Shown piece by piece: positions 1 through 64,000 of a stretch of 64,000 nt of DNA. The stretch comes from a phage. Location of the stretch: sequence record PX880101.1; one strand, given 5' to 3'. Numbering within the stretch: position 1 is the first letter of the stretch; the number at the start of each line of letters is the position of its first letter. The translations under genes were made by a program, and so were the position numbers. Under the pieces are notes generated by a model. It worked only from the letters and a program-made list of their open reading frames with translations. It was not told the DNA's origin and did not search any database.

Positions 1-872
1 CAGAGGAAGCAATTAACTCCTTGTATGCAAACCAGTTAGGGTTTGATGTTAAAGAGTTTGTTGAAGATCCTAGCCAGTTTTTAACTGATCAAGAACACGC
101 AGAGATTCACCAATCATGGGCAAAAGCTGGAAAAATCAAAGTGTTCAAACATTTCGGATCTATTCCGGTGGACGAGTTGATTACCAAGCTTAAGCAAATG
201 GTTTGCCTGTACCATTGCCGTTATATTGTGCTGGATCACCTGTCCATGGTAATTTCAGGGCTTAATGTTAAGGATGAGCGAAAAGAACTGGACATGGCTA
301 TGACTCAGCTGGCTGCGTTTTGTAAGCAGTTTAACGTGTTTATCTTGGTGATCGCTCACCTCAAACGTACAGAGATTGTGCCTCCTAAGGACAAGGATGG
401 TAACCCGTTACCTTTCTGGTATCCTGTGCGAAAAGAGAATTTGCGAGGATCGGCGGGGCTTGAACAGTTGAGTTGGGTAGTCATAGGTGTCGAGGCCGAA
501 GAAATGGTGGATCGTTCTCGTGGACGTGTCCGTCTGGTAGGTCTTAAAAACCGTCCAGCAAAAACTCTAGGTATTGCTGACACTTTGGTTATGGACCCGC
601 ACACAGGTAAGTTCCATGATGCCAGTAATTGGTACTGGGACAAAGAAATGCAAATGTTTACAGACGGAGAAGGTGGGGAGGTTGTTTGGAGACCTCAGGC
701 TATGTTTGAGGATCAGGAGCATGCAGTTGTAGAAACACCTATGGGCAAGGTTGTGGCTGATAAGGTTGTAACTCCTACTGTTAAGCCTGTTGACACGCAG
801 GAAGACCTCCAGTACGATGATCCATCCTCTGACCAGGTCCCTGGTTTTGAGGATGATGAAACGCCTTTTTAA
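1..872 (+). CDS. Replicative DNA helicase, C-terminal RecA-like domain (T7 gp4/DnaB-like); 5' end lies outside the window
   Basis: Frame is open back to the window edge; LRGSAGLEQLS and IAHLKR segments resemble the DnaB/gp4 helicase C-terminal motifs. Confidence 0.65.
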   Translation, partial: EEAINSLYANQLGFDVKEFVEDPSQFLTDQEHAEIHQSWAKAGKIKVFKHFGSIPVDELITKLKQMVCLYHCRYIVLDHLSMVISGLNVKDERKELDMAMTQLAAFCKQFNVFILVIAHLKRTEIVPPKDKDGNPLPFWYPVRKENLRGSAGLEQLSWVVIGVEAEEMVDRSRGRVRLVGLKNRPAKTLGIADTLVMDPHTGKFHDASNWYWDKEMQMFTDGEGGEVVWRPQAMFEDQEHAVVETPMGKVVADKVVTPTVKPVDTQEDLQYDDPSSDQVPGFEDDETPF

Positions 873-930
873 TGTTTAACAAAGAGTGGGAGGGGTAGTA
901 CAACCGCCTCCCCTTTAAGGAGAACTGTAT

Positions 931-3354
931 ATGAGCATGTGGTCGTTCGATTTTGAGTCATCCGGTTTGCTGGAAGACCCAGATCTTTATTATCACTGCG
1001 GTCTGTTTAAAGAGCTGAATAAGAACCGTTTTATGCTGTTCCTTCCTCTAAATGACCGCACACACTACTCCGAGGAGGATATAGAAAAGGCTAAGAACTT
1101 CATTCTGGCAAAGAAAACTCTTTATAAAGATTTTGAAGTTCGCATAGCAGATTTTTCGGAGTTGGAAGGTTGGCTTACAGGCAATTCCGACTGGTCACCA
1201 ACAGCTTTGAACTGCCATAACTGCTACAGTTATGACTTTATGCTGATGGAGAGATTGTCCGGTATTCATTTTGATATGTTCCGTGATCCTAAATGCATGG
1301 GGACTATCAACGACCACCAGGTTAACCTGTTTGATACGTTGGCGATGAGCCGAATTTTGTGGCCTGATCGCCCTCTACCAAAAGGTTGTCCGGACGCTGT
1401 ATTCAACCCGGTTACTAAGAAAATGCAGCCTGTTGGTCCTCACGGCCTTATGGCATGGGGCTACGCCCTTGGTAACCAGAAAGTTCAAATTGATGACTGG
1501 CGCGATCTTCCGTTGTGGAAGTATGTGGATCGTGTATTCGAGGACGTTATCATCCAGGAGCTGCTCTGGAAAGAGCTGGTAGCGGAATCAAAAGGTGTAT
1601 TCTACGGCAAATCTGACATGCAGAACTTTATGTACGATCCTGCCAAAGAGAAGCCGAAAGGGTTCAAGAAGATCACCTGGAAGAACGCATTACGCCGGGG
1701 TATGCTGCAGCACTTCCTGATGGAGCTGCAGGCCCGTCAGGGTGTATATTTCGACATAGATGGAGCTATTGCTTTACGTGACCGTTGTGATGCGTGGATG
1801 AAAGAGATCGCTGATCGTGTTGAACCTCAACTTCCTTTAAAAGAGTTGTCAATGTCTCAGCGGCCCAAGTTCCCTGAAAAGCCGTTTAACCAAGATGGGA
1901 CAATCTCCAATAATGGTTGGAAATGGTTAAAAGATAAGCTTGGCTATCCTGTGGACATGAGCGCTTTAGAGTTCAAAGCCCCACCTAAGCGAGCATTTAC
2001 CTCCACAGGGGATGTCAGTAAGATGGGGATAAAATGGTGTGAAGAGATGGGCTGTAAAGACCCTGATAAGATGGCTGATTTCTTGAGGGGCTATATTAAG
2101 GGCACCTCCACACCACAACCTTTACCTAAAGAGCTAATGGATCAGGCAATAAGTGATCTACAGCAGAAGCGAATGCCTGACTGCAAGATACCTATGAAAA
2201 TCAGCAATCAGGACGACATTAAGCGATACCTGATCAGTGCTGGTTGGCTTCCGACAATGTGGAGAACTAAGGATGTAACTAAAGACAGCAAGAAGAAAGC
2301 TCTACCTGATGCAGATGTTGATGCACGAGTATATGCATATATGGACGAGCTTTTAGAGTCAGAGTATTGTGACCTGATTATCAACTTCTGGAACAAAACT
2401 GATGCTAAGTTCCAGACAACCGTGCACAAGTTCCGAAGCTTTCCTAACTCCGAAAGGATTAAAAAGGAAGTATTCGGGAAAATACGTAGAAAAGCCAGGG
2501 CACTTATTACTTCTCCGCAACTGAAAGATACGTTTGGACACCTATGTCCGAATCTTGAAAAATTGAACGGAGAGATGGCTAAAGATATCGTCTTGTGGTT
2601 ATCCTTGCGAAACCGCAGATCGGTCCTTGATCCAATCAAGGAGGATAAGGTTGATACTGGTCTTCTTAATCACCCACGTTTGAAGATTGACCATAAGCTT
2701 CCTGCTAAAAGTTCTGGATTAACAAACACTTCCCGACAGAAACACAGTATTTGTGCGAACATGCCTAAACCATCTCCTAAAGTGGTTATGGGTAAAGAGA
2801 TGCGTAGTCTGTGGGGTGTTCCTCCAGGATACTTTGAGATTGGTATTGACGGGTCCAACTTAGAGCAGCTTATCGGGGCTTGGGGTGCCTTTGAGTTCGA
2901 CAACGGCTTGTATTATGATGTTGTAAGTAACGGGGACGCACACCAAAACAATGCTGAGGCATATACAAAAGTAGCAGGTAGAGAGGTGTCTCGTAACGAC
3001 GGTAAACCTATCACGTATGGGGTTATGTATGGGGCACAAAAAGATAAAGTTGCAGATATGCTGGACATCTCTCCAGAGTTGGGACAAAGGGTAATCGATG
3101 CACTCTGGGATGCCAACCCAGGTCTTAAGGGGCGCAAAGAGGATCTGGAGAAATTCTGGGAAGCAACAGGTAAGAAGTTTATCTACTCTTTTGATGGTCA
3201 TGCTATCTGGACCCGATCTAAACACTCTTTACTTAATGCATACCAACAAAATGGCGGTGCATCGTTGTGTGACTTAGTTGGAATACTCATGCACCACCAG
3301 ATGGTGAAGCGTGGGTGGTACGATGAAGGTGTTCGTCGTATTATTTATTACCAT
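931..3354 (+). CDS. DNA polymerase family A, exon 1 (3'-5' exonuclease plus polymerase motifs A and B)
   Basis: FDFESSG (Exo I), IDGSNLEQL (motif A), KPITYGVMYGA (motif B), NAYQQNGGASLCDL (helix before motif C); the unspliced frame ends IIYYH-K-stop at 3355-3360, before motif C is complete. Confidence 0.85.
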
Positions 3355-3630
3355 AAATAACATTGTGGCTTCATAGAGTAATCTATGTCGAATAACCTCT
3401 TTAACTGCGGGAAGCCTAAACCTTATGGCAAGGTAATCCGCAACGAAGCGCTCAAAAGAGCGAACGCTCAGAGGCCATTCCGAAAGGAAGTAGACCAGCA
3501 AGTGCGGTCGAAATGGGAGGATTCCTGTGGTTGCTTATCATAGGAATATGAGATGGTCCGATCCTACGTGAAAACGTATGGCTATGCACGTAAAGGTGCG
3601 GGGTAGCTTAACGACCTACCTGAACTATTG
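3355..3630 (+). other. Candidate group I self-splicing intron without ORF, inside the DNA polymerase gene
   Basis: Follows exon base U (3354) and ends in G (3630); GTGG at 3365-3368 can pair with exon end CCAU; GNRA-capped hairpins at 3372-3387 and 3478-3489; R-like UCAGAGGCCAU (3468-3478) and S-like AGAUGGUCC (3551-3559). Confidence 0.55.
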
Positions 3631-3984
3631 GATGAGTACCAACTTCAAGTCCCTGACACACCGAAGTATAAGACTGTGTACACCTTCGACACAATCGAAG
3701 AACTGGAAGCATTTAAGGCAGAGCAGGAGGCCAAACTTCATGTGTTCGACGGTCATAAGTACAAAAAGGCACGCAAGGATGAGGACGGAAACGAAGTGGT
3801 TGACAGAGACGGAAACACGGTGTACGATCCTATCCTGAATGATGACGGAAAGCTTGAACTTATCTGGAGCCCTGTGGGTGAAATGGTGGTGCATTGCTTC
3901 TGGCAAGCTTCTAAAATGATGGGCGTCCCGTTCCAGATCACAGGTGAATACTTGTGTGGTCGTAATTGGGGTGATTGTCACTAA
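3631..3984 (+). CDS. DNA polymerase family A, exon 2 (motif C Asp-Glu through conserved C-terminus)
   Basis: No ATG (only in-frame TTG at 3628); frame starts DEYQLQV, completing YH|DE motif C, and ends GRNWGDCH, like the T7 gp5 and Klenow C-termini. Confidence 0.7.
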   Translation, partial: DEYQLQVPDTPKYKTVYTFDTIEELEAFKAEQEAKLHVFDGHKYKKARKDEDGNEVVDRDGNTVYDPILNDDGKLELIWSPVGEMVVHCFWQASKMMGVPFQITGEYLCGRNWGDCH

Positions 3985-4033
3985 TGTAAACTATCAACAC
4001 ATGGAAGTGTTGTTGAGCAAAGAGGAGACTTTT

Positions 4034-4318
4034 ATGGTAGTAGAACCAACAAAAACATTTACATCCATGACTATCCCTGTTATTATGCAGGTGGAGTGTG
4101 TTCAGGTATCTCAAGTGTGGCCAGGCACTAAAATCCCAACAGGGCCTGATTTCTTTCAGGTTGGGAAAGTGTACAATGTCTGGAAGGCACCAGATTGTCA
4201 CCCTTTCATTAAAGATGACCGTGGAATGCTGTGGTATCTTGGAAATGATTTGACACTGCACCTTGGGAATGCTATTATTGCAGTATTCAGACTTAACAAG
4301 AAGGAGACCGATCAATGA
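4034..4318 (+). CDS. hypothetical protein
   Basis: ATG 6 nt after GAGGAGA; upstream part of the listed ORF 3944-4318 overlaps the polymerase 3' end. Confidence 0.5.
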   Translation: MVVEPTKTFTSMTIPVIMQVECVQVSQVWPGTKIPTGPDFFQVGKVYNVWKAPDCHPFIKDDRGMLWYLGNDLTLHLGNAIIAVFRLNKKETDQ

Positions 4319-4542
4319 CGACTTTGGTTAAAGCTACCTTTGTAGAAGAAAAGATGACAGACATGTCATTCTTTAAAGAAGGAAAGACCTACGAGGTTTA
4401 TTACGATAAAGCTCGTGCAAACAAAATGATTAAAGACGAGGAAGGGGTTGACTGGTATATCTCTCACCTGGCAAACGGTGAGTATCATATCTACGGAACC
4501 ACTTTGCTTGCCAAGTTTGTAGTTGTTGAAGAGGACCTATGA
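4315..4542 (+). CDS. hypothetical protein
   Basis: AAGGAG SD; start overlaps the upstream stop. Confidence 0.55.
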   Translation: MTTLVKATFVEEKMTDMSFFKEGKTYEVYYDKARANKMIKDEEGVDWYISHLANGEYHIYGTTLLAKFVVVEEDL

Positions 4543-4733
4543 AAGTAAAGTATCTTGCTGAAGGTATGAATAGGTATTTTACCCTTGGTGAAGAATATTG
4601 GCCCTTTACAAACAACGGCGATGTCTACGTGAAAGATAATTTCGGCACGCCGTGGTTTCTGCACTCTAATGGGCTGGGATACTCCATTTACTGCGGTGCA
4701 GTGAACAACACAACTCTTGCAGAGTTCGTTTAG
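4539..4733 (+). CDS. hypothetical protein
   Basis: Start overlaps upstream stop (ATGA); SD-like GAGGA. Confidence 0.5.
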   Translation: MKVKYLAEGMNRYFTLGEEYWPFTNNGDVYVKDNFGTPWFLHSNGLGYSIYCGAVNNTTLAEFV

Positions 4734-4743
4734 AGGAGGTAGG

Positions 4744-5115
4744 ATGTTAGTAAAAGGTACCCACACAGTCAAACAACGTATTGAAGTTGAGATTGATGAT
4801 TGTGAGCTGAAGCATATTTTACGGTCATGCTCCAACGTTTTGCTCCTTAGTATTCTTCAGGAGCGAGCGGAGAACGAGTTCTTAAATGCATTGGCAGGCC
4901 GTCCCGGTGACTTCTGTGTGCGTAAGCGTGGTGACAACAAGTCGTGGTTGTGGGAGATCGATGCCGACTGGGATTACCACAAAAATGAGGGTATAGATGG
5001 GCCTATTCGTGAACTGACGGACAAAGAGATTCAGATGTACAATGAAGTTTGTCATTGGGCAACACGCCAACAAATTTACCTAGACCCTGTGTGGCTGATT
5101 GAAAATAGTCGTTGA
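4744..5115 (+). CDS. hypothetical protein
   Basis: Internal ATG preceded by AGAGGAGGT chosen over the listed upstream start at 4717. Confidence 0.5.
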   Translation: MLVKGTHTVKQRIEVEIDDCELKHILRSCSNVLLLSILQERAENEFLNALAGRPGDFCVRKRGDNKSWLWEIDADWDYHKNEGIDGPIRELTDKEIQMYNEVCHWATRQQIYLDPVWLIENSR

Positions 5116-5140
5116 CAAGAAGTAAGGCTAGATGTAAGAT
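5112..5140 (+). promoter_or_regulatory. sigma70-like promoter TTGACA-N17-TAAGAT
   Basis: Hexamers read directly, 17-nt spacer, about 50 nt upstream of the 5192 start. Confidence 0.5.
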
Positions 5141-5191
5141 ACTCCCCACAAACAGAGTATTGATTGTTAAATAATTAAGGAGACCTCTAAG

Positions 5192-5446
5192 ATGAAAATC
5201 ATGTTGAAACCAGAATGCGTTGCAAACGACCGAGCTTTTAAAGATTGCACACTTGGCGCTACTTATGAAGCAGAGTTTTGTGAGAACCCTTTGGTAAAAG
5301 CCCTTCTGGAAGAAGGGGCCCCTTTATCACAAGAAGAGATTGATGAGCTGGAAAACTCAGCACAGTGCCTTACCTTTAAAGATGATGAAGGAGACTCTGT
5401 CTGGTGCACTGTTAATGAAGTAGTTTTTGTAAAACCTGAACATTAA
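5192..5446 (+). CDS. hypothetical protein, paralogue of 5510-5782
   Basis: AAGGAGA SD; shares the segment RAFKDCT / SAFRDCT with the next gene. Confidence 0.6.
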   Translation: MKIMLKPECVANDRAFKDCTLGATYEAEFCENPLVKALLEEGAPLSQEEIDELENSAQCLTFKDDEGDSVWCTVNEVVFVKPEH

Positions 5447-5449
5447 TAC

Positions 5450-5478
5450 TTGACAACAGTGATGGGGCCTAATATAAT
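5450..5478 (+). promoter_or_regulatory. sigma70-like promoter TTGACA-N17-TATAAT
   Basis: Consensus hexamers with 17-nt spacer; lies inside the listed ORF 5450-5782, so the real start is downstream. Confidence 0.55.
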
Positions 5479-5509
5479 GGCCCTATCAAAACGAAAGGGG
5501 ACCACAGCA

Positions 5510-5782
5510 ATGACCAAACAATATCAACGAATTAAAGCCAAGGTTAAGCCAGACTATCTGGAGAAGGACTCTGCTTTTCGGGACTGCACAGCTGACAAAG
5601 TTTATACAGGGGCCGTCCTGTTGAACGATGAACTTGAAGTAGATATTCTGGGTAAAGAGGCAACTATTAAGGACGACCAAGGCGATTATGTTTGCTGCAC
5701 CACACGTGAGCTAGAAATCTTAGAATACTTCGGTGAAATCTTCACCTCTCTTGATGATTACTTAGATGATGAGGAAGCGTGA
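5510..5782 (+). CDS. hypothetical protein, paralogue of 5192-5446
   Basis: ATG after AAAGGGGA, downstream of the promoter; shared KDCT segment. Confidence 0.55.
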   Translation: MTKQYQRIKAKVKPDYLEKDSAFRDCTADKVYTGAVLLNDELEVDILGKEATIKDDQGDYVCCTTRELEILEYFGEIFTSLDDYLDDEEA

Positions 5783-6171
5783 TGAAAAATATTTGGGATA
5801 TCGATATCTTTGAAGCCTCTAAGCTTGATGGTGCTGATGGAGTGATTATGGTGTCTGATGGCAAGGCAACACTAACTTCCGGAGATATCATCTATGCCTT
5901 GGACGAGCTGGCGCTTCTGAAATCTACCGGTAACACTTTGGAGGAGCGTCTTCAGGGATTCGCTTTCAAAGAAGGTACAAATACAGCCATGATGTGCACC
6001 ACACGGACAGTTCAGGTTGGTAACGGTGTCTATATGATTATTGCTGTGTGTCCTAAATTCAGCAACGTCAACAAAGATGATGCTGACGCGGTCAACGATG
6101 TGGTTGTTCTCTTCGTGGGTGACGCTATGGCAGATCTGATGAATGCAGGAGAAGCAGCAAATGAAGACTGA
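5779..6171 (+). CDS. hypothetical protein
   Basis: ATGA start/stop overlap with the upstream gene. Confidence 0.55.
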   Translation: MMKNIWDIDIFEASKLDGADGVIMVSDGKATLTSGDIIYALDELALLKSTGNTLEERLQGFAFKEGTNTAMMCTTRTVQVGNGVYMIIAVCPKFSNVNKDDADAVNDVVVLFVGDAMADLMNAGEAANED

Positions 6172-6463
6172 AAACATCACCCCAGCAGGGTTCTTAAAAG
6201 TATACCGTGAACTGCTATATACTACAGAGGACAGTGTTCTAGAGTATCCAGAATATCTTTTGCTGTATAAGTATCTGCAGGAGGCTGGTGAAAATCTGCC
6301 AGTTAGTGCAGAAGGTGGTCCAAACTGGATATACAGCGCATGGAGAAAGGTTGACATTCTCCCAGACCCAGGTAAAGATATGGTAGTTTGGCAGCTTATC
6401 AACAACATCGGGATTCCAATCTTTGATGAAGCTGTTAAAATCTATTTTGAACTTGACGATTAA
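6161..6463 (+). CDS. hypothetical protein
   Basis: ATG 9 nt after AGGAG; the listed 6143 start has no SD. Confidence 0.45.
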   Translation: MKTENITPAGFLKVYRELLYTTEDSVLEYPEYLLLYKYLQEAGENLPVSAEGGPNWIYSAWRKVDILPDPGKDMVVWQLINNIGIPIFDEAVKIYFELDD

Positions 6464-6480
6464 TATCAGGAGACCTTAAG

Positions 6481-6726
6481 ATGACTGAAGCAGTTGCTCG
6501 CGCAGGACAGAAAGTACGTTGTGTTGAAGTGGGTTTTGGTGGCAAAGGGTGTCAAAACTTGACTCAAGGCAAGGAATATGCTGTTATCTCTGGTGGTGGC
6601 GACGAAAGTATTGTGTTCGAGGGCCACATCCTGGATGCTGAAAACTTTGAAATCTTTGACGACGATGGGGATCCGATCACCTGCCTGCTGGACGGGAATT
6701 GGGGAACTTTCGAAGTGATTGGCTAA
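6481..6726 (+). CDS. hypothetical protein
   Basis: AGGAGA SD 7 nt upstream. Confidence 0.55.
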   Translation: MTEAVARAGQKVRCVEVGFGGKGCQNLTQGKEYAVISGGGDESIVFEGHILDAENFEIFDDDGDPITCLLDGNWGTFEVIG

Positions 6727-6809
6727 CAAATACCTATTGTAATTTACAGAAGGGGATGCTAAAATAGTATCTCCTTCTATGTTGTTCAAATAAAATCGGA
6801 GATTCCATA

Positions 6810-7178
6810 ATGGAACAAATGAACGATCAAGAGTCGGTTGCGATGAACGAGCAAGAACAACCTCAAGAATTTTTCTTAGGGTTAAGTAAAGATCAAGTGT
6901 CTCTTTTGCTAGTGCTTTCTTCTTTCATGGGAAGACTTCAGGAGCTCACACAACAACCGGAGGCTGAACAATTATTTCAGGCTCTGCGTGAAGAAGAAAA
7001 ATATCGTCGTTTGGACTATGCCTTAGGTTGGGTAGCTCAACAACGAGATATGTTGATGGCCCTCTCTGGGACCACAAGTTTTGCAATGGGCCTGTTGGCT
7101 CAAGTTCAGGACAAATTAATTCAAGCAGGGTTTGCACACACGGCAAACACTAACGAAGAACAAGGAGACAAAGAATGA
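6810..7178 (+). CDS. hypothetical protein
   Basis: GGAGA SD; coupled to the next gene by ATGA overlap. Confidence 0.55.
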   Translation: MEQMNDQESVAMNEQEQPQEFFLGLSKDQVSLLLVLSSFMGRLQELTQQPEAEQLFQALREEEKYRRLDYALGWVAQQRDMLMALSGTTSFAMGLLAQVQDKLIQAGFAHTANTNEEQGDKE

Positions 7179-8446
7179 GCGTTATTCAACAATTCGCTAA
7201 CCCGATGAATCCGCGTGAAACTGTTTTACTGGCTCACGGCATGATTAAACGCGTCAGCATCAAGCCTATCAAAGGTGCTGATCCTACAACAGGTATTAAA
7301 ACCACTGTGTGGCAAGGTAAGAAAATTGAGTCCAGCCACACCATCTCTTTACTGATTTCTGAACTGGATTCCTCTGATAACCTACTTCAAGGTGGTGAAG
7401 AAGTTTGGATCAGTATGGGCGATAAGCTGCTTAAACCGGGTCATCAAGACTCTGTCTCTGTTAAAATTGATGACAAGTGGGAAACCGTAACGCCAGGATG
7501 GATCGTAAATATCCCTTTGAAGGCAAACGAGCATAACGGTAAGACCTACTACAAAGGCTCACTGGCTAAGATGGTTAAGCTGGGTGCAGGAGAGACTCCA
7601 GCAGCGACTCAGCAGCAAAAACCGCAACAAGGTGCACAATCACAAGGCCAGAAGCAGAAACCTCAGCAGAATGCCAATCAGGACGTTTTACGCATCTATG
7701 GTGATGTGACTCAGATTGTTGGCAACGTGGTTACTGTTAATGACCACAAGATTGGCGAAGGTGCTATGGTTGTAACTGATGAGCAGCTTAAAGACCTGGT
7801 GGTAGGTGGTCGTGTTGCAGCCATTGTTGACAAAGACACCGGAAACATTATCAGTGGTTTCAAAGCCTATCCTCCTAAGGCAGAGAACGGTACTCAAGGC
7901 TCTGGTGGCAAGCGTAAATCCTCTTACGACCCTATCGGTGTGGAAACGGGGCATAGCATCAATGCGTTGCAAATCATCCTGGATCGCGGGTTTAAGGTAG
8001 ACGACCCACTAGGAGTGGCTAAAACACTACACGTAGTCACTATTGAGCTTAAGAAAGAGTATGCTCAAGCCACCAACCGAACTGAAGATGAAGTAGGTGC
8101 CAGTGTCGGTAATGCGGTGTTGAACGCTTGTCGCCGTATTGACAAGAAAACGAAAGTTGATGATTTTGCAGCGGCAATTACTGCAGAAGCAAAAGATGTC
8201 TTGACTAATCTGGCTGAGCCGTTGTACGATTGGATCAAGAACGGTGCTGGGTCAACTGACCATCAAGAACCTCAGGCTGCCAAACAGGAAGCAGCTCCAC
8301 AGCAAAACACTGTAGACGCTCCTCCTGTAAATGATGGGGAAGATGACCCGATGGATCAGAATCCAGCACAGTATGACTTCTGTGATGACATACCTTTCGC
8401 TCCGGTAGGTCTGCAATATGGTAAAAGTAGAATCTACGCATTGTAA
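7175..8446 (+). CDS. Putative ssDNA-binding protein (Q-rich linker, acidic tail with DDIPF motif)
   Basis: Low-complexity [20 protein letters not shown] linker and acidic segment DFCDDIPF resembling the E. coli SSB tail, but 15 residues follow the motif; position after helicase and polymerase. Confidence 0.4.
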
Positions 8447-9041
8447 GAGGTGCATCAAGTGCGGAGAGGTGAAAAACCTCTCCGAGTTCTACAAACATCC
8501 AAAGATGGCTGACGGTCATCTTAATAAGTGCAAAGAGTGCTGTAAGAAGGCCAGCAGAGAGGCTGACCAGTTTTCCCACGACTCTTCAGAAAAAGGTGTA
8601 ATACGCGTGCTGTACAAGGCTCAAAAGTGCAACAGCAAGCAAAGAGGTCACCCTCCTCCGACTTACACCAAAAAAGAGTTTAAGGAGTGGCTATACCTGA
8701 ACGGTTACAAAGAGTTGTATGATCAGTGGGTAGCCAGCGGATACGACAAAAGGAAAAAGCCTTCTTGTGACAGGATAGATGATTTCAAAGGGTACTCTTT
8801 TGATAATATCCGTTTAACAACCTGGGGAGAAAATAAAGACAAGCAGACGGAGGATATTCTGTTGCATAGAAGCACCAGCGGTAGACGGTGTAAAAATGTA
8901 AGGAGGCTGGACATGAATGGCAACGTTCTTAAAGAATGGGTATCCCACAATTCTTGTAGAAGAGAAACCGGAATATGTGTTGATTACTACATTCATGAAA
9001 AAATTCCAGCTCCCGATGGATACCTCTATGAATACTTTTAG
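8418..9041 (+). CDS. HNH homing endonuclease (N-terminal zinc finger plus HNH_3-like CDRID...[10 protein letters not shown] motif), free-standing
   Basis: CKRCIKCGE...HLNKCKEC zinc-binding segment and [24 protein letters not shown]; overlaps the 3' end of the SSB-like gene by 29 nt. Confidence 0.6.
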
Positions 9042-9056
9042 CACCTAACTGACATA

Positions 9057-9086
9057 GCCCTGCCCGAAAGGGTGGGGCATTTTTGT
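9057..9086 (+). terminator. Rho-independent terminator (9-bp stem, GAAA loop, T-run)
   Basis: GCCCTGCCC-GAAA-GGGTGGGGC followed by ATTTTTGT. Confidence 0.55.
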
Positions 9087-9103
9087 ATAAGGAGATCTGA
9101 AAA

Positions 9104-9520
9104 ATGACATTAGAAGATATCATTGTTAAACCTGAGAACTATGACCAATACAACCTGTCAACTCAATCTGTAGACCTTGGATGCGCCACGGTCAGTGCGT
9201 GGATGGTTAACGGAAAAGAGCTGGATAAATGCTTAGAAGCTCACATGTCTATTAACAAGTTTCTGGATGAAAATACTCACTGGCTTGAGGGTGCAGGTGT
9301 ATATGCTTCATGGTTGGAGAGTATGGGATTCGACTACCAATCTGAAGAGGGGTGGTGGAGCTATTTAGCTATCTGCCCAGAGACGCTGCAATGCTTCATG
9401 AAATATTCTGAAGATTTGGAGTACCGGGCGGTGGTTGATAGTGCTATTGCCCGTTATAGCCGTAAACCTTTTTCCCACGACATTAAAACTGTGGAAGAAT
9501 TTGTTGAAGTTTTCTGTTGA
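9104..9520 (+). CDS. hypothetical protein
   Basis: AAGGAGA SD. Confidence 0.55.
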   Translation: MTLEDIIVKPENYDQYNLSTQSVDLGCATVSAWMVNGKELDKCLEAHMSINKFLDENTHWLEGAGVYASWLESMGFDYQSEEGWWSYLAICPETLQCFMKYSEDLEYRAVVDSAIARYSRKPFSHDIKTVEEFVEVFC

Positions 9521-9616
9521 CACAAGTTGAAAGGTGTGCAATTATAACTTCATAGAACGGGAGGACGTGATGAACGAAGAAAACTGGGATGTATAACTAA
9601 CAGGAGGCCACTGCCC

Positions 9617-9814
9617 ATGATTTATCGAATCCGTGTAAGAGAAGATGCACCAGGCTGTTACTTTGACTGGCGTGGGTGGTGGTTTCTCCACCCAATGGAT
9701 GGACTCACAGATAGAATGCTGGAGGCTGCCCTTTATACAGATACCGACATAGAATATAATCTTTATCTGAAGGACGGTATAGATAACGGCCTGTTTGAAG
9801 CAATTCCTGTGTAA
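9617..9814 (+). CDS. hypothetical protein
   Basis: AGGAGG SD. Confidence 0.45.
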   Translation: MIYRIRVREDAPGCYFDWRGWWFLHPMDGLTDRMLEAALYTDTDIEYNLYLKDGIDNGLFEAIPV

Positions 9815-9882
9815 GAGACTATGATAGCCATGTTTTATGATCTTCCTGTAGCACCACCACCTGTTGAACCCGGAGAACTAAG

Positions 9883-10308
9883 ATGATCTATGAAATGCCA
9901 AAACTGATTCGCGACGATGCCCAAAACGCCCACACCTTTATCATGGGCAAGCGCATGGATATTATTTGTCATAAAGACTTCTGGGAAGGGAGTTACTTCA
10001 CAGAGTATTTTGGTAAACTGGACAATGGTCTGCTGATCCAGTTCTACACCGATGCGGAAAACAACATTCACTGGGAGTTCGAAACTGAAGATATCCATAA
10101 ACTTTTCACCTTCCTCGGTATTAAGGTTGAGGCCAAGTTTGAAGAAGGTGAGTGCGACGATTGTGGATTCTATGAGGTAACAGATTTCTACCTTCCAAGT
10201 GGTAAAAATCTCTACTACGAAAGCCACTTCGGCAACTCAAATATGCCACAGTGTTGGGATGAGTTTTTGGAAATTGCAGAAGAGGAGCTGGAATACCGTG
10301 ATTATTGA
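9883..10308 (+). CDS. hypothetical protein, translationally coupled to the macro-domain gene
   Basis: ORF; the downstream GTG start overlaps its stop. Confidence 0.5.
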   Translation: MIYEMPKLIRDDAQNAHTFIMGKRMDIICHKDFWEGSYFTEYFGKLDNGLLIQFYTDAENNIHWEFETEDIHKLFTFLGIKVEAKFEEGECDDCGFYEVTDFYLPSGKNLYYESHFGNSNMPQCWDEFLEIAEEELEYRDY

Positions 10309-10756
10309 TACTGTAGAGGGAGATCTAATCTCCCTTTTCAAGAAAGGGGCAGGACACATGATCCACGGTTGCAACTGCTTTCACACAATGGGTGCAGGCA
10401 TAGCGAAAGATATTGCCCGTGAGTTCCCTCAAGCATTGGCAGCAGACAAAGAGACTGCTTATGGTAATCTAGACAAGCTGGGTATGTTTTCTTGTTGGGA
10501 GCATTTTGCCAAGAACAAGGTTGTATATGGAATCAACCTATATACTCAGTTCTACCCAGGACCTAATGCTGAATACTTCTCAATCATGAAAGGCTTTGAG
10601 CGAGTCAACGAGGTATTCAAAGGTATGTCATTACCGTTCTACATTCCTAAAATCGGATGCGGTATTGGTGGTCTAAAGTGGGAACACGTGGAAGACGTCA
10701 TTAATCTTGCCACCACCGACATCGATGTGATCGTGGTGGAGTACAAAAAGTGTTGA
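10298..10756 (+). CDS. Macro-domain protein (ADP-ribose binding / hydrolase fold)
   Basis: VEGDLISLFKKGAGHMIHGCNCFHTMGAGIAKDI and IPKIGCGIGGLKWEHV match the macro-domain NAAN and G-rich loop pattern; GTG start assumed (GAGGAG upstream). Confidence 0.65.
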   Translation: MIIDTVEGDLISLFKKGAGHMIHGCNCFHTMGAGIAKDIAREFPQALAADKETAYGNLDKLGMFSCWEHFAKNKVVYGINLYTQFYPGPNAEYFSIMKGFERVNEVFKGMSLPFYIPKIGCGIGGLKWEHVEDVINLATTDIDVIVVEYKKC

Positions 10757-10781
10757 CGACCATCTTCTGAGGTGATATAGT
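10753..10781 (+). promoter_or_regulatory. sigma70-like promoter TTGACG-N17-TATAGT
   Basis: Hexamers read directly. Confidence 0.5.
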
Positions 10782-10810
10782 TTCCACAACAACTAAGAGA
10801 GGAGAGCACT

Positions 10811-10981
10811 GTGGAGACTAAAATCTTAATTCTTGCTGTGGTAGATACAACCGAAGGAGCTATATTCGAATCTGCAGGAGGGTATTTCTACCTACCATAC
10901 GGAAAAAGAACTTCCGAGCCAAGTAAAGATTCAATCCTCAAAGTGTTCCCGTGTGCTTTCTGGCTGGAGATTTTGGTATAA
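10811..10981 (+). CDS. hypothetical small protein (GTG start)
   Basis: GTG after AGAGGAGAG; 56 codons; not in the supplied ORF track. Confidence 0.3.
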   Translation: METKILILAVVDTTEGAIFESAGGYFYLPYGKRTSEPSKDSILKVFPCAFWLEILV

Positions 10982-11007
10982 GATTGCAGAGGATTTTGGA
11001 GAGAATT

Positions 11008-11202
11008 ATGAGAAACAAGAAAGAGCTTTACTCTGGCGAGTGGATTAACGATCAACAGATCGGAGAGGTAACCTGCTTCCGATGTTTTACCAGGTACAAT
11101 ATTAAAACTGCACCAAAAAGTGTTCCAAAGACTGACGGTTATTACATAAAAGAACCTCATTGCCCAAAATGTAAATGCCGATTGTACTGGAGCAATCTGT
11201 AA
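11008..11202 (+). CDS. hypothetical small zinc-ribbon protein
   Basis: CFRCF...CPKCKC cysteine pairs; internal ATG chosen over the listed 10951 start. Confidence 0.4.
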   Translation: MRNKKELYSGEWINDQQIGEVTCFRCFTRYNIKTAPKSVPKTDGYYIKEPHCPKCKCRLYWSNL

Positions 11203-11206
11203 GAGG

Positions 11207-11234
11207 TTGACATCTGAAAACTGCAGTGTATAAT
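11207..11234 (+). promoter_or_regulatory. sigma70-like promoter TTGACA-N16-TATAAT
   Basis: Consensus hexamers upstream of the 11266 gene. Confidence 0.55.
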
Positions 11235-11265
11235 ATACGCATAAACTAACAGAGAGTGATGTATT

Positions 11266-11457
11266 ATGGTAATTTTTAACCGGGATGGTATCATAGTTAG
11301 ACAGCACCCGTTCCTTGAATACTATCAAATTGAGCAATGGTGCTACGGGGATTGCAGTCACTCCTATGGGCAAAGTTGGGGATATCGCACAGTTTTTGAA
11401 TCAACAGACCTTGACAAAGTAAGACAGAAAGTTTTAGAACTTATTAACAACAAGTGA
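11266..11457 (+). CDS. hypothetical protein
   Basis: ORF downstream of the promoter. Confidence 0.5.
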   Translation: MVIFNRDGIIVRQHPFLEYYQIEQWCYGDCSHSYGQSWGYRTVFESTDLDKVRQKVLELINNK

Positions 11458-11466
11458 GTATGATAT

Positions 11467-11799
11467 ATGGTAACATTAGAAAGACGTAAAGCTATCGCCG
11501 CCACACTGGCAGACATCTTTTGGGATTGCAACTTAAAAGATACCAGAAATTGTGGCGCATCTGTAGATGTATTATTCCCACGGCCCACCATTGTTGCAAT
11601 GGGAAACCTGTTAAACGTAGTGTACGGAGCATGGGACAAAGAAGGTGGATTCTATATCTGGCAACCTGACTACAGAGCCTGGAAAGAGGTAAGGGGTGCG
11701 GTTGACTTTGGGCCTGCAAGTGCTAAGATGGATGGCTGGGAAATTTATGTTGGAAACGACATGAAGCTGAAAGGCGAGATTGTTTACTGGTTACCTTAA
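11467..11799 (+). CDS. hypothetical protein
   Basis: ORF in co-oriented array. Confidence 0.5.
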   Translation: MVTLERRKAIAATLADIFWDCNLKDTRNCGASVDVLFPRPTIVAMGNLLNVVYGAWDKEGGFYIWQPDYRAWKEVRGAVDFGPASAKMDGWEIYVGNDMKLKGEIVYWLP

Positions 11800-11819
11800 G
11801 AAAGTGCAGGAGATAAAGT

Positions 11820-12065
11820 ATGAACAAAGGGTGGACATTTGTAGACGGAGTTAAAAACATGCCTCTAGGAAAGTATATCGTAGCCATGGCTGATGAGGAT
11901 GGCAATGTAGATTTCGGAGCTTGCGAGGTTGTTCTTGCAGGATCTGGTAACTATGTGAGTAAAACCGGGATAATTAACGGTCAGTTCTACTTTGATCACA
12001 ACCCTGTTGTAGCGTATATGGCTATGCCAGAGTTCAAGTTCCCAAAGGAGGGTGCAGATGTTTAA
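11820..12065 (+). CDS. hypothetical protein
   Basis: AGGAGA SD. Confidence 0.5.
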   Translation: MNKGWTFVDGVKNMPLGKYIVAMADEDGNVDFGACEVVLAGSGNYVSKTGIINGQFYFDHNPVVAYMAMPEFKFPKEGADV

Positions 12066-12255
12066 GCTTAAATCTGCATGGAACATCGCTGTGGGGGACG
12101 AGATCCGTATCCCAGGTGGAAAGACCATTATGAAGATATCTCGTATTGAGTACGAAGGTGACCGTGTATTCCACATCTTCGCAGAAGATGGTCGAGAAAT
12201 TTATATACAGGCAGGTTCTCACATTTATATCCGTAAGAAAGGGGACGACAAATGA
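12058..12255 (+). CDS. hypothetical protein
   Basis: ATG after AAGGAGGG. Confidence 0.5.
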   Translation: MFKLKSAWNIAVGDEIRIPGGKTIMKISRIEYEGDRVFHIFAEDGREIYIQAGSHIYIRKKGDDK

Positions 12256-12581
12256 CAGAGATCATCATTTCAACTGCAGGGTATGTGTTCCTGACAATCA
12301 TTGCACTGACTATTTTGGTGACAGTGTATGGGTTTGTTATCCTTCCTATCCTTGAGACATTTAGTTTGTGTCGGTGTTGGAGAAAAGCTTACGGTCCACA
12401 ACCATGGAAGGACTGGCCCCACCTGGTGCGCTTAGCGTTCTCTTATGCTTACGATCACTCCAGTAGTGCATGCATAACCGGATACCACGCCCACAACTGG
12501 AGCTGGGAAGGATTGAGGAAATGGAATGTTACAAAGACCATACCTCTACGCATGTACAAACCTAAAAACAAAGACAGCTGA
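12252..12581 (+). CDS. hypothetical membrane protein
   Basis: Hydrophobic N-terminal segment; ATGA coupling. Confidence 0.5.
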   Translation: MTEIIISTAGYVFLTIIALTILVTVYGFVILPILETFSLCRCWRKAYGPQPWKDWPHLVRLAFSYAYDHSSSACITGYHAHNWSWEGLRKWNVTKTIPLRMYKPKNKDS

Positions 12582-13598
12582 TACTTGAAAATTCCTGGCA
12601 TATCAAGTGTAAGGGGGATTTCTAAAATGGATTTCCTCCTTTTGATATTTCACCGGGCTGGATATTTTAAAATTCTTAGAAAATCAGAAAATGGATCGAA
12701 AACTAAAATGGATTTTTCAGAGTAGGCGCGACAAGCTGAATAACTCATCCTATCGTTTGCACCATATTCCAGGCCACCATTATAGATTTCCCACACATGC
12801 TAACCTCCCTCTACTAGAACTTCCTCCACTTGCCCTTAACCTTCTATGGTAACAATCTAACCACTATCTTGAAGTTGCGGTGCAGCTTTCCAAGTACTCG
12901 ATCTACTTTTCATTTCATGGCTTGGATTTTCTGAAAATTTTTCTCGATAAATTTCTCAGTACTCGATCTGTTTTTCGTTTTCTGAATCGGATTTTCTGGA
13001 AATCGTTCCGGATCTCGACCTGAAATTTTTGGGGACGAAATCGATTTTTCGTTTTCAGAAATGGATTTTTAAAATTTCTATATGGGAATATTTTATGGGA
13101 TACTGTTTTATAGGAAATTGTTACGGAGGGTAATTAGCATGCTAATTAAATTTATTAAATGCGAGGAGTTCTCATTTAGAATTTTGAATGATAATCATTC
13201 TCGTTTGCAGAATAACGGGCAGGCCCGGTGATTGTCTCCCGGCCCCTGTTGCCCCGGCTTGTTATTATAGTATCACACAGGACAAAGAAAGCAAGGATTT
13301 TTTGCATAAATTTTTAAATGATAATGATAACCGTTCTCATTTTATGCAGCGCCCATCCCCGGTGGTTGTCTCCCCCGTCACCGGTGCCTGCCGTCCTTTC
13401 GATAGGTATATTTTGCCACCTGGCGGGGCCGCTGTCAACACTTTTCAAAAAAAAATTTCTAACCTGATGCGCTGACCGCTGCAACCTGGCGGGGCCAGCC
13501 TGGCAGGGCCTAACTGACCAGGTAGGAGATAATGAAGGCTTGCAAACCTGGTGGGCCTATGCTATAGGATAGGTAACAATTGAAGAGGAGGTACAAAA
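12582..13598. repeat. Repeat-rich non-coding spacer (AAATGGATTT-type motifs, about 45-bp degenerate direct repeats, two about 60-bp tandem units)
   Basis: No convincing ORF; direct repeats read at 12620-12720, 12895-13075, 13185-13250 and 13313-13375. Confidence 0.55.
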
Positions 13599-13775
13599 AT
13601 GGAAGGTAATATGATCCCCCTGGAAAATGTAGCTATTAATGACACTGAGGCTATCGCCCTGGTTGAAAAGGCTATGGCGGGAGCGTTGGAACATAAAGAA
13701 GAGTACGAAAAAATGATGGTTAACCTGGCAGGGGCGGCGGCTGGAGAATTCTACCCAAAAAATAATTTTAACTAA
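13599..13775 (+). CDS. hypothetical protein (58 aa)
   Basis: ATG after GAAGAGGAGGT; not in the supplied ORF track. Confidence 0.4.
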   Translation: MEGNMIPLENVAINDTEAIALVEKAMAGALEHKEEYEKMMVNLAGAAAGEFYPKNNFN

Positions 13776-13778
13776 TGG

Positions 13779-13807
13779 TTGACAGCTCGGACAGTTCTTG
13801 TTATTCT
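13779..13807 (+). promoter_or_regulatory. sigma70-like promoter TTGACA-N17-TATTCT
   Basis: Hexamers read directly. Confidence 0.45.
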
Positions 13808-13860
13808 TATCCTCGCAAGGTGAACAACACCACACCAATTAACAGAGAGGATAAAAAATC

Positions 13861-14058
13861 ATGAACGCCTACGGAATTAAAGTACGTCGCAACACTCGCC
13901 AGGTGGTCACCAATCAAGTGATTTGCCGGGTGGATGTAACCATCAACAACGGGCAAGGCCTTTATAAATTTCGTCGCGGTCATAGCTATACCCTGCAGCA
14001 GCTTAACCGTTGCGCCCTGACAAAAGGTCAGATCAACCACTGGTTTAATAAAAAATAA
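13861..14058 (+). CDS. hypothetical protein
   Basis: AGAGGATAAAAAATC-ATG leader. Confidence 0.5.
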   Translation: MNAYGIKVRRNTRQVVTNQVICRVDVTINNGQGLYKFRRGHSYTLQQLNRCALTKGQINHWFNKK

Positions 14059-14061
14059 ATA

Positions 14062-14090
14062 TTGACACGTAGTCTGACACAAAATATACT
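14062..14090 (+). promoter_or_regulatory. sigma70-like promoter TTGACA-N17-TATACT
   Basis: Consensus hexamers. Confidence 0.55.
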
Positions 14091-14122
14091 TAAATCACAA
14101 AAGACACTAAGAGGATAAAATC

Positions 14123-14521
14123 ATGAAAACTACAACCTTTAATTTTGACAATGCCGACTTCTCTTTTTCTGATGTTAAGAATTGCCGCCGTGATCGTGGA
14201 TTTTACAAGGCTTATAATCTGGTTGGCCTAGACGATGATAATAATTTGCACGAAGTAGCGGAGATCCGGTACTATGCCGCCGCCAGCGGTAACACTAACT
14301 ACTGCGTTTTTTGGATACACGACAACAAGAATAATAAGTACGGTTATACTGGTGGCAAGGCGAGCGGTCACGGTTATGATAAGGCCAATGCAGCACTTGA
14401 GAGCGCGTTAAATGCTATGGGGATCACTGCCAACGGCTGGATCTATGAAGATGAGTTTTTGTCAGCACTTGCTGCCCACCTGGGGTATAAAAAGCACATT
14501 GTGACATGCGCCCACGAATAA
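14123..14521 (+). CDS. hypothetical protein
   Basis: AAGAGGATAAAATC-ATG leader. Confidence 0.55.
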   Translation: MKTTTFNFDNADFSFSDVKNCRRDRGFYKAYNLVGLDDDNNLHEVAEIRYYAAASGNTNYCVFWIHDNKNNKYGYTGGKASGHGYDKANAALESALNAMGITANGWIYEDEFLSALAAHLGYKKHIVTCAHE

Positions 14522-14531
14522 AAAAAAATTA

Positions 14532-14559
14532 TTGACACGCTGCAAAATTAAAGTAAACT
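14532..14559 (+). promoter_or_regulatory. sigma70-like promoter TTGACA-N16-TAAACT
   Basis: Hexamers read directly; followed by leader hairpin GGCGGGAA-TGT-TTCCCGCC. Confidence 0.5.
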
Positions 14560-14608
14560 AGACACAAAAGGCGGGAATGTTTCCCGCCAACACAAAGGAA
14601 AAAAGATC

Positions 14609-15004
14609 ATGAATAAGAACGTACGCCGCATCATGAACGAACTGGCAAACGATGAAAAAATTATTGATATGCATTTGGTAAACATTTGCCGCCGTTGTGT
14701 AACATATAACAACCGCGCCGCAAAAGCGCGTGAGATGAACGCAAAAGGCACCTTAAAGCCCTTTCAGGTGGTTGTAAAATCTATAACCAGTGCAGCAGAC
14801 CAGGCGCATGACCACAACAACGGGAGCACTAATATTGATCCGTCTTACGTAATGAAACGGATCCGGACTTGCAAGAATAAAGAGCAGGTGTATAACGTCA
14901 TAGATTGGTTGGACTCCCTGGGCGATGTGGTTTATAATAGGTTTTCTGCAGCTATCGAGATCCAGCTTGACAGACTGGACGGGAAAGTACTGAAAACTTA
15001 CTAA
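14609..15004 (+). CDS. hypothetical protein
   Basis: ORF after promoter and leader hairpin. Confidence 0.55.
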   Translation: MNKNVRRIMNELANDEKIIDMHLVNICRRCVTYNNRAAKAREMNAKGTLKPFQVVVKSITSAADQAHDHNNGSTNIDPSYVMKRIRTCKNKEQVYNVIDWLDSLGDVVYNRFSAAIEIQLDRLDGKVLKTY

Positions 15005-15051
15005 GTTTATTTTTAGATGGCCTTGACGCCAGGGCCATCAATAAAGTAAAC
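15005..15051 (+). promoter_or_regulatory. Conserved 45-bp intergenic cassette, copy 1 (T-tract, inverted repeat GATGGCC-N10-GGCCATC, embedded TTGAC and TAAAGT/TAAACT)
   Basis: Near-identical copies at 15626-15670 and 19364-19408; each follows a stop codon and precedes an SD. Confidence 0.5.
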
Positions 15052-15083
15052 TAATCCCAGTTAAGCTAAAAGGAGGCTTGAAG

Positions 15084-15203
15084 ATGAGCACTACACGCCA
15101 GCACACAAAGGTAACTATTATCGTTTGCATCATTGGTTATATCCTGGCGCAAATGTTGATGGGTAGCGCCAACGGTGTCGCAAAATTTTTCTTAAACTTT
15201 TAA
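15084..15203 (+). CDS. hypothetical small membrane peptide (39 aa)
   Basis: AAAAGGAGG SD; hydrophobic core. Confidence 0.35.
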   Translation: MSTTRQHTKVTIIVCIIGYILAQMLMGSANGVAKFFLNF

Positions 15204-15231
15204 TTGACAAGCTAACTTAGATCGGTATACT
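15204..15231 (+). promoter_or_regulatory. sigma70-like promoter TTGACA-N16-TATACT
   Basis: Consensus hexamers. Confidence 0.55.
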
Positions 15232-15281
15232 AAACACATCAACGGGAAAACTTCCCAGAACACACAAAAGGAGAAAACACC

Positions 15282-15623
15282 ATGACCACTATGACCGCCG
15301 CAGAAAAAGCTATTCAGATCGCTGCCCTGAAAAAACAGATCGCAGACCTTGAGAATAAGATCGATAACTTTGAAATCGACGAGGACAAGTACGACGAAAA
15401 CTATGATGAATGGTTAGACGAGATCTACGGCGAAATTATGATCGGAAACATTTCTTTTCTTCCGTCGCGTATCCTCAAGGAGCTAGATCCTATCGCTTAC
15501 CGCTGCGGATTTAGCGACTACATCGACAGCCTGGATATTGAGGACGATGAAGAATACCAGGAATTACAGACAGAGTTGGAAGAAGCAAAAGAAGAGCTTG
15601 CGGAGCTGGAAGAAAACGAGTAA
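15282..15623 (+). CDS. hypothetical acidic coiled-coil protein
   Basis: AAAAGGAGA SD; D/E-rich heptad-like sequence. Confidence 0.55.
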   Translation: MTTMTAAEKAIQIAALKKQIADLENKIDNFEIDEDKYDENYDEWLDEIYGEIMIGNISFLPSRILKELDPIAYRCGFSDYIDSLDIEDDEEYQELQTELEEAKEELAELEENE

Positions 15624-15625
15624 GA

Positions 15626-15670
15626 TTATTTTTAGATGGCCTTGACTCCAGGGCCATCAATAAAGTAAAC
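15626..15670 (+). promoter_or_regulatory. Conserved 45-bp intergenic cassette, copy 2
   Basis: ATTATTTTTAGATGGCCTTGACTCCAGGGCCATCAATAAAGTAAAC. Confidence 0.5.
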
Positions 15671-15712
15671 TTTATACTGTTAACACTGAACTAATGCATA
15701 GGAGTTAAAACC

Positions 15713-15958
15713 ATGGCAGCACTAATCACTAAATATTACGCCCCTACCAACACCAAAAGCGCCCGTATCATGGTAAAAGGCTTCGGACGTAAAAAGGTTT
15801 ACACCTGGGATTATGCCTTAGACACGGAAGACAACTACACCAACGCGATGACAGATTTTATTAATGAGCTGAACACGCGGATCTTGACAAATTATAAAAT
15901 TACCGATATTGCCTATATAGGGGAAGGCGGGATCTGTTTTGTCGGTATCGTCAAATAA
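15713..15958 (+). CDS. hypothetical protein
   Basis: TAGGAGTTAAAACC-ATG. Confidence 0.5.
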   Translation: MAALITKYYAPTNTKSARIMVKGFGRKKVYTWDYALDTEDNYTNAMTDFINELNTRILTNYKITDIAYIGEGGICFVGIVK

Positions 15959-16034
15959 ACTGTTTTTTCGGTGGTCCTGGTAGCAGGGCCATCTATAAAG
16001 ATAGTTTATCAATACAATGAAAGGAGAAAGTAAC

Positions 16035-16388
16035 ATGATCAGTGGGGCAAGTTTTATTATTGGCGCTATTGCTACGGCTTTAATTGTAAACAAGATCCAA
16101 TCTAAAAACGAAAAAGAGAGCAACGCGCTCACAGAATACCCATTTTGGATATTCAACGACAATGAAGACTACATTATCAAGTACAAGAATGAGAAGGGCG
16201 ACCAGGTAACACCGCGACCGATCCCGGCCTACAAGATGCAAGAAACACTATACCGCCTAAAGGCTGGAGGCGCAAAAATCGTAGACTTTTGGGGATATGA
16301 TTGCAAGGATCAGGAGGTTATAAAACGGCGTATCCGGGCTATTCAGGCCAATATTGAAGTTAGCAAGGGGGGAATATATGAAGATTAA
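16035..16388 (+). CDS. hypothetical membrane protein
   Basis: ATG after GAAAGGAGA; hydrophobic N-terminus. Confidence 0.5.
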   Translation: MISGASFIIGAIATALIVNKIQSKNEKESNALTEYPFWIFNDNEDYIIKYKNEKGDQVTPRPIPAYKMQETLYRLKAGGAKIVDFWGYDCKDQEVIKRRIRAIQANIEVSKGGIYED

Positions 16389-16575
16389 TTTTGAGAAGAT
16401 TGTAAAGCGATCTCATGATTCCGAAGAGCTGCCGGAACGCCGCCAGCGTAACAATAAACTGAATAAGCCAAAAAGATTTGGGAAGATCTGGCGGAATCAT
16501 TATGATCGTAAATTGCCGGGCCTCCTTTTGGAACGTGAACGGCAGGCGGAACGATACCGCCACAAAGGCAACTAA
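16378..16575 (+). CDS. hypothetical basic protein
   Basis: ATG after AAGGGGGG; R/K-rich. Confidence 0.4.
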   Translation: MKINFEKIVKRSHDSEELPERRQRNNKLNKPKRFGKIWRNHYDRKLPGLLLERERQAERYRHKGN

Positions 16576-16583
16576 CAACCAAC

Positions 16584-16611
16584 GCCCCGCCATCGTGCGG
16601 GGCTTTTTATT
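16584..16611 (+). terminator. Rho-independent terminator
   Basis: GCCCCGC-CATCGT-GCGGGGC followed by TTTTTATTT. Confidence 0.6.
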
Positions 16612-16755
16612 TCTACCCTACGAATAGCGCCCCTGGTTGGCCCTGTAAGCGCCAAAAAGGCCCCACCTATGCAATCGCCCCCTTTAACCTGAAAACATCG
16701 CTTAGGGCCGTTTTATGGCGTTAAAAATATCATTGACAGTGATTTTATTTAAAGC

Positions 16756-16783
16756 TTGACATCTTAAACAGGTTAGCTATACT
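16756..16783 (+). promoter_or_regulatory. sigma70-like promoter TTGACA-N16-TATACT
   Basis: Consensus hexamers. Confidence 0.55.
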
Positions 16784-16815
16784 AACCACATCAAAGAGAG
16801 AAAGGAGTAAACGCC

Positions 16816-17076
16816 ATGCGTAAATTAAAAAATTTTGATAAAGTTGATGTTGTCCTGAATAATTTTTACTACTGCAACAACAAGGCCATTTGGTGGCGTG
16901 ATAGTTCCACCGATAAAGTCAAGGCGCGCTTTCTCCAGGGGCACTGGCAAGGCCGCCCAGTGATTAAAATCATGGGGCAATTGGTAGCGTTTAAAAATTG
17001 CCGCCGTGTTGATGACGTTGAGGAGATTTTAAACATTTTGCGCCACAATAATTTAAAAAATAGTGTTGACAAGTAA
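16816..17076 (+). CDS. hypothetical protein
   Basis: AAAGGAGTAAACGCC-ATG. Confidence 0.5.
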   Translation: MRKLKNFDKVDVVLNNFYYCNNKAIWWRDSSTDKVKARFLQGHWQGRPVIKIMGQLVAFKNCRRVDDVEEILNILRHNNLKNSVDK

Positions 17077-17093
17077 ATCTCAATAAGTATAAT
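17066..17093 (+). promoter_or_regulatory. sigma70-like promoter TTGACA-N16-TATAAT
   Basis: Consensus hexamers; followed by leader hairpin GGCGG...CCGCC. Confidence 0.55.
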
Positions 17094-17150
17094 TAAACAC
17101 ACAGGCGGGAAAACTTACCGCCACTAACAAAGAAAACAGGAGAAAATATC

Positions 17151-17774
17151 ATGACCACCGTTAACATTACCACAGGTTACAATTTATCTTTCGACGTGCT
17201 GACCGACGAACAAAAAGAAAAAGCCATTGAAATGGTACGCGAAAGAGAAGAACACAGCGGGGATGACTTTTTTGCAGAAAGTGTAATTGAACACTACAAA
17301 GAATATATCTTTCCAGAGTACGGCCTTGAAGATACCGAAGTACATTGGTCCGGCTTTTGGTGCCAGGGTGACGGCGCGTCAATCAGTGCTGAAAACGTGG
17401 ATTTAGAAAAATTTTTGCGTAAAGTAAAGGCCCTGACCAAGTTCCGATCAATTCGTCACTTGTTCGGCACAATGCACGATGGCGAGTTATCAGCCAGTGT
17501 TGAACGCGACAAGTACAGCCATTACAGCCATGAAAACACTGTAAGCGGATACATTGATACCACCTGGCTAGATCTGACCGCCAAACAAGAAAACAAAGTG
17601 GAAGACCTGGAAGAGCTGATCACCGAGACGGTACGGGAGCTATCCCGCAAGGTTTACGTAGACCTGGAGGAGGCCTATCTAGAACAGTTCACTACCGAAA
17701 ACCTGATCGGCCTTATTGAGGCCAATGATTGGCGGTTTGATGTGGATGAATATGGAGAGATGAGTTTTTCATAA
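17151..17774 (+). CDS. hypothetical protein (207 aa)
   Basis: ACAGGAGAAAATATC-ATG; no motif I can name. Confidence 0.55.
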   Translation: MTTVNITTGYNLSFDVLTDEQKEKAIEMVREREEHSGDDFFAESVIEHYKEYIFPEYGLEDTEVHWSGFWCQGDGASISAENVDLEKFLRKVKALTKFRSIRHLFGTMHDGELSASVERDKYSHYSHENTVSGYIDTTWLDLTAKQENKVEDLEELITETVRELSRKVYVDLEEAYLEQFTTENLIGLIEANDWRFDVDEYGEMSFS

Positions 17775-17865
17775 ATAAAGTGTTGCAATAATCTAAAAAC
17801 CTGCTATATTAAAACTCAAGGGGGGGCAAGACGTTTGCCCCACACAAAACAAAGAGGAAAACATT

Positions 17866-18246
17866 ATGAAAAACACTACTAAAGCTATTGACACCGTTAT
17901 GTTTAACCTGGTTACCTTTCGCGAGGATATGAAAGATCTTCCACGTGAAACAGTGTGCGATCACATTGAAAACTATCGCAAACTAATCAAAGAGTTGCCT
18001 TTAAAACGTGACCAGTATGCGGCTAACGCTATGCTCAACGCCATGATCAAAAAGATGATTCAGTGTGATTTAACCCTGGCCTATGATTATGCAGGTGGTC
18101 GTTTTGCAGTATACAATCAGCCCGTGCCTGGTATGAGCACCACCGAAGAATTGCACGCGTTAAATCTGAAACAAGATGTATGGGATAACATGCCCCGCGT
18201 GGTGGTGTGGGCAGAAAGCGGAAAGATTTACGGCGATAATTTTTAA
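17866..18246 (+). CDS. hypothetical protein
   Basis: AAGAGGAAAACATT-ATG after promoter TTGCAA-N16-TATATT and GC hairpin. Confidence 0.55.
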   Translation: MKNTTKAIDTVMFNLVTFREDMKDLPRETVCDHIENYRKLIKELPLKRDQYAANAMLNAMIKKMIQCDLTLAYDYAGGRFAVYNQPVPGMSTTEELHALNLKQDVWDNMPRVVVWAESGKIYGDNF

Positions 18247-18310
18247 TCAGGTAACAGGCGGCATATTTGCCGCCTTATTGTTAAACAGAACTGCAAAAGA
18301 GGTACATAGA

Positions 18311-18682
18311 ATGGAATTTATTATTTTGGCTGTAGTAGTTGCCTTGTTCAACGCCTGGATCGCTGGCAAGATAGGTAGATCCGCTTTTCTATGGTTTGTT
18401 ATATCTATTTTCCTGGGAGTGGTTGCAACTATTGTATTGGTTATCCTTGCAATTGTTGACAAGGGCGATAATAGAAAGGGTAAAGTGTTTTCCGACCTGT
18501 ATGACGCACAAACGTTTGTCAACGCCTATTATAGTGATCTTCCAGTCTCCCTACGCTGCAGCCTGGCACAACAGGTTTTTGATGAGGCTAAAACCAGAGA
18601 CCAAGCCCATGAGATATGTTTAACTGAAGCGGATCGCCTATTTGAGAGGAATAGAAAATATGTGGACCAGCCGTTTAAATAA
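18311..18682 (+). CDS. hypothetical membrane protein (two predicted TM helices)
   Basis: ATG after AAAGAGGTA; hydrophobic N-terminus. Confidence 0.5.
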   Translation: MEFIILAVVVALFNAWIAGKIGRSAFLWFVISIFLGVVATIVLVILAIVDKGDNRKGKVFSDLYDAQTFVNAYYSDLPVSLRCSLAQQVFDEAKTRDQAHEICLTEADRLFERNRKYVDQPFK

Positions 18683-18900
18683 CGCCACGTTAATTAATCC
18701 CTTTAGTGAAGATTTGAAGCCAGCCGCCTGGCGTGACGGATTCAATAACGAACGCTTTATTTTCAGGCCTGATCTTGAGGAATTTTATAACAATGGATCG
18801 AACAACAGCGGAGATAATTTTTCTTGTGGTGTGCGTGGTGATAGGACTCCTGGGGGCCATTGTAAACCACGTCACTACTAACAGGAGGGAAGGGGGAGAC

Positions 18901-19020
18901 GATGACAACCAAGGATAAGCCATGCGCTGATAAGGTGCGCCGTGTTATGGTATGGCTTGAGATTATCGCCCTTGAAATATTGTTAGGCGTAGGGATGTAC
19001 TTTATCGCTGTAAGTAACTA
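18901..19020 (+). CDS. hypothetical small membrane peptide
   Basis: ATG after GGGAAGGGGGAGA; the region 18640-18920 has overlapping alternative frames. Confidence 0.3.
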
Positions 19021-19025
19021 AGAGC

Positions 19026-19060
19026 GGCCCCCGATCATGGGGGCCTATCTTTTAAAAAAT
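19026..19060 (+). terminator. Rho-independent terminator
   Basis: GGCCCCC-GATCAT-GGGGGCC followed by a T-rich run. Confidence 0.55.
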
Positions 19061-19159
19061 TTTTCTTCCGGGGTGTTGCAATCCGGTCCGGAATGTGGAT
19101 AATAACAATCAACGGGGAGCTAATCCCCACCACCACAAAAACCAGAAAGGAGAAACAAA

Positions 19160-19360
19160 ATGAGCAACAATATCCGCGTTATTAACTTCAAAAAAGAAGA
19201 AAAAATTGCCGTGCTGATTGACGGTCAAGAAATCTTCAAGGGCGACTATGAAGATCATCAAACGGCGATTAGTATCACTCGCGTGATTGGTTATCATAAT
19301 TTCTACCCCCAAGGCGCTGAGGCAGCAGTTAAACGAATCAAAGAGATTGTAGGCCTGTAA
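19160..19360 (+). CDS. hypothetical protein
   Basis: GAAAGGAGAAACAAA-ATG. Confidence 0.5.
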   Translation: MSNNIRVINFKKEEKIAVLIDGQEIFKGDYEDHQTAISITRVIGYHNFYPQGAEAAVKRIKEIVGL

Positions 19361-19363
19361 AAT

Positions 19364-19408
19364 TTATTTTTAGATGGCCTTGACTTCAGGGCCATCGATA
19401 AAGTAAAT
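19364..19408 (+). promoter_or_regulatory. Conserved 45-bp intergenic cassette, copy 3
   Basis: TTATTTTTAGATGGCCTTGACTTCAGGGCCATCGATAAAGTAAAT. Confidence 0.5.
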
Positions 19409-19444
19409 TTAAACCCTGTTAAAATACCACGCAGTTAACAAGGA

Positions 19445-19753
19445 GTGATAGACATGTTTATCCAGGCTAATAATCTTTATTTCTTTGATGGTCAGATCGT
19501 AGATGGTGTGGAAGTGGAGATCACCGGGTGCCCTGGCGGTCAGGCTATGACTTTTCGGAATAATGCCTTTGATGATTCTCATATCGTTATGAGAATGGAA
19601 GTTACGAAGCTGGACGACAAGAAAACACTTATTGACTATTCTGTGAAAGATCATCCAGACTACCGCATGATCCATGGTGATTTGTGCATTGTTGACCGTG
19701 ACAAGGTGGGCGGCATTGTGATCGCTATTGTGAACGATGTTTTCTCAAACTAA
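19445..19753 (+). CDS. hypothetical protein
   Basis: AACAAGGAGTGATAGAC-ATG. Confidence 0.55.
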   Translation: MIDMFIQANNLYFFDGQIVDGVEVEITGCPGGQAMTFRNNAFDDSHIVMRMEVTKLDDKKTLIDYSVKDHPDYRMIHGDLCIVDRDKVGGIVIAIVNDVFSN

Positions 19754-19846
19754 TTTCAGCAGGCGATTTTATGAAAGTCAAACTATATTACCTTAATGAG
19801 CTTAACCCCCTTGCCCAGGTCCGCGCCCTAGCTAATACCTTGATTT

Positions 19847-20110
19847 GTGAGAAATCTGTATATTGTGTTGAGCTTAACACGTCTCAAAGGTGGTTACTTT
19901 GACATCCATGCTGCAATCAACGGCCTGAATATGGAATTTATACGCTTACGTAACAGCCGCCGGAATCTGGCAAGAATGGAACAAGATCCGGCCCACCTTC
20001 GCAAGCTGGTTATTGAAAATCATCTGATGTTTAATGCCGAGGGGGATTATTACCATTTTCACCGCAAACGCTGGTACCGTGGCGGCAATACAGGCAAGAA
20101 TGCAAAATAA
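19847..20110 (+). CDS. hypothetical protein (start uncertain)
   Basis: ORF; no clear SD at the first ATG. Confidence 0.3.
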   Translation: MRNLYIVLSLTRLKGGYFDIHAAINGLNMEFIRLRNSRRNLARMEQDPAHLRKLVIENHLMFNAEGDYYHFHRKRWYRGGNTGKNAK

Positions 20111-20146
20111 GGCCCCTAGCAGGGCCTGCAGCAATATAATCACATA

Positions 20147-20180
20147 AAGGCCATGCGGTTGCATGGCCTTTATTATTTTG
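20147..20180 (+). terminator. Rho-independent terminator
   Basis: AAAGGCCATGC-GGTT-GCATGGCCTTT followed by ATTATTTT. Confidence 0.55.
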
Positions 20181-20312
20181 GCGTTACAACGGCATACGGG
20201 GCGCTTAAAAAATTTTTAAAGAAGTACTTGCATCATTCCCGACAATATGGATAATAAGAGTTGTCGAGGGGGAGGCCCCCAATCGTTGACCAGATAGATA
20301 GGAGTTAAAATC

Positions 20313-20597
20313 ATGGCTATTGTTACCGCTGGCGATGTAGTAGAAATGGAAGCAAAATACTTAAAAGCGGGTATGCACATCCTACGGAATGATCAAGAGT
20401 TATTATTAACGATGGTTGACTATAATCACGGCCAGGATTATCCAAGCATCGACTACTTTTTTGAGTATGTTGATGAAGAGTTGAAAGAGGATGAGGCCTA
20501 TTGCGGTGAGTTCTGCAACTTCTTTTGTCCTGATGAGGTTGTAAAGGTTATTTATCAACCTGGCGTAGCTTTCCCGCTGCACGCTATCAATAAATAA
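20313..20597 (+). CDS. hypothetical protein
   Basis: TAGGAGTTAAAATC-ATG. Confidence 0.5.
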   Translation: MAIVTAGDVVEMEAKYLKAGMHILRNDQELLLTMVDYNHGQDYPSIDYFFEYVDEELKEDEAYCGEFCNFFCPDEVVKVIYQPGVAFPLHAINK

Positions 20598-20652
20598 ACC
20601 TGGCGGGGCCGAAAAGGCCCCCAATTATGAAAATAAAGAGAGGCAAATCATC

Positions 20653-20886
20653 ATGATGGAACAAATTAAACGCGCCGAGGCTATTAATGGCAACGTGATC
20701 TATTTTGTCAGCAAAAACGAAAAAGGCGTACCATATGCGGCAGTAATAGTACAACCTGACGGCGATTATTGGTTTACTGTGTACGGCGCTTATTCTTTTG
20801 GGCGTCCAGTGCATGATAAAATTTTGAAAGTAGCGAACCCTACCGGGAAGAATATCACAGCAGAAAAATTTTTTGAAAATAGTTGA
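20653..20886 (+). CDS. hypothetical protein
   Basis: AAGAGAGGCAAATCATC-ATG. Confidence 0.5.
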   Translation: MMEQIKRAEAINGNVIYFVSKNEKGVPYAAVIVQPDGDYWFTVYGAYSFGRPVHDKILKVANPTGKNITAEKFFENS

Positions 20887-20961
20887 CATGACCATATAAG
20901 ACTGTAATATATAAATCAAAGGGGGCAACGAACCCCACCAACTACAAAGAGGATAAAAATC

Positions 20962-21141
20962 ATGGCTATTATTGCAAAGACTGAGATCGTAGGCTTAGAT
21001 TCTATTCTCCTCGCATATGAGGAAGCTATAGAAATGTATGTGGTTTCCTATGGTGAGTATATCCGTGAATATAAATCTATTGATCTGGCTTTTGAATGTT
21101 ATATCCGCCAGGTTAATAAAGCGTACGATGATTATCGTTAA
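20962..21141 (+). CDS. hypothetical protein (59 aa)
   Basis: Promoter TTGACA-N16-TAATAT, then AAAGAGGATAAAAATC-ATG; not in the supplied ORF track. Confidence 0.4.
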   Translation: MAIIAKTEIVGLDSILLAYEEAIEMYVVSYGEYIREYKSIDLAFECYIRQVNKAYDDYR

Positions 21142-21225
21142 AATAGTTTGACAACAGCCATCTTACAAAGCATAATACATAAGGCGGTGGAATGGTCCGC
21201 CACCTGGAACAAAGAAGAGGTAAAC

Positions 21226-21474
21226 ACCATGAAAAGCAATAAAGGTTATAACGGTTACAAAAACAAAACTCATTGGAATGTAAGCCTTTGGATTAATAAC
21301 GATGAGTCATTGTACCGGTTGGCCCAAGGCTTTATTAACGCCAATGCTAATCGTAATGATGCGGCGCGGGATATGATGCTTTTTCTGGAGCTAACCGGAC
21401 AAGATAAGACCCCGGACGGCTTCAAGTACAGCACTACGGCGATCCGTGCCGCGATGGTTGGAATGAAACACTAA
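21226..21474 (+). CDS. hypothetical protein
   Basis: Internal ATG after GAAGAGGTAAACACC; promoter-like TTGACA lies inside the listed 21148 start region. Confidence 0.45.
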   Translation, partial: TMKSNKGYNGYKNKTHWNVSLWINNDESLYRLAQGFINANANRNDAARDMMLFLELTGQDKTPDGFKYSTTAIRAAMVGMKH

Positions 21475-21665
21475 AAGCACATAGCTGCCTTACCCTGGGG
21501 CTGTGGTAGCGGCCCCATGAATAAGGTTACTAACAGAAGAGAATAAACACCGTGAAACAGAAATTAATCGATGCAGTGATCTTGGTTATTGCCCTGGGTA
21601 TTGGCCTGATTGCAACCATGTCTAATATGATCTTGTCTTCCAACGGTATCTGGTGAGGTTGGCAA

Positions 21666-21881
21666 ATGATCACTAACAAAACAGGCAAAACGGAATTTTT
21701 ACGCAACTTACAGATCGGCAAGCCTGAGATCTGGTACTGCACTAAAACACCGCGTGACGAAATGAAAGACTTCACCGCCACGCTGCAACGGGTAAAGATA
21801 TCTATCACGCAGAAAAAGGCCTTACTAGTGGTGGAAGGGGAGATCCCCCAAACCGTTGTTATAGTTGAGCGTACAGCATAG
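21666..21881 (+). CDS. hypothetical protein
   Basis: ORF with GAGGT upstream. Confidence 0.4.
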   Translation: MITNKTGKTEFLRNLQIGKPEIWYCTKTPRDEMKDFTATLQRVKISITQKKALLVVEGEIPQTVVIVERTA

Positions 21882-21972
21882 TTTAATTTATACAGATACC
21901 TGAAAATTAACCAACAAAGCATAAACAGGCGGTTACCGCCGCCTTAAACGTAGCAGAAAGAGGATAGACACA

Positions 21973-22257
21973 ATGAAAAAGATGATCGCAGTGGTTACCC
22001 TGGTTGTTGGACTTAATGCGCCTGTAATGGCTAAAGAGCTGGCAAAAGAGGTTAATCTAACGGATATTCATGCCGTCAATCAAATCGGGGTTACTTATCG
22101 CTTATGCCTTGCCGCTAAAACTTTTAAGGACGGCACAACAGAGTACTACGGATTCGAGGGTATCCGGTGCGGTGAGCTTGCTCGCGACCTTAAGGAAGAT
22201 CCAGACCTGGAGGAACTGCCCATAACCGTGAACGGGAAAACTTACGTGAACCGTTAA
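21973..22257 (+). CDS. hypothetical secreted protein (N-terminal signal peptide)
   Basis: MKKMIAVVTLVVGLNAPVMA signal-like N-terminus; GAAAGAGGATAGACACA-ATG. Confidence 0.5.
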   Translation: MKKMIAVVTLVVGLNAPVMAKELAKEVNLTDIHAVNQIGVTYRLCLAAKTFKDGTTEYYGFEGIRCGELARDLKEDPDLEELPITVNGKTYVNR

Positions 22258-22259
22258 CC

Positions 22260-22394
22260 ATGAGAAAGATAATTATTACCATGGGGATCGTGGCGGCAAT
22301 GTTGGCGATCTTTCCCTTTATGGTTAGGTATGTGCTGATTAATGTTGTCCTGGTAGTCAGCGATCTGGTGTTATATATTAACTCATTGTTTTAG
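22260..22394 (+). CDS. hypothetical small membrane peptide
   Basis: ATG overlaps the upstream stop; hydrophobic. Confidence 0.3.
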   Translation: MRKIIITMGIVAAMLAIFPFMVRYVLINVVLVVSDLVLYINSLF

Positions 22395-22402
22395 GCGCGA
22401 TA

Positions 22403-22594
22403 ATGACAGCGGAAGAAGTTAAAAAAGTACTGGCGGTACTGCGTTATCATAATCATTGCAAGGTGAAGAATGATCCTGATTATCTTGATTCATCCCTTGA
22501 AGAGGATACACTACAAGCCATAAGCAACATGCAAGAATTGCTTAAGCGTATGACAGAGAAAAACCGACCGGACTACATAGGGGGTAAAATATGA
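22403..22594 (+). CDS. hypothetical protein
   Basis: ORF in array. Confidence 0.45.
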   Translation: MTAEEVKKVLAVLRYHNHCKVKNDPDYLDSSLEEDTLQAISNMQELLKRMTEKNRPDYIGGKI

Positions 22595-22902
22595 TCGCTA
22601 TTACGCCAACCGTTTTAGATTGGTATCGGCAACGCATAGCGCCTCCGCTGGCTATCTTCAAAGATGCGGAAGCAAAACAACGCCGGATCTCAATACATGA
22701 GATCATCAACCTTAACGCTGGAGGCACACCATACCGCCCAGGACCTGGCCGTGAGATGGACAATACATTGGCGATCCTGAAGATACGCCGTAAACGGTCC
22801 TCCCTTACGCTGGATTCATTACACACAATGCAGTCTCCGTTCCAGGTGACTGGGAAACGGATCGCCAGGTCCTGGACAAAGGCCAATGACCGGACCGTAT
22901 AA
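22591..22902 (+). CDS. hypothetical protein
   Basis: ATGA coupling. Confidence 0.45.
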   Translation: MIAITPTVLDWYRQRIAPPLAIFKDAEAKQRRISIHEIINLNAGGTPYRPGPGREMDNTLAILKIRRKRSSLTLDSLHTMQSPFQVTGKRIARSWTKANDRTV

Positions 22903-23121
22903 ATAAAAAGTGTTTTGGTACTGATTTTGGGGTTGACTTGTTCGGCCCCTTTTGCTATTCTTATTAAACGGGCGGCACTTGGGAACAGGGGGAGACAATC
23001 ACCAGGCCTGCCTGTCATATAAGAACTATAAAAACCGTTGACATCTGCCAGGGGGGTGGGGTAACATTTATCTTGAAGGGGCAAAGGTGCCCACACAACA
23101 ACCAGAAGAGAGGAAAACACT

Positions 23122-23394
23122 ATGTCAAGCTGGATTAATCAAGAAGTCGAATCACGTTTTAATGCTATTTGGGATCTCATCGAAAAAGAAGACGGCACAT
23201 CAAGCCCCTACCTCAACAATTTGGAATTCCATTTTGTGGAAGCGATGAACGCAGAACATGATCACGAAGGTGGTGCGGACGAGTTCGCTAAAGGGTATGG
23301 CTTCAATAATGCCAACGAAATGATCGAGGCGGTTGTACTCCAGGCTGAGGAAGATTATCAATTAAAAACGCTTGAATTCTGCCGCCGTAAGTAA
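23122..23394 (+). CDS. hypothetical protein
   Basis: Promoter TTGACA-N18-TAACAT, hairpin GGGCA-AAGG-TGCCC, CACACAACAACC, AGAAGAGAGGAAAACACT-ATG. Confidence 0.5.
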   Translation: MSSWINQEVESRFNAIWDLIEKEDGTSSPYLNNLEFHFVEAMNAEHDHEGGADEFAKGYGFNNANEMIEAVVLQAEEDYQLKTLEFCRRK

Positions 23395-23454
23395 TAGGAT
23401 AATGACACGGGCCGGGAGGCCCACTAATCAGAACCACACAAAGAGGTAAACATC

Positions 23455-23718
23455 ATGAAACGTCTTGATCAGCTTAAACTAGTTCAGTACATGGCCTACA
23501 AAGTTCTTGAAGTCCAAAAAGGTAGCAAAAAAGAGGTTTGCGAGAAAGCATATAAGATCTTTACCCGTAAAAAAGATGATTGGATGTTACGCCAGACCAA
23601 AAAAGCCGATATCCTGGGATACCTGGAAGAAGAGATCCGACTTGAAGAACAAGAAGAGATCCGCCGTAGTGAGGCAGATTATCAGGCAGCTTGGGAAAAC
23701 TGGATGAGTAACAAATAA
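23455..23718 (+). CDS. hypothetical protein
   Basis: Hairpin GGGCC-GGGA-GGCCC, CACACAA, AAGAGGTAAACATC-ATG. Confidence 0.5.
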   Translation: MKRLDQLKLVQYMAYKVLEVQKGSKKEVCEKAYKIFTRKKDDWMLRQTKKADILGYLEEEIRLEEQEEIRRSEADYQAAWENWMSNK

Positions 23719-23785
23719 TACAACAAGTTACATGGTCAGGGGCAATAAAGCCCCTTGATCGCATAAAAAATTATGCTATCCTTGG

Positions 23786-23814
23786 TTGACAAGGATCGTC
23801 AGTTTTGCTATATT
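23786..23814 (+). promoter_or_regulatory. sigma70-like promoter TTGACA-N17-TATATT
   Basis: Consensus hexamers. Confidence 0.55.
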
Positions 23815-23862
23815 CTTTTTGAAGGGAAGTTGTAAGAAAATTAACTAAGAGGTAAAAACACC

Positions 23863-24282
23863 ATGAACATTAAATCTAATAATCCGGCATATAGCTTTGA
23901 TAACGCTTTTTGTCACGGTCCGGCGGCGAAAGGATTCGAAATCGATGGTAAACTAATTATTGTCAATGTTGACGGGGAAGAGGTTGCAGTATATCCGGTG
24001 GCAGACGTAAAAAGCCGTTTACAATGCCGCATTGATGTTACCGCCTATCAGCTTGATCCGGTCCGCATAGTTGCCCTGGTCCTGGAAGAAGAAATTAAAG
24101 CCATGCACCATAGCAACAGATTTATTGGTGACGCGCAGGATAATATGAAAGTATGCCGCCATAAAGTTAATGAAGTGCTTAAAGAGTACGGCTATAAAGA
24201 TCTTATGATCAAACGTGAGGAAAAATTCCGCTACCGTAACGACCTGGCAAATCGAATCTATGAAATATACGAATCATTATAA
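23863..24282 (+). CDS. hypothetical protein
   Basis: TAAGAGGTAAAAACACC-ATG. Confidence 0.55.
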   Translation: MNIKSNNPAYSFDNAFCHGPAAKGFEIDGKLIIVNVDGEEVAVYPVADVKSRLQCRIDVTAYQLDPVRIVALVLEEEIKAMHHSNRFIGDAQDNMKVCRHKVNEVLKEYGYKDLMIKREEKFRYRNDLANRIYEIYESL

Positions 24283-24300
24283 TTTCTTAACTAAACTATC

Positions 24301-24328
24301 AGGGGCTTTAAAAGGCCCCTTTCTTTTT
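24301..24328 (+). terminator. Rho-independent terminator closing the plus-strand early block
   Basis: AGGGGCTTT-A-AAAGGCCCCT followed by TTCTTTTTGT. Confidence 0.6.
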
Positions 24329-24929
24329 GTCTGTATTTCTCCTACCACAAACGGCCCAGCCTGGCAAGTGGAATAATTGACTAGCCATCAATCCCACACA
24401 CTGTACAAATATACATGGAAAATAACTATTGCATAATTTTTCATTGTGTGGTAGCAAGTCCATTTTTACCCGTTTTCTCTCTCAAAATTGCACGTAATGC
24501 CGCTATTGCACAAATTTTAACCTGATGCACATCTCCAATATCTTGTCAACAACTAAAAATCTTTATAAGTCATACACTTACACAGCATCGAAAGCGTGTT
24601 CTACGCGAAAAATCGAGTATAACTATAGCCGCCAGATCTCAGAATTCACGTACGCACGCCATTCTATAGCCTGCAAAGTATTTATTCCAACCACAGAATA
24701 ACGGAATAGTCAATACCTGCATAAAATAATTATTCGTGTAAACTGCATAACATAAATCAGCTCAGGTGTCAACATTTTTCGTAAACAGTCCGAAATTATC
24801 ACGATGAGTTATCATAAACAGAGAAATCTTTAGTCGTCTAATGTTTACTGTACATTACTATACTGACTGGAATCATTAGATGACTAAGAGAAAGATAAGA
24901 AATAATTAATAATGTAATTATTTTACCTG

Positions 24930-25240
24930 TAACAATAAGGCAACTATGCAAACGAATGGCATGGCGCGACGGAGTCGCGACATAATATAAAAGCAGTAAC
25001 CATCACCCCCGTGATAGTTTGTCTGCAATCTATTAATCAGATCATAGTTGCCTTGTATTCAGTTAATCATGACATAATAAGCAAGGCAACTATAGATCTG
25101 CTAATAGTTGCCCTGCTTTTATATTATGTCATAGAAACACCCGAAGGGGTGACCAAAGGTCACCTGGCATGGCCAGTGAAAGATTATTAACTTGTTAATT
25201 GTTAACTTGCTAATTGTTTTCATGCAAACGAATGTCATGG
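24930..25240. repeat. Cluster of inverted and direct repeats (GGCAACTAT in both orientations; 18-bp inverted arms GACATAATATAAAAGCAG; CATGCAAACGAATGNCATGGC direct repeat; palindrome CGCGAC-GGA-GTCGCG)
   Basis: Read directly from the sequence. Confidence 0.6.
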
Positions 25241-25249
25241 CTTATCCTA

Positions 25250-25330
25250 TCTGTGTAAACAGTTAAGGTGTAAACTATCCAGGCGTAAACAGTCTATGCG
25301 GGAACAATCTATACGTGAACAGTGAAACAT
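25250..25330. repeat. Iteron-like array: five or six copies of GT(A/G)AAC(A) at about 15-bp spacing
   Basis: tgtgTAAACAg, gtGTAAACt, gcGTAAACAg, gGGAACAat, cGTGAACAg, GTGAAACat. Confidence 0.55.
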
Positions 25331-26805
25331 GAAATAATAACAATCGTTATTGTGTCGAAAGTGTATAAGGTGTCATAGTATGTCAGACAAGTTTTTCTCC
25401 TCTTTGTCAAGTGCTGCATGAAAATTTACAAACTGGTATGGTAGCATTTTTGCGGCCCTGTTTACATTCAGTTGTGTATGTATAACCCTTGTTGTGTGGG
25501 CGTTTAGACGTCTGGACGGTTGGAAGTCTACAGGTCAATATCTAATCTATTGGCTGCTAACTATATCCCACACAAATAGTAAGAAATACAATTGTTATGT
25601 GAGTAAACGGTAACTCATGTTATCAATCCCTGTATGGATCGCCAGTGGTGCGCATAATGGGTATTATGTTAAATTGCCCGTAATGATAACTATTCTCACA
25701 ATGATAGGTATTCTCATTCACTCCCACAAGATAGGTTGCAAATGTTGTGCCACTGTGTGAACGGCCTCACCTATTAATTTGCCTCACTGCCTCGATATTT
25801 GAGAATTGTTATAAGAATGAGAAGTATTCCCATTTCGTCCGCCTGGCAGCACTCCAGTCGCTACCGCTCATGACAGGGCAGAACTGGGTCCATTCAGATA
25901 TTTCTGGCTGACTCTTCAGGTCTGTGTGGGAAAAGCCAACCTCTCCGGCGGGGCAGGGGTAGGTCAATTAAAAAATTTACGTGGTGTATGAAGAGCCCTT
26001 CAGGTAAGGCATGTATTATGGGATGAAACACCCTTCAGGCAATGATATTTGTGGGTGGGATATTTGCTGGAAAGCCAGATATGACGGGACTCCTGGCGGG
26101 GCAGGGGTAGTACAGACAGGGGAAATATGGTGGATGTAGTTGGGTGGATTGATCAGGCAGGTAGAGTATGGAATATGTTACAAGTATGTTAAATATGGAG
26201 GATGAATATCTGTAGGATTTGTGTGTAAAATCAAAGACTTAAGTGGTGTTGTGGTATTTTCTATAAATAATTCAAGTTTAATAGGTAATATTTGTCTCTA
26301 TCCGCTTTGTGTGGTAAACAAATTCAGATGGTGTTGGTTTACAAGTGTATACATAATATACAAATTAAAGATACAAGAAACCCCCCTCCCCCTTCGGCTA
26401 CCATTCACCTTTTCCTCTGACTGGTACTTAAACACTTATTCAGACTCTTCAGGTTATCACCCATATATCATATGGCAGTGACTGGTGTCCTCCGGCCCCT
26501 CTTTCGTCACCCGTCCGCTTCGCCATGCTAATGCCATAGCCAACGGTTCGGTTGTTCACCCTGTTCACTCAGGTGTATCTCCATACCCCTTCAAACCGAA
26601 GAGAACAGAAAACCCGAATTACTCGGTAAAAGAAAAGAGAAGAACTTAATTTTATCAGGATAGGCAAGAATGTCAAGGCATGACTGCTCACTAAACAAGC
26701 AAACAGTCATGTGTGGAAGGTAAGTGATTGTGGTGGTAGGAAATTTAGTTGAAAGATGTGTTATAGGTGCGCTTCCAGCACTTTAGCCGGGCAGCTAATT
26801 GTGTG

Positions 26806-27021
26806 TCAGTCCAGCGGTTCATCCTCTACTTCACTGAAATCAATGTTCATGGTCTCTTCCCAACCATCGATCTCAGCACAAGAGTGGAGTTCTTTAGGGT
26901 TTACTCCCAAAGCCTCAGCAACAGAGTCTATATTTAACACCTCTGGCAGGTATGATTCATCGAATTCAAGGTAAATCAGGCCACGAGTGTTGTCAGCTCC
27001 ACCAAATATTTCTATCTTCAT
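26806..27021 (-). CDS. hypothetical small acidic protein (N-terminus MKIEIFGG)
   Basis: Own promoter with extended -10 (TGTATAAT) and CAGAGGAGA SD upstream on the minus strand. Confidence 0.5.
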   Translation of the reverse strand: MKIEIFGGADNTRGLIYLEFDESYLPEVLNIDSVAEALGVNPKELHSCAEIDGWEETMNIDFSEVEDEPLD

Positions 27022-27142
27022 AAAATCTCCTCTGGAAATGAGAGTGTGAACAGGGTTTTATACGTTCTAATGCACAGGAATTATACACGTTTTCCTCTTC
27101 AGGCCATGCTTTAGCATGAGGAACCTGTGTGGGCTCGGTGCT

Positions 27143-27355
27143 TCATAGTCTACCACCCCTGAACTCTTCGTGCTCAGGCATAATAGAGAACCAGATATCT
27201 ACGATGTCTTCCCACGTTAGGTCATCAGCCTCAGGATCTACCTGGAGCGAAGATGGAGAATCTTCAGAATCGAAGTTTTCCTCTTTCACTGGCTCAGCCA
27301 AGGGACATATAGTCACTCCTTTGGATGTCTCTTCAGATGCATGTGTGTTTATCAT
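27143..27355 (-). CDS. hypothetical acidic protein
   Basis: ORF in the minus-strand array. Confidence 0.45.
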   Translation of the reverse strand: MINTHASEETSKGVTICPLAEPVKEENFDSEDSPSSLQVDPEADDLTWEDIVDIWFSIMPEHEEFRGGRL

Positions 27356-27715
27356 GTTCCACCCGTGAGTATTCCGGCAACAGCCGCTATGGACGTAATG
27401 ATCATCAGGATCACCACTAAAACTTCGGACAATGTTCTCATTGTGTACCTCATATTCTCCAAACTATGTGTGGATACTATCACGAGAGTGGCAATGTGTC
27501 AACAGAAACGCCGCGAGGGTTTGGTTAAAATCCGAGCGTATGGTGATTTGGGTCAAAACGGACGTGCGTTCTCGCTACGCTCGAAATATGGAGTTGTTTG
27601 TAGGAAGCTCTTAAACGCTCTGTAATGAGATTATCTGTCCAAGGTATGCAATCGTGCACCAGATAAAGAAAAGGACGCCACAGAGCGTCCTAGGTGTCTT
27701 AAATTTGATATTTTG

Positions 27716-28015
27716 CTATACCCATGAGGGCTTATCAAGGTTGGAGTAGCTGAAAGGTGTCAAAAGGTGACTGTCAAAATCCCTCAAACTATCCAAATCT
27801 TTTTCCTCGTCCTGACACCATCTGTGCCTACATTTATTGTTGTAGTGCATGGAATGCATGGCGTTCTGCAACTTAACAGGCACAAGTGATTCAGGAGTAG
27901 ATAGTATTGTTGGGTATGCCAGAACCACCTCAAACAGTGGAAACACATCGAAACTAAAGTCTACCTCTGCAGAGGTTGATGGCATATAGGAGTATTTAGC
28001 CGCCTTTGTAGACAT
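27716..28015 (-). CDS. hypothetical protein
   Basis: ATG after GAGGTGG overlapping the upstream stop. Confidence 0.45.
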   Translation of the reverse strand: MSTKAAKYSYMPSTSAEVDFSFDVFPLFEVVLAYPTILSTPESLVPVKLQNAMHSMHYNNKCRHRWCQDEEKDLDSLRDFDSHLLTPFSYSNLDKPSWV

Positions 28016-28023
28016 AATCCACC

Positions 28024-28356
28024 TCACACAGGTTTGATAATACCTTTACCGAATAACTCTTCGTATCTAATCTTGTCCGGATCCCACTCCTGGATAATTT
28101 CGAAGACAATATCCAACCCAGGAACAATCACTTCTCCAGTGTCAAGCTTAGCAAGAACAAAACCGGAAGGTTGAATGGTTTCCCAGTTACGGCGATCAGA
28201 ATAAAATACTTCGAAAATATCACCAACCTCAATCCGTTTCTGTTGCTCAAGATGCTCAAGGTTCTCTTTCATACGGATGCAACGGATTTTTCGTACAGGC
28301 CATAGACCACCTGCATCACGTTCATTCAATTCTTTTACAGTGATCGGCATACCCAT
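28024..28356 (-). CDS. hypothetical protein
   Basis: ORF downstream of the terminator at 28378-28410. Confidence 0.5.
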   Translation of the reverse strand: MGMPITVKELNERDAGGLWPVRKIRCIRMKENLEHLEQQKRIEVGDIFEVFYSDRRNWETIQPSGFVLAKLDTGEVIVPGLDIVFEIIQEWDPDKIRYEELFGKGIIKPV

Positions 28357-28377
28357 CTCAAATCTCCTTCATAGATA

Positions 28378-28410
28378 GTAAAAAGAGGGGCCTAAGCCCC
28401 CCTCTTTGTC
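28378..28410 (-). terminator. Rho-independent terminator (minus strand)
   Basis: Minus-strand AGAGGGGGGC-TTAG-GCCCCTCT followed by TTTTTAC. Confidence 0.55.
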
Positions 28411-28411
28411 A

Positions 28412-28717
28412 TTATTCTACAGAGCGTTTGAACAGAATGTCTGCCTCAGACATGTGCTCAACCTCTTCTTCGATTTTAGCTCGACGTTTTTCAGCCTCAT
28501 ATCGAATATCGAACTCGGTAGCCACCAAAGATTTGATGAATTTAGGAGAATACAGATGATCCTGCTTCTCAACAAGAATGATATCCTTGATGGCATCTTT
28601 CAGATCTTTAATCTGAAGCTGGAGTTCCACCAGTTCTTCGATTGTTTTGCGAAGGCGATCACGTTCTGCAGTGTCAGAAGGAAGAGAGGTGAACAGTTCA
28701 ACTTTAGATTTAGCCAT
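28412..28717 (-). CDS. hypothetical coiled-coil protein
   Basis: ORF; charged heptad-like sequence. Confidence 0.5.
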   Translation of the reverse strand: MAKSKVELFTSLPSDTAERDRLRKTIEELVELQLQIKDLKDAIKDIILVEKQDHLYSPKFIKSLVATEFDIRYEAEKRRAKIEEEVEHMSEADILFKRSVE

Positions 28718-28745
28718 AGTAAGAGTCTCCTTATGTTGTTTTAAA

Positions 28746-28997
28746 TTAACGTTCTACAAAAATACCGTTCAGTTCAATAACCAGGAATTTCTGGTCTTCA
28801 CTATCGTCTCGTGCCAGCACCTCACAGACGTATCGGTCATCCCCATCATCATCGCAGTCAAATACAAGACTGAGGACTTTATCATGATAAACCTTCGCCA
28901 CTACCGCCTCATAAGTATTGCCGATTGTGAATCCAAGATAATCTCCGATGCATTTGACAACAACATGGTCGCCAGCATTCAAGTCAATCTTCGTCAT
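28746..28997 (-). CDS. hypothetical protein
   Basis: ATG after AAGGAG (internal start of listed ORF 28746-29063). Confidence 0.5.
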   Translation of the reverse strand: MTKIDLNAGDHVVVKCIGDYLGFTIGNTYEAVVAKVYHDKVLSLVFDCDDDGDDRYVCEVLARDDSEDQKFLVIELNGIFVER

Positions 28998-29152
28998 TAC
29001 TGCGCTCCTTGGGTAATAATACTGTATGTAAAACTTTAACCAGAGATGTGAATAACGCCCCAAAACACACCGATAGCGCTAAAACAGACAAGGCCATCAT
29101 TAAAGCTTCAGTAAAATCAGTCACTCCTCACCTCTTGTTAGTCACTATACTG

Positions 29153-29416
29153 TCATTTATCCTTGCCGTCAAGAACTTTTTTAAATCTTTCAGGAATATC
29201 ACCTGTTCTTAGATAGTTCATGACCTCACAAGGTTCCCACTTGAATTTCTTACAAAGCAGGGCGGCTGAGATTGTTTCATTGCGAAAAGAAAGGATATTA
29301 ATATCCCATTCTGAGAACCCCAACTTCCGAAGGGTAGCTACAGAAATCCTCACCGCAACCCAGCAGCAAAAACATGCAACAAACGCCACTGCTATAACCC
29401 ACATCAGGATGTTCAT
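29153..29416 (-). CDS. hypothetical membrane protein
   Basis: Hydrophobic N-terminus. Confidence 0.45.
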   Translation of the reverse strand: MNILMWVIAVAFVACFCCWVAVRISVATLRKLGFSEWDINILSFRNETISAALLCKKFKWEPCEVMNYLRTGDIPERFKKVLDGKDK

Positions 29417-29505
29417 ACAAGCACCTCACTGAAATACAAGACACAGTGTTAAGGTTACTGACCAGCAAATAATTAACAGTACCGTTGCAACCTTGGCAAG
29501 ATTTA

Positions 29506-29793
29506 TCATAGTGCCTCTAAGATTTCATATCCTTCGGGTCGGAATACAAGCCACTCCGTGGCTCCGTTTGGTCGATACGCTTTATACAGAACAACCTGGT
29601 CTCGGCACATGCACATGGCTACATAGTTTTCATCCACACCTGCAGCCTGCATTGCATCTTCTTCTCCGGCAACTGCTTTGCTTACAACTTCCTTGGTAGG
29701 CAGGTGTGCGATCAGCTCGTCACCATCATTAATTCCAAAATGGCTGAGTTCGCCGTTGGTATCTTTAATCTTAATCTTAACCAGATCTTTCAT
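29506..29793 (-). CDS. hypothetical small acidic protein (tandem family member)
   Basis: MKDLVKIKIK N-terminus, acidic C-terminus; ATGA coupling. Confidence 0.5.
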   Translation of the reverse strand: MKDLVKIKIKDTNGELSHFGINDGDELIAHLPTKEVVSKAVAGEEDAMQAAGVDENYVAMCMCRDQVVLYKAYRPNGATEWLVFRPEGYEILEAL

Positions 29794-30122
29794 TAGTCTT
29801 CCCCCAGGTTCAAAGGTCCTAAGATTTCATATGCCAGATTAGAAGTTACAAGAGGGTCTTCTGCGTCTTTAGTATTATACCACCCGTGAATAACCAGAGT
29901 CCCACTTTGTTTCATGTCCAACTGGAACTCTTCTGCCGTTTCCTCATCCAGCTCCAAGATTTCCATAAGGTATTTGATGTTAGGGAGGTATGCAGCTGTT
30001 ACAGTCCCCTCTACCAGACCTTCAGGCCAACCTACATCTGGATGACAAGTAGGAACCAGGTTGGTCAGCTTAATGGTGTACGCTTTTTCTGCACGAGCCT
30101 TCAGTAACGGGTCAATCTTCAT
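29793..30122 (-). CDS. hypothetical small acidic protein (tandem family member)
   Basis: ORF; coupled starts and stops. Confidence 0.5.
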   Translation of the reverse strand: MKIDPLLKARAEKAYTIKLTNLVPTCHPDVGWPEGLVEGTVTAAYLPNIKYLMEILELDEETAEEFQLDMKQSGTLVIHGWYNTKDAEDPLVTSNLAYEILGPLNLGED

Positions 30123-30472
30123 TATTCGTCCTCCTCTTCGGTACCTGCTTCCAGTAATAAGTTAAGAATATCTTCTGCACAAGGCTCATAGAACTCTTGG
30201 CCTTCATTATCGATGATTTTATAGTCATCTCCACGAATAATCAGGGGATCACTCTCAAAATTATCGAGACCTTTAACAACGACAACACGATCGATTGCCA
30301 TCATTGTAAGAACTTTATCGACATCTTCCTCTGCTACACCATACTGCAGCAGAATGTCTTTGGTAGGAGGAACAGCATCCACCACAACACCGTTACCAAA
30401 ACCTTCCGGGAGTTTAGCTAAAATATCTTCCGGAACCACATTCACATCAAAACCAGTAATTTCTACTTTCAT
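30122..30472 (-). CDS. hypothetical small acidic protein (N-terminus MKVEITG)
   Basis: ORF; acidic C-terminus EEEDE. Confidence 0.5.
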   Translation of the reverse strand: MKVEITGFDVNVVPEDILAKLPEGFGNGVVVDAVPPTKDILLQYGVAEEDVDKVLTMMAIDRVVVVKGLDNFESDPLIIRGDDYKIIDNEGQEFYEPCAEDILNLLLEAGTEEEDE

Positions 30473-30733
30473 TTACAGCACCTCTTCGTCAACTACTTCA
30501 TAAAAATGGCTTGGGATTGCAATAGCGTTCTCACCTTCACCCAAGAACACTGTCCCACTAACGATTAACATTAGAAGAACGTCTGCGATACCTTCCTCGG
30601 GGACGTTGCCAAAACCTTTGATCAGCTCGTAGGTTGGAATATTTACCTCTAAGATGTCACCATCTTTAGAACGGAAATCAACACCGTCCTGAATCTCTGC
30701 CGTTTCAAGGTTTTTCAATTTAATCTTCATCAA
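30473..30733 (-). CDS. hypothetical small acidic protein (tandem family member)
   Basis: MMKIKLKNL N-terminus; C-terminus VVDEEVL. Confidence 0.5.
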   Translation of the reverse strand: MMKIKLKNLETAEIQDGVDFRSKDGDILEVNIPTYELIKGFGNVPEEGIADVLLMLIVSGTVFLGEGENAIAIPSHFYEVVDEEVL

Positions 30734-30809
30734 TCGGTCTCCTGTCTTGTTAAGATGAAGGTATTATTTCACACAGGGTTGGCGTTGTCAACACCTGTGT
30801 GCAAGAAAA

Positions 30810-31205
30810 TTACTGAAACAGTGCAGATAAATTACCTTCTGGTGGGAACTTATCTGCCAAAAACGGTGTTAGCACAGTAGCCTTCTGAAGATCTGGGGTC
30901 CACTCGTTGTTCAGAACATCCCAGTAGTACGCAATATTGCTGTGTGGGTGCCGCATTACGAACTTTTTCCCTTCGTAGTCATCTGAAACCTCTACAGAAG
31001 AAATAACAACAGAATCTTCAAGGGTTTCTTCATAGAAAGATCCACCTTCAAATTTCCAACGAGATGCAAGAGCCCCTGCCTTGAACGCTGCAGATAACGG
31101 ACTGTCGGCAAGAACATACATTTCTTGCACTCTGTCGCTGCGATCTTTGCTTCTTACGTTGTATACAGTATCTGAGCTATACTCAACACGGTATAGGCTT
31201 ACCAT
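30810..31205 (-). CDS. hypothetical protein, paralogue of 33017-33415
   Basis: Shared segments HP.S...YW....W.P...A..L. Confidence 0.55.
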   Translation of the reverse strand: MVSLYRVEYSSDTVYNVRSKDRSDRVQEMYVLADSPLSAAFKAGALASRWKFEGGSFYEETLEDSVVISSVEVSDDYEGKKFVMRHPHSNIAYYWDVLNNEWTPDLQKATVLTPFLADKFPPEGNLSALFQ

Positions 31206-31537
31206 TACCGCACCTCCTCAATAACTTCCACATCTGAACCTACCACAAATGCAAAAGGACAGGTTTCATGAAAGATATCCGGATCGCCGCCAAGCTTGCT
31301 AACAATTTCTCCACCACTAATAAACACAAGCTCACCGATATTCATCAGATTGCTGAAATAGTACCCATAATGATTAAAGAATGCAGCAGGGTCAGGTAGA
31401 CTAGTAGCCTCAAGCACTACATCGGTTGAGGTTACTTTCTTATCATAACCTCTCGCCTTTTGAGATGCAAGATCTGCAGAATCCTCAGGAGACCGGAGAT
31501 GCACAGGAATTGTTTCACCAATAAAGCGTACTTTCAT
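31205..31537 (-). CDS. hypothetical small acidic protein (tandem family member)
   Basis: MKVRFIG N-terminus; C-terminus GSDVEVIEEVR. Confidence 0.5.
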   Translation of the reverse strand: MKVRFIGETIPVHLRSPEDSADLASQKARGYDKKVTSTDVVLEATSLPDPAAFFNHYGYYFSNLMNIGELVFISGGEIVSKLGGDPDIFHETCPFAFVVGSDVEVIEEVR

Positions 31538-31541
31538 ATTA

Positions 31542-31805
31542 TCACCCAACAACCATAGCTTCAAAAGGAGTCATGAACGAATAAACGGCATCATCATCTG
31601 CTTCAGGGAATGCTCCCAAAGACTTCATGTCTGAGCCCTTGACAAATACAAGGTTTTGATCAAAAGCTTCTTGGGGGTCAATCCGATACATATTTCGTAG
31701 AATATCGCTTACCTCCTCATCAAGAGGTGAGTATGCTGTGCACGTTTTTCCGATCAAGCTTTGAGAATCAGGGTAGCCACCTGAAGTTTTAAAATAAACA
31801 ATCAT
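31542..31805 (-). CDS. hypothetical small acidic protein (tandem family member)
   Basis: ORF in tandem array. Confidence 0.5.
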   Translation of the reverse strand: MIVYFKTSGGYPDSQSLIGKTCTAYSPLDEEVSDILRNMYRIDPQEAFDQNLVFVKGSDMKSLGAFPEADDDAVYSFMTPFEAMVVG

Positions 31806-31896
31806 ATAGTATCACCTCTGGTAAGAGATTGGGATTCCTTTCCCATAAATAATTACAAATCTTCCTTAGCGAGGAAGTATGCTAATCCAAGCAGGA

Positions 31897-32166
31897 TTAT
31901 TCCTCTACAATCTCATACACATCAGGAGTTACAATCAACTCTTCTCCATTACCAGGTGCAACAAACACCACCAAACCCTCAGGTGTGTGCTTTTTAGCCA
32001 TCTCGATAACATCTTCTCGCAGAGCTGGCTCCATCAGATCAAAACCTTCACCCAGGGCATCACGAACCACCTTCATATAGTCCACTGGTTGTGCTTCAAC
32101 AATCATGCCTTCAACCAGACCACAATTTTTGTCTGCCAGCTCAGTTTTGAATAATTTAATTTTCAT
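31897..32166 (-). CDS. hypothetical small acidic protein (tandem family member)
   Basis: MKIKLFK N-terminus; C-terminus VYEIVEE. Confidence 0.5.
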   Translation of the reverse strand: MKIKLFKTELADKNCGLVEGMIVEAQPVDYMKVVRDALGEGFDLMEPALREDVIEMAKKHTPEGLVVFVAPGNGEELIVTPDVYEIVEE

Positions 32167-32303
32167 TTAGAGGTCTCCTCAATTATTTGATATTAATAGC
32201 CGTAACCTAACACATTAACTACAACTGCGATTGCAAACATAATTTCAAAGCATGCAATCTCTACATTTGGGACTAATTTCTTAATCACACCCATTGTAGC
32301 ACC

Positions 32304-32624
32304 TCATTCTCCAAAGTCAATCTTTACTTTGCCTTTCCCCTTACCTTTCTTTCCACCGCATTTAGCCAGCTGACGTGCTGCAACATCTACCATACGGTCA
32401 GTTGCCTCGTAAGCATCACTGCCTTTAGCCTTGGCAATAACTTCTTTTCCAGAATTGTCAAAAATGAACGCCATAACTTCCTGGTGATCATTTTCAACTT
32501 TTACACTCACACGTGCATAGTTAACAGAGGGATGTAAACGCTCCAGCTTGGACATTTTGCGGGAAATAAAAGATACCATACCTTCTGTGATTTCTACATT
32601 GTTGCCAGTGATTTCAATTTGCAT
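32304..32624 (-). CDS. hpf: Ribosome hibernation promoting factor / RaiA-family protein (HPF homologue)
   Basis: MQIEITGNNVEITEGM...KLE...VKVE...AKAKGSDAYEATDRMVDVAARQLAK aligns along its length with E. coli HPF (recalled as MQLNITGNNVEITEAL...KLEQ...LKVEK...ASAEGQDMYAAIDGLIDKLARQLTK). Confidence 0.75.
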   Translation of the reverse strand: MQIEITGNNVEITEGMVSFISRKMSKLERLHPSVNYARVSVKVENDHQEVMAFIFDNSGKEVIAKAKGSDAYEATDRMVDVAARQLAKCGGKKGKGKGKVKIDFGE

Positions 32625-32673
32625 AACGTGTTCCTTTTAAGGAAGAGGGAATAACTATCTCTCTTTGAAAACA

Positions 32674-32702
32674 ATGATACTAAATCTGAAGCGTTGTGTC
32701 AA
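32674..32702 (-). promoter_or_regulatory. sigma70-like promoter TTGACA-N17-TATCAT driving hpf (minus strand)
   Basis: Minus-strand hexamers with 17-nt spacer, about 50 nt upstream of the hpf ATG. Confidence 0.55.
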
Positions 32703-32708
32703 CAGTTT

Positions 32709-32999
32709 TTACAGCTTGTTGTCGATAGTTTTTAAAATATCCACAGCAAGATCTGCCATTTTTCGAACATACTCTGCAAACTCAACAGGATCCTTGATCA
32801 AAGAATTCACAGGGTCGTACCCTAGAGCGTTTAAAATGGCTGCAGCATCTACAACCTTCTCATCATTTGCGAAGATCTCTCCGTCAAACTTGTAGGTCCA
32901 TTTTGAGTCAACCTTAGCAGAGCAGGGTTTGTCCATGCTTGTTACACCATCGTCTTTAAACTCTCCTGCGTTATCAATATTTAGAATTAAATCCATCAT
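32709..32999 (-). CDS. hypothetical protein
   Basis: ORF. Confidence 0.5.
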   Translation of the reverse strand: MMDLILNIDNAGEFKDDGVTSMDKPCSAKVDSKWTYKFDGEIFANDEKVVDAAAILNALGYDPVNSLIKDPVEFAEYVRKMADLAVDILKTIDNKL

Positions 33000-33016
33000 G
33001 GTGACACCTCACTGTT

Positions 33017-33415
33017 TCAGTTTAGCTTTTCTTCAACAACCCCATAACTTGGGGCAGAGTCAAGAGCTTTCTGGTTTAAAAGTGGCGTAGCAGAATCTGC
33101 AAACGGTGTCCAAGTTTTTGTTCTGGCATTCCAGTAATGCTTCACTCTGGAATCTGGATGCACTATAACAAAAACTTTTTCACTTGTCAACACATTAATT
33201 TCTTCTACACCCTTGCTGATAATTTCTCCGTCATAGCCCCCAGTCTGGTATCCTTCGTACCAGGTTCTTGCATAGGCATAGCCAGCCTGCCAGCATGCAG
33301 CCTCCTCCGAGGTGGAGACTACGTAGAAGTCTTTCTCAAATTCCGGAATACGCCCTTGCTTTACGCTCCAAGCTCCGCGAATTTTCATTGTTACTTTGAA
33401 AAGCTTGTTCTTCAT
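33017..33415 (-). CDS. hypothetical protein, paralogue of 30810-31205
   Basis: Shared segments with 30810-31205. Confidence 0.55.
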   Translation of the reverse strand: MKNKLFKVTMKIRGAWSVKQGRIPEFEKDFYVVSTSEEAACWQAGYAYARTWYEGYQTGGYDGEIISKGVEEINVLTSEKVFVIVHPDSRVKHYWNARTKTWTPFADSATPLLNQKALDSAPSYGVVEEKLN

Positions 33416-33416
33416 A

Positions 33417-33671
33417 CTACCGCTCTACAATCTCTACGTCTGTTCCTACACCGAAGGCATAGTAATGTTCTTCCCCAAAGTAATACTTGGGGACACCCGC
33501 TTTGATCAGATCTAACCCGCGAATAAATACCACACCGTGTGATACAGTGGAATGCTTCTGACGCACAGGATCGTTGTCAGGCAACCATTCAAAGTACACC
33601 GCAGGTACAACCTTTCCCTTCAGGAAGGATTGTCCCAAGTAGACGTTAGAATCAAGAATTTTAACCTTCAT
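33417..33671 (-). CDS. hypothetical small protein (MKVKIL family)
   Basis: MKVKILDSNVYLGQ...GTDVEIVER. Confidence 0.5.
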   Translation of the reverse strand: MKVKILDSNVYLGQSFLKGKVVPAVYFEWLPDNDPVRQKHSTVSHGVVFIRGLDLIKAGVPKYYFGEEHYYAFGVGTDVEIVER

Positions 33672-33888
33672 TCTCGTCCTCCACTATCTCTACATCCTCA
33701 CCAAGGGCAAAGTTGTAGGTCCACTGGCTGTCAAAGCAGTCCTGAGATGCACCAGCGGCAATAAGATCTGCACCTTTTATTTTTAAAAGGTCAGGATAAT
33801 CTTCGTTAGGGATAGCGGTAAACACTTTCCCCACTAAGGGCTCCTGACCAATATAGAAGCTTGAATCTAAAACTTTAACTTTCATCAA
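33661..33888 (-). CDS. hypothetical small protein (MKVKVL family)
   Basis: MMKVKVLDSSFYIGQ...GEDVEIVED. Confidence 0.5.
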   Translation of the reverse strand: MMKVKVLDSSFYIGQEPLVGKVFTAIPNEDYPDLLKIKGADLIAAGASQDCFDSQWTYNFALGEDVEIVEDENEG

Positions 33889-34172
33889 CGGTCTCCCTCA
33901 GGCGGTTGTGGGACGTAAACACTGTTACGAATATCGTCAGCAGTGTAGTAATAAGTGGTTCCAACCCTATCTCGGGCTGCAATGTACTCTGCTATACCAA
34001 CAAGTGCCATTGATTTGGTGGCGTATCTTCCCCACTCGTTAGCTCCCCAGTAGAATTTAGACCAGTAGGGAATAAGACCGAACAAATATACCTTTTGACG
34101 AACTTCCCAGTAAGTGCCTTTTCCGACAAGTTTAAACTCTACTTCACTACTGTTAATCTTTTTCATTATCAA
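33885..34172 (-). CDS. hypothetical protein
   Basis: ATGA coupling. Confidence 0.45.
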   Translation of the reverse strand: MIMKKINSSEVEFKLVGKGTYWEVRQKVYLFGLIPYWSKFYWGANEWGRYATKSMALVGIAEYIAARDRVGTTYYYTADDIRNSVYVPQPPEGDR

Positions 34173-34465
34173 TCTCCCTCTACCGTGGTCGGATTGTCAG
34201 TAAGAAATTGAGCATTGGCTGGAGGCACGCCTGACATTTTCCACACAACCATAAGTTTATAACCAGGCACTCTATTAAGTGCAGATCGAGTAGAGTTTGT
34301 GCACGTATACTTTCGCTTTCCAAACCCGTTCTCCATCATAATCCAGTACCCAGTATCTTTGTCACCAGGTATCGGTAGACCACCTTCATCAACCCACTGA
34401 ATTGACCACGGCACGATGGCTACAGCTTTATATTTAAACTTTTTAAACCACTCAAAAAGTTTCAT
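34169..34465 (-). CDS. hypothetical protein
   Basis: ORF. Confidence 0.45.
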   Translation of the reverse strand: MKLFEWFKKFKYKAVAIVPWSIQWVDEGGLPIPGDKDTGYWIMMENGFGKRKYTCTNSTRSALNRVPGYKLMVVWKMSGVPPANAQFLTDNPTTVEGD

Positions 34466-34560
34466 AATTCAGCCCCGCATAGACATAATCACTATAAACA
34501 GGCAAACAATGAATCCGAATGCCACGCCACCCATAAACGTTAATATTGATGCAATCATAG

Positions 34561-34746
34561 TCAATCAGCCTCGCCTGGCAACTCTTCTACCTTAACATGC
34601 CGAAAAGTGTTACCGTAATGGTTGATCCATGACATCAGCTCACTTTCTTGCTCTTCCTCTGGGATGAACTCTCGAATACTGACAAGTTTTAAGAAAACCC
34701 AATCACAATCTGCACCCATTCTACCAGACAGACAATAGTGCTTCAT
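34561..34746 (-). CDS. hypothetical protein (start uncertain)
   Basis: Internal ATG after GGAGGG. Confidence 0.35.
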   Translation of the reverse strand: MKHYCLSGRMGADCDWVFLKLVSIREFIPEEEQESELMSWINHYGNTFRHVKVEELPGEAD

Positions 34747-34765
34747 AAAAACCCTCCCGCCCGGT

Positions 34766-34960
34766 TTAGAATATTGCTTCTTCCATTGCGCCTGAGAGCA
34801 ACAAAGAGGCAATCTGGCTAACATTCATCTCAGACTCTACTTCCTCCCCTTTGAAAGGTTCGCGGCAGAATAGGACTGTTTCAGGACTTTTACTTCGAAC
34901 AATATAATACAAATCATTCAATGTGTTGTAGTAATAAGTGTTAAAACGTAAGTTTTTCAT
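34766..34960 (-). CDS. hypothetical protein
   Basis: ORF. Confidence 0.4.
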   Translation of the reverse strand: MKNLRFNTYYYNTLNDLYYIVRSKSPETVLFCREPFKGEEVESEMNVSQIASLLLSGAMEEAIF

Positions 34961-35244
34961 TTTCTAGTCCCCTTCTTAGATTTTTGTGCAGAAACGCTTT
35001 CTGCAATACGAGACAGGCGTTCTTCTGAAGCTTTACCTATCCCAGGTTTCTTGAGCGGGTTATCTTTATGACCGCAATCCAATTGGATATTGGATACCTC
35101 CCCAATCTTGTAAGTCAATTCTAGCAAAAGGTTGTCGTCCTTGTCAAATGTTTTTACGATAAATTTTTTATCGTTCTCCTGAACTTCATATCTGGTACCT
35201 GCAGTATACAGCATGGTGCCATCAGCATAGGATATCCAGATCAT
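34957..35244 (-). CDS. hypothetical protein
   Basis: ATGA coupling. Confidence 0.45.
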   Translation of the reverse strand: MIWISYADGTMLYTAGTRYEVQENDKKFIVKTFDKDDNLLLELTYKIGEVSNIQLDCGHKDNPLKKPGIGKASEERLSRIAESVSAQKSKKGTRK

Positions 35245-35588
35245 TGAGCCTCCTTTTGCTGCAACAGCATTAACTCTTTGTTAGAGATCTTTACTGCTGT
35301 TTTTATTGTTCCATCTTCACGAAACCACGACCAGAACTCTACAGTGTCACCACTATCAAGTAAAGCATACCCATGGTAAAAATCTTTGTCCTTAGACAGT
35401 TTCTCATCGATATCTGCATCGACACATTCGTGATCCATAGCATTTTGCCTGAACGCATCGGTTATGCCAATGCACGCCTTGCTCTCAAGACTGGTATATC
35501 CGATATCTTTTAATTCAGTTTCCCAAGTCCAGTACCCTATAAAAGCTAAAACAGCTACCCACAGTAATAACGTTTTAATCTTTGGCAT
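35241..35588 (-). CDS. hypothetical protein with N-terminal signal anchor
   Basis: MPKIKTLLLWVAVLAFIGYW hydrophobic N-terminus. Confidence 0.5.
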   Translation of the reverse strand: MPKIKTLLLWVAVLAFIGYWTWETELKDIGYTSLESKACIGITDAFRQNAMDHECVDADIDEKLSKDKDFYHGYALLDSGDTVEFWSWFREDGTIKTAVKISNKELMLLQQKEAQ

Positions 35589-35650
35589 TCTCTCTACCTC
35601 TTTCTTAGTTTATTTCACTATGGCACATCCTTTGTGCCATATCTCAACTA

Positions 35651-36121
35651 CTACTTAAATAGTAGTTCAAAATAGTGCAAAATTAACAGAAGTTGAACTA
35701 CACCTAGTGCAACGGCGAGTATGTTAATCTTAGAATCGAAAAACTTCTTAACTTTTACTCTAAAAGGTTCCTTAATGTCCTTTACGATCCTATCTATAGA
35801 TGACCTCATATCCCTGATTACCATCCTGAACATTAAAGACGGATGCTCCCCCATCTCTGTAACGGAATCGAAAACATACTCTCTTCGGTCATAAGGGCCG
35901 CCAGCTCTGCGTATTAACCTCTCCACAGAGACCTCGAACGTCACACCTGTAACGTAATCATCTATAACAAGTCGTGACGGGTCTTTACCTTTACTATCAA
36001 GAGGTATCAAAGTTATCTTTCCAGATTTTGTTAAAATTTCCCCTTTTTCAAGCAAGGTGTACCAATGCTCTCTGCCAAGACTGTTGAGGCACGTTTTTAC
36101 ATATTTAACAAACATCGTCAC
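35651..36121 (-). CDS. hypothetical protein with C-terminal TM helix
   Basis: Hydrophobic C-terminus. Confidence 0.5.
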   Translation of the reverse strand: MTMFVKYVKTCLNSLGREHWYTLLEKGEILTKSGKITLIPLDSKGKDPSRLVIDDYVTGVTFEVSVERLIRRAGGPYDRREYVFDSVTEMGEHPSLMFRMVIRDMRSSIDRIVKDIKEPFRVKVKKFFDSKINILAVALGVVQLLLILHYFELLFK

Positions 36122-36303
36122 CCCTCATCGCACGTCTGATATAACCACTCTATAAAATCTTGATACCATTCGCCCTCTGAGCGCTCCGTAGGCCAATAAT
36201 CTTCACCCTCTCGTGCATTAAAATCTGAGTATTCAACTTTCCACTCCTTTACCAGCTCGTGGAGAAGGTTTTCAGCCTGCTCTAAAGATTTATTTTTTAC
36301 CAT
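36118..36303 (-). CDS. hypothetical protein
   Basis: ATG after AAGGAGA. Confidence 0.4.
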   Translation of the reverse strand: MVKNKSLEQAENLLHELVKEWKVEYSDFNAREGEDYWPTERSEGEWYQDFIEWLYQTCDEG

Positions 36304-36522
36304 TGCTGTCTCCTTTTTCAAGATAGTTATACATCAGAACTGCACCACCTAAGATGGCTACCAGTAACAATATCCCAGATAGCATCTCAATAAACATGGC
36401 TTGAAACACTGGAAGGTCTCCCTAAATTAACGCACCATTTTAAATACATGCTCTTTTCCCATAAAGGTGCCTGGCTAAGATCTGCGTAGAACGCAATCTC
36501 TTTAAGAACAGTATAGATAGTT

Positions 36523-36750
36523 TTAGGTGCGGTCTCCATCCCTACTCTCCTTCCTGATATTCTTGTAGTAATCAACTAGGCACATTATTACGATGAAGAT
36601 AACAACAGGCCAAAAAGGTGCAGCAGTGATGATGGTGATAAAATCATCAAACTTCACCCTTCGTCTGGACACGATGCATACACCTGTCAAGAATACCGCT
36701 GTTATAACGGACATTACCAGGTAACCTATTAGCACAACATTTATACTCAT
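36523..36750 (-). CDS. hypothetical membrane protein (two TM helices)
   Basis: Hydrophobic. Confidence 0.45.
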   Translation of the reverse strand: MSINVVLIGYLVMSVITAVFLTGVCIVSRRRVKFDDFITIITAAPFWPVVIFIVIMCLVDYYKNIRKESRDGDRT

Positions 36751-36780
36751 TGGTCCTCCCTTTGTAGGTTAAATTGTATA

Positions 36781-37314
36781 CTACAAATGGTCGCTGAGGG
36801 TGTCAAGAAAATTATCCCGTTCTTTCTCAGAGTTTTCATGTGTGTAGCTGAAAAACATATCGAGAATAACCTTATTGATATATTCCAGCTCCTCTGTGTT
36901 CAGATGCTTAGCAGGATCTACAATGACATCCCAAATATCATACAGACCACACTCATGATACCCATAACGCCACTCAATTGTCAAGCTGAGCGGCAAATCT
37001 TTACCTTCACAAACAACCTTCCATCTACATATGTTGGTATCTGGTCGTACCTGTGCACGGTACACCTGCACAAAATCCAATTTGAATTTGAGGTACTCGT
37101 CATACAATTTAAGCACAAAGCTCTCGATTTGTGGAGACACTTTTGCAGCAAACTGTGCGTATTTGTACTTGCACTGGATGATCTTTCTGCGTTTTGCAGT
37201 TAAATTTTTTGCCGCCAGTTGTTCTTCAGTGTATCTCCACCTACGATCAACAAACGCAACAGGGTCTTTGTCCCCATATAGGTCTTCCCAGTTAATCAGA
37301 AGCATACCTGTCAC
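36781..37314 (-). CDS. hypothetical protein
   Basis: ORF. Confidence 0.5.
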   Translation of the reverse strand: MTGMLLINWEDLYGDKDPVAFVDRRWRYTEEQLAAKNLTAKRRKIIQCKYKYAQFAAKVSPQIESFVLKLYDEYLKFKLDFVQVYRAQVRPDTNICRWKVVCEGKDLPLSLTIEWRYGYHECGLYDIWDVIVDPAKHLNTEELEYINKVILDMFFSYTHENSEKERDNFLDTLSDHL

Positions 37315-37544
37315 TCCTCCACAACTTCAAGGCCTTTACCGCCTCGCTCTGGCAGATTACTTAAAGATAGGTAATACATATAATCAGGAGAGATCCTGCC
37401 AGACTCTGCACCTGCAGCTAGTAAATCCTTCCCTTTAACCAGGACAACATTCTCGTTTGCAGATAGCCGTTTTGCTTCCACAATTTTACCAACACAGTCA
37501 ACCAAGGAAGGGTACCCTAAATCTGTAAGAAATTTAACTTTCAT
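37311..37544 (-). CDS. hypothetical small protein (MKVKFL family)
   Basis: MKVKFLTDLGYP...VVLVKGKDLLAAGAES...LEVVEE. Confidence 0.5.
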   Translation of the reverse strand: MKVKFLTDLGYPSLVDCVGKIVEAKRLSANENVVLVKGKDLLAAGAESGRISPDYMYYLSLSNLPERGGKGLEVVEE

Positions 37545-37581
37545 GCTACCTCCTACCTACCGTCCCTGGTAAGATAAATTA

Positions 37582-37980
37582 TTACTGAACAGAGCGCGGT
37601 GCTGGGAAGGATAACTCTTCTAAAGAGAAGATTTCATTTCCTACCACCCAAGTTGCTGGGTCATCTGGATCAACAGGTTGGATAATCATTACCTCATCCG
37701 CCTCGCACACACGTTTCCCACCCATAGTAGCGTCAGCCACTAACATACGCGGCTCTTCAGAAATGCACAGGTAGCCACCTCGGCCCACTGTTCCTTCCAC
37801 GGGATCCTGCCCTTTGACCACAATGAATACCTTCTCTCCTGTGGCGATATTACTTTTCACACTAACAGTTTGACCAACTTTAGATGTACCGATCTTGGTG
37901 GCTTCAAACATTAAATCCCGAATTACTGTTGCATAGTTGCCGGACACTTTCTTACCTTCTTTAGTAATCTCAATCTTCAT
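37582..37980 (-). CDS. hypothetical protein (N-terminus MKIEITKEG)
   Basis: ORF. Confidence 0.5.
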   Translation of the reverse strand: MKIEITKEGKKVSGNYATVIRDLMFEATKIGTSKVGQTVSVKSNIATGEKVFIVVKGQDPVEGTVGRGGYLCISEEPRMLVADATMGGKRVCEADEVMIIQPVDPDDPATWVVGNEIFSLEELSFPAPRSVQ

Positions 37981-38216
37981 AATCTAGGCTCCTTAAATGA
38001 ATCTATGTAATCAATTAAATCCCAAGCATCGCGATGGGCTGTCAGAGGGTATACTTCTCCGAGAGGGATCATAGCAATAAGTCTATCAAAAACCCAGTCT
38101 GGACGCAACATTTTATGGTGATATTCCCACTCACCTTCCACAGATTTTTTCTCAGTGATCAGGATCTCTGTGTAGTGTTTCGCCTGTCTTGAGTAGATTG
38201 AAAATGACTTGTACAT
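37977..38216 (-). CDS. hypothetical protein
   Basis: Internal ATG after AAGAGGGGG. Confidence 0.4.
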   Translation of the reverse strand: MYKSFSIYSRQAKHYTEILITEKKSVEGEWEYHHKMLRPDWVFDRLIAMIPLGEVYPLTAHRDAWDLIDYIDSFKEPRL

Positions 38217-38252
38217 AAATGACCCCCTCTTGTTGAAAACAACAATACACAA

Positions 38253-38537
38253 CTACCAGGTTACTGTCAAGTAGGCAACCGTATTATTTTTCTCTGGGGA
38301 GATGCCAACAACATCTACCTGCAGACCTCCTGCCCTTAAATCTCCAACAATGTGCGGGAAGTAATCTGAGAGATGCGAGGGTAGATTTATCGAAAATCCG
38401 CACCCCAGAAAGCCTGCTAACGCTTTATTTTGTATCTCCCCTACAATCGCATCATAAATGGAGTTAAGCTCGTCAGGGAGCGTTACAGGACGTTTTAGCG
38501 CTAACTGGTGTAATTTGTCCTTAGCACTCATTTTCAT
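38253..38537 (-). CDS. hypothetical protein
   Basis: ATG overlaps the methyltransferase stop (ATGA). Confidence 0.45.
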   Translation of the reverse strand: MKMSAKDKLHQLALKRPVTLPDELNSIYDAIVGEIQNKALAGFLGCGFSINLPSHLSDYFPHIVGDLRAGGLQVDVVGISPEKNNTVAYLTVTW

Positions 38538-39067
38538 TTCAGGTCTACCTCTGGTGGTGCCAACCACATAAATGGCGGCAAGCCTAAACGGTTTTTCTTA
38601 TCCCACACAAAATATGCATATGCTTGCCCGTCAGTTCTGCCATTTGATTGAAAAGATGGACGCTTAGATATTGTGATCACAGTGGTAGGTGCATTATCAA
38701 GCCACCATTCAAATCTGGCTTTGCTTTCCAGAAAATTAAGACGCAAAAGCATAATAACTACGTCAGCATCTTTCAACGCCTTGTCTACAAACTCACGAGC
38801 CAAACTGTATGGTGGGTTGGTGATAATACAGTCAACATGGTTGTATTCTGTATTCAGATAGTCAACACCTTCTTGGATTTCTCCCCATGCAGATCCTAAC
38901 GGCATACGGGAGTAGAACACACCTGAGGCACTATTCCTGCAAGGCTCTAAGTAGGTCCAGTCTTCTGGGAACGGAATAAGGTCATACAGCCCTTCTGCAC
39001 ACCACTCCGGTGTCACATACTCATCGTAGGCGTTACGTTGTTCATCAGGTTTTCGAGCACAAGTCAT
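38534..39067 (-). CDS. DNA methyltransferase (N6-adenine or N4-cytosine type, NPPY motif)
   Basis: IITNPPYSLAREF catalytic motif. Confidence 0.6.
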   Translation of the reverse strand: MTCARKPDEQRNAYDEYVTPEWCAEGLYDLIPFPEDWTYLEPCRNSASGVFYSRMPLGSAWGEIQEGVDYLNTEYNHVDCIITNPPYSLAREFVDKALKDADVVIMLLRLNFLESKARFEWWLDNAPTTVITISKRPSFQSNGRTDGQAYAYFVWDKKNRLGLPPFMWLAPPEVDLK

Positions 39068-39118
39068 GCAAATCTCCAGATCATAAAAGCCCTCCGAAGA
39101 GGGCTTTAGAATTAATGT

Positions 39119-40168
39119 TTAAGCTTCTTCGACAATCCCTGCACCCAGGATTTTTTCATTGAGCTCTTTTGCTGTTTTAATAATATTGTCCACCAGACGC
39201 TTGCGAGTCTTATCTTTTACCTTAACCTCTTCACCGCCGTTCAGGGTTGTCTTCAATTGGGACAGAATGTCTTGAAGTTCAACGACAGAGAATCGCTGCA
39301 GATCTTCTGAGGTAATCTCGCCTAAGGCAATCTTAACGGTCTCACCACTTTCCATCTGCAGGTTCAGGAACACAGTGTGAACATCACCTTTCGAACCACC
39401 CGCTTTTGCAGATTCAACAGCATGAACTAGCTCATCTAAAGAGGTGCACTGGTGAATCTCCGGAAGACCTGCTTCACCTAGCACACCTTCTTCATCACCT
39501 TTTGCCAAAAGCTTTTTAGGTTTTTGTCCGTTCTGGATGCGTTGTATGTTGCCTTCATCCAGAATGATAGCTCCAGTTCGAGCTGCCAGCTCCTCTCCGT
39601 CCAACCACACTTCGCCACCAGCTGTGATGGATGCGATCTCATCTTCTGTCAGCACCCAACCGTAGTATTTTTCGATCAGGCGTTCGAAACGTTTTTTCCA
39701 GTAGCTGACCTGAGTATTCATGTTCACACCATTGCCATAAGTGCCGCCTTGATAGTAGTGGAACATAAACTCTGTGTCCGGAGCCACAGTGCGTTCTTTG
39801 CAACCCAGCCATAGGATTGTTCCAGCAGAGCAGCACATCCCTTCAGCATGTGCAACAACGCTTGCCTGAGACTCGCGGAATGCCTGTAGATAAGCCATTG
39901 CAATGTGCACGCAACCCCCAGGGCTATTGATGATCACACGAATGCTTTCTTCCGGCTGAGCCATACGGATCGTCTGCAGACGAGACATATGATCCTGCAG
40001 GTCCTCCAAATCGTCGATATAAAGAACGTGGTCAACAACAGGTGTTGGGTAGCTGTATGTTTCCATAATACCACCCGGCATACCAAACATTTTATTACTC
40101 ATAGGTTCGAAACCGTTCTGTTTTTCTTTCATGCCGTGTACCATGGTGCTGCGAGGTGTTAAATTCAT
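39119..40168 (-). CDS. ClpP/S14-family serine protease with about 150-aa C-terminal extension
   Basis: VINSPGGCVHIAMAYL and GMCCSAGTIL (active-site Ser context). Confidence 0.65.
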   Translation of the reverse strand: MNLTPRSTMVHGMKEKQNGFEPMSNKMFGMPGGIMETYSYPTPVVDHVLYIDDLEDLQDHMSRLQTIRMAQPEESIRVIINSPGGCVHIAMAYLQAFRESQASVVAHAEGMCCSAGTILWLGCKERTVAPDTEFMFHYYQGGTYGNGVNMNTQVSYWKKRFERLIEKYYGWVLTEDEIASITAGGEVWLDGEELAARTGAIILDEGNIQRIQNGQKPKKLLAKGDEEGVLGEAGLPEIHQCTSLDELVHAVESAKAGGSKGDVHTVFLNLQMESGETVKIALGEITSEDLQRFSVVELQDILSQLKTTLNGGEEVKVKDKTRKRLVDNIIKTAKELNEKILGAGIVEEA

Positions 40169-40228
40169 GAGAAATCCTTAATATTGGAAGTTGAAAGCTA
40201 TTTATTTAAACCTGATTCACATTTACCT

Positions 40229-40540
40229 TTATTTAGCAATCACTATGGAATACTTACGATTGTCAGAAGCATCACAACTCAATGATTGCCAGTCTACCAC
40301 ATACCACGTATCATTGTCAACAATTACTTTATCGCCTGTTCTGTAGCAGATGCTGCTTTCAATAATTCGAGACTCGATAAAGAATCTGTGTCGGCGCTCA
40401 CGTAGCAACGCTAAGTTGATTATGTTACCACCGCTGTCCTTGATCCACACATTCTTGGATCCTTTATTTGCCAAAATTGTCTCGCCGTTATAGACAAACA
40501 GGCAGTATATTTTATTCAGTTTCTCTTGTATTGTAGCCAT
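40229..40540 (-). CDS. hypothetical protein
   Basis: Promoter TTGACA-N17-TATTAT (40566-40597) and GAGAGAAGGA SD. Confidence 0.5.
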   Translation of the reverse strand: MATIQEKLNKIYCLFVYNGETILANKGSKNVWIKDSGGNIINLALLRERRHRFFIESRIIESSICYRTGDKVIVDNDTWYVVDWQSLSCDASDNRKYSIVIAK

Positions 40541-40565
40541 ACTGTCCTTCTCTCTGTTTTGTCCG

Positions 40566-40597
40566 ATAATAATATCTAAAGTTTACCTATTTGTCAA
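40566..40597 (-). promoter_or_regulatory. sigma70-like promoter TTGACA-N17-TATTAT (minus strand)
   Basis: Minus-strand hexamers; preceded by hairpin GGGTGG-TTATT-CCACCC, a possible terminator after phoH. Confidence 0.55.
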
Positions 40598-40641
40598 CAA
40601 CTGTTTTAGATATTTAAGGGTGGAATAACCACCCTTCTGTA

Positions 40642-41430
40642 TTACTCGGAAACAGGGGTCCAAATATGATTTGCACGATCCTCAATAAGATTGAGTGCGA
40701 TCTGACGACCCAACCCAGAACGAACGACATCGTCTGGACTATCAAAGCTGATCATTCCAACCTCAGGATCTGGATGACGAGTAAAGAAATCCGTCACCCA
40801 TGCAAGGCCAGATTTACCAGGGATGTCACGTTGGCTATTATCACCCATAATTACAAGGGTGGCTTGATCAGAGATCCTTGTGATAATTGACAACATTTCT
40901 TCAGGGTTAGTTTGCTGTGCCTCGTCAATCAGGACAAAGCATCGCTCATCGAAACTACGACCACGAATGCTTTCAACTTCACAAATCTCGATACGGCTGT
41001 TCTGACCGTCTCCCAGCATTGCGGCAAAAGCACCTTTGCCAACACGACGACAAATCGTGTCCATCATGCTTCGAAGATAGGGCCACAGTTTCTGCATTGC
41101 ATTTCCAGGTTTAAATCCTGAAGTCTTTCCTGTCTGAACGTAAGGACGTGCAACAATAATCTTATCAATCTCGTTCTTACGCAGAAGATCACCTGCATAT
41201 GCAGATGCCATGAATGTCTTACCGGATCCAAACACACCGTTTACAATAATAATCTTACGTGACCCTAGATAATCAAGATACTTTTGCTGCTTCTTATTCA
41301 TTGGTCGGAGAGCTGGAGCGGTGTGCTCTCTTTCGTCAGCAAATTTCTCAGCAGCCTTACGCAGGCGATCAGATTTGCGAGCCTCTCTAGCTTCATCACG
41401 CATGCGCTTTGTTTCTTTAGCTCGACCCAT
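40642..41430 (-). CDS. phoH: PhoH-like ATPase
   Basis: Walker A VNGVFGSGKTFMA and PhoH-like length and layout. Confidence 0.8.
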   Translation of the reverse strand: MGRAKETKRMRDEAREARKSDRLRKAAEKFADEREHTAPALRPMNKKQQKYLDYLGSRKIIIVNGVFGSGKTFMASAYAGDLLRKNEIDKIIVARPYVQTGKTSGFKPGNAMQKLWPYLRSMMDTICRRVGKGAFAAMLGDGQNSRIEICEVESIRGRSFDERCFVLIDEAQQTNPEEMLSIITRISDQATLVIMGDNSQRDIPGKSGLAWVTDFFTRHPDPEVGMISFDSPDDVVRSGLGRQIALNLIEDRANHIWTPVSE

Positions 41431-41468
41431 GTTGGGACTCCTTTCAGATTGAGATGTGCCAAGTACTT

Positions 41469-41819
41469 TTACTGCAACAGTTTTTCAATAGCCGCTTCCA
41501 TGCTGCTTGCAACAGCCTGAACTCGGATATTCATCTCTTCTTGGTGGATCAGCTCCTTAAGCTCTTTAATGGTAAATTCTTTAGAGAAACCTTCCACCAT
41601 AATCTTGTGCAAGGCTTCTTGCGTGTCTACTTGCAAGAACTTTTCCAGTTTGTTGGCAGAGGCTTCTAAATCAGCCCGAATACGAGGGTCATCTGTGCGA
41701 TTCAGCATTAGGCGTAAGCCATCAAGATTAGTAGAAATAGCATCTGCATGTTGAGTAACTAACCGTGGCAAAATGAGATCTACAAACTTATTAGCCAAAT
41801 CGATACGTTCTTGTGTCAC
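41469..41819 (-). CDS. hypothetical protein (GTG start)
   Basis: GTG overlaps the upstream stop (GTGA). Confidence 0.45.
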   Translation of the reverse strand: MTQERIDLANKFVDLILPRLVTQHADAISTNLDGLRLMLNRTDDPRIRADLEASANKLEKFLQVDTQEALHKIMVEGFSKEFTIKELKELIHQEEMNIRVQAVASSMEAAIEKLLQ

Positions 41820-41929
41820 TGTTGCACCCCCTCTTCATCTTCATGATGTTTCTTTTCACGCTTGTGTTTTTTCTTAAGCTCAAGCGCAATCTCTTTCTTG
41901 TACGCCTTCTTCAAGGCTTTTTTAGCCAT
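41816..41929 (-). CDS. hypothetical small basic protein (37 aa)
   Basis: ATG after GAGGAGGTG; K/R/H-rich; not in the supplied ORF track. Confidence 0.35.
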   Translation of the reverse strand: MAKKALKKAYKKEIALELKKKHKREKKHHEDEEGVQQ

Positions 41930-41991
41930 TTGGCACCTCCTCTGCTTTCATTACGGCAATTATAACCAACTCAACAAAGCTTTGTCAACAA

Positions 41992-42465
41992 CTAGTCTAC
42001 CTGAACCCAACCGCCTGATACTTTTTTAAACATTCTTTGGTTATCACTGCCTCGGAACGGTTTCTTGGTTGGTAAATCTTTTACATACTTACCGTCAATG
42101 ATGATATCAGCCAGTTTAAGAACATCACTAGAGATATGGTCAAATGTGAACCCAGTATATACAAGAATAGTTTTCTTGTCACCAAATTTTTCCTTAATTT
42201 TCTCCATCAGGCTAATAATATCTGGCTCATTATAGTATGCTAAGGGTTCTCCACCCAGTAGAGAGATACCGCACACAGACGGGTTATCTAAATCTGACAA
42301 GATTTTTTGCAAGTCTTCTTCAGTGAACTTCCTCCCCTTATCTTTTGACCAAAATGCCTGATTAAAGCAACCAGGGCAAGCGTGTGGGCACCCAGATACC
42401 CACAAGGCAGTTCTAATACCTGGTCCTTCGGTGTAAGATATTTCTGTGTATCCAGCAATGTTCAT
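41992..42465 (-). CDS. nrdG: Anaerobic ribonucleotide reductase activating protein (radical SAM)
   Basis: CPHACPGC CxxxCxxC cluster; adjacent to nrdD. Confidence 0.85.
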   Translation of the reverse strand: MNIAGYTEISYTEGPGIRTALWVSGCPHACPGCFNQAFWSKDKGRKFTEEDLQKILSDLDNPSVCGISLLGGEPLAYYNEPDIISLMEKIKEKFGDKKTILVYTGFTFDHISSDVLKLADIIIDGKYVKDLPTKKPFRGSDNQRMFKKVSGGWVQVD

Positions 42466-42578
42466 AGATACTCCGCATCACATTTAGGGCAATGCCAAAT
42501 AAAATCGTCTAGTGCCTTGCACCAACGAAGATTACAACTACAGCCGCACTTGCAAATTTTATAAATACCTGATGACAT
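42462..42578 (-). CDS. hypothetical zinc-ribbon micro-protein between nrdD and nrdG (38 aa)
   Basis: ATG after TAGGAGGTG; CKCGCSC...CPKC; stop overlaps the nrdG ATG. Confidence 0.4.
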   Translation of the reverse strand: MSSGIYKICKCGCSCNLRWCKALDDFIWHCPKCDAEYL

Positions 42579-42641
42579 ACTGCACCTCCTAGCTCACTGT
42601 GTGTCAATAATATGCCACATCCTTGTGGCTTTTGTCAAGAA

Positions 42642-44765
42642 TCAGCAACCACAACTTCCGTAGTGCTTAACTCGCTCGATAACTTCCGCTTGCTTACCTT
42701 TATTGTAAGGACGGGAGTTAGGACTGGAAAGGTATCCAGACACACGTCGAATTACACTGATCGTTCCCTCTTCATGGTTTCCACACTCTGGGCATACAAA
42801 GCCTTTAGCTGTTGCACTGAACTCACCAGAGAAACCACACTTGAGACATTTATCCACAGGTTGGTTAATACCAAAATACATAATGTGTTTATACCCGAAG
42901 TCAACAAGAGCCTCTAAAGCATCCAGGTTGTTTTTCAGGTTAGGTGTTTCTACGTATCCGATGTTGCCACCAGAGGAGATCATAGCAAAACCTTCCTCAT
43001 ACTCCCACTTATCAAAAGGAGAGCTATTTATCCATACTGGCTGATGGAAACTGTTGGTGAGATATTCATGCTCGTGCTTCAACACTTCCGGATATTCACG
43101 ATCCAGACAGGTTGCAGCTTTATAGCATAGACTCTCAGAAGGAGTGCCGTACAAGCTAAATGCTAGTCTACTTTCCTTCTTGTATCGCTCACAAGCATCT
43201 CTCATGTGCTGAAGGATTCCAAGAGCTAAAGCCTTGTCACCCTCTCTGCCCAAAATCTGACAGGTTTCATACACACCGATATACCCAATACTGATGGAAG
43301 CGTACCCGTCATAGAAGAGTTTATCAATACTCTCTTCAGGATCCAGGCGAGCAAGAGCGCCTTCACACCACATGATGGGGTTCTGCCCTGCCTTTGTTCC
43401 TTTTAGACGATTAACCCTTACAAGGTGAGCCTCGTATGCAAGATCCAAGTATTCGTCAAGAACTGCAAAGAAATCAACACCTTCCGTCTTGGCTTTTGCC
43501 GCAATCATTGGCAGGTTAAGGCTAACAACGCCTAAGTTAAATCTGCCAAGGTATTTCTCCTCGCCTGTTTCCAAGTCATTGTATTTGCTAAGAAAACTCC
43601 TGCAACCCATGCTAGTTACTTTGCCATCTGTCGAGCCTGTCACTTTTCTATTTAGTGGTACAGATACGAAGTCAGGATAGATACGTTCTGCACAGCATTC
43701 CAGAGCTAATCGTTTCAAATCATAGTTAGGATCCCCAGGGTTCATGTTGACACCCTCTTCCAGGAAGAACAGCACTTTAGGGAACACAGGTGTGATACGT
43801 TCTTCACCAAGACCCATTTTGTGGACTTTCAGGTAGTTTTTGGTAATCATTCTACCAAAGACCGAGGTATCCAGTCCTAAACTCAATGTGATGAATGGAG
43901 TTTGCCCGTTGACAGAAGTTAACGTGTTGATTTGATAGAGCAAAGTCTGCATGCTGTCAAATACGTCTTTATCTGTCATTTGCATTGCAACAGTTTCAGC
44001 ATCCGGCAACCAATGTTCCTGGCAAAATTTAAGGTTCTTCTCATAGGTTGCTTCAGCATACTGTGCCAGATAATGATCAATATGGCTCATAGTCTGACCA
44101 CCATATTGAGCACTAGCTACCGCACTAGAGATTTGGCTAAGGATTGTTGTTGCAACCCCTATTGACTTCGGCTTACTGACATAGGCGTTACCAATGTTGA
44201 ATCCGTTTTCCAACATATCTGGATAATTTACCAAACAACAGTTTGTTAACGGACTGATCAAGTAGTCAAGATCATGCACATGGATGAATCCTTTATTGTG
44301 CTCTTCGGAGACACGGTCTGGCAGGATCTGTGTTGATGCAAGGTGTTTGCTAAGAATACCTGCAAGCAGGTCGCGATGAGTGTGTACATGATTAGTAGGC
44401 TTATTTGCGTTTTCTTTTGTAAATTCATCACAAGTTCGATCCAAGAAGCCACTAATATCTGCAAGCAGTTTTCCACCTGCCTCTCTGTTATTATCTCTTG
44501 TCTGTCTATACTGGATGTATTCTCTGGCTGCACATTTTAAACCCATATCCATAAGAGCATCTTCAACAAGGATATGGATATTTTTTACAGAGATCGTGCA
44601 CTGGTCGGTTGGTAGATTGTTAGCAACAACTTCATTAACCGCGCAGGCGATCCGGTAAGCTTCTTCTTCAGTATGTCCAGACTCAAGTAAGGCGGACTCT
44701 GCCGCCTTGATCACCTTAATTCCGTTATAGAACTCTTCTCTACCGTCCCGTTTTACAACTTTCAC
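42642..44765 (-). CDS. nrdD: Anaerobic ribonucleoside-triphosphate reductase (class III) with ATP cone
   Basis: N-terminal ATP-cone KRDGREEFYNGIKV; glycyl-radical motif RRVSGYL near the C-terminus; cysteine cluster. Confidence 0.9.
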   Translation of the reverse strand: MKVVKRDGREEFYNGIKVIKAAESALLESGHTEEEAYRIACAVNEVVANNLPTDQCTISVKNIHILVEDALMDMGLKCAAREYIQYRQTRDNNREAGGKLLADISGFLDRTCDEFTKENANKPTNHVHTHRDLLAGILSKHLASTQILPDRVSEEHNKGFIHVHDLDYLISPLTNCCLVNYPDMLENGFNIGNAYVSKPKSIGVATTILSQISSAVASAQYGGQTMSHIDHYLAQYAEATYEKNLKFCQEHWLPDAETVAMQMTDKDVFDSMQTLLYQINTLTSVNGQTPFITLSLGLDTSVFGRMITKNYLKVHKMGLGEERITPVFPKVLFFLEEGVNMNPGDPNYDLKRLALECCAERIYPDFVSVPLNRKVTGSTDGKVTSMGCRSFLSKYNDLETGEEKYLGRFNLGVVSLNLPMIAAKAKTEGVDFFAVLDEYLDLAYEAHLVRVNRLKGTKAGQNPIMWCEGALARLDPEESIDKLFYDGYASISIGYIGVYETCQILGREGDKALALGILQHMRDACERYKKESRLAFSLYGTPSESLCYKAATCLDREYPEVLKHEHEYLTNSFHQPVWINSSPFDKWEYEEGFAMISSGGNIGYVETPNLKNNLDALEALVDFGYKHIMYFGINQPVDKCLKCGFSGEFSATAKGFVCPECGNHEEGTISVIRRVSGYLSSPNSRPYNKGKQAEVIERVKHYGSCGC

Positions 44766-45040
44766 TTTTTCTCTCCAAAACCATTCTTAACAAAAGAGAT
44801 GAAATCGTCGGCACCGCCTATATGGACACTGTCAAGATCGCTTTCTAAGAAGATCTGCGGCAACGTTCTGGGGACAATTGGACTGCACTTCTCAATAAGC
44901 TCTTCTTTTGTGTAGCCCTCGCCAAGTGTCTTATATACAAAAGGCAGACCTTTGCTGATTGCAAATTCTTTTGCTCTGACACAATGTGGGCAGTTATCCT
45001 TACCGTAAATGATGATGAAAAAAGATTTTTCGCAGCTCAT
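44762..45040 (-). CDS. Glutaredoxin / NrdH-like redoxin
   Basis: CPHC active site in IIYGKDNCPHCVRAKEF; 92 aa. Confidence 0.8.
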   Translation of the reverse strand: MSCEKSFFIIIYGKDNCPHCVRAKEFAISKGLPFVYKTLGEGYTKEELIEKCSPIVPRTLPQIFLESDLDSVHIGGADDFISFVKNGFGEKK

Positions 45041-45043
45041 ATA

Positions 45044-46132
45044 TTAAAACTCCCAAATTTCTTCTTCAGCGTCGTTAACAGTTGTGTTGACGCGGTAGTC
45101 AGTGTTCGACATTTCTTGGTTCGCCGTCTGTTGTAATGAAGGTTTCATCCACACCTGCATGAACGGTAGCGGGTCCTTTGTTGGCGGCACAAAGTCTTTG
45201 TCGATGTCGTAGTAATCATAAATCGGTGAGCAGTTATAGTCAACCCACTCTTTAAGCAACGGTGAGTTAAGACCTATAATCGCTCTTCCTTCGCTGAAAA
45301 TATAGTCACTCCAACCGTACTCTTTGGTTCGTACTTCATCAAAAATCTCTTTTAACTCCCCCTTTATCTCAAGGAAGCTTTTCTCCCATGCGGGATCATT
45401 AAGCAAGATATCAATGATGGCAAAATCACCTTTCGAATGTAGCATTTCGTCAAGCATGATTTTTTGAACAAGCTGCGCCACCTGAACAAAGATACCCTGT
45501 TCAGCTACTGCGAAAGTGCATGCAAAACTTGCAATAAACTCAATACTTTCCAGAGCTAAAAGCGCAAAAAGCGCTCTAAGAATGCATTTCCGCACAATAT
45601 CTTCTTCAACACTAGAAGGATCCAAGCGGTATTTTGCACCAATAACCTCAAGCTCTTGCATGTATTTGACAATAACGCCGGATCTGCTCAGAACGTTTTG
45701 GTTTTCCTGAATCTCTTCTATAATCTCACGGGCATTGGGGAGGCATTGTCTAACAATCTCTGAGTAAGTTAGTGCGTGAAGAACTTCAATCTCTGACTGT
45801 TTCATCAATAGAGTGAAAAGCTCACTATTAGTGATGAATGGTGAAAAGAGGCAGATGATCGATCTTGCCGCAACGCTATCAGCCTCCCATTGCCACATCA
45901 AGGTCTGCACCATCACGTCATAAGTTGACTTTGAGCATGTTACAAAATCTGAAATAGATTGCGACAAATCCACTTCATCCTCTGCCCAATCTTGCTCTTT
46001 TTGTTTTTTGTATAGTTCAAACAGTTGTGGATATTTTTTGTTGATAGAGTCGTACATACCCATTTGCTGTCCCAGAAACAGCGGATAGTCACCAGTTTTA
46101 TGAGCGGTGTTCTCAGCATTAAATACAGCCAT
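45044..46132 (-). CDS. nrdB: Ribonucleotide reductase class Ia small subunit
   Basis: Ferritin-like diiron fold segments; directly downstream of nrdA; internal ATG with GAGGT SD taken as start. Confidence 0.85.
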   Translation of the reverse strand: MAVFNAENTAHKTGDYPLFLGQQMGMYDSINKKYPQLFELYKKQKEQDWAEDEVDLSQSISDFVTCSKSTYDVMVQTLMWQWEADSVAARSIICLFSPFITNSELFTLLMKQSEIEVLHALTYSEIVRQCLPNAREIIEEIQENQNVLSRSGVIVKYMQELEVIGAKYRLDPSSVEEDIVRKCILRALFALLALESIEFIASFACTFAVAEQGIFVQVAQLVQKIMLDEMLHSKGDFAIIDILLNDPAWEKSFLEIKGELKEIFDEVRTKEYGWSDYIFSEGRAIIGLNSPLLKEWVDYNCSPIYDYYDIDKDFVPPTKDPLPFMQVWMKPSLQQTANQEMSNTDYRVNTTVNDAEEEIWEF

Positions 46133-46170
46133 TATTCTACCTCTAAAATGGGGCCGAAGCCCCTTTAAAA

Positions 46171-48486
46171 TTATAGTGCACAGCTTTCGCAATACGGATC
46201 TTCAACTGAACTATCTGCAATCAAAGGATAGTTCTTTCTGGTTTCATCTTCAGCCTGTTTCTTGGCATGAAGTTCCTCTGCCAAGGAGTCACCAGCACCA
46301 ACCCTAGAGTTTAAATAATACCATGTCTTCATCCCGAATTTAGTGGCACGGATAAGGTACCCTAACTGCTCCTTCATTGAAATTTTACCATCTTTCAACT
46401 TGGTGTAGTCTATGTATAAATCCGCGCTGATTGCCTGACCTGTGAATTTTTGAATCACGGCATACATATCGATCATGTCGTTAGTATCAACGTCCCAAGC
46501 CGAGGTGTAATACTCTTTCAACTCATCATAGTCAGGAACGATAAACAGCACCTGCCCTTGTGGCGACTTTTTAAAGATAATGTGCTCACGGACAGGATAA
46601 ACCCCGTTAGTGGTGTTTGTTGCCAGCGAAGAGCTTTCATTAGGCATATATGCTTCAAGAACGCTATTACGTAGCCCACCATTCTCAATGATTTCTTTAC
46701 GTAACCCTTCCCAATCCTGTTTAAGAGAAGGATCTTTCACCACGCTATCGACCTCTTTGTTATAGGTGTCGATTGGTAACCAACCTTCTGGATATTTTGT
46801 TTTATGCATCCACTCGCAGACACCACGCTCTTTTGCCAACCGTAAACTTGCCTTATGCAAGCTGTAGCTGTGAAGTTCTGCAAGATCGTGAACGAGCTGT
46901 TTACTTTCAGGAGACCCGTAAGTAACCTTGTGGCTGGCAATAAAATGTGCAACATTGGTAAGGCCAACCCCGATGGATCTGCGTTTTTTAACTGTGCTTT
47001 CCATATTTTCATACGGATATGTCATGATTTCCATAACATTGTCAATCATAAGCACCGTATAGTATGCAACATCCTCATACTCCTCTGGAGTAACCCTCCC
47101 AGCTACAAGAGATGACAGGAAGCACAATGCAACCTCTCCATCATCAGCATCGTACTTGAAGATATTACGCATATCTGAATAGCCTTTTGTCGGGAGGGCT
47201 ATTTCTGCACACAGGTTGCTTGAATAGATCACATCTTTAAAAGGTGTATGTCTATTCATCTCATCTGTCCAGTATACGTACAGCCTTCCCACCTCAGTGC
47301 GCTGCGTGATCAGTTCAACAGCAAGATCTCTAGCTCGGATCCATGTTTTAGGAATACTGTCATCTTTAGCAATACGATCAACCTCTGCATCAAACTCCTC
47401 CATAGACATGGTGAAGATACCCTCATGCAGTTGAGGCGCGTGCTTATAAGAAACAAGCATCCAATCTAAATTCTTAGCCACACGGTTGATAAACGACCTA
47501 TTAATACCGATGGAGTAGTCCATGGTGTTGATTCTTTTTGAAGCAACAGTCATAGGGTTTCTCAAACGGATTAGCTCATCAATCTGCGGGTCCAGTGCAA
47601 GGAATGATACTGTTGCAGAACCACCACGTGATTGTTGTCTGTTCTCCTTAACCCCAGCATCAATACCTCGATAATATGGAATCTTACCCATATGTTTAAT
47701 AGTGTTACCACGAACACCATCGCCTGCAGATCTTGAGGATAAGTAGTAGCCGATACCTGCTTGGTTAACCGTCATTGTGTACGCAACTTCACGTGCCACA
47801 CCAATAGATTTTGCTGTATCGTCAGCTTTTATTACACAACAAGATGCATACCCTGTCTTACCTGTGCGCAGCCCGTTTAAGTACGGTGTTGGGGCATTGA
47901 TCTTTAAGTCGGACAGATAAGTGTATAATTTTACAACATCGTTGATACGACGTTCTTTCGGCATATTCTTCATGACAGCCATTGCTATCCCCATAAACAT
48001 CATCTGGGGAGATTCAAACAAGGTGTCTTTAAGAGTATCCTTGATCCCGTATTTGTCGCGAAACTGTTTAAGGACTGCATAGCCATAACCGAGATCTTTA
48101 CTGTGGTCAATAACAGCGTCTAAAGTGTTTAGCTCGGTAAAGCTATAACCCATATCCTCCCAATAACCTTTCTCAACCATGTCATTGTAAAATGATGGTA
48201 AGGAAGGGATCTTTGTAAACCCTCCAAAAGCCTCTTTATAGATCTGACCAATAAGAACACGACCAGCCATACGGGAATGTGCTTCGTCTTTACGGCTAAC
48301 ACAAGAGTCTATAATAGCTTGGTTAACTTCTTTGGTTGTACATCCATCATACAACCGCTTGTAGGCATCCAGTGCAATATGTGACCAATTGCCGTTACCA
48401 TCGTCACCGAAAATAGCTGCCTTATTTAAACGTTCTGGATCGAATGCCACTTCACATCCGTTGCTTTTAATTACCTTGGTGATCAA
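46171..48486 (-). CDS. nrdA: Ribonucleotide reductase class Ia large subunit with ATP cone
   Basis: N-terminal ATP cone VIKSNGCEVAFDPERL; 771 aa; C-terminal CESCAL tail. Confidence 0.9.
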   Translation of the reverse strand: MITKVIKSNGCEVAFDPERLNKAAIFGDDGNGNWSHIALDAYKRLYDGCTTKEVNQAIIDSCVSRKDEAHSRMAGRVLIGQIYKEAFGGFTKIPSLPSFYNDMVEKGYWEDMGYSFTELNTLDAVIDHSKDLGYGYAVLKQFRDKYGIKDTLKDTLFESPQMMFMGIAMAVMKNMPKERRINDVVKLYTYLSDLKINAPTPYLNGLRTGKTGYASCCVIKADDTAKSIGVAREVAYTMTVNQAGIGYYLSSRSAGDGVRGNTIKHMGKIPYYRGIDAGVKENRQQSRGGSATVSFLALDPQIDELIRLRNPMTVASKRINTMDYSIGINRSFINRVAKNLDWMLVSYKHAPQLHEGIFTMSMEEFDAEVDRIAKDDSIPKTWIRARDLAVELITQRTEVGRLYVYWTDEMNRHTPFKDVIYSSNLCAEIALPTKGYSDMRNIFKYDADDGEVALCFLSSLVAGRVTPEEYEDVAYYTVLMIDNVMEIMTYPYENMESTVKKRRSIGVGLTNVAHFIASHKVTYGSPESKQLVHDLAELHSYSLHKASLRLAKERGVCEWMHKTKYPEGWLPIDTYNKEVDSVVKDPSLKQDWEGLRKEIIENGGLRNSVLEAYMPNESSSLATNTTNGVYPVREHIIFKKSPQGQVLFIVPDYDELKEYYTSAWDVDTNDMIDMYAVIQKFTGQAISADLYIDYTKLKDGKISMKEQLGYLIRATKFGMKTWYYLNSRVGAGDSLAEELHAKKQAEDETRKNYPLIADSSVEDPYCESCAL

Positions 48487-48713
48487 TTTGCTTCCTCCAC
48501 TTCACTAACGTATTTATCAAGGCAGGTATCAGTATCTTGCTGGATAAAAGTATCCTCTTCTACAGAGATATTTATAATTTTACCTGTATACTCGTCATAA
48601 TAGACATCATCATACATTTTAATATCGTTTGTCAGGCCATTGAACCAAAGCCAACCAACATACTCTGCCCGACTTGCAAAACCAAGATCCTTCCACTTGG
48701 AGTTATGACTCAT
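48483..48713 (-). CDS. hypothetical protein
   Basis: ATG after AAGGTGGTG. Confidence 0.4.
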   Translation of the reverse strand: MSHNSKWKDLGFASRAEYVGWLWFNGLTNDIKMYDDVYYDEYTGKIINISVEEDTFIQQDTDTCLDKYVSEVEEAN

Positions 48714-48723
48714 CTTCACCACC

Positions 48724-49224
48724 TTAGCTTTCAATACCGAATAATTTTTCCAGGCGATGCAGATCTTCAAAATTGAAAGGTTCATCAACAATATGAATAT
48801 CTTCAGCCTTTTCAGATTGTTTTGTATACTTTCTTACATTAACACGATCCTCTACAGGGATATCATACGGGAGATCTTGAACAAGCATTGCCTCACCAGG
48901 TGCTTTATCTACATCTAAAATATCTACACCGTTATACATTTGTGGGTATCTAAAGTCTGCACGCATGACACCAGCAAATACATCTGCCTTTCGATAATGT
49001 GTTGGCTTATTTTTGCATCGAACGTTTTTTCCACGAAGAACATCAATACTTTTTAAATCAAACCCTACGGCAAAGAGTGCAGCTCGGAGACCGTTTCGTG
49101 TGCGAACGTTAAACCCGGGGACGGTAGATAGAAAATCTAAAGTAACTGAAATAAATGTCTTTTTAGGAATCATAACATTACTCATATCTGTCTCCATTTC
49201 TGGCTCACCAACAAAGTGAGCCAT
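48724..49224 (-). CDS. hypothetical protein
   Basis: ORF. Confidence 0.5.
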   Translation of the reverse strand: MAHFVGEPEMETDMSNVMIPKKTFISVTLDFLSTVPGFNVRTRNGLRAALFAVGFDLKSIDVLRGKNVRCKNKPTHYRKADVFAGVMRADFRYPQMYNGVDILDVDKAPGEAMLVQDLPYDIPVEDRVNVRKYTKQSEKAEDIHIVDEPFNFEDLHRLEKLFGIES

Positions 49225-49283
49225 TATTATAGATTATCTAATACTATTAGTCAACACAAAAGTTACCTATCGCTGTGATAGGA

Positions 49284-50267
49284 TTAACCTTTCACGAAGT
49301 GGTTATTAAGCAGTTGTCTGTGCTGAACCCACCCACAAAAGTTGGCAGACCAGAATTTACCATCACGGTCTTGATGGGTTACACCTTCCTGCCAAGTACT
49401 GATGTCTTGTGTGATTTCACATGAAGACAGGTAGTAGTTTAAACGTTCCATTGCGTTATCGTGATCCATAGGTGTTGCCTGGTGCTCGTAAGGGCTTGCA
49501 TGAATACGATCCCCACCAATCAATTTTTTAGCCACACTATCTGCCTTTTCAAACGTGCTGTCAATATTTCGATAAGATACTTGTGCACAGCAACTAGCAC
49601 TGATAGACAGAGCTTCTTTAGTATCGAGAATGCAGAGCTTTCCTTCTGTGTCACGTACAGCGTAGTTAAACTCTCCGTCCAAATAAACGTGCTCTACATA
49701 TGGGGTGTGCCATTGACCCGGTTTAAGGATTTCAGGAGTGCTATTCTCAAGAGCCTCCCACATACAATTAGCTAACATCTGAATCGTAGGATCCGCATCG
49801 TGCCAGCAACGGAGGTGGAAAAAATTATTCCACTCGGTGCTTGTTACAACTGTTTTCATGCGCTGGAACGGCTCCACTAAGCGGTTACATACTTGCTTAT
49901 GGTAACCAGCAAGGGCGAACTTCTCTGCATGCCAAGCGGCGTTTTTTGCAGCTTCTTTCCAAAACTCTTCAGGAGTTAGCTCCATGTCAGTGTACTCTAC
50001 ACGGATCTTTTGATCGTGTTCCCCACCATCTTCCATTCCTCGCTTATTTACACCGAAGCGAACTGGCATTGCCGGATTCTCCACAATCTGTTGCAGCATC
50101 TTGCCGACAGGTACTGCACGGGAAGACATGGCGTTTCGGCTGAACACTCGGTGCGTCATAAGCTCTGAGTGAATAATTCGAGGGTACTCTAGTTCAAAAG
50201 TGGTGATACGCTTACCTTTCTCGGAAATGCTGTCAGCAATAATCTTTGCAGTGCACAGTTTTAGCAT
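49284..50267 (-). CDS. thyX: ThyX-like flavin-dependent thymidylate synthase (variant signature THR-X7-S)
   Basis: ELMTHRVFSRNAMSSRA compared with the ThyX signature RHRX7S. Confidence 0.6.
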   Translation of the reverse strand: MLKLCTAKIIADSISEKGKRITTFELEYPRIIHSELMTHRVFSRNAMSSRAVPVGKMLQQIVENPAMPVRFGVNKRGMEDGGEHDQKIRVEYTDMELTPEEFWKEAAKNAAWHAEKFALAGYHKQVCNRLVEPFQRMKTVVTSTEWNNFFHLRCWHDADPTIQMLANCMWEALENSTPEILKPGQWHTPYVEHVYLDGEFNYAVRDTEGKLCILDTKEALSISASCCAQVSYRNIDSTFEKADSVAKKLIGGDRIHASPYEHQATPMDHDNAMERLNYYLSSCEITQDISTWQEGVTHQDRDGKFWSANFCGWVQHRQLLNNHFVKG

Positions 50268-50467
50268 TATTTAGCTCTCCTTGTTTTAATTTTGGAAATT
50301 TCGTCTGGGTTTATGTTGGCCTTAAATGCAAGGTATCTGTTGAACATGTCAGAGCACATATCTTGGGTGATCCTAGAGGCATACACTAGCTTACCTCCTA
50401 GATCATACACCTCTAGCCAGTCACCGTATCTGACTACAGGATCGCCACCTTTAGAACATCTGCCCAT
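50267..50467 (-). CDS. hypothetical protein
   Basis: ORF. Confidence 0.4.
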   Translation of the reverse strand: MGRCSKGGDPVVRYGDWLEVYDLGGKLVYASRITQDMCSDMFNRYLAFKANINPDEISKIKTRRAK

Positions 50468-50468
50468 T

Positions 50469-51062
50469 TCAAATACCTTCTAAAAATTTTCCTATTTTAT
50501 ACCAGCTATTAGCGGTATAGTCAACACTGACCTTTAACTCCTCGAATTGCTCATAAGGCGTATCTTTTAGGATTTTAATAACTTCAGGTCGTGAAGCGAA
50601 TTGGTTCAGGTATTCATGCCTGTCGTCAATTATAACATCTACAGCCACATTCCCTTTGAAATGTGTGGCGTAGAAGCCGTGGCCCTGGGTGTGATCGTCC
50701 AGATCCATAAAATCACTGGTCCAACGCTTTAAGAACCTTGATTTAGATGCAAGGTGACCTTTCTTGCATACCGAGATAAATGCAAGCTTGTGACCACGAG
50801 CCACCAAATCTTTCATAACCTCAATAGCCCCCTCTTCAGGCTTAAGGAAGTCGTAGAGGAACGGATCACTCCAGAAATCAAAAGGTCCTATGATGTTTTC
50901 TTTGGGACGATCAGGCCAATACTTTGACAGATCGTAATACATTAGCCCATTAGAAGGTTTAGCCACTGTCTTACTGGCTGGACCATACAAACGCTCCAAC
51001 CACTCCCACCATGCTGTTCCTGAATCTACCAGTGTCAGATCTACATCAATTCCGATTAACAT
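50469..51062 (-). CDS. HAD-superfamily phosphatase (putative 5'-deoxyribonucleotidase)
   Basis: HAD motif I IGIDVDLTLVD. Confidence 0.5.
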   Translation of the reverse strand: MLIGIDVDLTLVDSGTAWWEWLERLYGPASKTVAKPSNGLMYYDLSKYWPDRPKENIIGPFDFWSDPFLYDFLKPEEGAIEVMKDLVARGHKLAFISVCKKGHLASKSRFLKRWTSDFMDLDDHTQGHGFYATHFKGNVAVDVIIDDRHEYLNQFASRPEVIKILKDTPYEQFEELKVSVDYTANSWYKIGKFLEGI

Positions 51063-51673
51063 TCTTCTTGGGCCTCTTTAGCATCAATATACTTGCACAC
51101 AATCTCCGATGCACACTCCCAAGGTGCACCTTCAGGGTTTACAACATCAAACTCAACCCCTTTTATTCCGTTCTTTTCCAGACTTAGATAGGTTCTGGAA
51201 TCATTTCCCCAGTCATATCCTACACGGTGAATACGGAACAACAACAGATCTCCACCTGTGCTGTATGCGTACTCGCTAAGGCATGCCAGCTCCTCTTTGA
51301 ATCCCCCATCGGAGTAAACAATAACCCCTTTACCTTCAGGGAAATCTTTCTTCAAAGATGCGACTGCGGCTTTACCGAAAGCATCTTCACCAAAGATAGG
51401 TTTAATCAGATTTTCACTACAATGGATCATCCATTCTCGCGGAGAAACATGCTTGCCGTCTATCATTAAGAAAGGGCAAGGCTCTTCTTTGTAGTGGCGG
51501 TCATAAAGTGCATTCCAGAGTTGAGGAGTTACACCAGCTGCCTTAATTGCCACGCTGAAGAGCATCTCCTTAACCTCACGGTGGTGTGAGTTAGGAATAG
51601 CTTCCAACAAGAGATCTGCAATGTGATCCTTACCACTGCTGGGTGGGGCGTTAAGAACAATAATATCCATCAA
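51056..51673 (-). CDS. P-loop kinase, putative deoxynucleoside monophosphate kinase
   Basis: LNAPPSSGKDHIADLL resembles the T4 gp1 dNMP kinase P-loop (GVKRSGKD). Confidence 0.5.
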   Translation of the reverse strand: MMDIIVLNAPPSSGKDHIADLLLEAIPNSHHREVKEMLFSVAIKAAGVTPQLWNALYDRHYKEEPCPFLMIDGKHVSPREWMIHCSENLIKPIFGEDAFGKAAVASLKKDFPEGKGVIVYSDGGFKEELACLSEYAYSTGGDLLLFRIHRVGYDWGNDSRTYLSLEKNGIKGVEFDVVNPEGAPWECASEIVCKYIDAKEAQEEC

Positions 51674-51873
51674 AAACCTCCGTGGTATTCTTCAACTGCA
51701 TCAATAATACTTTTACACTTATCTACCAGCTCGTTAGCCACTACAGCATCGTCTTCCCAAACAGCTTCCTCAATCTGATCAAGCAATGATCGCATCTTAC
51801 CCATCATTTCTGGGATAAAGTTTTCTGAAAAGCTGTCTGGAATTGTTAACTTTAGTGTCATTGCGGTCTCCAA
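51670..51873 (-). CDS. hypothetical protein
   Basis: ORF. Confidence 0.45.
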   Translation of the reverse strand: METAMTLKLTIPDSFSENFIPEMMGKMRSLLDQIEEAVWEDDAVVANELVDKCKSIIDAVEEYHGGF

Positions 51874-51888
51874 TCATACTATGCGTTA

Positions 51889-52347
51889 TTAGAAGTTTGT
51901 TTTTACACGTCCCTTTTCATCAACTTCGTTGTTAGCTAAAAGCGTTACAAAGTCTGTGAAACGGACATGAAGAACTCTTTTCTTGTCAAGGTATCCTAAA
52001 GCCACCCCTGAGAAATTTAGCATCAAAGGGGCTAAAGAAGCTCTAGCACTGAAATGCTGTTGTTCTACCCTTCCAACACCCTTAGTATAGGATGGGTTGA
52101 GATTGTAAGTTCTGAATCCAAGTTTTGTTGGAGCTTTAGAATTAAAAACAACTTTGTAGCGTTTCTTACTCAACTTATGCTCCAGGATAAGCATTCCCTT
52201 ATCGCCCTTGATAAGTTGAAAATCTGTAAAGTGCTCTTTTAAGACGAAAGGTAGTGCCAGTCCCATCGCCTGCCCCCTTTGTACCGCTGTCTCACCAAAA
52301 GCTTTTGCATCAGTAAGTTCTTTGGTCAAGTCTATGCTTTTGATCAT
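51889..52347 (-). CDS. hypothetical protein
   Basis: ORF. Confidence 0.5.
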   Translation of the reverse strand: MIKSIDLTKELTDAKAFGETAVQRGQAMGLALPFVLKEHFTDFQLIKGDKGMLILEHKLSKKRYKVVFNSKAPTKLGFRTYNLNPSYTKGVGRVEQQHFSARASLAPLMLNFSGVALGYLDKKRVLHVRFTDFVTLLANNEVDEKGRVKTNF

Positions 52348-53128
52348 ACCTAGTCTCCAAAATGTATTGTAGTTCTTTCTTACCTATACTCTTCATTCCG
52401 GCAGTCTTACCTGCTTCTTCTTGAAAGGAAGAATAGCATTCAGCAAACACTCTGTCAACACCGTCAACTAAAGATTTTATGAAATATGTTGATTCTTCAG
52501 ATTTTGGGTCATCCTCCCCCAATACTTTTCCAGCATTATACCCAACACGTCTTACACAGAAGTCGTAGTCATCTGGAGTGCTAAAAGAAAATAACCTATT
52601 CTCCCCAATCTCTACAGGATCCCTATTGCACTCCTTTTTCTCCCAAATTTGGAAAACACATGGCACGTCATAAGGTTTGCCATTAAGTAAAAACGAATTC
52701 TTAGGGCACCTTTCGCTGTAGACAAGGTGCATCGACATGTCCAGTTTGTTTGCAAAAAATATTTTTTCAAATGTCCGTGGCAAGATGAAGGCTATAGCCC
52801 CTCCAAGCTCTAGCAATGATGCACAATGGTTGAAGAATTTGCAAGCTAAAGATGAATTCTTGCCAAATGGTGGGTTACCTATGAAGACATCTGCCTTGGG
52901 ATGAACCTCCAAGAAGTTTGCCTGAATGCACGGTGTTGGTCCTTCAAATTCAGGATCTGGTACTAAATCGTACGACAGTATCTCTGAAAATAGTTTTGAA
53001 AAAGAACCCCTTCCAGCAGAAGGCTCAACGTATGCACAATTCCCATACTTATCTTTTACTTTACCAACAAGATATTCTGCATACTCAGGGTTTGTGTAAT
53101 ATTTGTCGTTGGACTCTTTCTTGCTCAA
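52310..53128 (-). CDS. N6-adenine DNA methyltransferase (NPPF motif)
   Basis: EPSAGRGSF (AdoMet motif I) and FIGNPPFG (motif IV); no ATG, TTG after GGAGG taken as start. Confidence 0.65.
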   Translation of the reverse strand: MSKKESNDKYYTNPEYAEYLVGKVKDKYGNCAYVEPSAGRGSFSKLFSEILSYDLVPDPEFEGPTPCIQANFLEVHPKADVFIGNPPFGKNSSLACKFFNHCASLLELGGAIAFILPRTFEKIFFANKLDMSMHLVYSERCPKNSFLLNGKPYDVPCVFQIWEKKECNRDPVEIGENRLFSFSTPDDYDFCVRRVGYNAGKVLGEDDPKSEESTYFIKSLVDGVDRVFAECYSSFQEEAGKTAGMKSIGKKELQYILETRYDQKHRLDQRTY

Positions 53129-53135
53129 AGTGCCT

Positions 53136-53165
53136 CCAAAAGGAAAAGGGAGGCGCAAGCCTCCC
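53136..53165 (-). terminator. Rho-independent terminator (minus strand) immediately upstream of the methyltransferase start
   Basis: Minus-strand GGGAGGC-TTGC-GCCTCCC followed by TTTTCCTTTT. Confidence 0.55.
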
Positions 53166-53173
53166 TATAATTG

Positions 53174-54157
53174 TTAGATTATCTGAATCAGGGTGTTTTT
53201 CATTTCTTCTCTGGTACGGATGTTGTTACGGTCACGAACAACAGATCCACAACCTTCGCAGCGGTATGTTTTAAATGCACTCAGCTGAGTATATGCCAAA
53301 GCTTCTTCCTCGTGAAGGTGTTCTCCACCACAGCGTGGGCAACGAACCTTTGGCTCCTCGTCCTGGTAGTACAATGACATGTTTGGGTGCTGCTTAGCAA
53401 ACGGGCGAGCCAGCAAATACAGTCCTTCCAGAGACAGGATATCACCAACATTATACTCCCGCATCTGTTTAAATGCCTCAAGATCGCCATGGACACACTT
53501 GATCCACATTTCAAATGTGTGATCAATCAGTTTCTGTCTGGCCAGTTGGAAGTATTTGCATGCATACTCCAAAGTGTTTGCATTCAAACGGAATGCCTTC
53601 TTGATCATTTTAAGGGTGTCAACCTCTTTGTAGGGGCTTGTTGGAGGCAACCCGTGAAATGCAAATCGTTGGTTGGCCCACCCGCAGTCAAAACCTGAAT
53701 TGTGGGCTACTGCGACATCGCATTTATCCAGATAATACCACAAATCCTGAATCAATTCGAGATCATTGTGAATATCCTCATCCCACATTTTGTAATCGGG
53801 AAGAGCGCAGTCAACCACACTAGGGCTGTCTAACCACTTACCTGCGAAAGTTAGCATATAAGGCATAACTTCAATACCACAGGTTTGAATGTTGGTCTTA
53901 TAGTGCCCAAAGAACCAGCCGTTTGTTGGGGATGTCTCTGTATCATACACCCAAACTTTAGCGCCTTTGTGCTCTTCAAGGAAGCGCTCCGTTGCTTCTC
54001 CTACAATCTCTGACATATTCTCTTGTGCACGTTTAAGCTGTAGTCGGATCCAGCTCTCACGTGACTCACGGCCTAAAAATTCACGAGCAATTTGTCTATT
54101 AGTGTATCCCTGTTGCTTTAGTGTTAAAATTTGCTCAAGAGTTAACTTTGTCATCAT
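53174..54157 (-). CDS. DnaQ-like 3'-5' exonuclease with N-terminal HTH and C-terminal zinc ribbon
   Basis: VWVYDTETSP and VAHNSGFDCGW (DEDD-type exonuclease); CPRCGG...CEGCG. Confidence 0.55.
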   Translation of the reverse strand: MMTKLTLEQILTLKQQGYTNRQIAREFLGRESRESWIRLQLKRAQENMSEIVGEATERFLEEHKGAKVWVYDTETSPTNGWFFGHYKTNIQTCGIEVMPYMLTFAGKWLDSPSVVDCALPDYKMWDEDIHNDLELIQDLWYYLDKCDVAVAHNSGFDCGWANQRFAFHGLPPTSPYKEVDTLKMIKKAFRLNANTLEYACKYFQLARQKLIDHTFEMWIKCVHGDLEAFKQMREYNVGDILSLEGLYLLARPFAKQHPNMSLYYQDEEPKVRCPRCGGEHLHEEEALAYTQLSAFKTYRCEGCGSVVRDRNNIRTREEMKNTLIQII

Positions 54158-54169
54158 CGTTAAGATTCC

Positions 54170-54391
54170 TTAGTAAAACTGAAGAATGTCTTTTAAAGCG
54201 AAGTCACGATATTCGCCCTTGTCTACATCGAAGGCACGCATCAACCACTGCTCTTCTTTATGATACTCTGTAGAGCCAAACCATAAATTAGGCTCAGTAA
54301 CGCAGCGATCTGCAACAACACCTTTCCAGTTACGGTATTTCATCCTGATCAGGACTGAGTCGCAAGGATTGAATACCTTTTTCATCCCCAT
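54170..54391 (-). CDS. hypothetical protein
   Basis: ORF. Confidence 0.4.
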   Translation of the reverse strand: MGMKKVFNPCDSVLIRMKYRNWKGVVADRCVTEPNLWFGSTEYHKEEQWLMRAFDVDKGEYRDFALKDILQFY

Positions 54392-54935
54392 AGAAATCTC
54401 TCTCCTCAGTTTTCTTTATAAACTCCTGCATGTAGAACTCAATAGCCTCATGCTTGGTGCACTCCGGATTAATGACAAGATTGAGATCTGATTCTGCTCG
54501 TGCAATGATCGTAGCTTTAGAGCATCTCCTCAAGAACTTTGTCATATCATCTCTGTAGTTTTTGTGGAGCGGGAAGTCGCTGTAGTCTTTCTCCAAATAG
54601 TCAGCCATCCGGCGCAACGCCTCTGATAAACTGCAATCTGTATACTCGTTACAGTATTTCATCCAGTATTTAAGCACATACCCCTCAAAGGTATTAGTGC
54701 ATTGAGACAAAACACCCCTGCAACGACCAGTCAGATGATCATGATCTAAACAAGGCTTACGAAGTGGCTCGCACAAGATTGGATCAAGACCATCCTGCTC
54801 CTCTGACAATTCTTTTCGAAAGTTGGCTATGTCCTTAGAATCTTTTAACCACCCGTTATGAACGGGAGCTTTGACAGCTTTCTTTCTTATTTTACGCTTT
54901 GCGATAATCCCTCCAGATGCGCCCTGCCTATCCAA
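54330..54935 (-). CDS. Endonuclease VII-family (T4 gp49-like) junction-resolving nuclease
   Basis: CLDHDHLTGRCRGVLSQCTN matches the EndoVII DHDH...RG.LC..CN motif. Confidence 0.6.
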   Translation of the reverse strand: MDRQGASGGIIAKRKIRKKAVKAPVHNGWLKDSKDIANFRKELSEEQDGLDPILCEPLRKPCLDHDHLTGRCRGVLSQCTNTFEGYVLKYWMKYCNEYTDCSLSEALRRMADYLEKDYSDFPLHKNYRDDMTKFLRRCSKATIIARAESDLNLVINPECTKHEAIEFYMQEFIKKTEERDFYGDEKGIQSLRLSPDQDEIP

Positions 54936-55516
54936 TAAGCATCTGCAAGATCGGCCTTACCTTGTACCAAATTGATCCCATCTAGGAACCCAGGTTCAGA
55001 TACTTCGCAGGCCTTAACCATCAACTTTTTATCCATCGTAACAGGTTTCTTCACAGTATGCTCTTTACCTGTCCTTTTGTCAAGCTTTTTCTTCTCCTCA
55101 AAAGCAAGTTCCTCAGGAAGATGACTACGAGCAAACTTTTTGGCAGTTGTTGGTGTCACTGTGTGAACCTTAAACAGGCCGTCATTTTCACAATCAGCTA
55201 AAGCATCCCAAAGCATAACTTCGAGACCGTAAAACAACCCAGCCAGTTCACGTGTGGCATCCCCGCGTGATCCAAAGGAAAGCCCTTCCATAACCACGGT
55301 GTCAACGTGGTGCGTGTGGATATAATATCTGACCTGTTTGCAGATCCAGTCAATACGCTCAGCAGCTGTTGCAAAAGAAACCGTCCCTGGTTTCTTCTCT
55401 TTTGCAGATGAGCTTTGAGTTCGTAACACAACCTTGTGAACAGGCTTTCCATCGTCCCATACAACGCAAGCTGTGTGTGTCAACGACTGGTCTATGGATA
55501 ATAGACGCTCTCTCAT
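54887..55516 (-). CDS. RuvC-like Holliday junction resolvase
   Basis: LSIDQSLTHTACVVW, VVMEGLSFG and ADLADAYWIG fit the RuvC-fold acidic residue pattern. Confidence 0.6.
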   Translation of the reverse strand: MRERLLSIDQSLTHTACVVWDDGKPVHKVVLRTQSSSAKEKKPGTVSFATAAERIDWICKQVRYYIHTHHVDTVVMEGLSFGSRGDATRELAGLFYGLEVMLWDALADCENDGLFKVHTVTPTTAKKFARSHLPEELAFEEKKKLDKRTGKEHTVKKPVTMDKKLMVKACEVSEPGFLDGINLVQGKADLADAYWIGRAHLEGLSQSVK

Positions 55517-55848
55517 GCTTCCTCATCCTCCTCTCCTTCATCAGGAGCATAAGCCTTATCTTTGAACAGGACGAGAGAGCAAAGCTTAACATCTGTTTCC
55601 ACACTGGTGAACATGCATAACCGCTCGCCCTCAATCAGCTCACAATCCTCTTTTAAAACAGCAGACCATACACGGTCATCTGCGTAATCATCCGTGTACA
55701 GGATGTATGAAATGGTGTCATCTTCGTACAACCGCCACATACCTGTGGCAACAATAAATGTATTTTTTGTTTTAATGGTCCCTGTTGTATGATCATCCTC
55801 AAAAACAGCTTCCATAATTGCATTATCTACAGAATTTTTAGTCATCAA
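55513..55848 (-). CDS. hypothetical acidic protein
   Basis: ATGA coupling. Confidence 0.45.
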   Translation of the reverse strand: MMTKNSVDNAIMEAVFEDDHTTGTIKTKNTFIVATGMWRLYEDDTISYILYTDDYADDRVWSAVLKEDCELIEGERLCMFTSVETDVKLCSLVLFKDKAYAPDEGEEDEEA

Positions 55849-56984
55849 ATTGCTCCAACATTTCTAAGAACGTTAACAAGTTTTGTTTGATCATTGAATG
55901 TTCGCTTCATATACAAACAGTCAAAAATTATACTCATCCATTGACCTACGGAAATTCTACGATCAACACCATTGAAGTCAGTATACTTAACAACACCTTT
56001 CGGGAACCACTTCTTGTACTGATCAATAATAGCCACCCACATCTCCTTTGGAGTGCTGCACTGAGACAGTAGGTAGAATGCTGAGGCATCCCCGAACTTA
56101 CCCTTACCGATAAGTCCTTGATACGGCTTGATATTGTCAGCAGAGTCACCACACAGCATTTGGTATCCGAAGAACAGCATTCCGTAACCACCAACCTCTC
56201 CATTAGGCTTCATGAAGATGTTCCCCATACCGTTATCGATCAGCATAGGGGTTTCCCTTACAAAATCTCCCTTATCGTTTCGCATGGGATCGAACACAAG
56301 CCCCGGTAGTGTTCTTTGGTCCTTATCAATAGAGATAATAAACTTGTTGAACTTACCTGTTTTTTGGTAGTGGTTCCAACCTTCAAATTGCTGAATAGCT
56401 AACCAGTCGTCAGCCTCGATACCGTTGATCACTTGAGCATTATACTGCTTTTGGAGATACTGTCTTGCATCTCCAAGCAGCAGTGGTCGAAGAGTATTGT
56501 TACGGTTGGCCTTGTATCTTTCCGGCATTGGAAGATCTAGTCTGAAGTTACCTGTGCCTCCCAACACCCCGACACATCGCTCTTCCGGAATACCCAGATA
56601 GTTAAGAACTGCATTAGCTTTACACTTAATTGTGTGTAAGCAGTTCTCTACAGGATCAGGGGTTTGGATATCCAAGACATCGAAATCTTCTCGTGTCCAC
56701 GGAATAAACTCCTTGCCAGCCTTTTTACATGCAGCTTCACGGTTGGTATTCTCAGCTTTTAACCAACCACCAACGGTGTTCTTCTGCCGCCCCCAGAACT
56801 CTGTTCGTGTTTTAAACATCTTCTTACGTCCGGAGGCTTTGTGTGTTACCTCAATTGTCCTTTTTTCACAACTTGCTGCAGCTTGATATGCAACCTGATC
56901 GAAGTCATAATAAACTATAGCGTCAGGTTCAAGAAGATCAGCCAGACAATCTATGGACTCAATAAGTGGATATTCTCTACTCAA
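55845..56984 (-). CDS. 5'-3' exonuclease / flap endonuclease (FEN family)
   Basis: GIEADDWLA (FEN EADD motif) and CGDSADNIKPYQGLIGKGK (H3TH GDxSDNI...G.G.K). Confidence 0.7.
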   Translation of the reverse strand: MSREYPLIESIDCLADLLEPDAIVYYDFDQVAYQAAASCEKRTIEVTHKASGRKKMFKTRTEFWGRQKNTVGGWLKAENTNREAACKKAGKEFIPWTREDFDVLDIQTPDPVENCLHTIKCKANAVLNYLGIPEERCVGVLGGTGNFRLDLPMPERYKANRNNTLRPLLLGDARQYLQKQYNAQVINGIEADDWLAIQQFEGWNHYQKTGKFNKFIISIDKDQRTLPGLVFDPMRNDKGDFVRETPMLIDNGMGNIFMKPNGEVGGYGMLFFGYQMLCGDSADNIKPYQGLIGKGKFGDASAFYLLSQCSTPKEMWVAIIDQYKKWFPKGVVKYTDFNGVDRRISVGQWMSIIFDCLYMKRTFNDQTKLVNVLRNVGAI

Positions 56985-57285
56985 AGACCCTCCTGTTAGT
57001 TATTCTGCAAGATGGTTGGATGCTGTAATGGAATGCATCATCACTCTCTGCAATAAGTGACTCAACATCCCAATACTTTTCAAAAAGGAACGGATTAGAC
57101 CCCCAGTGGTGGGTTATTTTCATCAAGGAGTCTGGTATCATATAACCACAGATCTTAATTACATCGCCAGGTTGAATTGTGTTTTCATGAAGGTTGCTTG
57201 CCTTCTTCAGAATCATACCTTTATGATTCTCGTTTGCATACAACTGGACAATATCTTTATCTTCAACAATAAAAATTTTAAGCAT
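56977..57285 (-). CDS. hypothetical protein
   Basis: ORF. Confidence 0.45.
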   Translation of the reverse strand: MLKIFIVEDKDIVQLYANENHKGMILKKASNLHENTIQPGDVIKICGYMIPDSLMKITHHWGSNPFLFEKYWDVESLIAESDDAFHYSIQPSCRITNRRVFE

Positions 57286-57344
57286 ATCTAGTTCTCCTAG
57301 TTTATAGATATCTGACCGATAATATCAGATTAATAACACTTTTG

Positions 57345-57638
57345 TCAAGACTTTTTAGTCTTTCTTGGAGAGCTTTTTGTTGATCTTTTCCTTTTGTGGT
57401 AGATTCCAAGTGCAGCGTTTTCTTGGGCGCACGTTTTAACAGTTCTCAGACAAGAACTTTCAGCTTTAGGCAGGTTTAACTCCCACCAACCAAGCCAGTA
57501 AAGTTCTGATTCAGACAACTGCTCAGATTCAGCCTTCCGATACAGGGCTTGCATACCTCTGATGATATCGTCCAGAGGTGTATCGAATACAAAAGCTGTC
57601 TTATCAAATTTCTCTTTTGCAGGTTTCTTAGCCATCAA
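57345..57638 (-). CDS. hypothetical protein with basic C-terminus
   Basis: ORF. Confidence 0.45.
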   Translation of the reverse strand: MMAKKPAKEKFDKTAFVFDTPLDDIIRGMQALYRKAESEQLSESELYWLGWWELNLPKAESSCLRTVKTCAQENAALGIYHKRKRSTKSSPRKTKKS

Positions 57639-58092
57639 GGTAACCCTCTATCCACGAAAAGTCAGTCTTCCATTCTGGAACTTTACTAAGCTCACGCCAC
57701 TCTGCAAAGCAGTCTCGGTAATACGCCTCTGCCATACCTTTGGTGATCTTATTCACCTTAGCCAACTGATTAACTGCTTGAGCATACTTTCCACGGATAT
57801 TTGCTAACCCAGGATGCACAGATGTGTGACAATCTGGGCACAACGCTATCAGTCCGACAAGCCGGATCACTCCCTCTTCGAAAGTGTAAAGTTCATGACA
57901 CTCCACTGGATGTTTGCTGCCTTTACCTCCGCACACCTCACAAGTGTAGTTGGCTTCTCTGTAGCACTTCTTACGGATCTTATCCCACTCACTCTTCTTC
58001 ACAGCGTTTCGTAGGTTATTATACCAAGCTGTTTCTGGGATCAGTTGCACAATAAGCCTGCGTTCAGACTTCATTAAACGTCCGTCTTCCAC
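57628..58092 (-). CDS. HNH endonuclease
   Basis: CEVCGGKGSKHPVECHELY...CPDCHTSVH. Confidence 0.75.
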   Translation of the reverse strand: MEDGRLMKSERRLIVQLIPETAWYNNLRNAVKKSEWDKIRKKCYREANYTCEVCGGKGSKHPVECHELYTFEEGVIRLVGLIALCPDCHTSVHPGLANIRGKYAQAVNQLAKVNKITKGMAEAYYRDCFAEWRELSKVPEWKTDFSWIEGYLDG

Positions 58093-58101
58093 GTATTCTC
58101 C

Positions 58102-58308
58102 TCATTCAAAGAAATGGGTGCGAGGACAAGATCCAGCCTCGCCTTGTTTCACAAGCTCGTAGAGCTCACCTTGACTTGTCTCATAAAGGCAAATACGTTT
58201 ACCATTGTCCCGATATACATCGACAAGATACGCTGTTTCACCTGCAAACACGACACCACAGGCCAGACATGCTGCCATGAACAAAATTGCCAACAGAAAA
58301 TCTTTCAT
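58102..58308 (-). CDS. hypothetical small secreted protein or lipoprotein next to the lysozyme gene
   Basis: MKDFLLAILFMAACLAC signal or lipobox-like N-terminus. Confidence 0.45.
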   Translation of the reverse strand: MKDFLLAILFMAACLACGVVFAGETAYLVDVYRDNGKRICLYETSQGELYELVKQGEAGSCPRTHFFE

Positions 58309-58371
58309 GGTTAAACCCTCCTAAACATTTTATGAGGCAACAATACCACGTCCGTGTGGTTATGTCAATGA

Positions 58372-58842
58372 TCAATCAAGGACAACACCGCCTGCCTTTT
58401 TAAACACCTCGATCAACTTCTCAATCTTCTGTTCATGCTGACCATATCCAGCACCAGGTAACGAAGCCCAGCGGGAACGGCATTTATGGATAGCCTCGTG
58501 GATACGCCCTTCGTCAATGTCGGCGAGAGCCTTGCACTCACGGATCAGTTGCAACGCAATCTTGTCCTGACTGGCAGGGCCAAAATCTGGCAATCCTAAC
58601 TGTTCCATGTAGTGTTTAGCAAACTTCTCCAAAACCTGGTAACGCCCAGCAGCGGAGGAGGTAAGTTTAGCATTTAGCTTAACGTACACACCTGGATGCT
58701 TGCTGTAATCGCTAAACAGCTTGCCACCAACTATGACATCATAGCCCCGATCCTTGGTGGGTTGTCTACCATTATCTGTGCCTTCTGAATATGCGATCAT
58801 ATCCAAGAAAGCTTTTCGTTGAACATTTTTATCAAGTTTCAT
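58372..58842 (-). CDS. Endolysin, lambda R-like lytic transglycosylase
   Basis: NVQRKAFLDMIAYSEGTDNGRQ...GYDVIVGG...AGRYQ...WASLPGAGYGQHE closely parallels lambda R. Confidence 0.9.
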   Translation of the reverse strand: MKLDKNVQRKAFLDMIAYSEGTDNGRQPTKDRGYDVIVGGKLFSDYSKHPGVYVKLNAKLTSSAAGRYQVLEKFAKHYMEQLGLPDFGPASQDKIALQLIRECKALADIDEGRIHEAIHKCRSRWASLPGAGYGQHEQKIEKLIEVFKKAGGVVLD

Positions 58843-58966
58843 TTTTCATACTCTCCAGTTTACTCATAACTAACCAGATCAACAACACTACACAGTGTGG
58901 TTATGTAGGTGCCAATTGAAAAACCATCATTCGATTGGCTACCGTTACCTACTAAACCTTCCTACA

Positions 58967-60250
58967 TCATTCCAGAACCTCCCAAGTGTCTGGGTCAACA
59001 TTTCGGACGCATATACCGACAGGGAATTGGTAGTTGTTGTCTTCTGTCCTTGATTGATATTTGAAGGTGACAAACTTGCCGATCATTTCCTGCATCCTGT
59101 CATAGCTACGCTCCTCGTGCGTGCCTTTCATCTTCATTTTAACAATAACACCTTCCTTGTCAACACAGATAAGAACACCTTCATCATTCTTATCTTTCTC
59201 AACGTCAATAACTTTCACCTCTGCGTCGTTGAACTTTTTCCATTTCAATGCTTCAGATGTTCGCTGACCGTACTCGTATTTACCGCAGAAATTACGCATG
59301 ATAGTACCTTCATATCCTTCGGACATGAATATACCAACAGATTCTTCGCAATGATCAACTGTGTACGCAAGCTCTGCGTCAACAACCTTGATATGGTCAA
59401 GCATCAGAGTGGTAACGGTATCCTCTGCATCCATAAGATCCTTGCAGCGTCCAGACTCTGTTTCTGGATCCCACCACACCTTGTCGCTAGGAATATCAAA
59501 AATGTGATACTCCAGATCGTAGCTACAGTACCCACCGTAACGCAAATCATCACGAACAGGCTCAACATCGACAGGAATATCTACCTTGTTGAAGTTTTTG
59601 TATGTTGATAAGCCTGCCTTAATTGCTGCATGACGGCGTTTTTTATCTGCCTCATAGTCTTTATCGATCTCGGCCTGAATCTCTTCCTGTGTGCGCCACC
59701 GTTTAGCAAGAGACACTATTTTCTGCAAAGGAAGACCATGAATGTATAGTTCCCCATCAAGTTGTTTAATCCCAGTGGTAGAATGGAAAGAACGAAGTTG
59801 CTCTAAAAGCTTTCCTTGAATAGGGTAGGACTTATTACCACGGGAAATAAATTTAGGCTCACCATTTTGGAAAACAACAAGCAGACGAAGGCCATCTAAC
59901 TTACGCAAGATCCAGCAAGGTAATTTAAGTGCCTTGCCACGCTTCAGGTAGTCATGCACCAGCATGGGTAAAAGATCAACACCCTGCTCGCAATCTTCCA
60001 TGTTTTCAACATACCCCAGACGGACTTGTTTTTCCCACTTGCTGATAGCCTCAAGCTCGGCCTGTTGCTCAGCTGTAGTCTCGTTGGCACGACCTACGTT
60101 CTTAGGTGTGCATACCGTCTCTTTGTACTGCAGTTTACCATCAAGCTTGCCAAACTCTACGATAACCTTATCACCATCCGTGAATACTTTCCACTGTTGG
60201 TAGCTGCCATCTTTATTCAGTGCGTACAGTGTTGTTTTGATCTGATGCAT
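58967..60250 (-). CDS. ATP-dependent DNA ligase
   Basis: Motif I KLDGLR (KxDGxR). Confidence 0.8.
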   Translation of the reverse strand: MHQIKTTLYALNKDGSYQQWKVFTDGDKVIVEFGKLDGKLQYKETVCTPKNVGRANETTAEQQAELEAISKWEKQVRLGYVENMEDCEQGVDLLPMLVHDYLKRGKALKLPCWILRKLDGLRLLVVFQNGEPKFISRGNKSYPIQGKLLEQLRSFHSTTGIKQLDGELYIHGLPLQKIVSLAKRWRTQEEIQAEIDKDYEADKKRRHAAIKAGLSTYKNFNKVDIPVDVEPVRDDLRYGGYCSYDLEYHIFDIPSDKVWWDPETESGRCKDLMDAEDTVTTLMLDHIKVVDAELAYTVDHCEESVGIFMSEGYEGTIMRNFCGKYEYGQRTSEALKWKKFNDAEVKVIDVEKDKNDEGVLICVDKEGVIVKMKMKGTHEERSYDRMQEMIGKFVTFKYQSRTEDNNYQFPVGICVRNVDPDTWEVLE

Positions 60251-60519
60251 TACTCGGTCTCTTCCTTAAAAATTTTAAACATCTCTTCTTTACTCATTAC
60301 CAACCAGTCTCCCATAAAGTCAACTAGCCAATCTCCCTGGTACAAGACAAGGTTACCAAAAGGCTCGACAAGCTCACACATGCGACGAAGATCTCTGGTC
60401 CGAACAGGTGACGATGTAAACACACCTGTATCAATCCACCGTTGCAGATCAGATACTGATGAAGAGCTTCCGTCAAACTGATGTGCTTCTACAGGTTTAG
60501 CAAGATTAAATAACGGCAT
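60250..60519 (-). CDS. hypothetical protein
   Basis: ORF. Confidence 0.45.
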   Translation of the reverse strand: MPLFNLAKPVEAHQFDGSSSSVSDLQRWIDTGVFTSSPVRTRDLRRMCELVEPFGNLVLYQGDWLVDFMGDWLVMSKEEMFKIFKEETE

Positions 60520-60814
60520 TGCAGTCCTCCTTCTGTAGTAGGTCTTTTATAGGATAAACAAGTAAGTGTGGGTCGTAATAACGTATAGTCCTATTCTGCC
60601 ACACTATGAACTTTATTACAACCAAATTTACAATATCTTTATCACCATGTAGCCCAACACACACATTTGTCCATATTTTGTGGTTGAAGACCTTGCTATC
60701 GATGTAGATTTTAGTGTCAAACTTATCTTCCATTCTACCAATAAGTTTGATCAGCTCCTTCATCTGGTCGCCAAACACAGCATCTTTTTCAAGATCTCTG
60801 GAATGCTTGTACAT
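60506..60814 (-). CDS. hypothetical protein
   Basis: ORF. Confidence 0.45.
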   Translation of the reverse strand: MYKHSRDLEKDAVFGDQMKELIKLIGRMEDKFDTKIYIDSKVFNHKIWTNVCVGLHGDKDIVNLVVIKFIVWQNRTIRYYDPHLLVYPIKDLLQKEDCNAVI

Positions 60815-60876
60815 AACTGACTACCTCACTGCATACTTTCCATAATAAGTAAAGCCGGGTAATCCCGGCTATGTTG

Positions 60877-61590
60877 TTAAATATACTCTGTTACATCCTT
60901 GAAGCTCGAAGGCTTCATAATCTTACCTTTACTGTCAAGGAATATAATAACTTTATTGCCGTTGTAGAACTCCTCTTTAGCAACGAAACCTTCGTAGCGA
61001 CCACCAAAACGACGCTCAAGATCTTTAATCTCCAACTCGATGAGTTGTTCAGCAGGCATATCTGCACTGGCACCGTGTGAATGCCGTAGATGGTTGATCC
61101 GTGCAAACTTACTGTCATTAGATTTTAGAACCTTCCGCATCATCCCACACACATCCCCGCTAAGCTGGAACAGCAAAGCTGTTGATAACTCCGCTAGTCG
61201 GTAAGATGACGCTCTTTGCTTGGATGTGTTTTTCGCAGCGATCAGTGTATCATAGAACTCACCGATCTTGAACTTAAGACCTCGCGGATTATCAAACAGG
61301 TTTGACCACTTTTCGTGGTTATCATTAACAAGATAAGCTGCATAACTTGTGACAACGTGAAGATCGCAGGCCTCTTTTAGCAGGTGATCTCCACCATCAC
61401 CTTTCTCCAGCTCTTCCAAAACCTCATTGAACTCTTCCTCAATGAAGCTAAGCTGTAATTCGAATGGTGTGTATGATTTTTTCACTTTAGCTGCCACACG
61501 GTTCCAGTTTTCCACCCAGTTGGCAGACCAAAGGTAGTTTTCAGGCTGGGACAGTTTTTCCAGGTTGTCGATCAGTTTAGTATTCAGCAT
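60877..61590 (-). CDS. hypothetical protein (possible MazG-like all-alpha NTP pyrophosphatase segment)
   Basis: EEEFNEVLEELEKGD...KEACDL resembles the MazG EExxE...E..D pattern; weak. Confidence 0.35.
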   Translation of the reverse strand: MLNTKLIDNLEKLSQPENYLWSANWVENWNRVAAKVKKSYTPFELQLSFIEEEFNEVLEELEKGDGGDHLLKEACDLHVVTSYAAYLVNDNHEKWSNLFDNPRGLKFKIGEFYDTLIAAKNTSKQRASSYRLAELSTALLFQLSGDVCGMMRKVLKSNDSKFARINHLRHSHGASADMPAEQLIELEIKDLERRFGGRYEGFVAKEEFYNGNKVIIFLDSKGKIMKPSSFKDVTEYI

Positions 61591-61603
61591 TAAAGGTCTC
61601 CTT

Positions 61604-62365
61604 TTAAAGTTCCATAAAGTTTTCTACAGTTTCAATAAATGCTTTATCAGAGAAAGCGTCAACAGCACCGTTAAACCATACAGGGATCCCGCGATCCTCA
61701 TATTGATAAAGGTCGCTACGTGAAATGCCACTTCCATCTGCACTCTGCGAATCATACTTGTTTACAATCAGCAGTTTTGTGCCTTTACAAGTAGCAGGAA
61801 ACAATTCCCAGTTAAAATTAATAACTGTGTTAGAACAACCTACCAGGATCACCATATCATTGCTTGTGAGAGATGTCAACAGGTCATACATGTCTGTATA
61901 CTTAGGAGCAACCTCACCGAAGAACACTACATTGGGCTTAACCCAGGTATACTTGCCTGTATCTACCTCCGTGTATCCGATATTTTTAATTACATCATTA
62001 CCTTCAGCATCTTCGTAGGTGATTTCAGGCAAATACCCGTGGACATGTAAAATATCTTCATGTTTTACACCAGCACGCTCCAGCAAATCATCTACATTGG
62101 TAGTAAGGTTGATCACACGACCAGACCAGCGGGAATACCACTCAGCGATCCGAAGATGTGCAAGGTTAGGATCAACACTGCCCAGAGCTACACGACGTGC
62201 ATTGTAAAAGTCATGCACCTTATAGTAGTTCTTGGCAAAGGTGTGGATGTTGCACACCTCATCGATGCTGAAATTCTCCCACATTGCAGTGCTACCAGAT
62301 CGGAAAGTGGGAATACCAGATTCAGCGCTCAAACCAGCACCGGAGATAATAATCAGTCGTCGCAT
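61604..62365 (-). CDS. Sir2-family NAD-dependent protein (sirtuin-like)
   Basis: ISGAGLSAESGIPTFR (Sir2 GAGISxxxGIPxFR motif) and TNVDDL. Confidence 0.75.
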   Translation of the reverse strand: MRRLIIISGAGLSAESGIPTFRSGSTAMWENFSIDEVCNIHTFAKNYYKVHDFYNARRVALGSVDPNLAHLRIAEWYSRWSGRVINLTTNVDDLLERAGVKHEDILHVHGYLPEITYEDAEGNDVIKNIGYTEVDTGKYTWVKPNVVFFGEVAPKYTDMYDLLTSLTSNDMVILVGCSNTVINFNWELFPATCKGTKLLIVNKYDSQSADGSGISRSDLYQYEDRGIPVWFNGAVDAFSDKAFIETVENFMEL

Positions 62366-62373
62366 AAGTGTCC

Positions 62374-62724
62374 TCAGTAGATGTTTTGTTTAATCTCTAT
62401 TCCAAACTTCTTGAATGAGTCAGCAGCAAGCATAAATTTACGAGCTGCCGATGGATTAGAAGTATGCACGAAAATAATCACGTTGTCAATAAGTGGTGGC
62501 TTTCCGAATACAAGTTTCTCCTCTAGCGCAGAGAAGCAGTCGTACCCTTCAAGCACTTCACCTAGATCATTGTCAAAATGCCACTCAGAAACGCGCCTGT
62601 AGAGCTTTCTATTATCGTTAATAAAATCCATGAACTCAGAAGAGTTCTTCAGCCAAAGAGCATCTTGGATTCCGTAATTTGACGGATCTCTCAAGTCATC
62701 TAGCCACACAATCAACTTCTTCAT
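62374..62724 (-). CDS. hypothetical protein, translationally coupled to the RNA ligase-like gene
   Basis: ATG overlaps the upstream stop (ATGA). Confidence 0.45.
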   Translation of the reverse strand: MKKLIVWLDDLRDPSNYGIQDALWLKNSSEFMDFINDNRKLYRRVSEWHFDNDLGEVLEGYDCFSALEEKLVFGKPPLIDNVIIFVHTSNPSAARKFMLAADSFKKFGIEIKQNIY

Positions 62725-63638
62725 TGCATATAGTCCTCGTTGTGAAAATAGCAATCAAGTATCTCACGGCGTTCCTGCTCCAGGAGGCAGTTCCACACAT
62801 CTTCTGTGTAATTGCTACGAATGAAGTTTACCATGCCATAAAACTCTTCGTCAATACGTTTAAAGATATCATCATCCCAAATCTTCCAAGCTTTACCCCT
62901 CATTACGGCCTTCCGTGCCAAATAGTATGGAGACTTGATCTTCAGCTGCAGGTCATAAGGGTAGTAAGGCTTACGGATCATATACCCTTCGCCCCTTGTT
63001 TCTGCAGCTAATTCTTTTGCATAGCTGAACGGGATTTCACGCACAGTGTGAGGACGTTTTGCACCAAGGTATTTGGCAATCCCATCTAAAGCTGCTTCTG
63101 GTAGCATTATTCCAGAATCATTATATCTGCAACCTATCAAATATGCGCCATGGTCTTCTTGAACAATATGCGGATCTGAAGGGTGACAAATTTCAAACAT
63201 GAATGTCATGTTTTCATTGCCCATAACCTTCTTGATAAGATCTAAATTACCACATTGCTCTTGGATGGTTTCCTTTGCAAGGTTACAATATGGAGAATCA
63301 AGAGACCCGGTTGTTGAGAACAATAGGTCACCTTTATGAGATGATACCACACCAAGGAATCCGTTCTTTTTCTCTACCGCAGTCACAAGCTTATTGTCAG
63401 GCAGGTTGGTGGAGTTTTCTCCCAAGTTAAACACTTTTGTGAAGGGCCATGCCACAACATTTCCTTCATTACCTACAACAATGCCTCGGCACTCCAGTAA
63501 ACGAGGGGACAAATGCCATAAATTGTTGTAAAATACTTTTCTAGCATATTTATAGATCTTTAACCCGAGATCTGGGTAATACCTACTGGTTACAAGACCT
63601 TTGTCAACTAGGTCGTCTGCATTAAAATACTTCATCAT
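62721..63638 (-). CDS. Putative RNA ligase (Rnl2-like nucleotidyltransferase)
   Basis: Motif I-like EKKNGFLG (compare T4 Rnl2 EKIHG), motif IV-like EGYMIRK, motif V-like LKIKSP. Confidence 0.5.
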   Translation of the reverse strand: MMKYFNADDLVDKGLVTSRYYPDLGLKIYKYARKVFYNNLWHLSPRLLECRGIVVGNEGNVVAWPFTKVFNLGENSTNLPDNKLVTAVEKKNGFLGVVSSHKGDLLFSTTGSLDSPYCNLAKETIQEQCGNLDLIKKVMGNENMTFMFEICHPSDPHIVQEDHGAYLIGCRYNDSGIMLPEAALDGIAKYLGAKRPHTVREIPFSYAKELAAETRGEGYMIRKPYYPYDLQLKIKSPYYLARKAVMRGKAWKIWDDDIFKRIDEEFYGMVNFIRSNYTEDVWNCLLEQERREILDCYFHNEDYMQ

Positions 63639-63699
63639 ACGTTCCTCATTTGTCGTTTTGTCAGTCTATCCTGTCACACAAATAACCTAGTGTCAACAC

Positions 63700-63728
63700 T
63701 TGAAATTAACAAAACAGTTAGATATACT
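63700..63728 (+). promoter_or_regulatory. sigma70-like promoter TTGAAA-N17-TATACT
   Basis: Hexamers about 30 nt upstream of the 63757 ATG. Confidence 0.5.
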
Positions 63729-63756
63729 ATCGTTGAAATTAAAACGGAGGGTCACT

Positions 63757-64000
63757 ATGTCTAAAATGCTATATATCGTGCGTGGTCTACCAAGGTCTGG
63801 CAAATCAACACTGGCAAATGCGCTATCTTTAGAGGGTCTGTATCCACATTTTGAGAACGACATGTTCTGGTATGACGATGACGGCAATTACAACTGGGAT
63901 GCAAGTAAAGTAACACTCGCAGCGAAATGGTGCAAAGATAACGTAGAAGATATGATGCGTATGGGATACGACCGTATCGTGGTAAGTAATACGTTTACAA
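63757..64000 (+). CDS. P-loop kinase, possible polynucleotide 5'-kinase (3' end outside window)
   Basis: GGAGGG SD; Walker A GLPRSGKST and later IVVSNTF resemble T4 Pnk (GCPGSGKST, VIISDTN); frame open to the window end. Confidence 0.45.
   Translation, partial: MSKMLYIVRGLPRSGKSTLANALSLEGLYPHFENDMFWYDDDGNYNWDASKVTLAAKWCKDNVEDMMRMGYDRIVVSNTFT

Follow-up and report, generated by a model that had tools for sequence, protein, structure and literature searches.

The family A DNA polymerase gene of the rV5-like coliphage in record PX880101.1 is interrupted within catalytic motif C by a 276-nt segment, which is read here, with a probability of about 0.93, as a group I intron inserted in phase 0 between His808 and Asp809. 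The analysis covered a window of 64,000 nucleotides (64 kb), the whole stretch of DNA under study, to which all positions refer. The intron is known from its sequence, fold, covariation, boundaries and allele polymorphism, and from these we infer that the window's own copy would splice. A group I intron splitting motif C had been proposed in the initial annotation, and the proposal is borne out by the Rfam model RF00028, the gap relative to the intron-less sister phage pangalan, the joined protein and the alignment to T7 gp5. The covariance-model search suggested at that time returned RF00028 with 64.7 bits, the gathering threshold being 50, and an E of 4e-14 calculated for the entire 64-kb window; the match covered model positions 1-253 of 253 and was the only one at the gathering threshold in the 64 kb. 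In global pairwise alignment, the gap relative to pangalan falls exactly on 3355-3630 with unambiguous placement. The intervening 276 nt are preceded by U3354 and terminated by G3630, as originally described, and this last intron base (ωG), fixed by comparison with the intron-less allele, is a G in all homologues.

An assembly or sequencing artefact, or a pseudogene, would be suggested by the in-frame stop only. The intron recurs at an identity of at least 99% in 23 phage records that were sequenced independently, some of them from cultured lytic phages, and is therefore not a sequencing artefact, while against a pseudogene the exons show 100% amino acid identity with differences that are only synonymous; such readings are effectively refuted.

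Exon 1 carries Exo I and motifs A and B and extends into motif C as far as His808, and its open reading frame (931-3360) indeed ends in ...RRIIYYHK followed by a stop. Exon 2 spans Asp809-Glu810 of motif C to the C-terminus, and the frame from 3631 reads DEYQLQV...GRNWGDCH with a stop at 3982-3984 and lacks an ATG, also in agreement with the earlier description. Joining 3354 to 3631 keeps the frame and gives ...IIYYHDEYQLQV..., although the product has 925 aa and not the 926 aa first stated. In intron-less phages, exon 2 is continuous with exon 1 according to protein and pairwise DNA comparison, and the final 195 aa of the joined protein are 100% identical to uninterrupted frames in pangalan and Campylobacter phage A12a, and 99.5% identical in JohannBauhin and phiWec191. 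Comparison of the joined polymerase with T7 gp5 (phmmer, E 9e-16, residues 633-813) aligned motifs A, B and C, namely GIDGSNLE, KPITYGVMYGA and YYHDEYQL, so that the catalytic Asp and Glu of the family and an alignment to a solved polymerase of this type are both present. This alignment crosses the junction (YYH/DEYQL against WVH/DEIQV, the slash marking the splice site), and T7 H653/D654 aligns with H808/D809, T7 D654 being equivalent to Klenow D882. In Pfam, the joined protein scores 31.8 bits with DNA_pol_A, slightly under the curated cut-off of 34.3, which counts against the reading. Exon 2 alone yielded no meaningful match in the PDB, and the basis for describing its end as the conserved PolA C-terminus is therefore that it is continuous with polymerases annotated as such and that ...GRNWGDCH is similar to the Klenow terminus, ...NWDQAH.

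Table 1. Coordinates of the exons, the intron, its predicted helices and the short reading frames.
Feature	Position	Strand	Basis or remark
Exon 1, family A DNA polymerase	931-3354	+	808 codons; ORF list
P1: exon CCAU and intron AA (3351-3356) with guide UUGUGG (3363-3368)	3351-3368	+	Rfam alignment
Group I intron, 276 nt, without homing endonuclease gene	3355-3630	+	Rfam RF00028; exact gap versus pangalan
P2 hairpin, 6 bp, GUAA tetraloop	3372-3387	+	Minimum-energy fold; 5 of 6 pairs compensatory
52-aa ATG ORF inside intron	3385-3543		No Pfam match
P3 5' strand, partner 3515-3520	3396-3401	+	Rfam alignment, covariation
P4 (3406-3411 with 3437-3442) around P5/P5a (3414-3434)	3406-3442	+	Rfam, fold, covariation
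P6 (C3444-G3466, plus A3443·C3467), P6a hairpin 3449-3462	3443-3467	+	Rfam, fold
P7 5' strand GGCCA, partner UGGUC 3554-3558	3473-3477	+	Covariation
P7.1 (3478-3489, GAAA loop) and P7.2 (3493-3509)	3478-3509	+	Minimum-energy fold
P3 3' strand	3515-3520	+	Covariation
P8 hairpin, 11 bp in minimum-energy fold	3521-3547	+	5 of 6 outer pairs compensatory
P7 3' strand UGGUC	3554-3558	+	Covariation
P9 hairpin, GAAA tetraloop, U3579 bulged	3563-3581	+	5 compensatory pairs; Rfam, fold
86-aa out-of-frame ORF, 3' part of intron into exon 2	3578-3838		No Pfam match
P9.1 (3586-3599) and P9.2 (3601-3621) hairpins	3586-3621	+	Past end of Rfam model; fold, covariation
ωG G3630 and 3' splice site, exon-2 GAUG 3631-3634	3630-3634	+	Sequence
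Exon 2, polymerase	3631-3984	+	117 codons and stop

The predicted fold comprises the helices listed in Table 1. In P1, the GUGG at 3365-3368 pairs with the exon end CCAU at 3351-3354, a pairing noticed in the initial annotation and drawn identically by the Rfam model; the 5' splice site lies directly after U3354, the partner of G3365 in a U·G wobble, the in-frame UAA (3358-3360) lies in the P1 loop, and the helix is invariant in seven homologous introns. The two hairpins with GNRA loops that had been pointed out correspond to P2 and to P7.1 (UUCC-GAAA-GGAA), and the elements likened to the R and S sequences of the core contain the two strands of P7, the pseudoknot helix with the guanosine-binding site. 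Paired changes among the homologues include CCUC/GAGG to CUCC/GGAG of P3 in KP12 and Vibrio phages, and GGCCA/UGGUC versus GACUA/UAGUC in P7, which is compensatory, as are three pairs in P7.2. P5 varies in length between homologues, and P6 is the insertion point of an HNH ORF in sibling introns. Subgroup IA, in the scheme of Michel and Westhof, is reportedly marked by additional helices P7.1 and P7.2 that separate P7 from the 3' strand of P3; both are present here and appear in the minimum-energy fold (the Rfam alignment handles this stretch as an insertion), and the intron is accordingly assigned to subgroup IA as IA-like, with resemblance to IA2. In addition, exon-2 GAUG (3631-3634), within the GAUGA that begins exon 2 in all seven aligned homologues, would be able to pair with CAUU at 3361-3364 as a putative P10.

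The map from P1 to P9.2, with 59 pairs, was tested on seven divergent introns of the identical site. Pairing was retained in 99.8% of cells, and 26 of the 59 pairs were changed on both sides across these introns, while controls in which the partners were slid by 1-3 columns gave 32-41%. The sole non-standard cell in this seven-sequence count is A3443·C3467, which is G·U in the other six homologues and likewise counts against the reading. Furthermore, every hairpin was recovered by the unconstrained minimum-energy fold (z = -2.5), and the P3-P4-P6-P7-P8 core, including the P3/P7 pseudoknot, is present with covariation. Judged from these sequence comparisons, the ribozyme core is intact and its pairing is under purifying selection.

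Such conservation bears on a very improbable alternative, in which the element would be a relic dead for splicing and two polypeptides would together make up the polymerase, one running from exon 1 to the UAA at 3358-3360 and the other beginning at TTG 3628. This TTG, the last three nucleotides of the intron, is the start used by ORF callers for exon 2, and since it is in frame and annotated by some as a start, separate translation of exon 2 is conceivable; the RefSeq records of rV5 and APECc02 list two separate 'DNA polymerase' coding sequences, the precedent is the split NrdA of Aeh1 around mobE, and the CB7 paper (PMC7344957) cites a split gene without splicing as a precedent. Against a relic stand the 26 compensatory pairs and the 99.8% of paired cells, as well as the parting of His808 from Asp809-Glu810 within the active site that two polypeptides would entail. 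By eye, no sequence resembling a Shine-Dalgarno was seen in the 20 nt upstream of TTG 3628. The idea that the last intron codon is a selected start codon was likewise abandoned: it is UUG, GUG or AUG across homologues, and the pattern is not significant because, with ωG fixed, three of the four first bases yield starts. Moreover, the CB7 intron, a homologue in this very position, is reported to splice on the evidence of RT-PCR and Sanger sequencing (PMC7344957).

For the group I intron reading, the following course of splicing is proposed. The polymerase gene would be transcribed into one pre-mRNA, in which the intron folds and the guide UUGUGG forms P1 with exon CCAU plus AA. A free guanosine bound in P7 would attack after U3354, wobble-paired with G3365; the terminal G3630 would subsequently occupy the guanosine site, with P10 (GAUG/CAUU) positioning exon 2, and exon ligation would yield ...UAC CAU/GAU GAG... 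in an mRNA for the 925-aa polymerase. The predicted spliced RNA junction is TATTACCAT joined to GATGAGTAC, and the corresponding junction-spanning peptide would be ...IIYYHDEYQLQVPDTPK. On unspliced RNA, translation would stop at the UAA (3358-3360), giving an 809-aa product without the catalytic Asp-Glu.

It is also conceivable, albeit unlikely, that the intron splices in vivo but not autonomously, depending instead on concurrent translation, on an RNA chaperone or on some protein of the phage or its host. The A·C mismatch in P6 is peculiar to the window's lineage, P5 is short and weak relative to that of siblings, and the introns of T4 are translation-dependent in vivo, all of which count in favor of such help. 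Opposed to it are a core far over the Rfam threshold, complete peripheral helices with GNRA loops as in self-splicing IA2 phage introns, and the self-splicing of related phage polymerase introns in vitro under mild conditions (PMC3428280).

The description of the intron as ORF-less holds in that there is no endonuclease gene, but not literally, as two short ORFs of 52 and 86 aa are present (Table 1). As intron genes, both were rejected: neither has a family match, and in the four homologous introns translated, stop codons interrupt the frame of the 52-aa ORF. They are chance ORFs, and the statement that the intron encodes no homing endonuclease therefore stands; it is further supported by the 64-kb window containing no homologue of the HNH protein of sibling introns (tblastn, best E 1.5). 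The intron-encoded homing endonuclease that characterizes a mobile intron is thus lacking, and the element is therefore unable to home alone. Most likely, it persists and spreads through recombination involving flanking exon sequence in mixed infections, possibly aided by the HNH endonuclease that the sibling intron encodes at this site. A tRNA scan of the 64-kb window found none.

Group I introns in essential phage replication genes have been known since 1990, and the present one, although the reading as an intron is correct, is an ordinary feature for phages, was previously annotated, and is part of a widespread, partly characterized intron family. Its closest described counterparts are database entries. 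The locus of Bas52 (RudolfGeigy, MZ501102) from the BASEL collection is 98.2% identical, and the introns of Bas57 (MaxTheCat, MZ501094) and rV5 are 99.6% identical to that of the window. In the Bas52 and Bas57 records, the polymerase coding sequence is already a two-piece join and nothing substantive differs from the present case; the intron there is a database annotation only, without structural or experimental description, its boundaries having been fixed via comparative genomics (PMC8594841). Bas52 also annotates nrdD as a join, and a second intron in the nrdD of the window was considered and rejected, as the gene gave no Rfam match and is without the 257-nt insertion of Bas52 (BLAST). The RefSeq entry of rV5 misses the polymerase intron, and the 2013 rV5 paper gives a 775-aa polymerase and mentions terminase introns as the only ones.

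Among characterized relatives, the Pectobacterium phages CB7 and phiTE (Certrevirus, Vequintavirinae) carry an HNH intron, CB7_50, between exons CB7_51 and CB7_49. The site is identical (...RRIIYYH/DEYQLEV, with P1 CCAU/AAGUAACAUUGUGG), and the CB7 intron, which scores 46.6 bits in Rfam, is homologous to that of the window in P1 and the 3' core; the differences are the HNH ORF in the intron, the other genus, and a second intron further upstream in the polymerase, which the window does not have. An 842-nt HNH-bearing intron is found in APECc02, FV3, isim and others (31 records), with site, genus and exon haplotype as in the window and with P1, P3, P7.2 and the last ~50 nt nearly identical. It differs by a 168-aa HNH ORF in P6 and by P2, P5, P7/P7.1 and P8, which are changed with compensation; owing to these compensatory differences, the window's intron is no simple deletion derivative of the APECc02 type, and the two are mosaic relatives. 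For the T7-like enterobacterial phages ΦI and W31 (AY769989, AY769990), group I introns are reported in family A polymerase genes, inserted at site 881 when numbered as in E. coli Pol I (PMC3428280). By this reported position, the site corresponds to the motif C His/Asp boundary as in the window, although P6a of these introns encodes the HNH endonuclease I-TslI and the host gene is of the T7 type. SPO1, SP82, Bastille and Pf-WMP3 likewise have self-splicing group IA2 introns in a conserved functional region of phage family A polymerase genes (PMC3428280), but at site 674 in the fingers subdomain and with HNH nicking endonucleases (I-HmuI and others). More broadly, seven or more polymerase lineages have related introns directly after this His codon.

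Within Vequintavirus, the intron is polymorphic for presence and absence at this fixed site among close relatives, with about 58 records being intron-less, 24 having the ORF-less intron and 31 having the HNH-bearing one. The ends of the window's intron are of the JEP1 type but its P2, P5, P7 and P8 are different, and in JLBYU08 a window-type P2 is joined to a JEP1-type body. Two synonymous haplotypes of exon 2 segregate along with the intron, and sometimes in its absence. A tentative and rather doubtful interpretation is that two lineages, one ORF-less and one HNH-bearing, share the His/Asp site in one genus and swap helices by recombination, and that the ORF-less form would be a stable 'immunity allele' instead of a decayed remnant, disrupting the HNH target and riding on the endonuclease of its sibling. 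If this were true, Vequintavirus would be a natural culturable system for the cycle of homing-endonuclease gain, loss and re-invasion.

As the site and the element are both in databases already, the scientific weight of the finding is small, and its uses are mainly practical. The RefSeq record and genome paper of rV5 are among the annotations with a truncated polymerase and spurious intron 'hypothetical proteins', which can be corrected to a 925-aa joined coding sequence. Intron and endonuclease dynamics can conveniently be studied with the three-state polymorphism and the clustered synonymous exon variants of cultured E. coli phages, and phylogeny from the polymerase gene requires masking of the intron polymorphism.

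The family A DNA polymerase gene of this phage, which starts at 931 and is preceded by a primase/helicase gene, is interrupted within motif C by a 276-nt group I intron. Both the split gene described in the initial annotation and its interpretation as such an intron were right, and splicing of the window's copy is expected from its sequence. The window is part of an rV5-like lytic coliphage, since positions 900-4000 share 98.2% identity with Escherichia phage RudolfGeigy (Bas52) and 97-98% with V5/rV5 and about a hundred further genomes of Vequintavirus. The ORF list bears out the division of the gene into an ORF ending ...YYHK-stop and an ATG-less frame beginning DEYQLQV, and joining 3354 to 3631 restores the frame as proposed, the product being 925 aa rather than 926. 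The joined protein scores 31.8 bits against Pfam DNA_pol_A, slightly below the 34.3 cut-off. Its sole match among solved structures is T7 gp5 (phmmer, E 9e-16), and the alignment to this protein, suggested earlier as a check, covers motif A (GIDGSNLE versus GIDASGLE), motif B (KPITYGVMYGA versus KTFIYGFLYGA) and motif C, where it crosses the proposed junction unbroken (IIYYHDEYQL versus MAWVHDEIQV). T7 D654 is taken here to be Klenow D882.

Features of the polymerase locus, introns at the same site, and identity of intron segments between the window and JEP1
Feature	Position	Size, sequence or identity	Remarks
Exon 1 ORF	931-3360	terminus ...GVRRIIYYHK-stop	from ORF list
Exon 2 frame	3631-3984	DEYQLQV...GRNWGDCH-stop	without ATG; ORF finders begin at TTG 3628
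Intron ORF	3385-3543	52 aa	inside intron; without Pfam match
Intron ORF	3578-3838	86 aa	overlaps 3' part of intron; without Pfam match
JEP1 / JLBYU08 (Vequintavirus)	same His/Asp site	introns 328 / 329 nt	
Klebsiella phage KP12	same His/Asp site	intron 343 nt	
Avunavirus 24-2-1	same His/Asp site	intron 317 nt	
Vibrio phages K470 / qdvp001	same His/Asp site	introns 254 / 253 nt	
Pseudomonas phage SPA01	same His/Asp site	intron 792 nt	with HNH ORF
P1		26/27	window vs JEP1
P2		9/16	window vs JEP1
J2/3-P3-P4		24/26	window vs JEP1
P5		11/23	window vs JEP1
P7.2-P3'		26/28	window vs JEP1
P8		7/27	window vs JEP1
Last 49 nt		48/49	window vs JEP1

A tblastn search with the C-terminal 195 aa of the joined product revealed an uninterrupted polymerase frame in some Vequintavirus phages, with identities of 100% (pangalan, Campylobacter phage A12a) and 99.5% (JohannBauhin, phiWec191). 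Global alignment of pangalan with the window contains one gap, exactly 3355-3630, which cannot be shifted since its flanking bases are not alike. An artefactual interruption is excluded by the recurrence of the insertion in 23 records. Among records of the phage collection, the site lacks an intron in about 58, holds the full-length 276-nt form in 24 (23/24 at ≥99% identity), the HNH form in 31 and the 328-nt ORF-less form in about three.

When the whole 64 kb was scanned with Rfam gathering thresholds, a scan that included the covariance-model search for a group I intron proposed in the initial annotation, the single match was to the full model of the group I catalytic intron (RF00028), at 3345-3580 (+); its score of 64.7 bits exceeds the cut-off of 50 (E 4e-14). 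In the model's P1, U3354 pairs with G3365 and immediately precedes the 5' splice site, and every helix of the earlier reading was found where it had been placed. The 'insertion' of Rfam between P7 and P3 forms two hairpins, P7.1 and P7.2, a hallmark of the subgroup IA introns known from T4 and SPO1, while P9.1 and P9.2 lie between the model end and the terminal G3630. The unconstrained minimum-energy fold of 3345-3640 (-88.4 kcal/mol, z = -2.5) recovers P1, P2, P3, P4, P5, P6a, P7.1, P7.2, P8, P9, P9.1 and P9.2.

In a MAFFT alignment of seven ORF-less introns, with 59 pairs in 11 helices written out, standard pairs occupy 99.8% of cells and both sides change in 26 of the 59 pairs; no column shuffle equals the observed pairing or covariation values, and pairing falls to 32-41% when partners are slid by 1-3 columns. 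P2, P8, P9 and P9.2 are nearly wholly rebuilt through compensatory changes, with further switches in P3 (CCUC/GAGG to CUCC/GGAG) and P7 (GGCCA/UGGUC to GACUA/UAGUC), the one non-standard cell being the window's own A3443·C3467 in P6, a G·U in the other introns. The pairing of CCAU/AA (slash, insertion point) with UUGUGG is kept in 7/7 introns. Exon 2 begins with GAUGA in all seven, making possible a 4-bp P10 with CAUU 3361-3364, and we infer that P10 is formed by this pairing.

The polymerase is annotated as a two-piece join in the GenBank records of Bas52 and Bas57, intron boundaries having been set by comparative genomics in the BASEL paper (PMC8594841), whereas the 2013 rV5 genome paper reported a 775-aa polymerase and introns in the terminase only, missing that of the polymerase (PMC3606486). 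The phage intron family to which the window intron belongs is known and has been annotated before. In Pectobacterium phage CB7, of the same subfamily, exon CB7_51 likewise ends ...RRIIYYHK-stop, followed by CCAU/AAGUAACAUUGUGG, and exon CB7_49 resumes with DEYQLEV, compared with DEYQLQV in the window; the CB7 intron scores 46.6 bits in Rfam. Splicing of this HNH-containing intron has been demonstrated by RT-PCR and Sanger sequencing (PMC7344957). The T7-like phages ΦI and W31 reportedly have group IA2 introns at polymerase position 881, E. coli numbering (PMC3428280). Through the T7 gp5 alignment and the equivalence of D654 and D882, this position is the His before catalytic Asp882, namely the window's site.

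The polymerase pre-mRNA would undergo ordinary group I splicing, and on unspliced RNA translation would halt two codons into the intron. Reconstitution of a split polymerase from two polypeptides is unlikely, given the strong selection on ribozyme pairing, the lack of a visible ribosome-binding site before TTG 3628 and the splicing of the CB7 homologue. The claim of 'no homing endonuclease' holds in that neither intron ORF has a Pfam match and no homologue of the HNH protein of the sibling intron was found in the window; in the four homologues translated, stop codons disrupt the 52-aa frame. The rV5 RefSeq record (NC_011041) places 'hypothetical proteins' gp222 and gp221 inside or overlapping the intron (comparison locus L001, 2987-3145 and 3180-3440) and splits the polymerase into two unrelated CDSs, with the ATG at 931 passed over in favour of a later start for the first; these are apparent annotation artefacts, propagating to related records.

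The intron at the His/Asp site is 842 nt long in 31 Vequintavirus records and bears, in P6, an HNH ORF of 168 aa that matches Pfam HNH_3 weakly. By sequence, this is not simply the window intron with an ORF added. JEP1, the ORF-less form of the HNH-intron lineage, served as reference for the segment identities in the table, which, together with a JLBYU08 intron in which P2 is window-type and the body JEP1-type, point to recombination among intron variants. Two haplotypes, differing only at synonymous positions, exist for the opening 33 nt of exon 2 (3631-3663): GAT GAG TAC CAA in all examined Vequintavirus intron-containing alleles except JLBYU08 (GAT GAA TAT CAG), as well as in intron-less JohannBauhin and Murica, and GAC GAA TAT CAG in intron-less pangalan and JES2013. 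They differ at 4-7 clustered sites, with flanks about 1-2% divergent and the protein 100% identical. This pattern would fit co-conversion, precise intron loss or endonuclease-target variation, and the clustered differences may themselves represent a co-conversion tract or endonuclease-target variation. The coexistence of ORF-less and HNH-bearing lineages, mosaic, at one site and with linked synonymous exon haplotypes is the sole, mildly new angle.

The last ~80 nt of the HNH-bearing intron of SPA01, a Pakpunavirus (locus L012, 489-1280), are 83% identical to the window intron, the host polymerases sharing merely about 28-41% protein identity; this 3'-end likeness suggests that introns have passed between distant groups of phages. 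The polymerase genes of KP12 (L005, 1-150), 24-2-1 (L006, 1-151) and CB7 (L083, 20865-21535) each have another group I intron upstream of the His/Asp site, and the exon enclosed by the two introns is about 111-124 codons long; the upstream site is empty in the window polymerase gene. An exact-pattern scan of IMG/VR located the P1 motif at 66 loci, more than 30 of them immediately 3' of a polymerase exon whose last residues are ...YH, ...TH or ...IH and spanning at least seven family A polymerase lineages; two of the extra lineages tested exceed the Rfam threshold (77.4 and 68.7 bits). In two IMG/VR contigs (L025, L044), CCAU/AAAUAA..UUGUGG comes after an exon terminating in ...HFH or ...KIH, the upstream peptide appearing by eye to be anaerobic ribonucleotide reductase-like; neither gave an Rfam match at the gathering threshold, and they may reflect reuse of a related guide sequence in another gene or a chance match.

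In the window, nrdD (42642-44765, -), which encodes the class III anaerobic ribonucleotide reductase, forms one ORF of 707 aa, with no RNA family found by Rfam in 40500-44500. In Bas52, the closest relative, the gene contains a 257-nt insertion and is annotated as a join. On this comparison, nrdD is a second intron-like presence/absence polymorphism, of which the window carries the empty allele. About 14-21 'Campylobacter phage' records (MG0656xx), with C. jejuni as host, share 97-98% identity with rV5-like coliphages at the polymerase locus and include all three intron states; these genomes are probably mislabelled or contaminant.

Follow-up and report, generated by a model that had tools for sequence, protein, structure and literature searches.

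What can an SSB-type tail bind when its end is buried under further residues, or is such a tail trimmed? The C-terminal DDDIPF tip of SSB normally needs a free C-terminus to recruit its partners. The tip is the hub by which SSB brings in over a dozen proteins of genome maintenance. A free terminal Phe is considered essential, and the partner pockets in SSB complexes contact the alpha-carboxylate of this Phe. In the phage DNA analysed here (64,000 nt, record PX880101.1; hereafter the window), an SSB-like gene encodes a tip of this type followed by 15 further residues, which we call the cap, and an endonuclease gene starts inside the cap codons. SSB-type tails and free-standing homing endonucleases are known kinds of element, and the cap is the interesting, testable part of the locus. 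We found no paper on the cap in the open-access literature. A first-pass annotation had proposed that insertion of the endonuclease may have remodelled the 3' end of the ssb gene. In our analysis, the locus probably consists of an SSB-like gene and an endonuclease cassette carrying a conserved cap, the cap being an older portable module that moved along with the endonuclease.

We re-read the open reading frames of the locus. The results showed a 423-aa ORF with a Gln-rich linker, an internal YDFCDDIPF, 15 residues after it and an endonuclease ATG in the last codons, exactly as the first-pass annotation had described. The SSB-like gene lies at 7175..8446 on the plus strand (423 aa by ORF translation), and its start codon overlaps the stop of the upstream 122-aa gene (ATGA; 6810..7178, plus strand; phrog_7310, function unknown). 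The SSB-Ct-like tip YDFCDDIPF comprises residues 400-408 (nt 8372..8398, plus strand) and is internal in this allele. The cap and stop follow directly at 8399..8446 on the plus strand (codons 8399-8443, stop 8444-8446). The 207-aa endonuclease ORF (8418..9041, plus strand) is in the +1 frame relative to the SSB-like gene. Its ATG lies 26 nt upstream of the SSB-like stop, inside the Tyr-Gly codons of the cap (TAT GGT), and the SSB-like stop TAA is built from the endonuclease Cys-Lys codons (TGT AAG). The endonuclease frame is closed upstream by a TAG at 8406-8408, so ATG 8418 is the sole start that includes the first CxxC. With this start inside the cap codons, expression of the two genes is probably translationally coupled. 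An intrinsic terminator composed of a hairpin and a T-run (9057..9088, plus strand; strong hairpin 9057-9078) is found after the endonuclease here; in phages lacking the endonuclease it comes straight after the stop of the SSB-like gene. The endonuclease gene sits between coding end and terminator and is therefore co-transcribed with the SSB-like gene. The conserved downstream gene phrog_8967 (9104..9520, plus strand) delimits the polymorphic site on the right.

The 423-aa protein was modelled with AlphaFold2, using 38 homologs as input. In the model, the N-terminal residues 1-140 form a beta-barrel, which a disordered Gln-rich linker (141-168) connects to a small barrel (170-235). A four-helix bundle (250-358) follows, and the acidic tail (361-423) is disordered, with pLDDT <40 and no predicted structure. 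An OB-fold DNA-binding domain was recognised in the protein, but the Pfam search gave no PF00436 match (E<=1) and the PDB profile search with the rV5-type family aligned to E. coli SSB at the C-terminal tip alone. The protein belongs to phrog_4477 (function unknown), whose profile stops exactly at residue 408. The arrangement of bacterial-type SSBs, a linker plus an acidic DDDIPF at the extreme C-terminus, is present in the endonuclease-less alleles and is lost here, where the tip is internal with 15 residues after it. Like the E. coli SSB-Ct (...MDFDDDIPF-COOH), the window tip is acidic-hydrophobic and comes after a disordered Gln/Pro-rich linker; the E. coli tip has a free Phe carboxylate, whereas the window tip has 15 residues after it and a body that is not a Pfam SSB. 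The 423-aa protein is thus an rV5-type putative single-strand-DNA-binding-like replication protein with an OB fold.

The endonuclease belongs to a large phage family (503 matches). The 8418..9041 ORF (plus strand) has a leader of 7-8 residues (MVKVESTH) at its N-terminus, a Zn ribbon with C12, C15, C38 and C41 (nt 8451-8540, plus strand; CxxC...CxxC conserved across 35 homologs) and a PacI-like beta-beta-alpha-Me core with D118, R119, Y126 and N139 (~nt 8754-8855, plus strand). These four core residues are family invariants, and the core motif reads KPSxDRxDDxKGYSxDNIxLxTWxEN. The C-terminal domain is NUMOD-like in the homologues, and some homologs have an I-HmuI NUMOD-like domain. A structural zinc site and a beta-beta-alpha-metal fold closest to PacI and I-HmuI were both recognised in the 207-aa protein. 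The canonical H...N...H catalytic residues were not complete, as the first His is absent (35 homologs), and the Pfam search gave no HNH match (E<=1); a PDB sequence search gave a weak PacI match. PacI is an HNH-family enzyme that uses Tyr instead of His as general base (PMC4081073), and the endonuclease family here similarly has invariant Y126 and R119 and no first His. The earlier term "HNH homing endonuclease" therefore holds for the HNH superfamily and for the homing-type polymorphism described below, but the protein is of the PacI-like kind. We assign it as a putative free-standing homing-type gene of the PacI-like HNH superfamily. No second copy of the endonuclease or of its Zn ribbon was found in the window.

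We surveyed the alleles of this site in ~117 matching related genome records; the window region matches rV5-like E. coli phages, which belong to the genus Vequintavirus, at 97-99% identity. In type A (~65 of ~117 records) there is no endonuclease, the orthologue has 408 aa and ends in ...YAFDDDIPF, and ~20 nt separate the SSB-like stop from the terminator. Type B, with cap and endonuclease as in this window, was found in 31 of ~117 records including rV5. Type C (18-20 of ~117 records, e.g. WalterGehring/Bas51 and IMG/VR locus L006) has the endonuclease without the extension: the SSB-like gene ends in ...YEFDDSIPF, and a 192-aa endonuclease begins 8 nt later, whose Zn ribbon departs from that of type B in its first half. 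The only difference between types B and C is a junction patch of ~160-190 nt (~8378..8540, plus strand); elsewhere they show ~97% identity. A fourth state (L061) lacks the endonuclease and stops at the type B tip YDFCDDIPF. The endonuclease is thus present in about 51/117 records, under half of these near-identical Vequintaviruses, and the empty site is exact.

Compared with endonuclease-less genomes, the differing block spans 8374..9056 on the plus strand and takes in the variant tip codons, the cap and the endonuclease gene together with ~16 nt beyond its stop. When the window is aligned with MaxTheCat, a type A phage, the left flank has a single mismatch over 475 nt, followed by 7 within the 25 nt adjoining the insert. 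On the right, 4 mismatches fall within 16 nt of the endonuclease stop, and the next ~140 nt have none. Presence/absence polymorphism at one site together with clustered flanking substitutions identifies a free-standing homing-type endonuclease gene. Judged from the sequence, the flank pattern is the usual signature of such a gene with a co-conversion or immunity tract, and we read the block 8374..9056 as an imported cassette with such a tract.

These results support part of the proposal that insertion remodelled the ssb 3' end: close relatives without the endonuclease stop at DDDIPF (408 aa), the extension in Vequintavirus is found only alongside the endonuclease, and substitutions are sharply clustered at both insert flanks. 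However, type C (L006, WalterGehring) carries an endonuclease at the same site without the extension, which excludes the idea that the endonuclease always brings the cap. In addition, the 15 residues are a conserved peptide that also follows the tips of many endonuclease-free SSBs and helicases, so they are no accidental read-through. Equal extension of endonuclease-less relatives was found among distant relatives only (e.g. Kashira), and some of these keep endonuclease remnants.

Among 69 SSB-like homologs, 29, down to ~25% identity, have DDDIPF followed by AP[IV]GLQY and 7-10 residues, with FSPVGLQY and FAYAGLQY as variant cap openings. The cap consensus is DDD[IVT]PF-AP[IV]GLQY-x(2-4)-h-[YHNWML]-[ACSV]-[LIMF]-COOH. 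Two classes can be distinguished by the tail after GLQY, one of 7 residues (e.g. PALLNCM) and one of 8-9 residues, to which the window belongs. A degenerate DNA scan for IPFAP[IV]GLQY found 45 viral contigs, in which the cap sits on canonical PF00436 SSBs (E down to 1e-71 vs E. coli SSB), on the rV5-type scaffold and on at least three further unannotated OB-like scaffolds. The extension is far beyond chance, because the motif recurs in these 45 viral contigs and in many other loci. A profile search with 46-aa tails returned short fragment proteins only, and serves for variants rather than as a census. Cultured phages also carry the cap: the Vibrio phages Valp1 (ending in ...DFDDDIPFAPIGLQYPAIVHCM) and 1.106.O have it, and the SSBs of the T1-like phages ESh4 and morffagbaw end in ...DFDDDIPFASVGLQYGKHRIYAL. 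For four distant capped homologs (Serratia phage Kashira and three metagenomic contigs), no complete endonuclease gene was found downstream (0/4), but Kashira and L070 have short remnants.

In bacteria, IPFAP[IV]GLQY-type matches were found only 8 times in 185,579 species-representative genomes, indicating that the cap belongs to mobile elements. A prophage SSB of E. coli E2348/69 bears the cap variant APVTLPFPRHAIHAI. When the last 54 codons of this ssb allele (166 nt) were used as query, with a match defined as >=80% coverage, 169/5426 complete E. coli genomes (~3%) matched.

The primase/helicase genes have comparable tails. In the window, the 3' part of the primase/helicase gene (1..872, plus strand, continuing beyond the window start; frame-3 translation of 1-1200) ends in ...GFEDDETPF (~nt 855-872), a free acidic PF-COOH tail that resembles an SSB tip. 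Its orthologues in Vequintavirinae and ICP1 can be aligned as far as this tip. The KE22 primase/helicase ends in ...DMDNDTPF and has neither cap nor endonuclease, the Seunavirus NINP13076 protein ends in ...DMDDDTPFAPIGLQYANHAIYVL with an overlapping endonuclease, and in Mydovirus KpS8 the cap is kept with no endonuclease, the downstream sequence rejoining that of KE22. A similar pairing is found in T7, where gp2.5 (SSB) and gp4 (helicase-primase) have acidic Phe-ending tails, as the rV5-type SSB-like protein and primase/helicase both have acidic ...PF tails. The T7 gp2.5 and gp4 tails both address the same partner. The likeness to T7 lies in the arrangement of the tails, and we know of no conserved cap after the terminal Phe of the T7 tails.

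The wobble positions of the conserved cap residues use all synonymous codons, while the amino acids are fixed. Every change that the type B phages show within APVGLQY is synonymous, and the changes GGT to GGC and AGT to AGC in the overlap are silent in the cap and non-silent in the endonuclease leader. With synonymous sites saturated and amino acids fixed, the cap peptide itself is under selection. An overlapping ORF or DNA signal behind the conservation of APIGLQY is excluded by the TAG at 8406-8408, which closes the +1 frame, and by the saturated wobble positions. Motif recurrence and synonymous-site variation likewise exclude that inserted DNA was read through at random. The cap therefore appears, from these sequence comparisons, to be an older, portable C-terminal module that is selected at the protein level and is carried by replisome proteins of phages, both primase/helicases and SSBs with several folds. 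Within Vequintavirus it may be nearly neutral, since capped and uncapped alleles coexist in near-identical genomes.

In the boldest reading, which we hold to be less likely than not, the cap peptide is an undescribed portable short linear motif on the PF-COOH tails of phage SSBs and replicative helicases across many phage families. The motif would be partly spread by homing endonucleases and would actively reprogramme the tail, either by turning its partner specificity from host SSB-interacting proteins or by serving as a mask or degron whose removal is regulated. If true, this would overturn the working assumption that an SSB-type tip functions only when it is the literal C-terminus. For the function of the cap, our preferred reading, though also less likely than not, is that it alters partner binding of the tail by burying the Phe alpha-carboxylate and providing a new hydrophobic C-terminus. 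The cap may hide the tip from host SSB-interacting proteins, recruit another partner, or both. Comparison by eye with beta-clamp motifs, the PIP-box, the ClpX C-motif and PDZ ligands gave no convincing likeness. Because the tip is strictly conserved upstream of the cap, simple masking is hard to reconcile with the data, and proteolytic removal fits equally well.

In a rival explanation, the cap would be a C-terminal propeptide, conserved as a protease site and trimmed by a host or phage protease between the tip Phe and AP, so that DDIPF-COOH is freed and the alleles are functionally equivalent. Strict conservation of the tip in every capped lineage is consistent with this, as are the capped and uncapped alleles standing side by side in near-identical phages and the fixed length and nonpolar C-terminus of the cap, which resemble C-terminal recognition signals. 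However, a protease acting here is neither known nor predicted, and the cytoplasmic proteases that recognise C-terminal degrons work processively, so that the tip should be lost as well. We consider this explanation improbable.

In ESh4, morffagbaw, L049 and ABPH49, the endonuclease ATG lies in Tyr-Gly/Ala codons 26 nt before the stop, as in the window; these endonucleases have the same Zn ribbon but a canonical HNH catalytic domain. A Kashira-like group shows a decay series, with a full endonuclease in ABPH49, a 31-aa remnant in L070 and ~11 codons in Kashira. A Zn ribbon was found within 330 nt in 5/45 capped loci vs 2/120 plain FDDDIPF-ending loci (OR 7.4, p=0.017), the plain sample being the 120 among the matches listed and both samples being pattern-defined. 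By class, it was present in 4/11 loci with 8-9-residue caps and 1/34 with 7-residue caps. The 8-9-residue tail class is thus enriched beside Zn-ribbon endonucleases, and the association is modest (p=0.017). Of the seven-residue caps, 33/34 lack any endonuclease or remnant, and their Tyr codon contains no ATG. A cap that is always with an endonuclease is excluded by the distant homologs, by KpS8 and by most cap-bearing genes, which have none.

This association raises an explanation in which the cap is the functionless 5' arm of a selfish cassette (leader, start and ribosome-binding context) and also a disrupted homing site giving immunity, hence persisting after endonuclease loss. The endonuclease start codon and leader do lie in the cap, endonuclease remnants adjoin caps, in cap-only alleles such as KpS8 the ancestral downstream sequence resumes exactly, and the enrichment points the same way. 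Yet APIGLQY, with no overlapping ORF, is amino-acid-invariant with saturated synonymous sites, the seven-residue caps almost all lack both an endonuclease trace and the embedded ATG, and immunity needs no specific peptide. In the overlap, moreover, it is the endonuclease leader that is the non-conserved partner. Such a scar would fit the endonuclease-linked class, but not the conservation of the APIGLQY peptide in endonuclease-free lineages, and as a general account we regard it as quite improbable.

The leader also bears on which of the two elements is older. Among the 120 family members listed (of 503), most start with MKKCFKCG and lack the MVKVESTH leader, and in loci L030 and L034 the same embedded ATG and leader serve an unrelated ORF. 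Because this leader is unusual and the embedded ATG is reused, we infer that the constrained cap came first and that endonucleases later became adapted to a start within it.

The best reading for the window remains that the cap arrived with the endonuclease cassette. The endonuclease would home into tip-encoding 3' ends, a target suggested by its position, by cutting a cap-less or endonuclease-less allele. Repair from a capped donor could then have copied the cap into the Vequintavirus gene, with co-conversion as the entry route; in the window allele the cassette replaces the SSB-like stop codon with 15 cap codons. Zn-ribbon endonucleases probably settle by preference immediately 3' of such tails and take the cap with them on moving, and after endonuclease decay the cap can stay. 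Hitchhiking of this kind accounts for this window and not for the origin of the cap, because most cap-bearing genes have no endonuclease.

An artefact, in which the extension arose in one genome from a missing stop codon or from a frameshift introduced by sequencing or assembly, has a negligible chance of being correct: the unusual look of an internal DDIPF is all that speaks for it, while the type B junction is common to 31 independent deposited phage records including rV5 (95-100% identity), both ORFs are open in 6/6 junction variants read and the motif recurs in unrelated phages, so the error near 8395-8446 that the first-pass annotation proposed to check for is ruled out.

The cassette shares with free-standing phage homing endonucleases (T4 Seg/Mob, I-HmuI) the presence/absence polymorphism, the insertion between genes of an operon, the flanking polymorphism and the modular nuclease and DNA-binding domains. 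In contrast to T4 Seg/Mob, I-HmuI and PacI, the start codon here lies within the last codons of the neighbour, and the cassette changes the protein C-terminus of the host gene. It provides a concrete case in which a homing-type endonuclease alters how an essential host protein ends, and it may carry a functional motif from one gene to an unrelated one. In phage HK620, the SSB tail NDYPPF is needed to stimulate the cognate annealase Sak4 (PMC5928155). Capped SSBs are often found in a similar recombination module (Rad52-like/Erf - SSB - Abc2), although the HK620 tail ends at its PPF tip without a cap. The BASEL phages offer natural isogenic sets in MaxTheCat (no endonuclease), WalterGehring (endonuclease only) and EmilHeitz, DrSchubert and MaxBurger (endonuclease and cap).

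In rV5-like genomes, the SSB-like gene is almost always annotated as "hypothetical", and the upstream 122-aa gene is labelled putative SSB in one record (JLBYU08). The endonuclease is already annotated in these genomes as "endonuclease VII" or "putative homing endonuclease".

The cap, the conserved peptide that follows the SSB-type tip, was also found in front of a different downstream gene. In two IMG/VR contigs (L030 and L034), a cap reading GKSRI[HY]ALS lies at the 3' end of a canonical ssb, and its DNA shares about 85% identity with that of the window's cap. The results showed that the same embedded ATG as in the window opens an unrelated 97-aa ORF there (MEKAESTHYLNAPP...), so the cap seems to be a 5' adaptor common to different downstream genes.

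In the chromosome of E. coli E2348/69, a prophage SSB gene (725526-726032) likewise encodes a protein whose C-terminal end is a variant of the cap, and it lies in a Rad52-like - HNH - SSB - Abc2 module. A 166-nt query spanning the last 54 codons of this ssb was matched at 80% coverage or more in 169 of the 5426 complete E. coli genomes, and in all 169 the gene was annotated as plain "ssb".

A capped tail was also observed on an SU10-type portal protein. The ORF in question (2012-3932 on the reverse-complemented IMG/VR contig IMGVR_UViG_3300020046_003745) encodes the complete portal protein (Pfam E-value 2e-178), followed by a Gln-rich linker and then ...EFDDKIPFAPIGLQYRSILNCM before the stop codon; the motif lies at 3881-3910 in the contig's own plus-strand coordinates. 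Its tail is the same as that of the OB-fold proteins in two other loci, L007 and L014. Either the fusion is genuine or CAG repeats may have led to a chimeric assembly.

Immediately 5' of the SSB-like gene, a 122-aa gene on the plus strand (6810-7178, phrog_7310) ends in an ATGA overlap with its start. The 122-aa protein had no match in Pfam; in one record, JLBYU08, its annotation is "putative SSB".

The 3' part of a phage primase/helicase gene (1-872, plus strand), cut off on its 5' side by the window start, translates to a C-terminal end of DQVPGFEDDETPF before the stop codon, an acidic PF-COOH tail that resembles an SSB tip. The alignment with orthologues from Vequintavirinae and from Vibrio phage ICP1 extends as far as this same tip, indicating that the helicase and the SSB-like protein share a tail type. 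By analogy, this arrangement would resemble that of T7, where helicase and SSB also have a common tail type.

Endonuclease start codons were inconsistent among deposits. In rV5 and the window the gene begins at one and the same ATG; the start annotated in MiataMamis lies 75 nt upstream of it, with an in-frame stop codon between the two. SYGMH1 and ABPH49 are annotated from an internal Met (MADG/MSDG), so that the Zn ribbon loses its first CxxC. Sixteen records (MG0656xx) are titled 'Campylobacter phage' with C. jejuni as listed host; they showed 97-98% identity to E. coli rV5-like phages across this region, and their Campylobacter labelling looks doubtful.

Follow-up and report, generated by a model that had tools for sequence, protein, structure and literature searches.

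The 64,000-nucleotide stretch of phage DNA under study (record PX880101.1, hereafter the window) carries an adjacent pair of accessory genes, the second of which encodes a macrodomain that would remove from phage DNA the ADP-ribose attached by the toxin DarT2, with the product of the first gene, p141, acting separately. This reading is given a probability of roughly 0.58, and DarT2-modified DNA is considered the most likely substrate from the active-site residues in common with the enzyme SCO6735 and from homology to the phage T4 protein Tk.4. The phage, an rV5-like one of E. coli, belongs to Vequintavirus, with 95-97% identity to genomes of this genus and 97% identity in this region to MaxBurger (Bas54), where the two genes are bas54_0091 (p141) and bas54_0092 (macrodomain). 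Over 100 deposited phage genomes carry both, and several of them already label the second product as macro domain or Poa1p-like, so that the locus is less novel than an earlier note on this DNA had assumed. The features of the region are the following:

9517 to 9545, plus strand: promoter-like site (TTGACA, 17-nt spacer, TG-AATTAT), predicted by a consensus scan with 10 of 12 matches
9617 to 9814, plus strand: 65-aa gene, orthologue of bas54_0090, from the ORF list, matching phrog_9903 at E 2e-45 and annotated in relatives
9883 to 10308, plus strand: p141, 141 aa, orthologue of bas54_0091 (ATG at 9883, TGA at 10306-10308)
10283 to 10287, plus strand: AGGAG, Shine-Dalgarno sequence of the macrodomain gene, inside the p141 coding sequence and 10 nt 5' of the GTG
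10298 to 10308, plus strand: 11-nt overlap of the macrodomain GTG start with the last p141 codons and TGA, read from the sequence
10298 to 10756, plus strand: stand-alone macrodomain, 152 aa, orthologue of bas54_0092 (Pfam, PHROG, PADLOC, NCBIfam, AlphaFold2 and Foldseek)
10753 to 10781, plus strand: promoter-like site (TTGACG, 17-nt spacer, TG-TATAGT), predicted by a consensus scan

The p141 ATG is preceded by GGAG at 9872-9875. The macrodomain frame is open from 10199 and the gene ends at 10756; its start was placed at GTG 10298-10300, which sits 8 nt ahead of the p141 stop and leaves 11 nt common to both genes. This start is supported because the N-termini of T4 Tk.4 and of the protein read from this GTG align residue for residue (MIIDTVEGD and MIVKYIKGD, respectively), because the AGGAG at 10283-10287 is kept in five relatives and is called the RBS in the Mangalyan annotation, because the in-frame ATG 10259 (the start in the PMBT16 annotation) is ACT in nomine and HMD-6, both of which keep the GTG, and because a GTG start with the same overlap arrangement is annotated in MaxBurger, Mangalyan, nomine, HMD-6 and Gotham. 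A longer frame starting at GTG 10199 or ATG 10259 was ruled out by the Tk.4 N-terminus, the loss of the ATG and a PHROG match that begins near the GTG. The ORFs, the motifs and the overlap were confirmed where the earlier note had seen them, with the macrodomain hallmarks following a GTG that overlaps the upstream stop: counted from GTG 10298, HGCNCFHTMGAGIAKDI spans residues 23-39 (10364-10414) and IGCGIGG residues 119-125 (10652-10672). As suggested by the overlap, translation of the two genes is probably coupled; an RNA structure hiding the RBS was rejected as evidence of such coupling, the predicted fold of the junction RNA being non-significant (z -1.6). Between strains, synonymous codon differences exceed non-synonymous ones in both genes (41 versus 24 and 17 versus 7 in the comparison with nomine). 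An antisense ORF at 9835-10227 was rejected, having no family match and a substitution pattern that favours the plus-strand frames.

The earlier note had called the second product a macro-domain protein, and the profile search bears this out as a genuine macrodomain: Pfam PF01661 matches residues 22-134 over profile positions 1-117 of 118, scoring 26.1 bits where the cut-off is 22. The protein also matches phrog_335 (E 3e-60) and, in the macro part only (positions 4-143 of 329), the PADLOC model of DarG (E 3e-13), and its 152 residues hold no domain besides the macrodomain. Its best solved relatives in profile comparisons are DarG, BT1257, SCO6735, TARG1 and Poa1p, with E values from 7e-15 to 4e-12. 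When the AlphaFold2 model (pLDDT 95) was compared with the PDB by Foldseek, the best matches were TARG1, DarG and Poa1p, with SCO6735 and BT1257 lower (TM about 0.75), and these five ranked above viral and MacroD-type domains. Human TARG1 (OARD1) and yeast Poa1p, which match the model best by structure (TM 0.75-0.81 and 0.64-0.72), have the ADP-ribose-binding architecture in common with it. All top PDB matches by sequence and profile fall in the TARG1/ALC1-like class, and on these sequence and model comparisons the window protein is a macrodomain of the TARG1/DarG/SCO6735 (TARG1/ALC1-like) class and of the Tk.4/AdfM family.

Within this class, the macrodomain of the antitoxin DarG (Mycobacterium tuberculosis, 5M3I; Thermus aquaticus, 5M31 and 5M3E) has the fold of the window protein and falls in its class (profile E 7e-15, TM 0.76). 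Nevertheless, the protein failed the test for a DarG antitoxin, scoring 47.7 bits against the cut-off of 250 for NCBIfam NF048014, with only positions 3-143 of 338 matched. In addition, DarG binds DarT through a C-terminal domain and is encoded beside darT; the window macrodomain has neither feature, and no darT-like gene was found near it in the ORF list of the window or in the Bas54 annotation. By analogy, the window protein would resemble the enzymatic half of DarG in its working, but it is not a DarG.

The residues lining the active site give a more precise placement. N26, Q84, G120 and G122 (codons at 10373-10375 for N26, 10547-10549 for Q84 and 10655-10663 for G120-C121-G122) are invariant in 51 relatives of the macrodomain. 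The catalytic position that follows the central beta-strand is a Lys in TARG1 and DarG and a Gln in SCO6735 and BT1257; Q84 aligns with SCO6735 Gln85, DarG Lys80 and TARG1 Lys84, and on this alignment the window macrodomain is of the SCO6735 (Gln) subtype, not of the Lys subtype. The Lys84/Asp125 dyad of TARG1 is likewise absent, its equivalents being Gln84 and Gly124. SCO6735 of Streptomyces coelicolor (PDB 5E3B) corresponds not only at the catalytic Gln but also at the Asn (N27, here N26) and in the GxG loop (G126 and G128, here G120 and G122). This Gln-type enzyme was shown to cleave thymidine-linked ADP-ribose on DNA, an activity that was abolished by the substitutions Q85A and N27S and reduced by mutation of N27, G126 and G128 (PMC9411070). 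It differs from the window protein in being bacterial and DNA-damage-induced, in its low pairwise similarity (E 6e-6) and in a mobile loop that is 5 residues longer and carries Lys89 and Lys94, at which the window macrodomain shows an alignment gap.

The biological role is suggested by T4 Tk.4, with which the window macrodomain shares 39% identity and 67% positives (E 3e-43, residues 1-150 versus 1-152). In a transposon screen, T4 tk.4 was the sole significant DarTG2-specific hit; its clean knockout rendered T4 sensitive to DarTG2, and the gene, named adfM in 2025, is conditionally essential for T4 against this system, the biochemistry of T4 AdfM being only inferred in the preprint (bioRxiv 10.1101/2025.11.20.689424). 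Both proteins stand alone, are about 152-155 aa long and have matching N-termini, the NxYTQF motif and a Gln at the catalytic position; both are dispensable on E. coli K-12, and both genes overlap the stop of the gene upstream. They differ in that the upstream partner of tk.4 is the gene vs, which is unrelated to p141, and in their phages, Straboviridae for T4 and Vequintavirinae here. Altogether, the window macrodomain matches 2,836 phage records, the annotated T4-like matches among them adjoining vs or carrying the label tk.4. An independent macrodomain AdfM, PhiKZ gp104, is also an orphan phage macrodomain, and in vitro it frees DNA of T-linked ADP-ribose (PMC13309987). DarG and PhiKZ AdfM both remove the ADP-ribose that DarT2 attaches to thymidine, and the same role is predicted for the window macrodomain, although those two have a catalytic Lys (K80 and K78, respectively) where it has Gln. 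The earlier note had proposed that the locus could undo the ADP-ribosylation that a host toxin places on DNA, for example, and this agrees with the action of T4 Tk.4/AdfM against DarTG2 and of SCO6735 on DNA.

In the proposed course of events, a sigma-70-like early promoter would co-transcribe p141 and the macrodomain gene, which would probably place their expression early in infection. Once the DarTG2 toxin-antitoxin defence is triggered, DarT2 would ADP-ribosylate thymidines in single-stranded phage DNA and block its replication. The phage macrodomain would then bind the ADP-ribose in a site of the SCO6735 type, in which Asn26 would position Gln84 and the Gly-rich loops would hold the diphosphate for a water-mediated catalysis, and hydrolysis of the thymidine-ADP-ribose bond would restore replicable DNA. 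If this is true, the AdfM counter-defence, in which orphan antitoxin-like macrodomains erase DarT2's ADP-ribose marks from DNA, would take in rV5-like phages, which are used in phage therapy and biocontrol, besides the T-even and PhiKZ-like ones. The Tk.4 lineage, with about 2,800 phage records, would moreover use the Gln-type active site of SCO6735 and not the catalytic Lys of DarG, which could help in predicting the phages that withstand DarTG2 hosts.

At 39% identity, the substrate specificity of the window macrodomain could differ from that of Tk.4, and two other kinds of substrate have to be weighed. It is unlikely, if still worth keeping in mind, that the enzyme reverses the ADP-ribosylation of proteins or RNA by other host transferase toxins or defences, or by a transferase of the phage. 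The TARG1 class is promiscuous, with TARG1 and SCO6735 de-modifying PARP1 and TARG1 acting on phosphate ends of RNA and DNA, and defences with RNA-targeting transferases, such as CmdT, do exist; but T4 Tk.4, the nearest of its tested relatives, is tied specifically to DarTG2, SCO6735 reportedly does not act on 2'-OH RNA ADP-ribose or on 5'-phosphate ADP-ribose, and no ADP-ribosyltransferase is annotated in the part of Bas54 covered by the window.

An action on small metabolites, as an ADP-ribose-1''-phosphate phosphatase or an O-acetyl-ADP-ribose deacetylase serving the Sir2 and RNA-repair genes, is judged improbable. The phosphatase Poa1p, whose substrate is a free metabolite, counts among the relatives with solved structures (E 4e-12) and among the Foldseek matches. 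Of its residues probed by mutation, His23 and Ser30 align with H23 and T30 of the window macrodomain (conserved or similar), a pattern compatible with phosphatase activity, whereas the region of Phe152 aligns poorly. Database names include "phosphatase" and "Poa1p-like", and the historical label of Tk.4 is "A1pp phosphatase"; the phosphatase names, however, come from domain-level annotation and not from assays. The Sir2 gene that the earlier note had mentioned elsewhere in the window is indeed present on the minus strand (61604-62365; E 7e-28 to Pfam SIR2), with an RNA ligase, a PNK and a cREC domain as its neighbours. A Sir2-linked role, which the same note had also raised, is disfavoured by this very location: the gene lies 51 kb from the macrodomain gene, on the opposite strand and in a different transcription block, within that RNA-repair cluster. 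Moreover, T4, which does carry Tk.4, is not known to encode a sirtuin. The removal of ADP-ribose from DNA is further favoured over an action on metabolites by the DarTG2-specific phenotype of T4 tk.4 and by the invariant Asn/Gln pair, which is the pair that SCO6735 needs to cleave thymidine-ADP-ribose DNA.

The partner gene raises a different question. The p141 protein is strongly acidic (net charge -20, with family members from -13 to -20) and belongs to phrog_8157, a tiny phage-only family with relatives in about 180 records. Its C-terminal core is conserved (G89 C91 D92 C94 G95 ... H115 F116 G117 N120 P122 W125) and includes an invariant CxxC...H. The confidently predicted structure matched no known fold, and searches against PDB sequences returned nothing at E up to 10. 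Several candidate relationships were rejected, namely to Vs (BLASTP E above 30), to AdfA/gp61.2 (hhalign probability 0.2%) and to the DarG C-terminal domain or any defence or anti-defence protein (no matches in Pfam, NCBIfam or PADLOC). A match to a 3,189-aa eukaryotic VWD-repeat protein (E 1e-13) was also discarded, being spurious because its total sums chance matches over seven repeats at 9-12 bits each. Many of the small proteins neighbouring p141 are acidic as well.

The earlier note had taken the two genes for a functional unit, a claim that was not sustained by the gene neighbourhoods. The adjacency of p141 and a macrodomain was seen only in Vequintavirus, a single genus of near-identical genomes, and is absent in Krischvirus, L010, L013/L014, L016/L017, T4 and JK32. 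Homologues of p141 adjoin dam in Krischvirus, a QueC-like gene with dam after it in L013 and L014, and unrelated genes in L010 and L016, and in none of these four other phage contexts does a macrodomain lie within 3 kb of them; the Tk.4-type macrodomains of T4-like phages adjoin vs. Overlaps, for their part, occur in 39 of the 131 adjacent gene pairs of this genome (30%), 18 of them reaching at least 8 nt. Within Vequintavirus, the 3' part of p141 and the macrodomain gene do travel together, since in nomine and HMD-6 one diverged mosaic patch (about 10150-10740) covers the last third of p141 and the whole macrodomain gene. The unequal identities to nomine (95% for p141, 83% for the macrodomain) were withdrawn as proof of independent exchange, as the patch begins inside p141. 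The link between the two genes appears to be positional and genus-specific.

A functional unit could still take the form of a split mimic of DarG, in which p141 binds DarT2 or mimics single-stranded DNA and the macrodomain removes the modification, or alternatively in which p141 targets or regulates the macrodomain; only a small chance is granted to this possibility. The 11-nt overlap and the embedded RBS would imply roughly matched co-expression, the acidity common to all family members would suit a nucleic-acid mimic, and the exchange of the p141 3' end with the macrodomain gene as one patch points the same way. DarG itself has two ways of neutralising DarT, of which one relies on its acidic C-terminal domain, a mimic of DNA; AdfB, a phage protein, acts by binding DarT. 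It is also the case that p141 homologues lie directly upstream of dam or QueC-like genes in Krischvirus-type T4-like contexts. Against this stand the restriction of the adjacency to one genus, the disparity in numbers between Tk.4-type macrodomains and p141 relatives, the position of T4 AdfM next to vs, the dissimilarity of p141 to DarG models, AdfA/gp61.2 and any PDB sequence or fold, and the frequency of both acidic small proteins in the neighbourhood and gene overlaps in the genome. Slimmer still is the prospect that p141 is a new small acidic counter-defence protein, being here the toxin-binding or ssDNA-mimicking half and more broadly a factor encoded upstream of DNA-base-modifying counter-defence enzymes; these enzymes would be AdfM in the present phage and Dam and the QueC-like protein in T4-like phages. 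We do not think that p141 is a required partner of the macrodomain, and regard it as a separate accessory protein; as one that is highly conserved yet dispensable and acidic, it is a lead only.

The accessory status of both genes is documented by published transposon data, in which insertions were recovered at all 31 TA sites of bas54_0092 and at 21 of the 23 in bas54_0091, as well as at 45 of the 46 in T4 tk.4, the three genes being called non-essential. Insertions in the Bas54 macrodomain gene showed no depletion on E. coli K-12 or on the two clinical isolates used (log2 fold change +0.42, adjusted p 1); the DarTG2 host of that work was used for T4 only. A natural variant with a 508-nt deletion has neither p141 nor the macrodomain gene intact. 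The idea of a toxin-antidote module, with p141 as a toxic enzyme and the macrodomain as its antidote, finds its sole support in gene order and overlap and is already nearly refuted by the tolerance of insertions in every TA site of the macrodomain gene without fitness cost in Bas54, by this deletion variant and by the lack in p141 of any transferase motif, family match or fold match.

As to transcription, the predicted site at 9517-9545 may drive a three-gene unit composed of the 65-aa gene, p141 and the macrodomain gene, the 65-aa gene being probably the first in the shared transcript. In phage Gotham, a promoter has been predicted at the equivalent place. The predicted site at 10753-10781, directly after the macrodomain gene, probably starts the next transcription unit, and here too Gotham has a predicted promoter in the same position.

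The macrodomain gene, which follows the gene of a 141-aa protein (p141), is a putative member of the characterised AdfM/Tk.4 kind, and from its sequence the encoded protein probably reverses toxin-made ADP-ribosylation of DNA. That part of the earlier note, which had a genuine macrodomain at its centre, is borne out by the homology to T4 Tk.4, whereas the dedicated two-gene unit and the link to a Sir2 gene are not supported. More than 100 E. coli phages of the genus Vequintavirus (rV5/FV3-like) share the region at 95-97% identity; MaxBurger is the closest match, known in the BASEL collection as phage Bas54, and its copies of the two genes are bas54_0091 and bas54_0092. The macrodomain gene is already named “macro domain protein”, “Poa1p-like” or “phosphatase” in several records.

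Features of the locus
9057-9078, terminator-like hairpin, consensus match
9517-9545, promoter-like site, consensus match
9883-10308, plus strand, p141 gene, ATG at 9883 to TGA at 10306-10308 (141 aa), with GGAG upstream at 9872-9875
10039-10047, within the p141 gene, first copy of CAGTTCTAC (9 nt, encoding Q-F-Y)
10298-10756, same strand as p141, macrodomain ORF starting with GTG
10547-10555, within the macrodomain gene, second copy of CAGTTCTAC
10753-10781, promoter-like site, consensus match

The profile search proposed in the earlier note placed the protein above the Pfam Macro threshold and matched it to phrog_335 with an E value of 3e-60. Relatives were found by tblastn in 2,836 phage records, the annotated T4-like matches either adjoining vs or carrying the label tk.4, and a direct alignment with T4 Tk.4 was full-length, at 39% identity (E 3e-43). 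In a T4 transposon screen, tk.4 was the sole gene turning conditionally essential in a host with DarTG2, a defence system whose DarT2 toxin ADP-ribosylates thymidine in DNA; a clean knockout sensitised T4 to DarTG2, and tk.4 was renamed adfM (bioRxiv 10.1101/2025.11.20.689424). The orphan macrodomain gp104 of PhiKZ, independently also named AdfM, strips T-linked ADP-ribose from DNA in vitro (PMC13309987).

A profile of 51 relatives searched against the PDB matched DarG, BT1257, SCO6735, TARG1 and Poa1p (E 7e-15 to 4e-12), on which the AlphaFold2 model (pLDDT 95) also superposed best, with a TM of about 0.75. N26, Q84, G120 and G122 are invariant among the 51 relatives, and Q84 aligns at the position of DarG Lys80, TARG1 Lys84 and SCO6735 Gln85. 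In SCO6735 the Q85A and N27S substitutions abolished cleavage of thymidine-ADP-ribose DNA, for which a water-mediated mechanism was proposed (PMC9411070). With glutamine at this catalytic position, the Tk.4 lineage, including the gene studied here, constitutes a Gln subtype, whereas PhiKZ AdfM is of the Lys subtype (PMC13309987). The protein is not a DarG, since the PADLOC and NCBIfam DarG models match its macro part only, it lacks the DarT-binding domain carried by that antitoxin and it scores far below the equivalog cut-off.

A metabolite role, the processing of ADP-ribose-1''-phosphate or O-acetyl-ADP-ribose, keeps a low probability because Poa1p His23 and Ser30 are matched in the alignment by residues H23 and T30. 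For the Sir2 gene to which the earlier note had related the processing of O-acetyl-ADP-ribose, the following was found.

61604-62365, minus strand, Sir2-family gene (Pfam E 7e-28)
62374-62754, minus strand, gene with a cREC_REC “cyclic-phosphate processing receiver” domain, immediate neighbour of the Sir2 gene

The Sir2 gene is thus present, but it belongs to the opposite transcription block, at a distance of 51 kb, and nothing connects it with the macrodomain. In Bas54 the neighbours of the Sir2 and cREC genes code for an RNA ligase, a phosphoesterase and a polynucleotide kinase, and the whole group resembles an RNA-repair cluster whose sirtuin is unusual.

As to gene structure, the two ORFs of the earlier note were borne out in position, common strand, motifs and GTG/stop overlap. 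Counting from GTG 10298, HGCNCFHTMGAGIAKDI occupies residues 23-39 and IGCGIGG residues 119-125. The GTG lies 8 nt ahead of the p141 stop, so that the genes have 11 nt in common, and AGGAG occurs within p141, 10 nt 5' of it. The frame is open from 10199, and an in-frame ATG at 10259 was chosen as start in one GenBank record; this codon is changed to ACT in the related phages nomine and HMD-6, both retaining the GTG and AGGAG. With the GTG as start, the alignment with T4 Tk.4 begins at residue 1; the PHROG match begins at about the same point and five independent annotations use it. We therefore favour GTG 10298, on these sequence comparisons. Synonymous codon differences between strains are in excess in both genes, which are therefore both real, and the antisense ORF matched no family. 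The consensus matches suggest a predicted three-gene unit comprising a 65-aa gene, p141 and the macrodomain gene. A near-perfect hairpin at 10316-10338 (GGGAGAU-CUA-AUCUCCC, extended to 10 pairs), 18 nt 3' of the GTG and mostly retained in relatives, might hinder independent initiation there, although the RNA fold of the whole junction was not significant.

Whether p141 and the macrodomain form a functional pair was judged from their relatives. p141 belongs to a very small family (about 180 phage records, and 9-11 clusters among collections of 5.8 and 1.8 billion proteins), and outside Vequintavirus no macrodomain was found within 3 kb of its homologues. In Krischvirus the homologue lies immediately 5' of dam, and two metagenomic T4-like contigs carry the following arrangement.

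L013:514-2060 and L014:150-1819, p141 homologue, QueC-like PP-loop protein (phrog_1550, E 5e-40) and Dam methyltransferase, in this order, with a 17-nt overlap between the first two

In T4-like contexts the family is thus found directly 5' of DNA-base-modification genes; in two further phage contigs it adjoins unrelated small genes. Tk.4-type macrodomains come after vs in T4 and JK32, and vs and p141 are unrelated. Overlaps between neighbouring genes on one strand are common in the part of Bas54 corresponding to the window (39 of 131 such pairs, 18 of them by at least 8 nt), so the overlap seen here reflects normal genome packing and is no sign of a functional pair. These observations speak against the dedicated unit; the one in its favour is a diverged patch in nomine and HMD-6 (about 10150-10740), which takes in the final third of p141 and the entire macrodomain gene. 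Nucleotide identity falls there from 97-100% to 68-88%, returning to 99-100% at 10750 in nomine and more slowly in HMD-6 (89-92% by 10800-10950). The patch reflects mosaic recombination, one of the breakpoints falling within p141, meaning that the two were exchanged jointly within the genus, as expected from the macrodomain ribosome-binding site and start lying inside p141.

A split-DarG mimic, with p141 as the toxin-binding or ssDNA-mimic half and the macrodomain as the enzymatic one, has a low probability. The dedicated unit, and likewise a pair of p141 toxin and macrodomain antidote, is argued against by HIDEN-SEQ data for Bas54, in which insertions occurred at 21/23 TA sites of bas54_0091 and 31/31 of bas54_0092, both called non-essential on K-12 (bioRxiv 10.1101/2025.11.20.689424). 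In the text of that source used here, both are undepleted in one comparison of K-12 with a clinical isolate, which the depletion of bas54_0063 and bas54_0140 marks as probably CFE311; Extended Data Table 8 has identical numbers at two places in that text, apparently K-12 versus CFE303 and versus CFE311.

Our best guess for p141 is an accessory or counter-defence role, independent of the macrodomain. It had no Pfam, NCBIfam, PADLOC or PDB sequence match, and a VWD-repeat protein hit was an artefact of seven weak repeats summed. The AlphaFold2 model, from eight sequences only, is confident (pLDDT 90.6, pTM 0.82); its N-terminal half is beta-rich and is followed by a helix, by beta-hairpins bearing the invariant C91-D-D-C94-G turn, and by H115-F-G and a C-terminal helix. 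Every family member is strongly acidic (net charge -13 to -20), as are many small neighbour proteins.

One 135,506-nt phage contig encodes a fusion (P0004) of exactly p141 residues 1-55 and macrodomain residues 84-152, a natural 508-nt deletion across the CAGTTCTAC microhomology that destroyed both genes. In another protein (P0011, 142 aa) the conserved p141-family C-terminal core (10150-10308) follows an N-terminus resembling the EndoVII/homing-endonuclease protein encoded at 8418-9041, which suggests that some relative carries a chimera formed by deletion or recombination; nomine and HMD-6 lack the endonuclease gene at the equivalent place. A 24-nt imperfect direct repeat (10184-10207 and 10884-10907, 79% identity) is probably due to chance; it gives p141 the residues FYLPSGK and the 56-aa protein encoded at 10811-10981 the residues FYLPYGK. 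The 423-aa protein of 7175-8446 (phrog_4477), with a Q/P-rich low-complexity middle and no Pfam match, is orthologous to bas54_0087, called essential in Bas54 (8/57 TA sites with insertions). The same study found zero tolerated insertions, suggesting an important function, in a stretch of about 2.5 kb without annotated genes between plus- and minus-strand blocks of MaxBurger (L007:24190-26701) (bioRxiv 10.1101/2025.11.20.689424).
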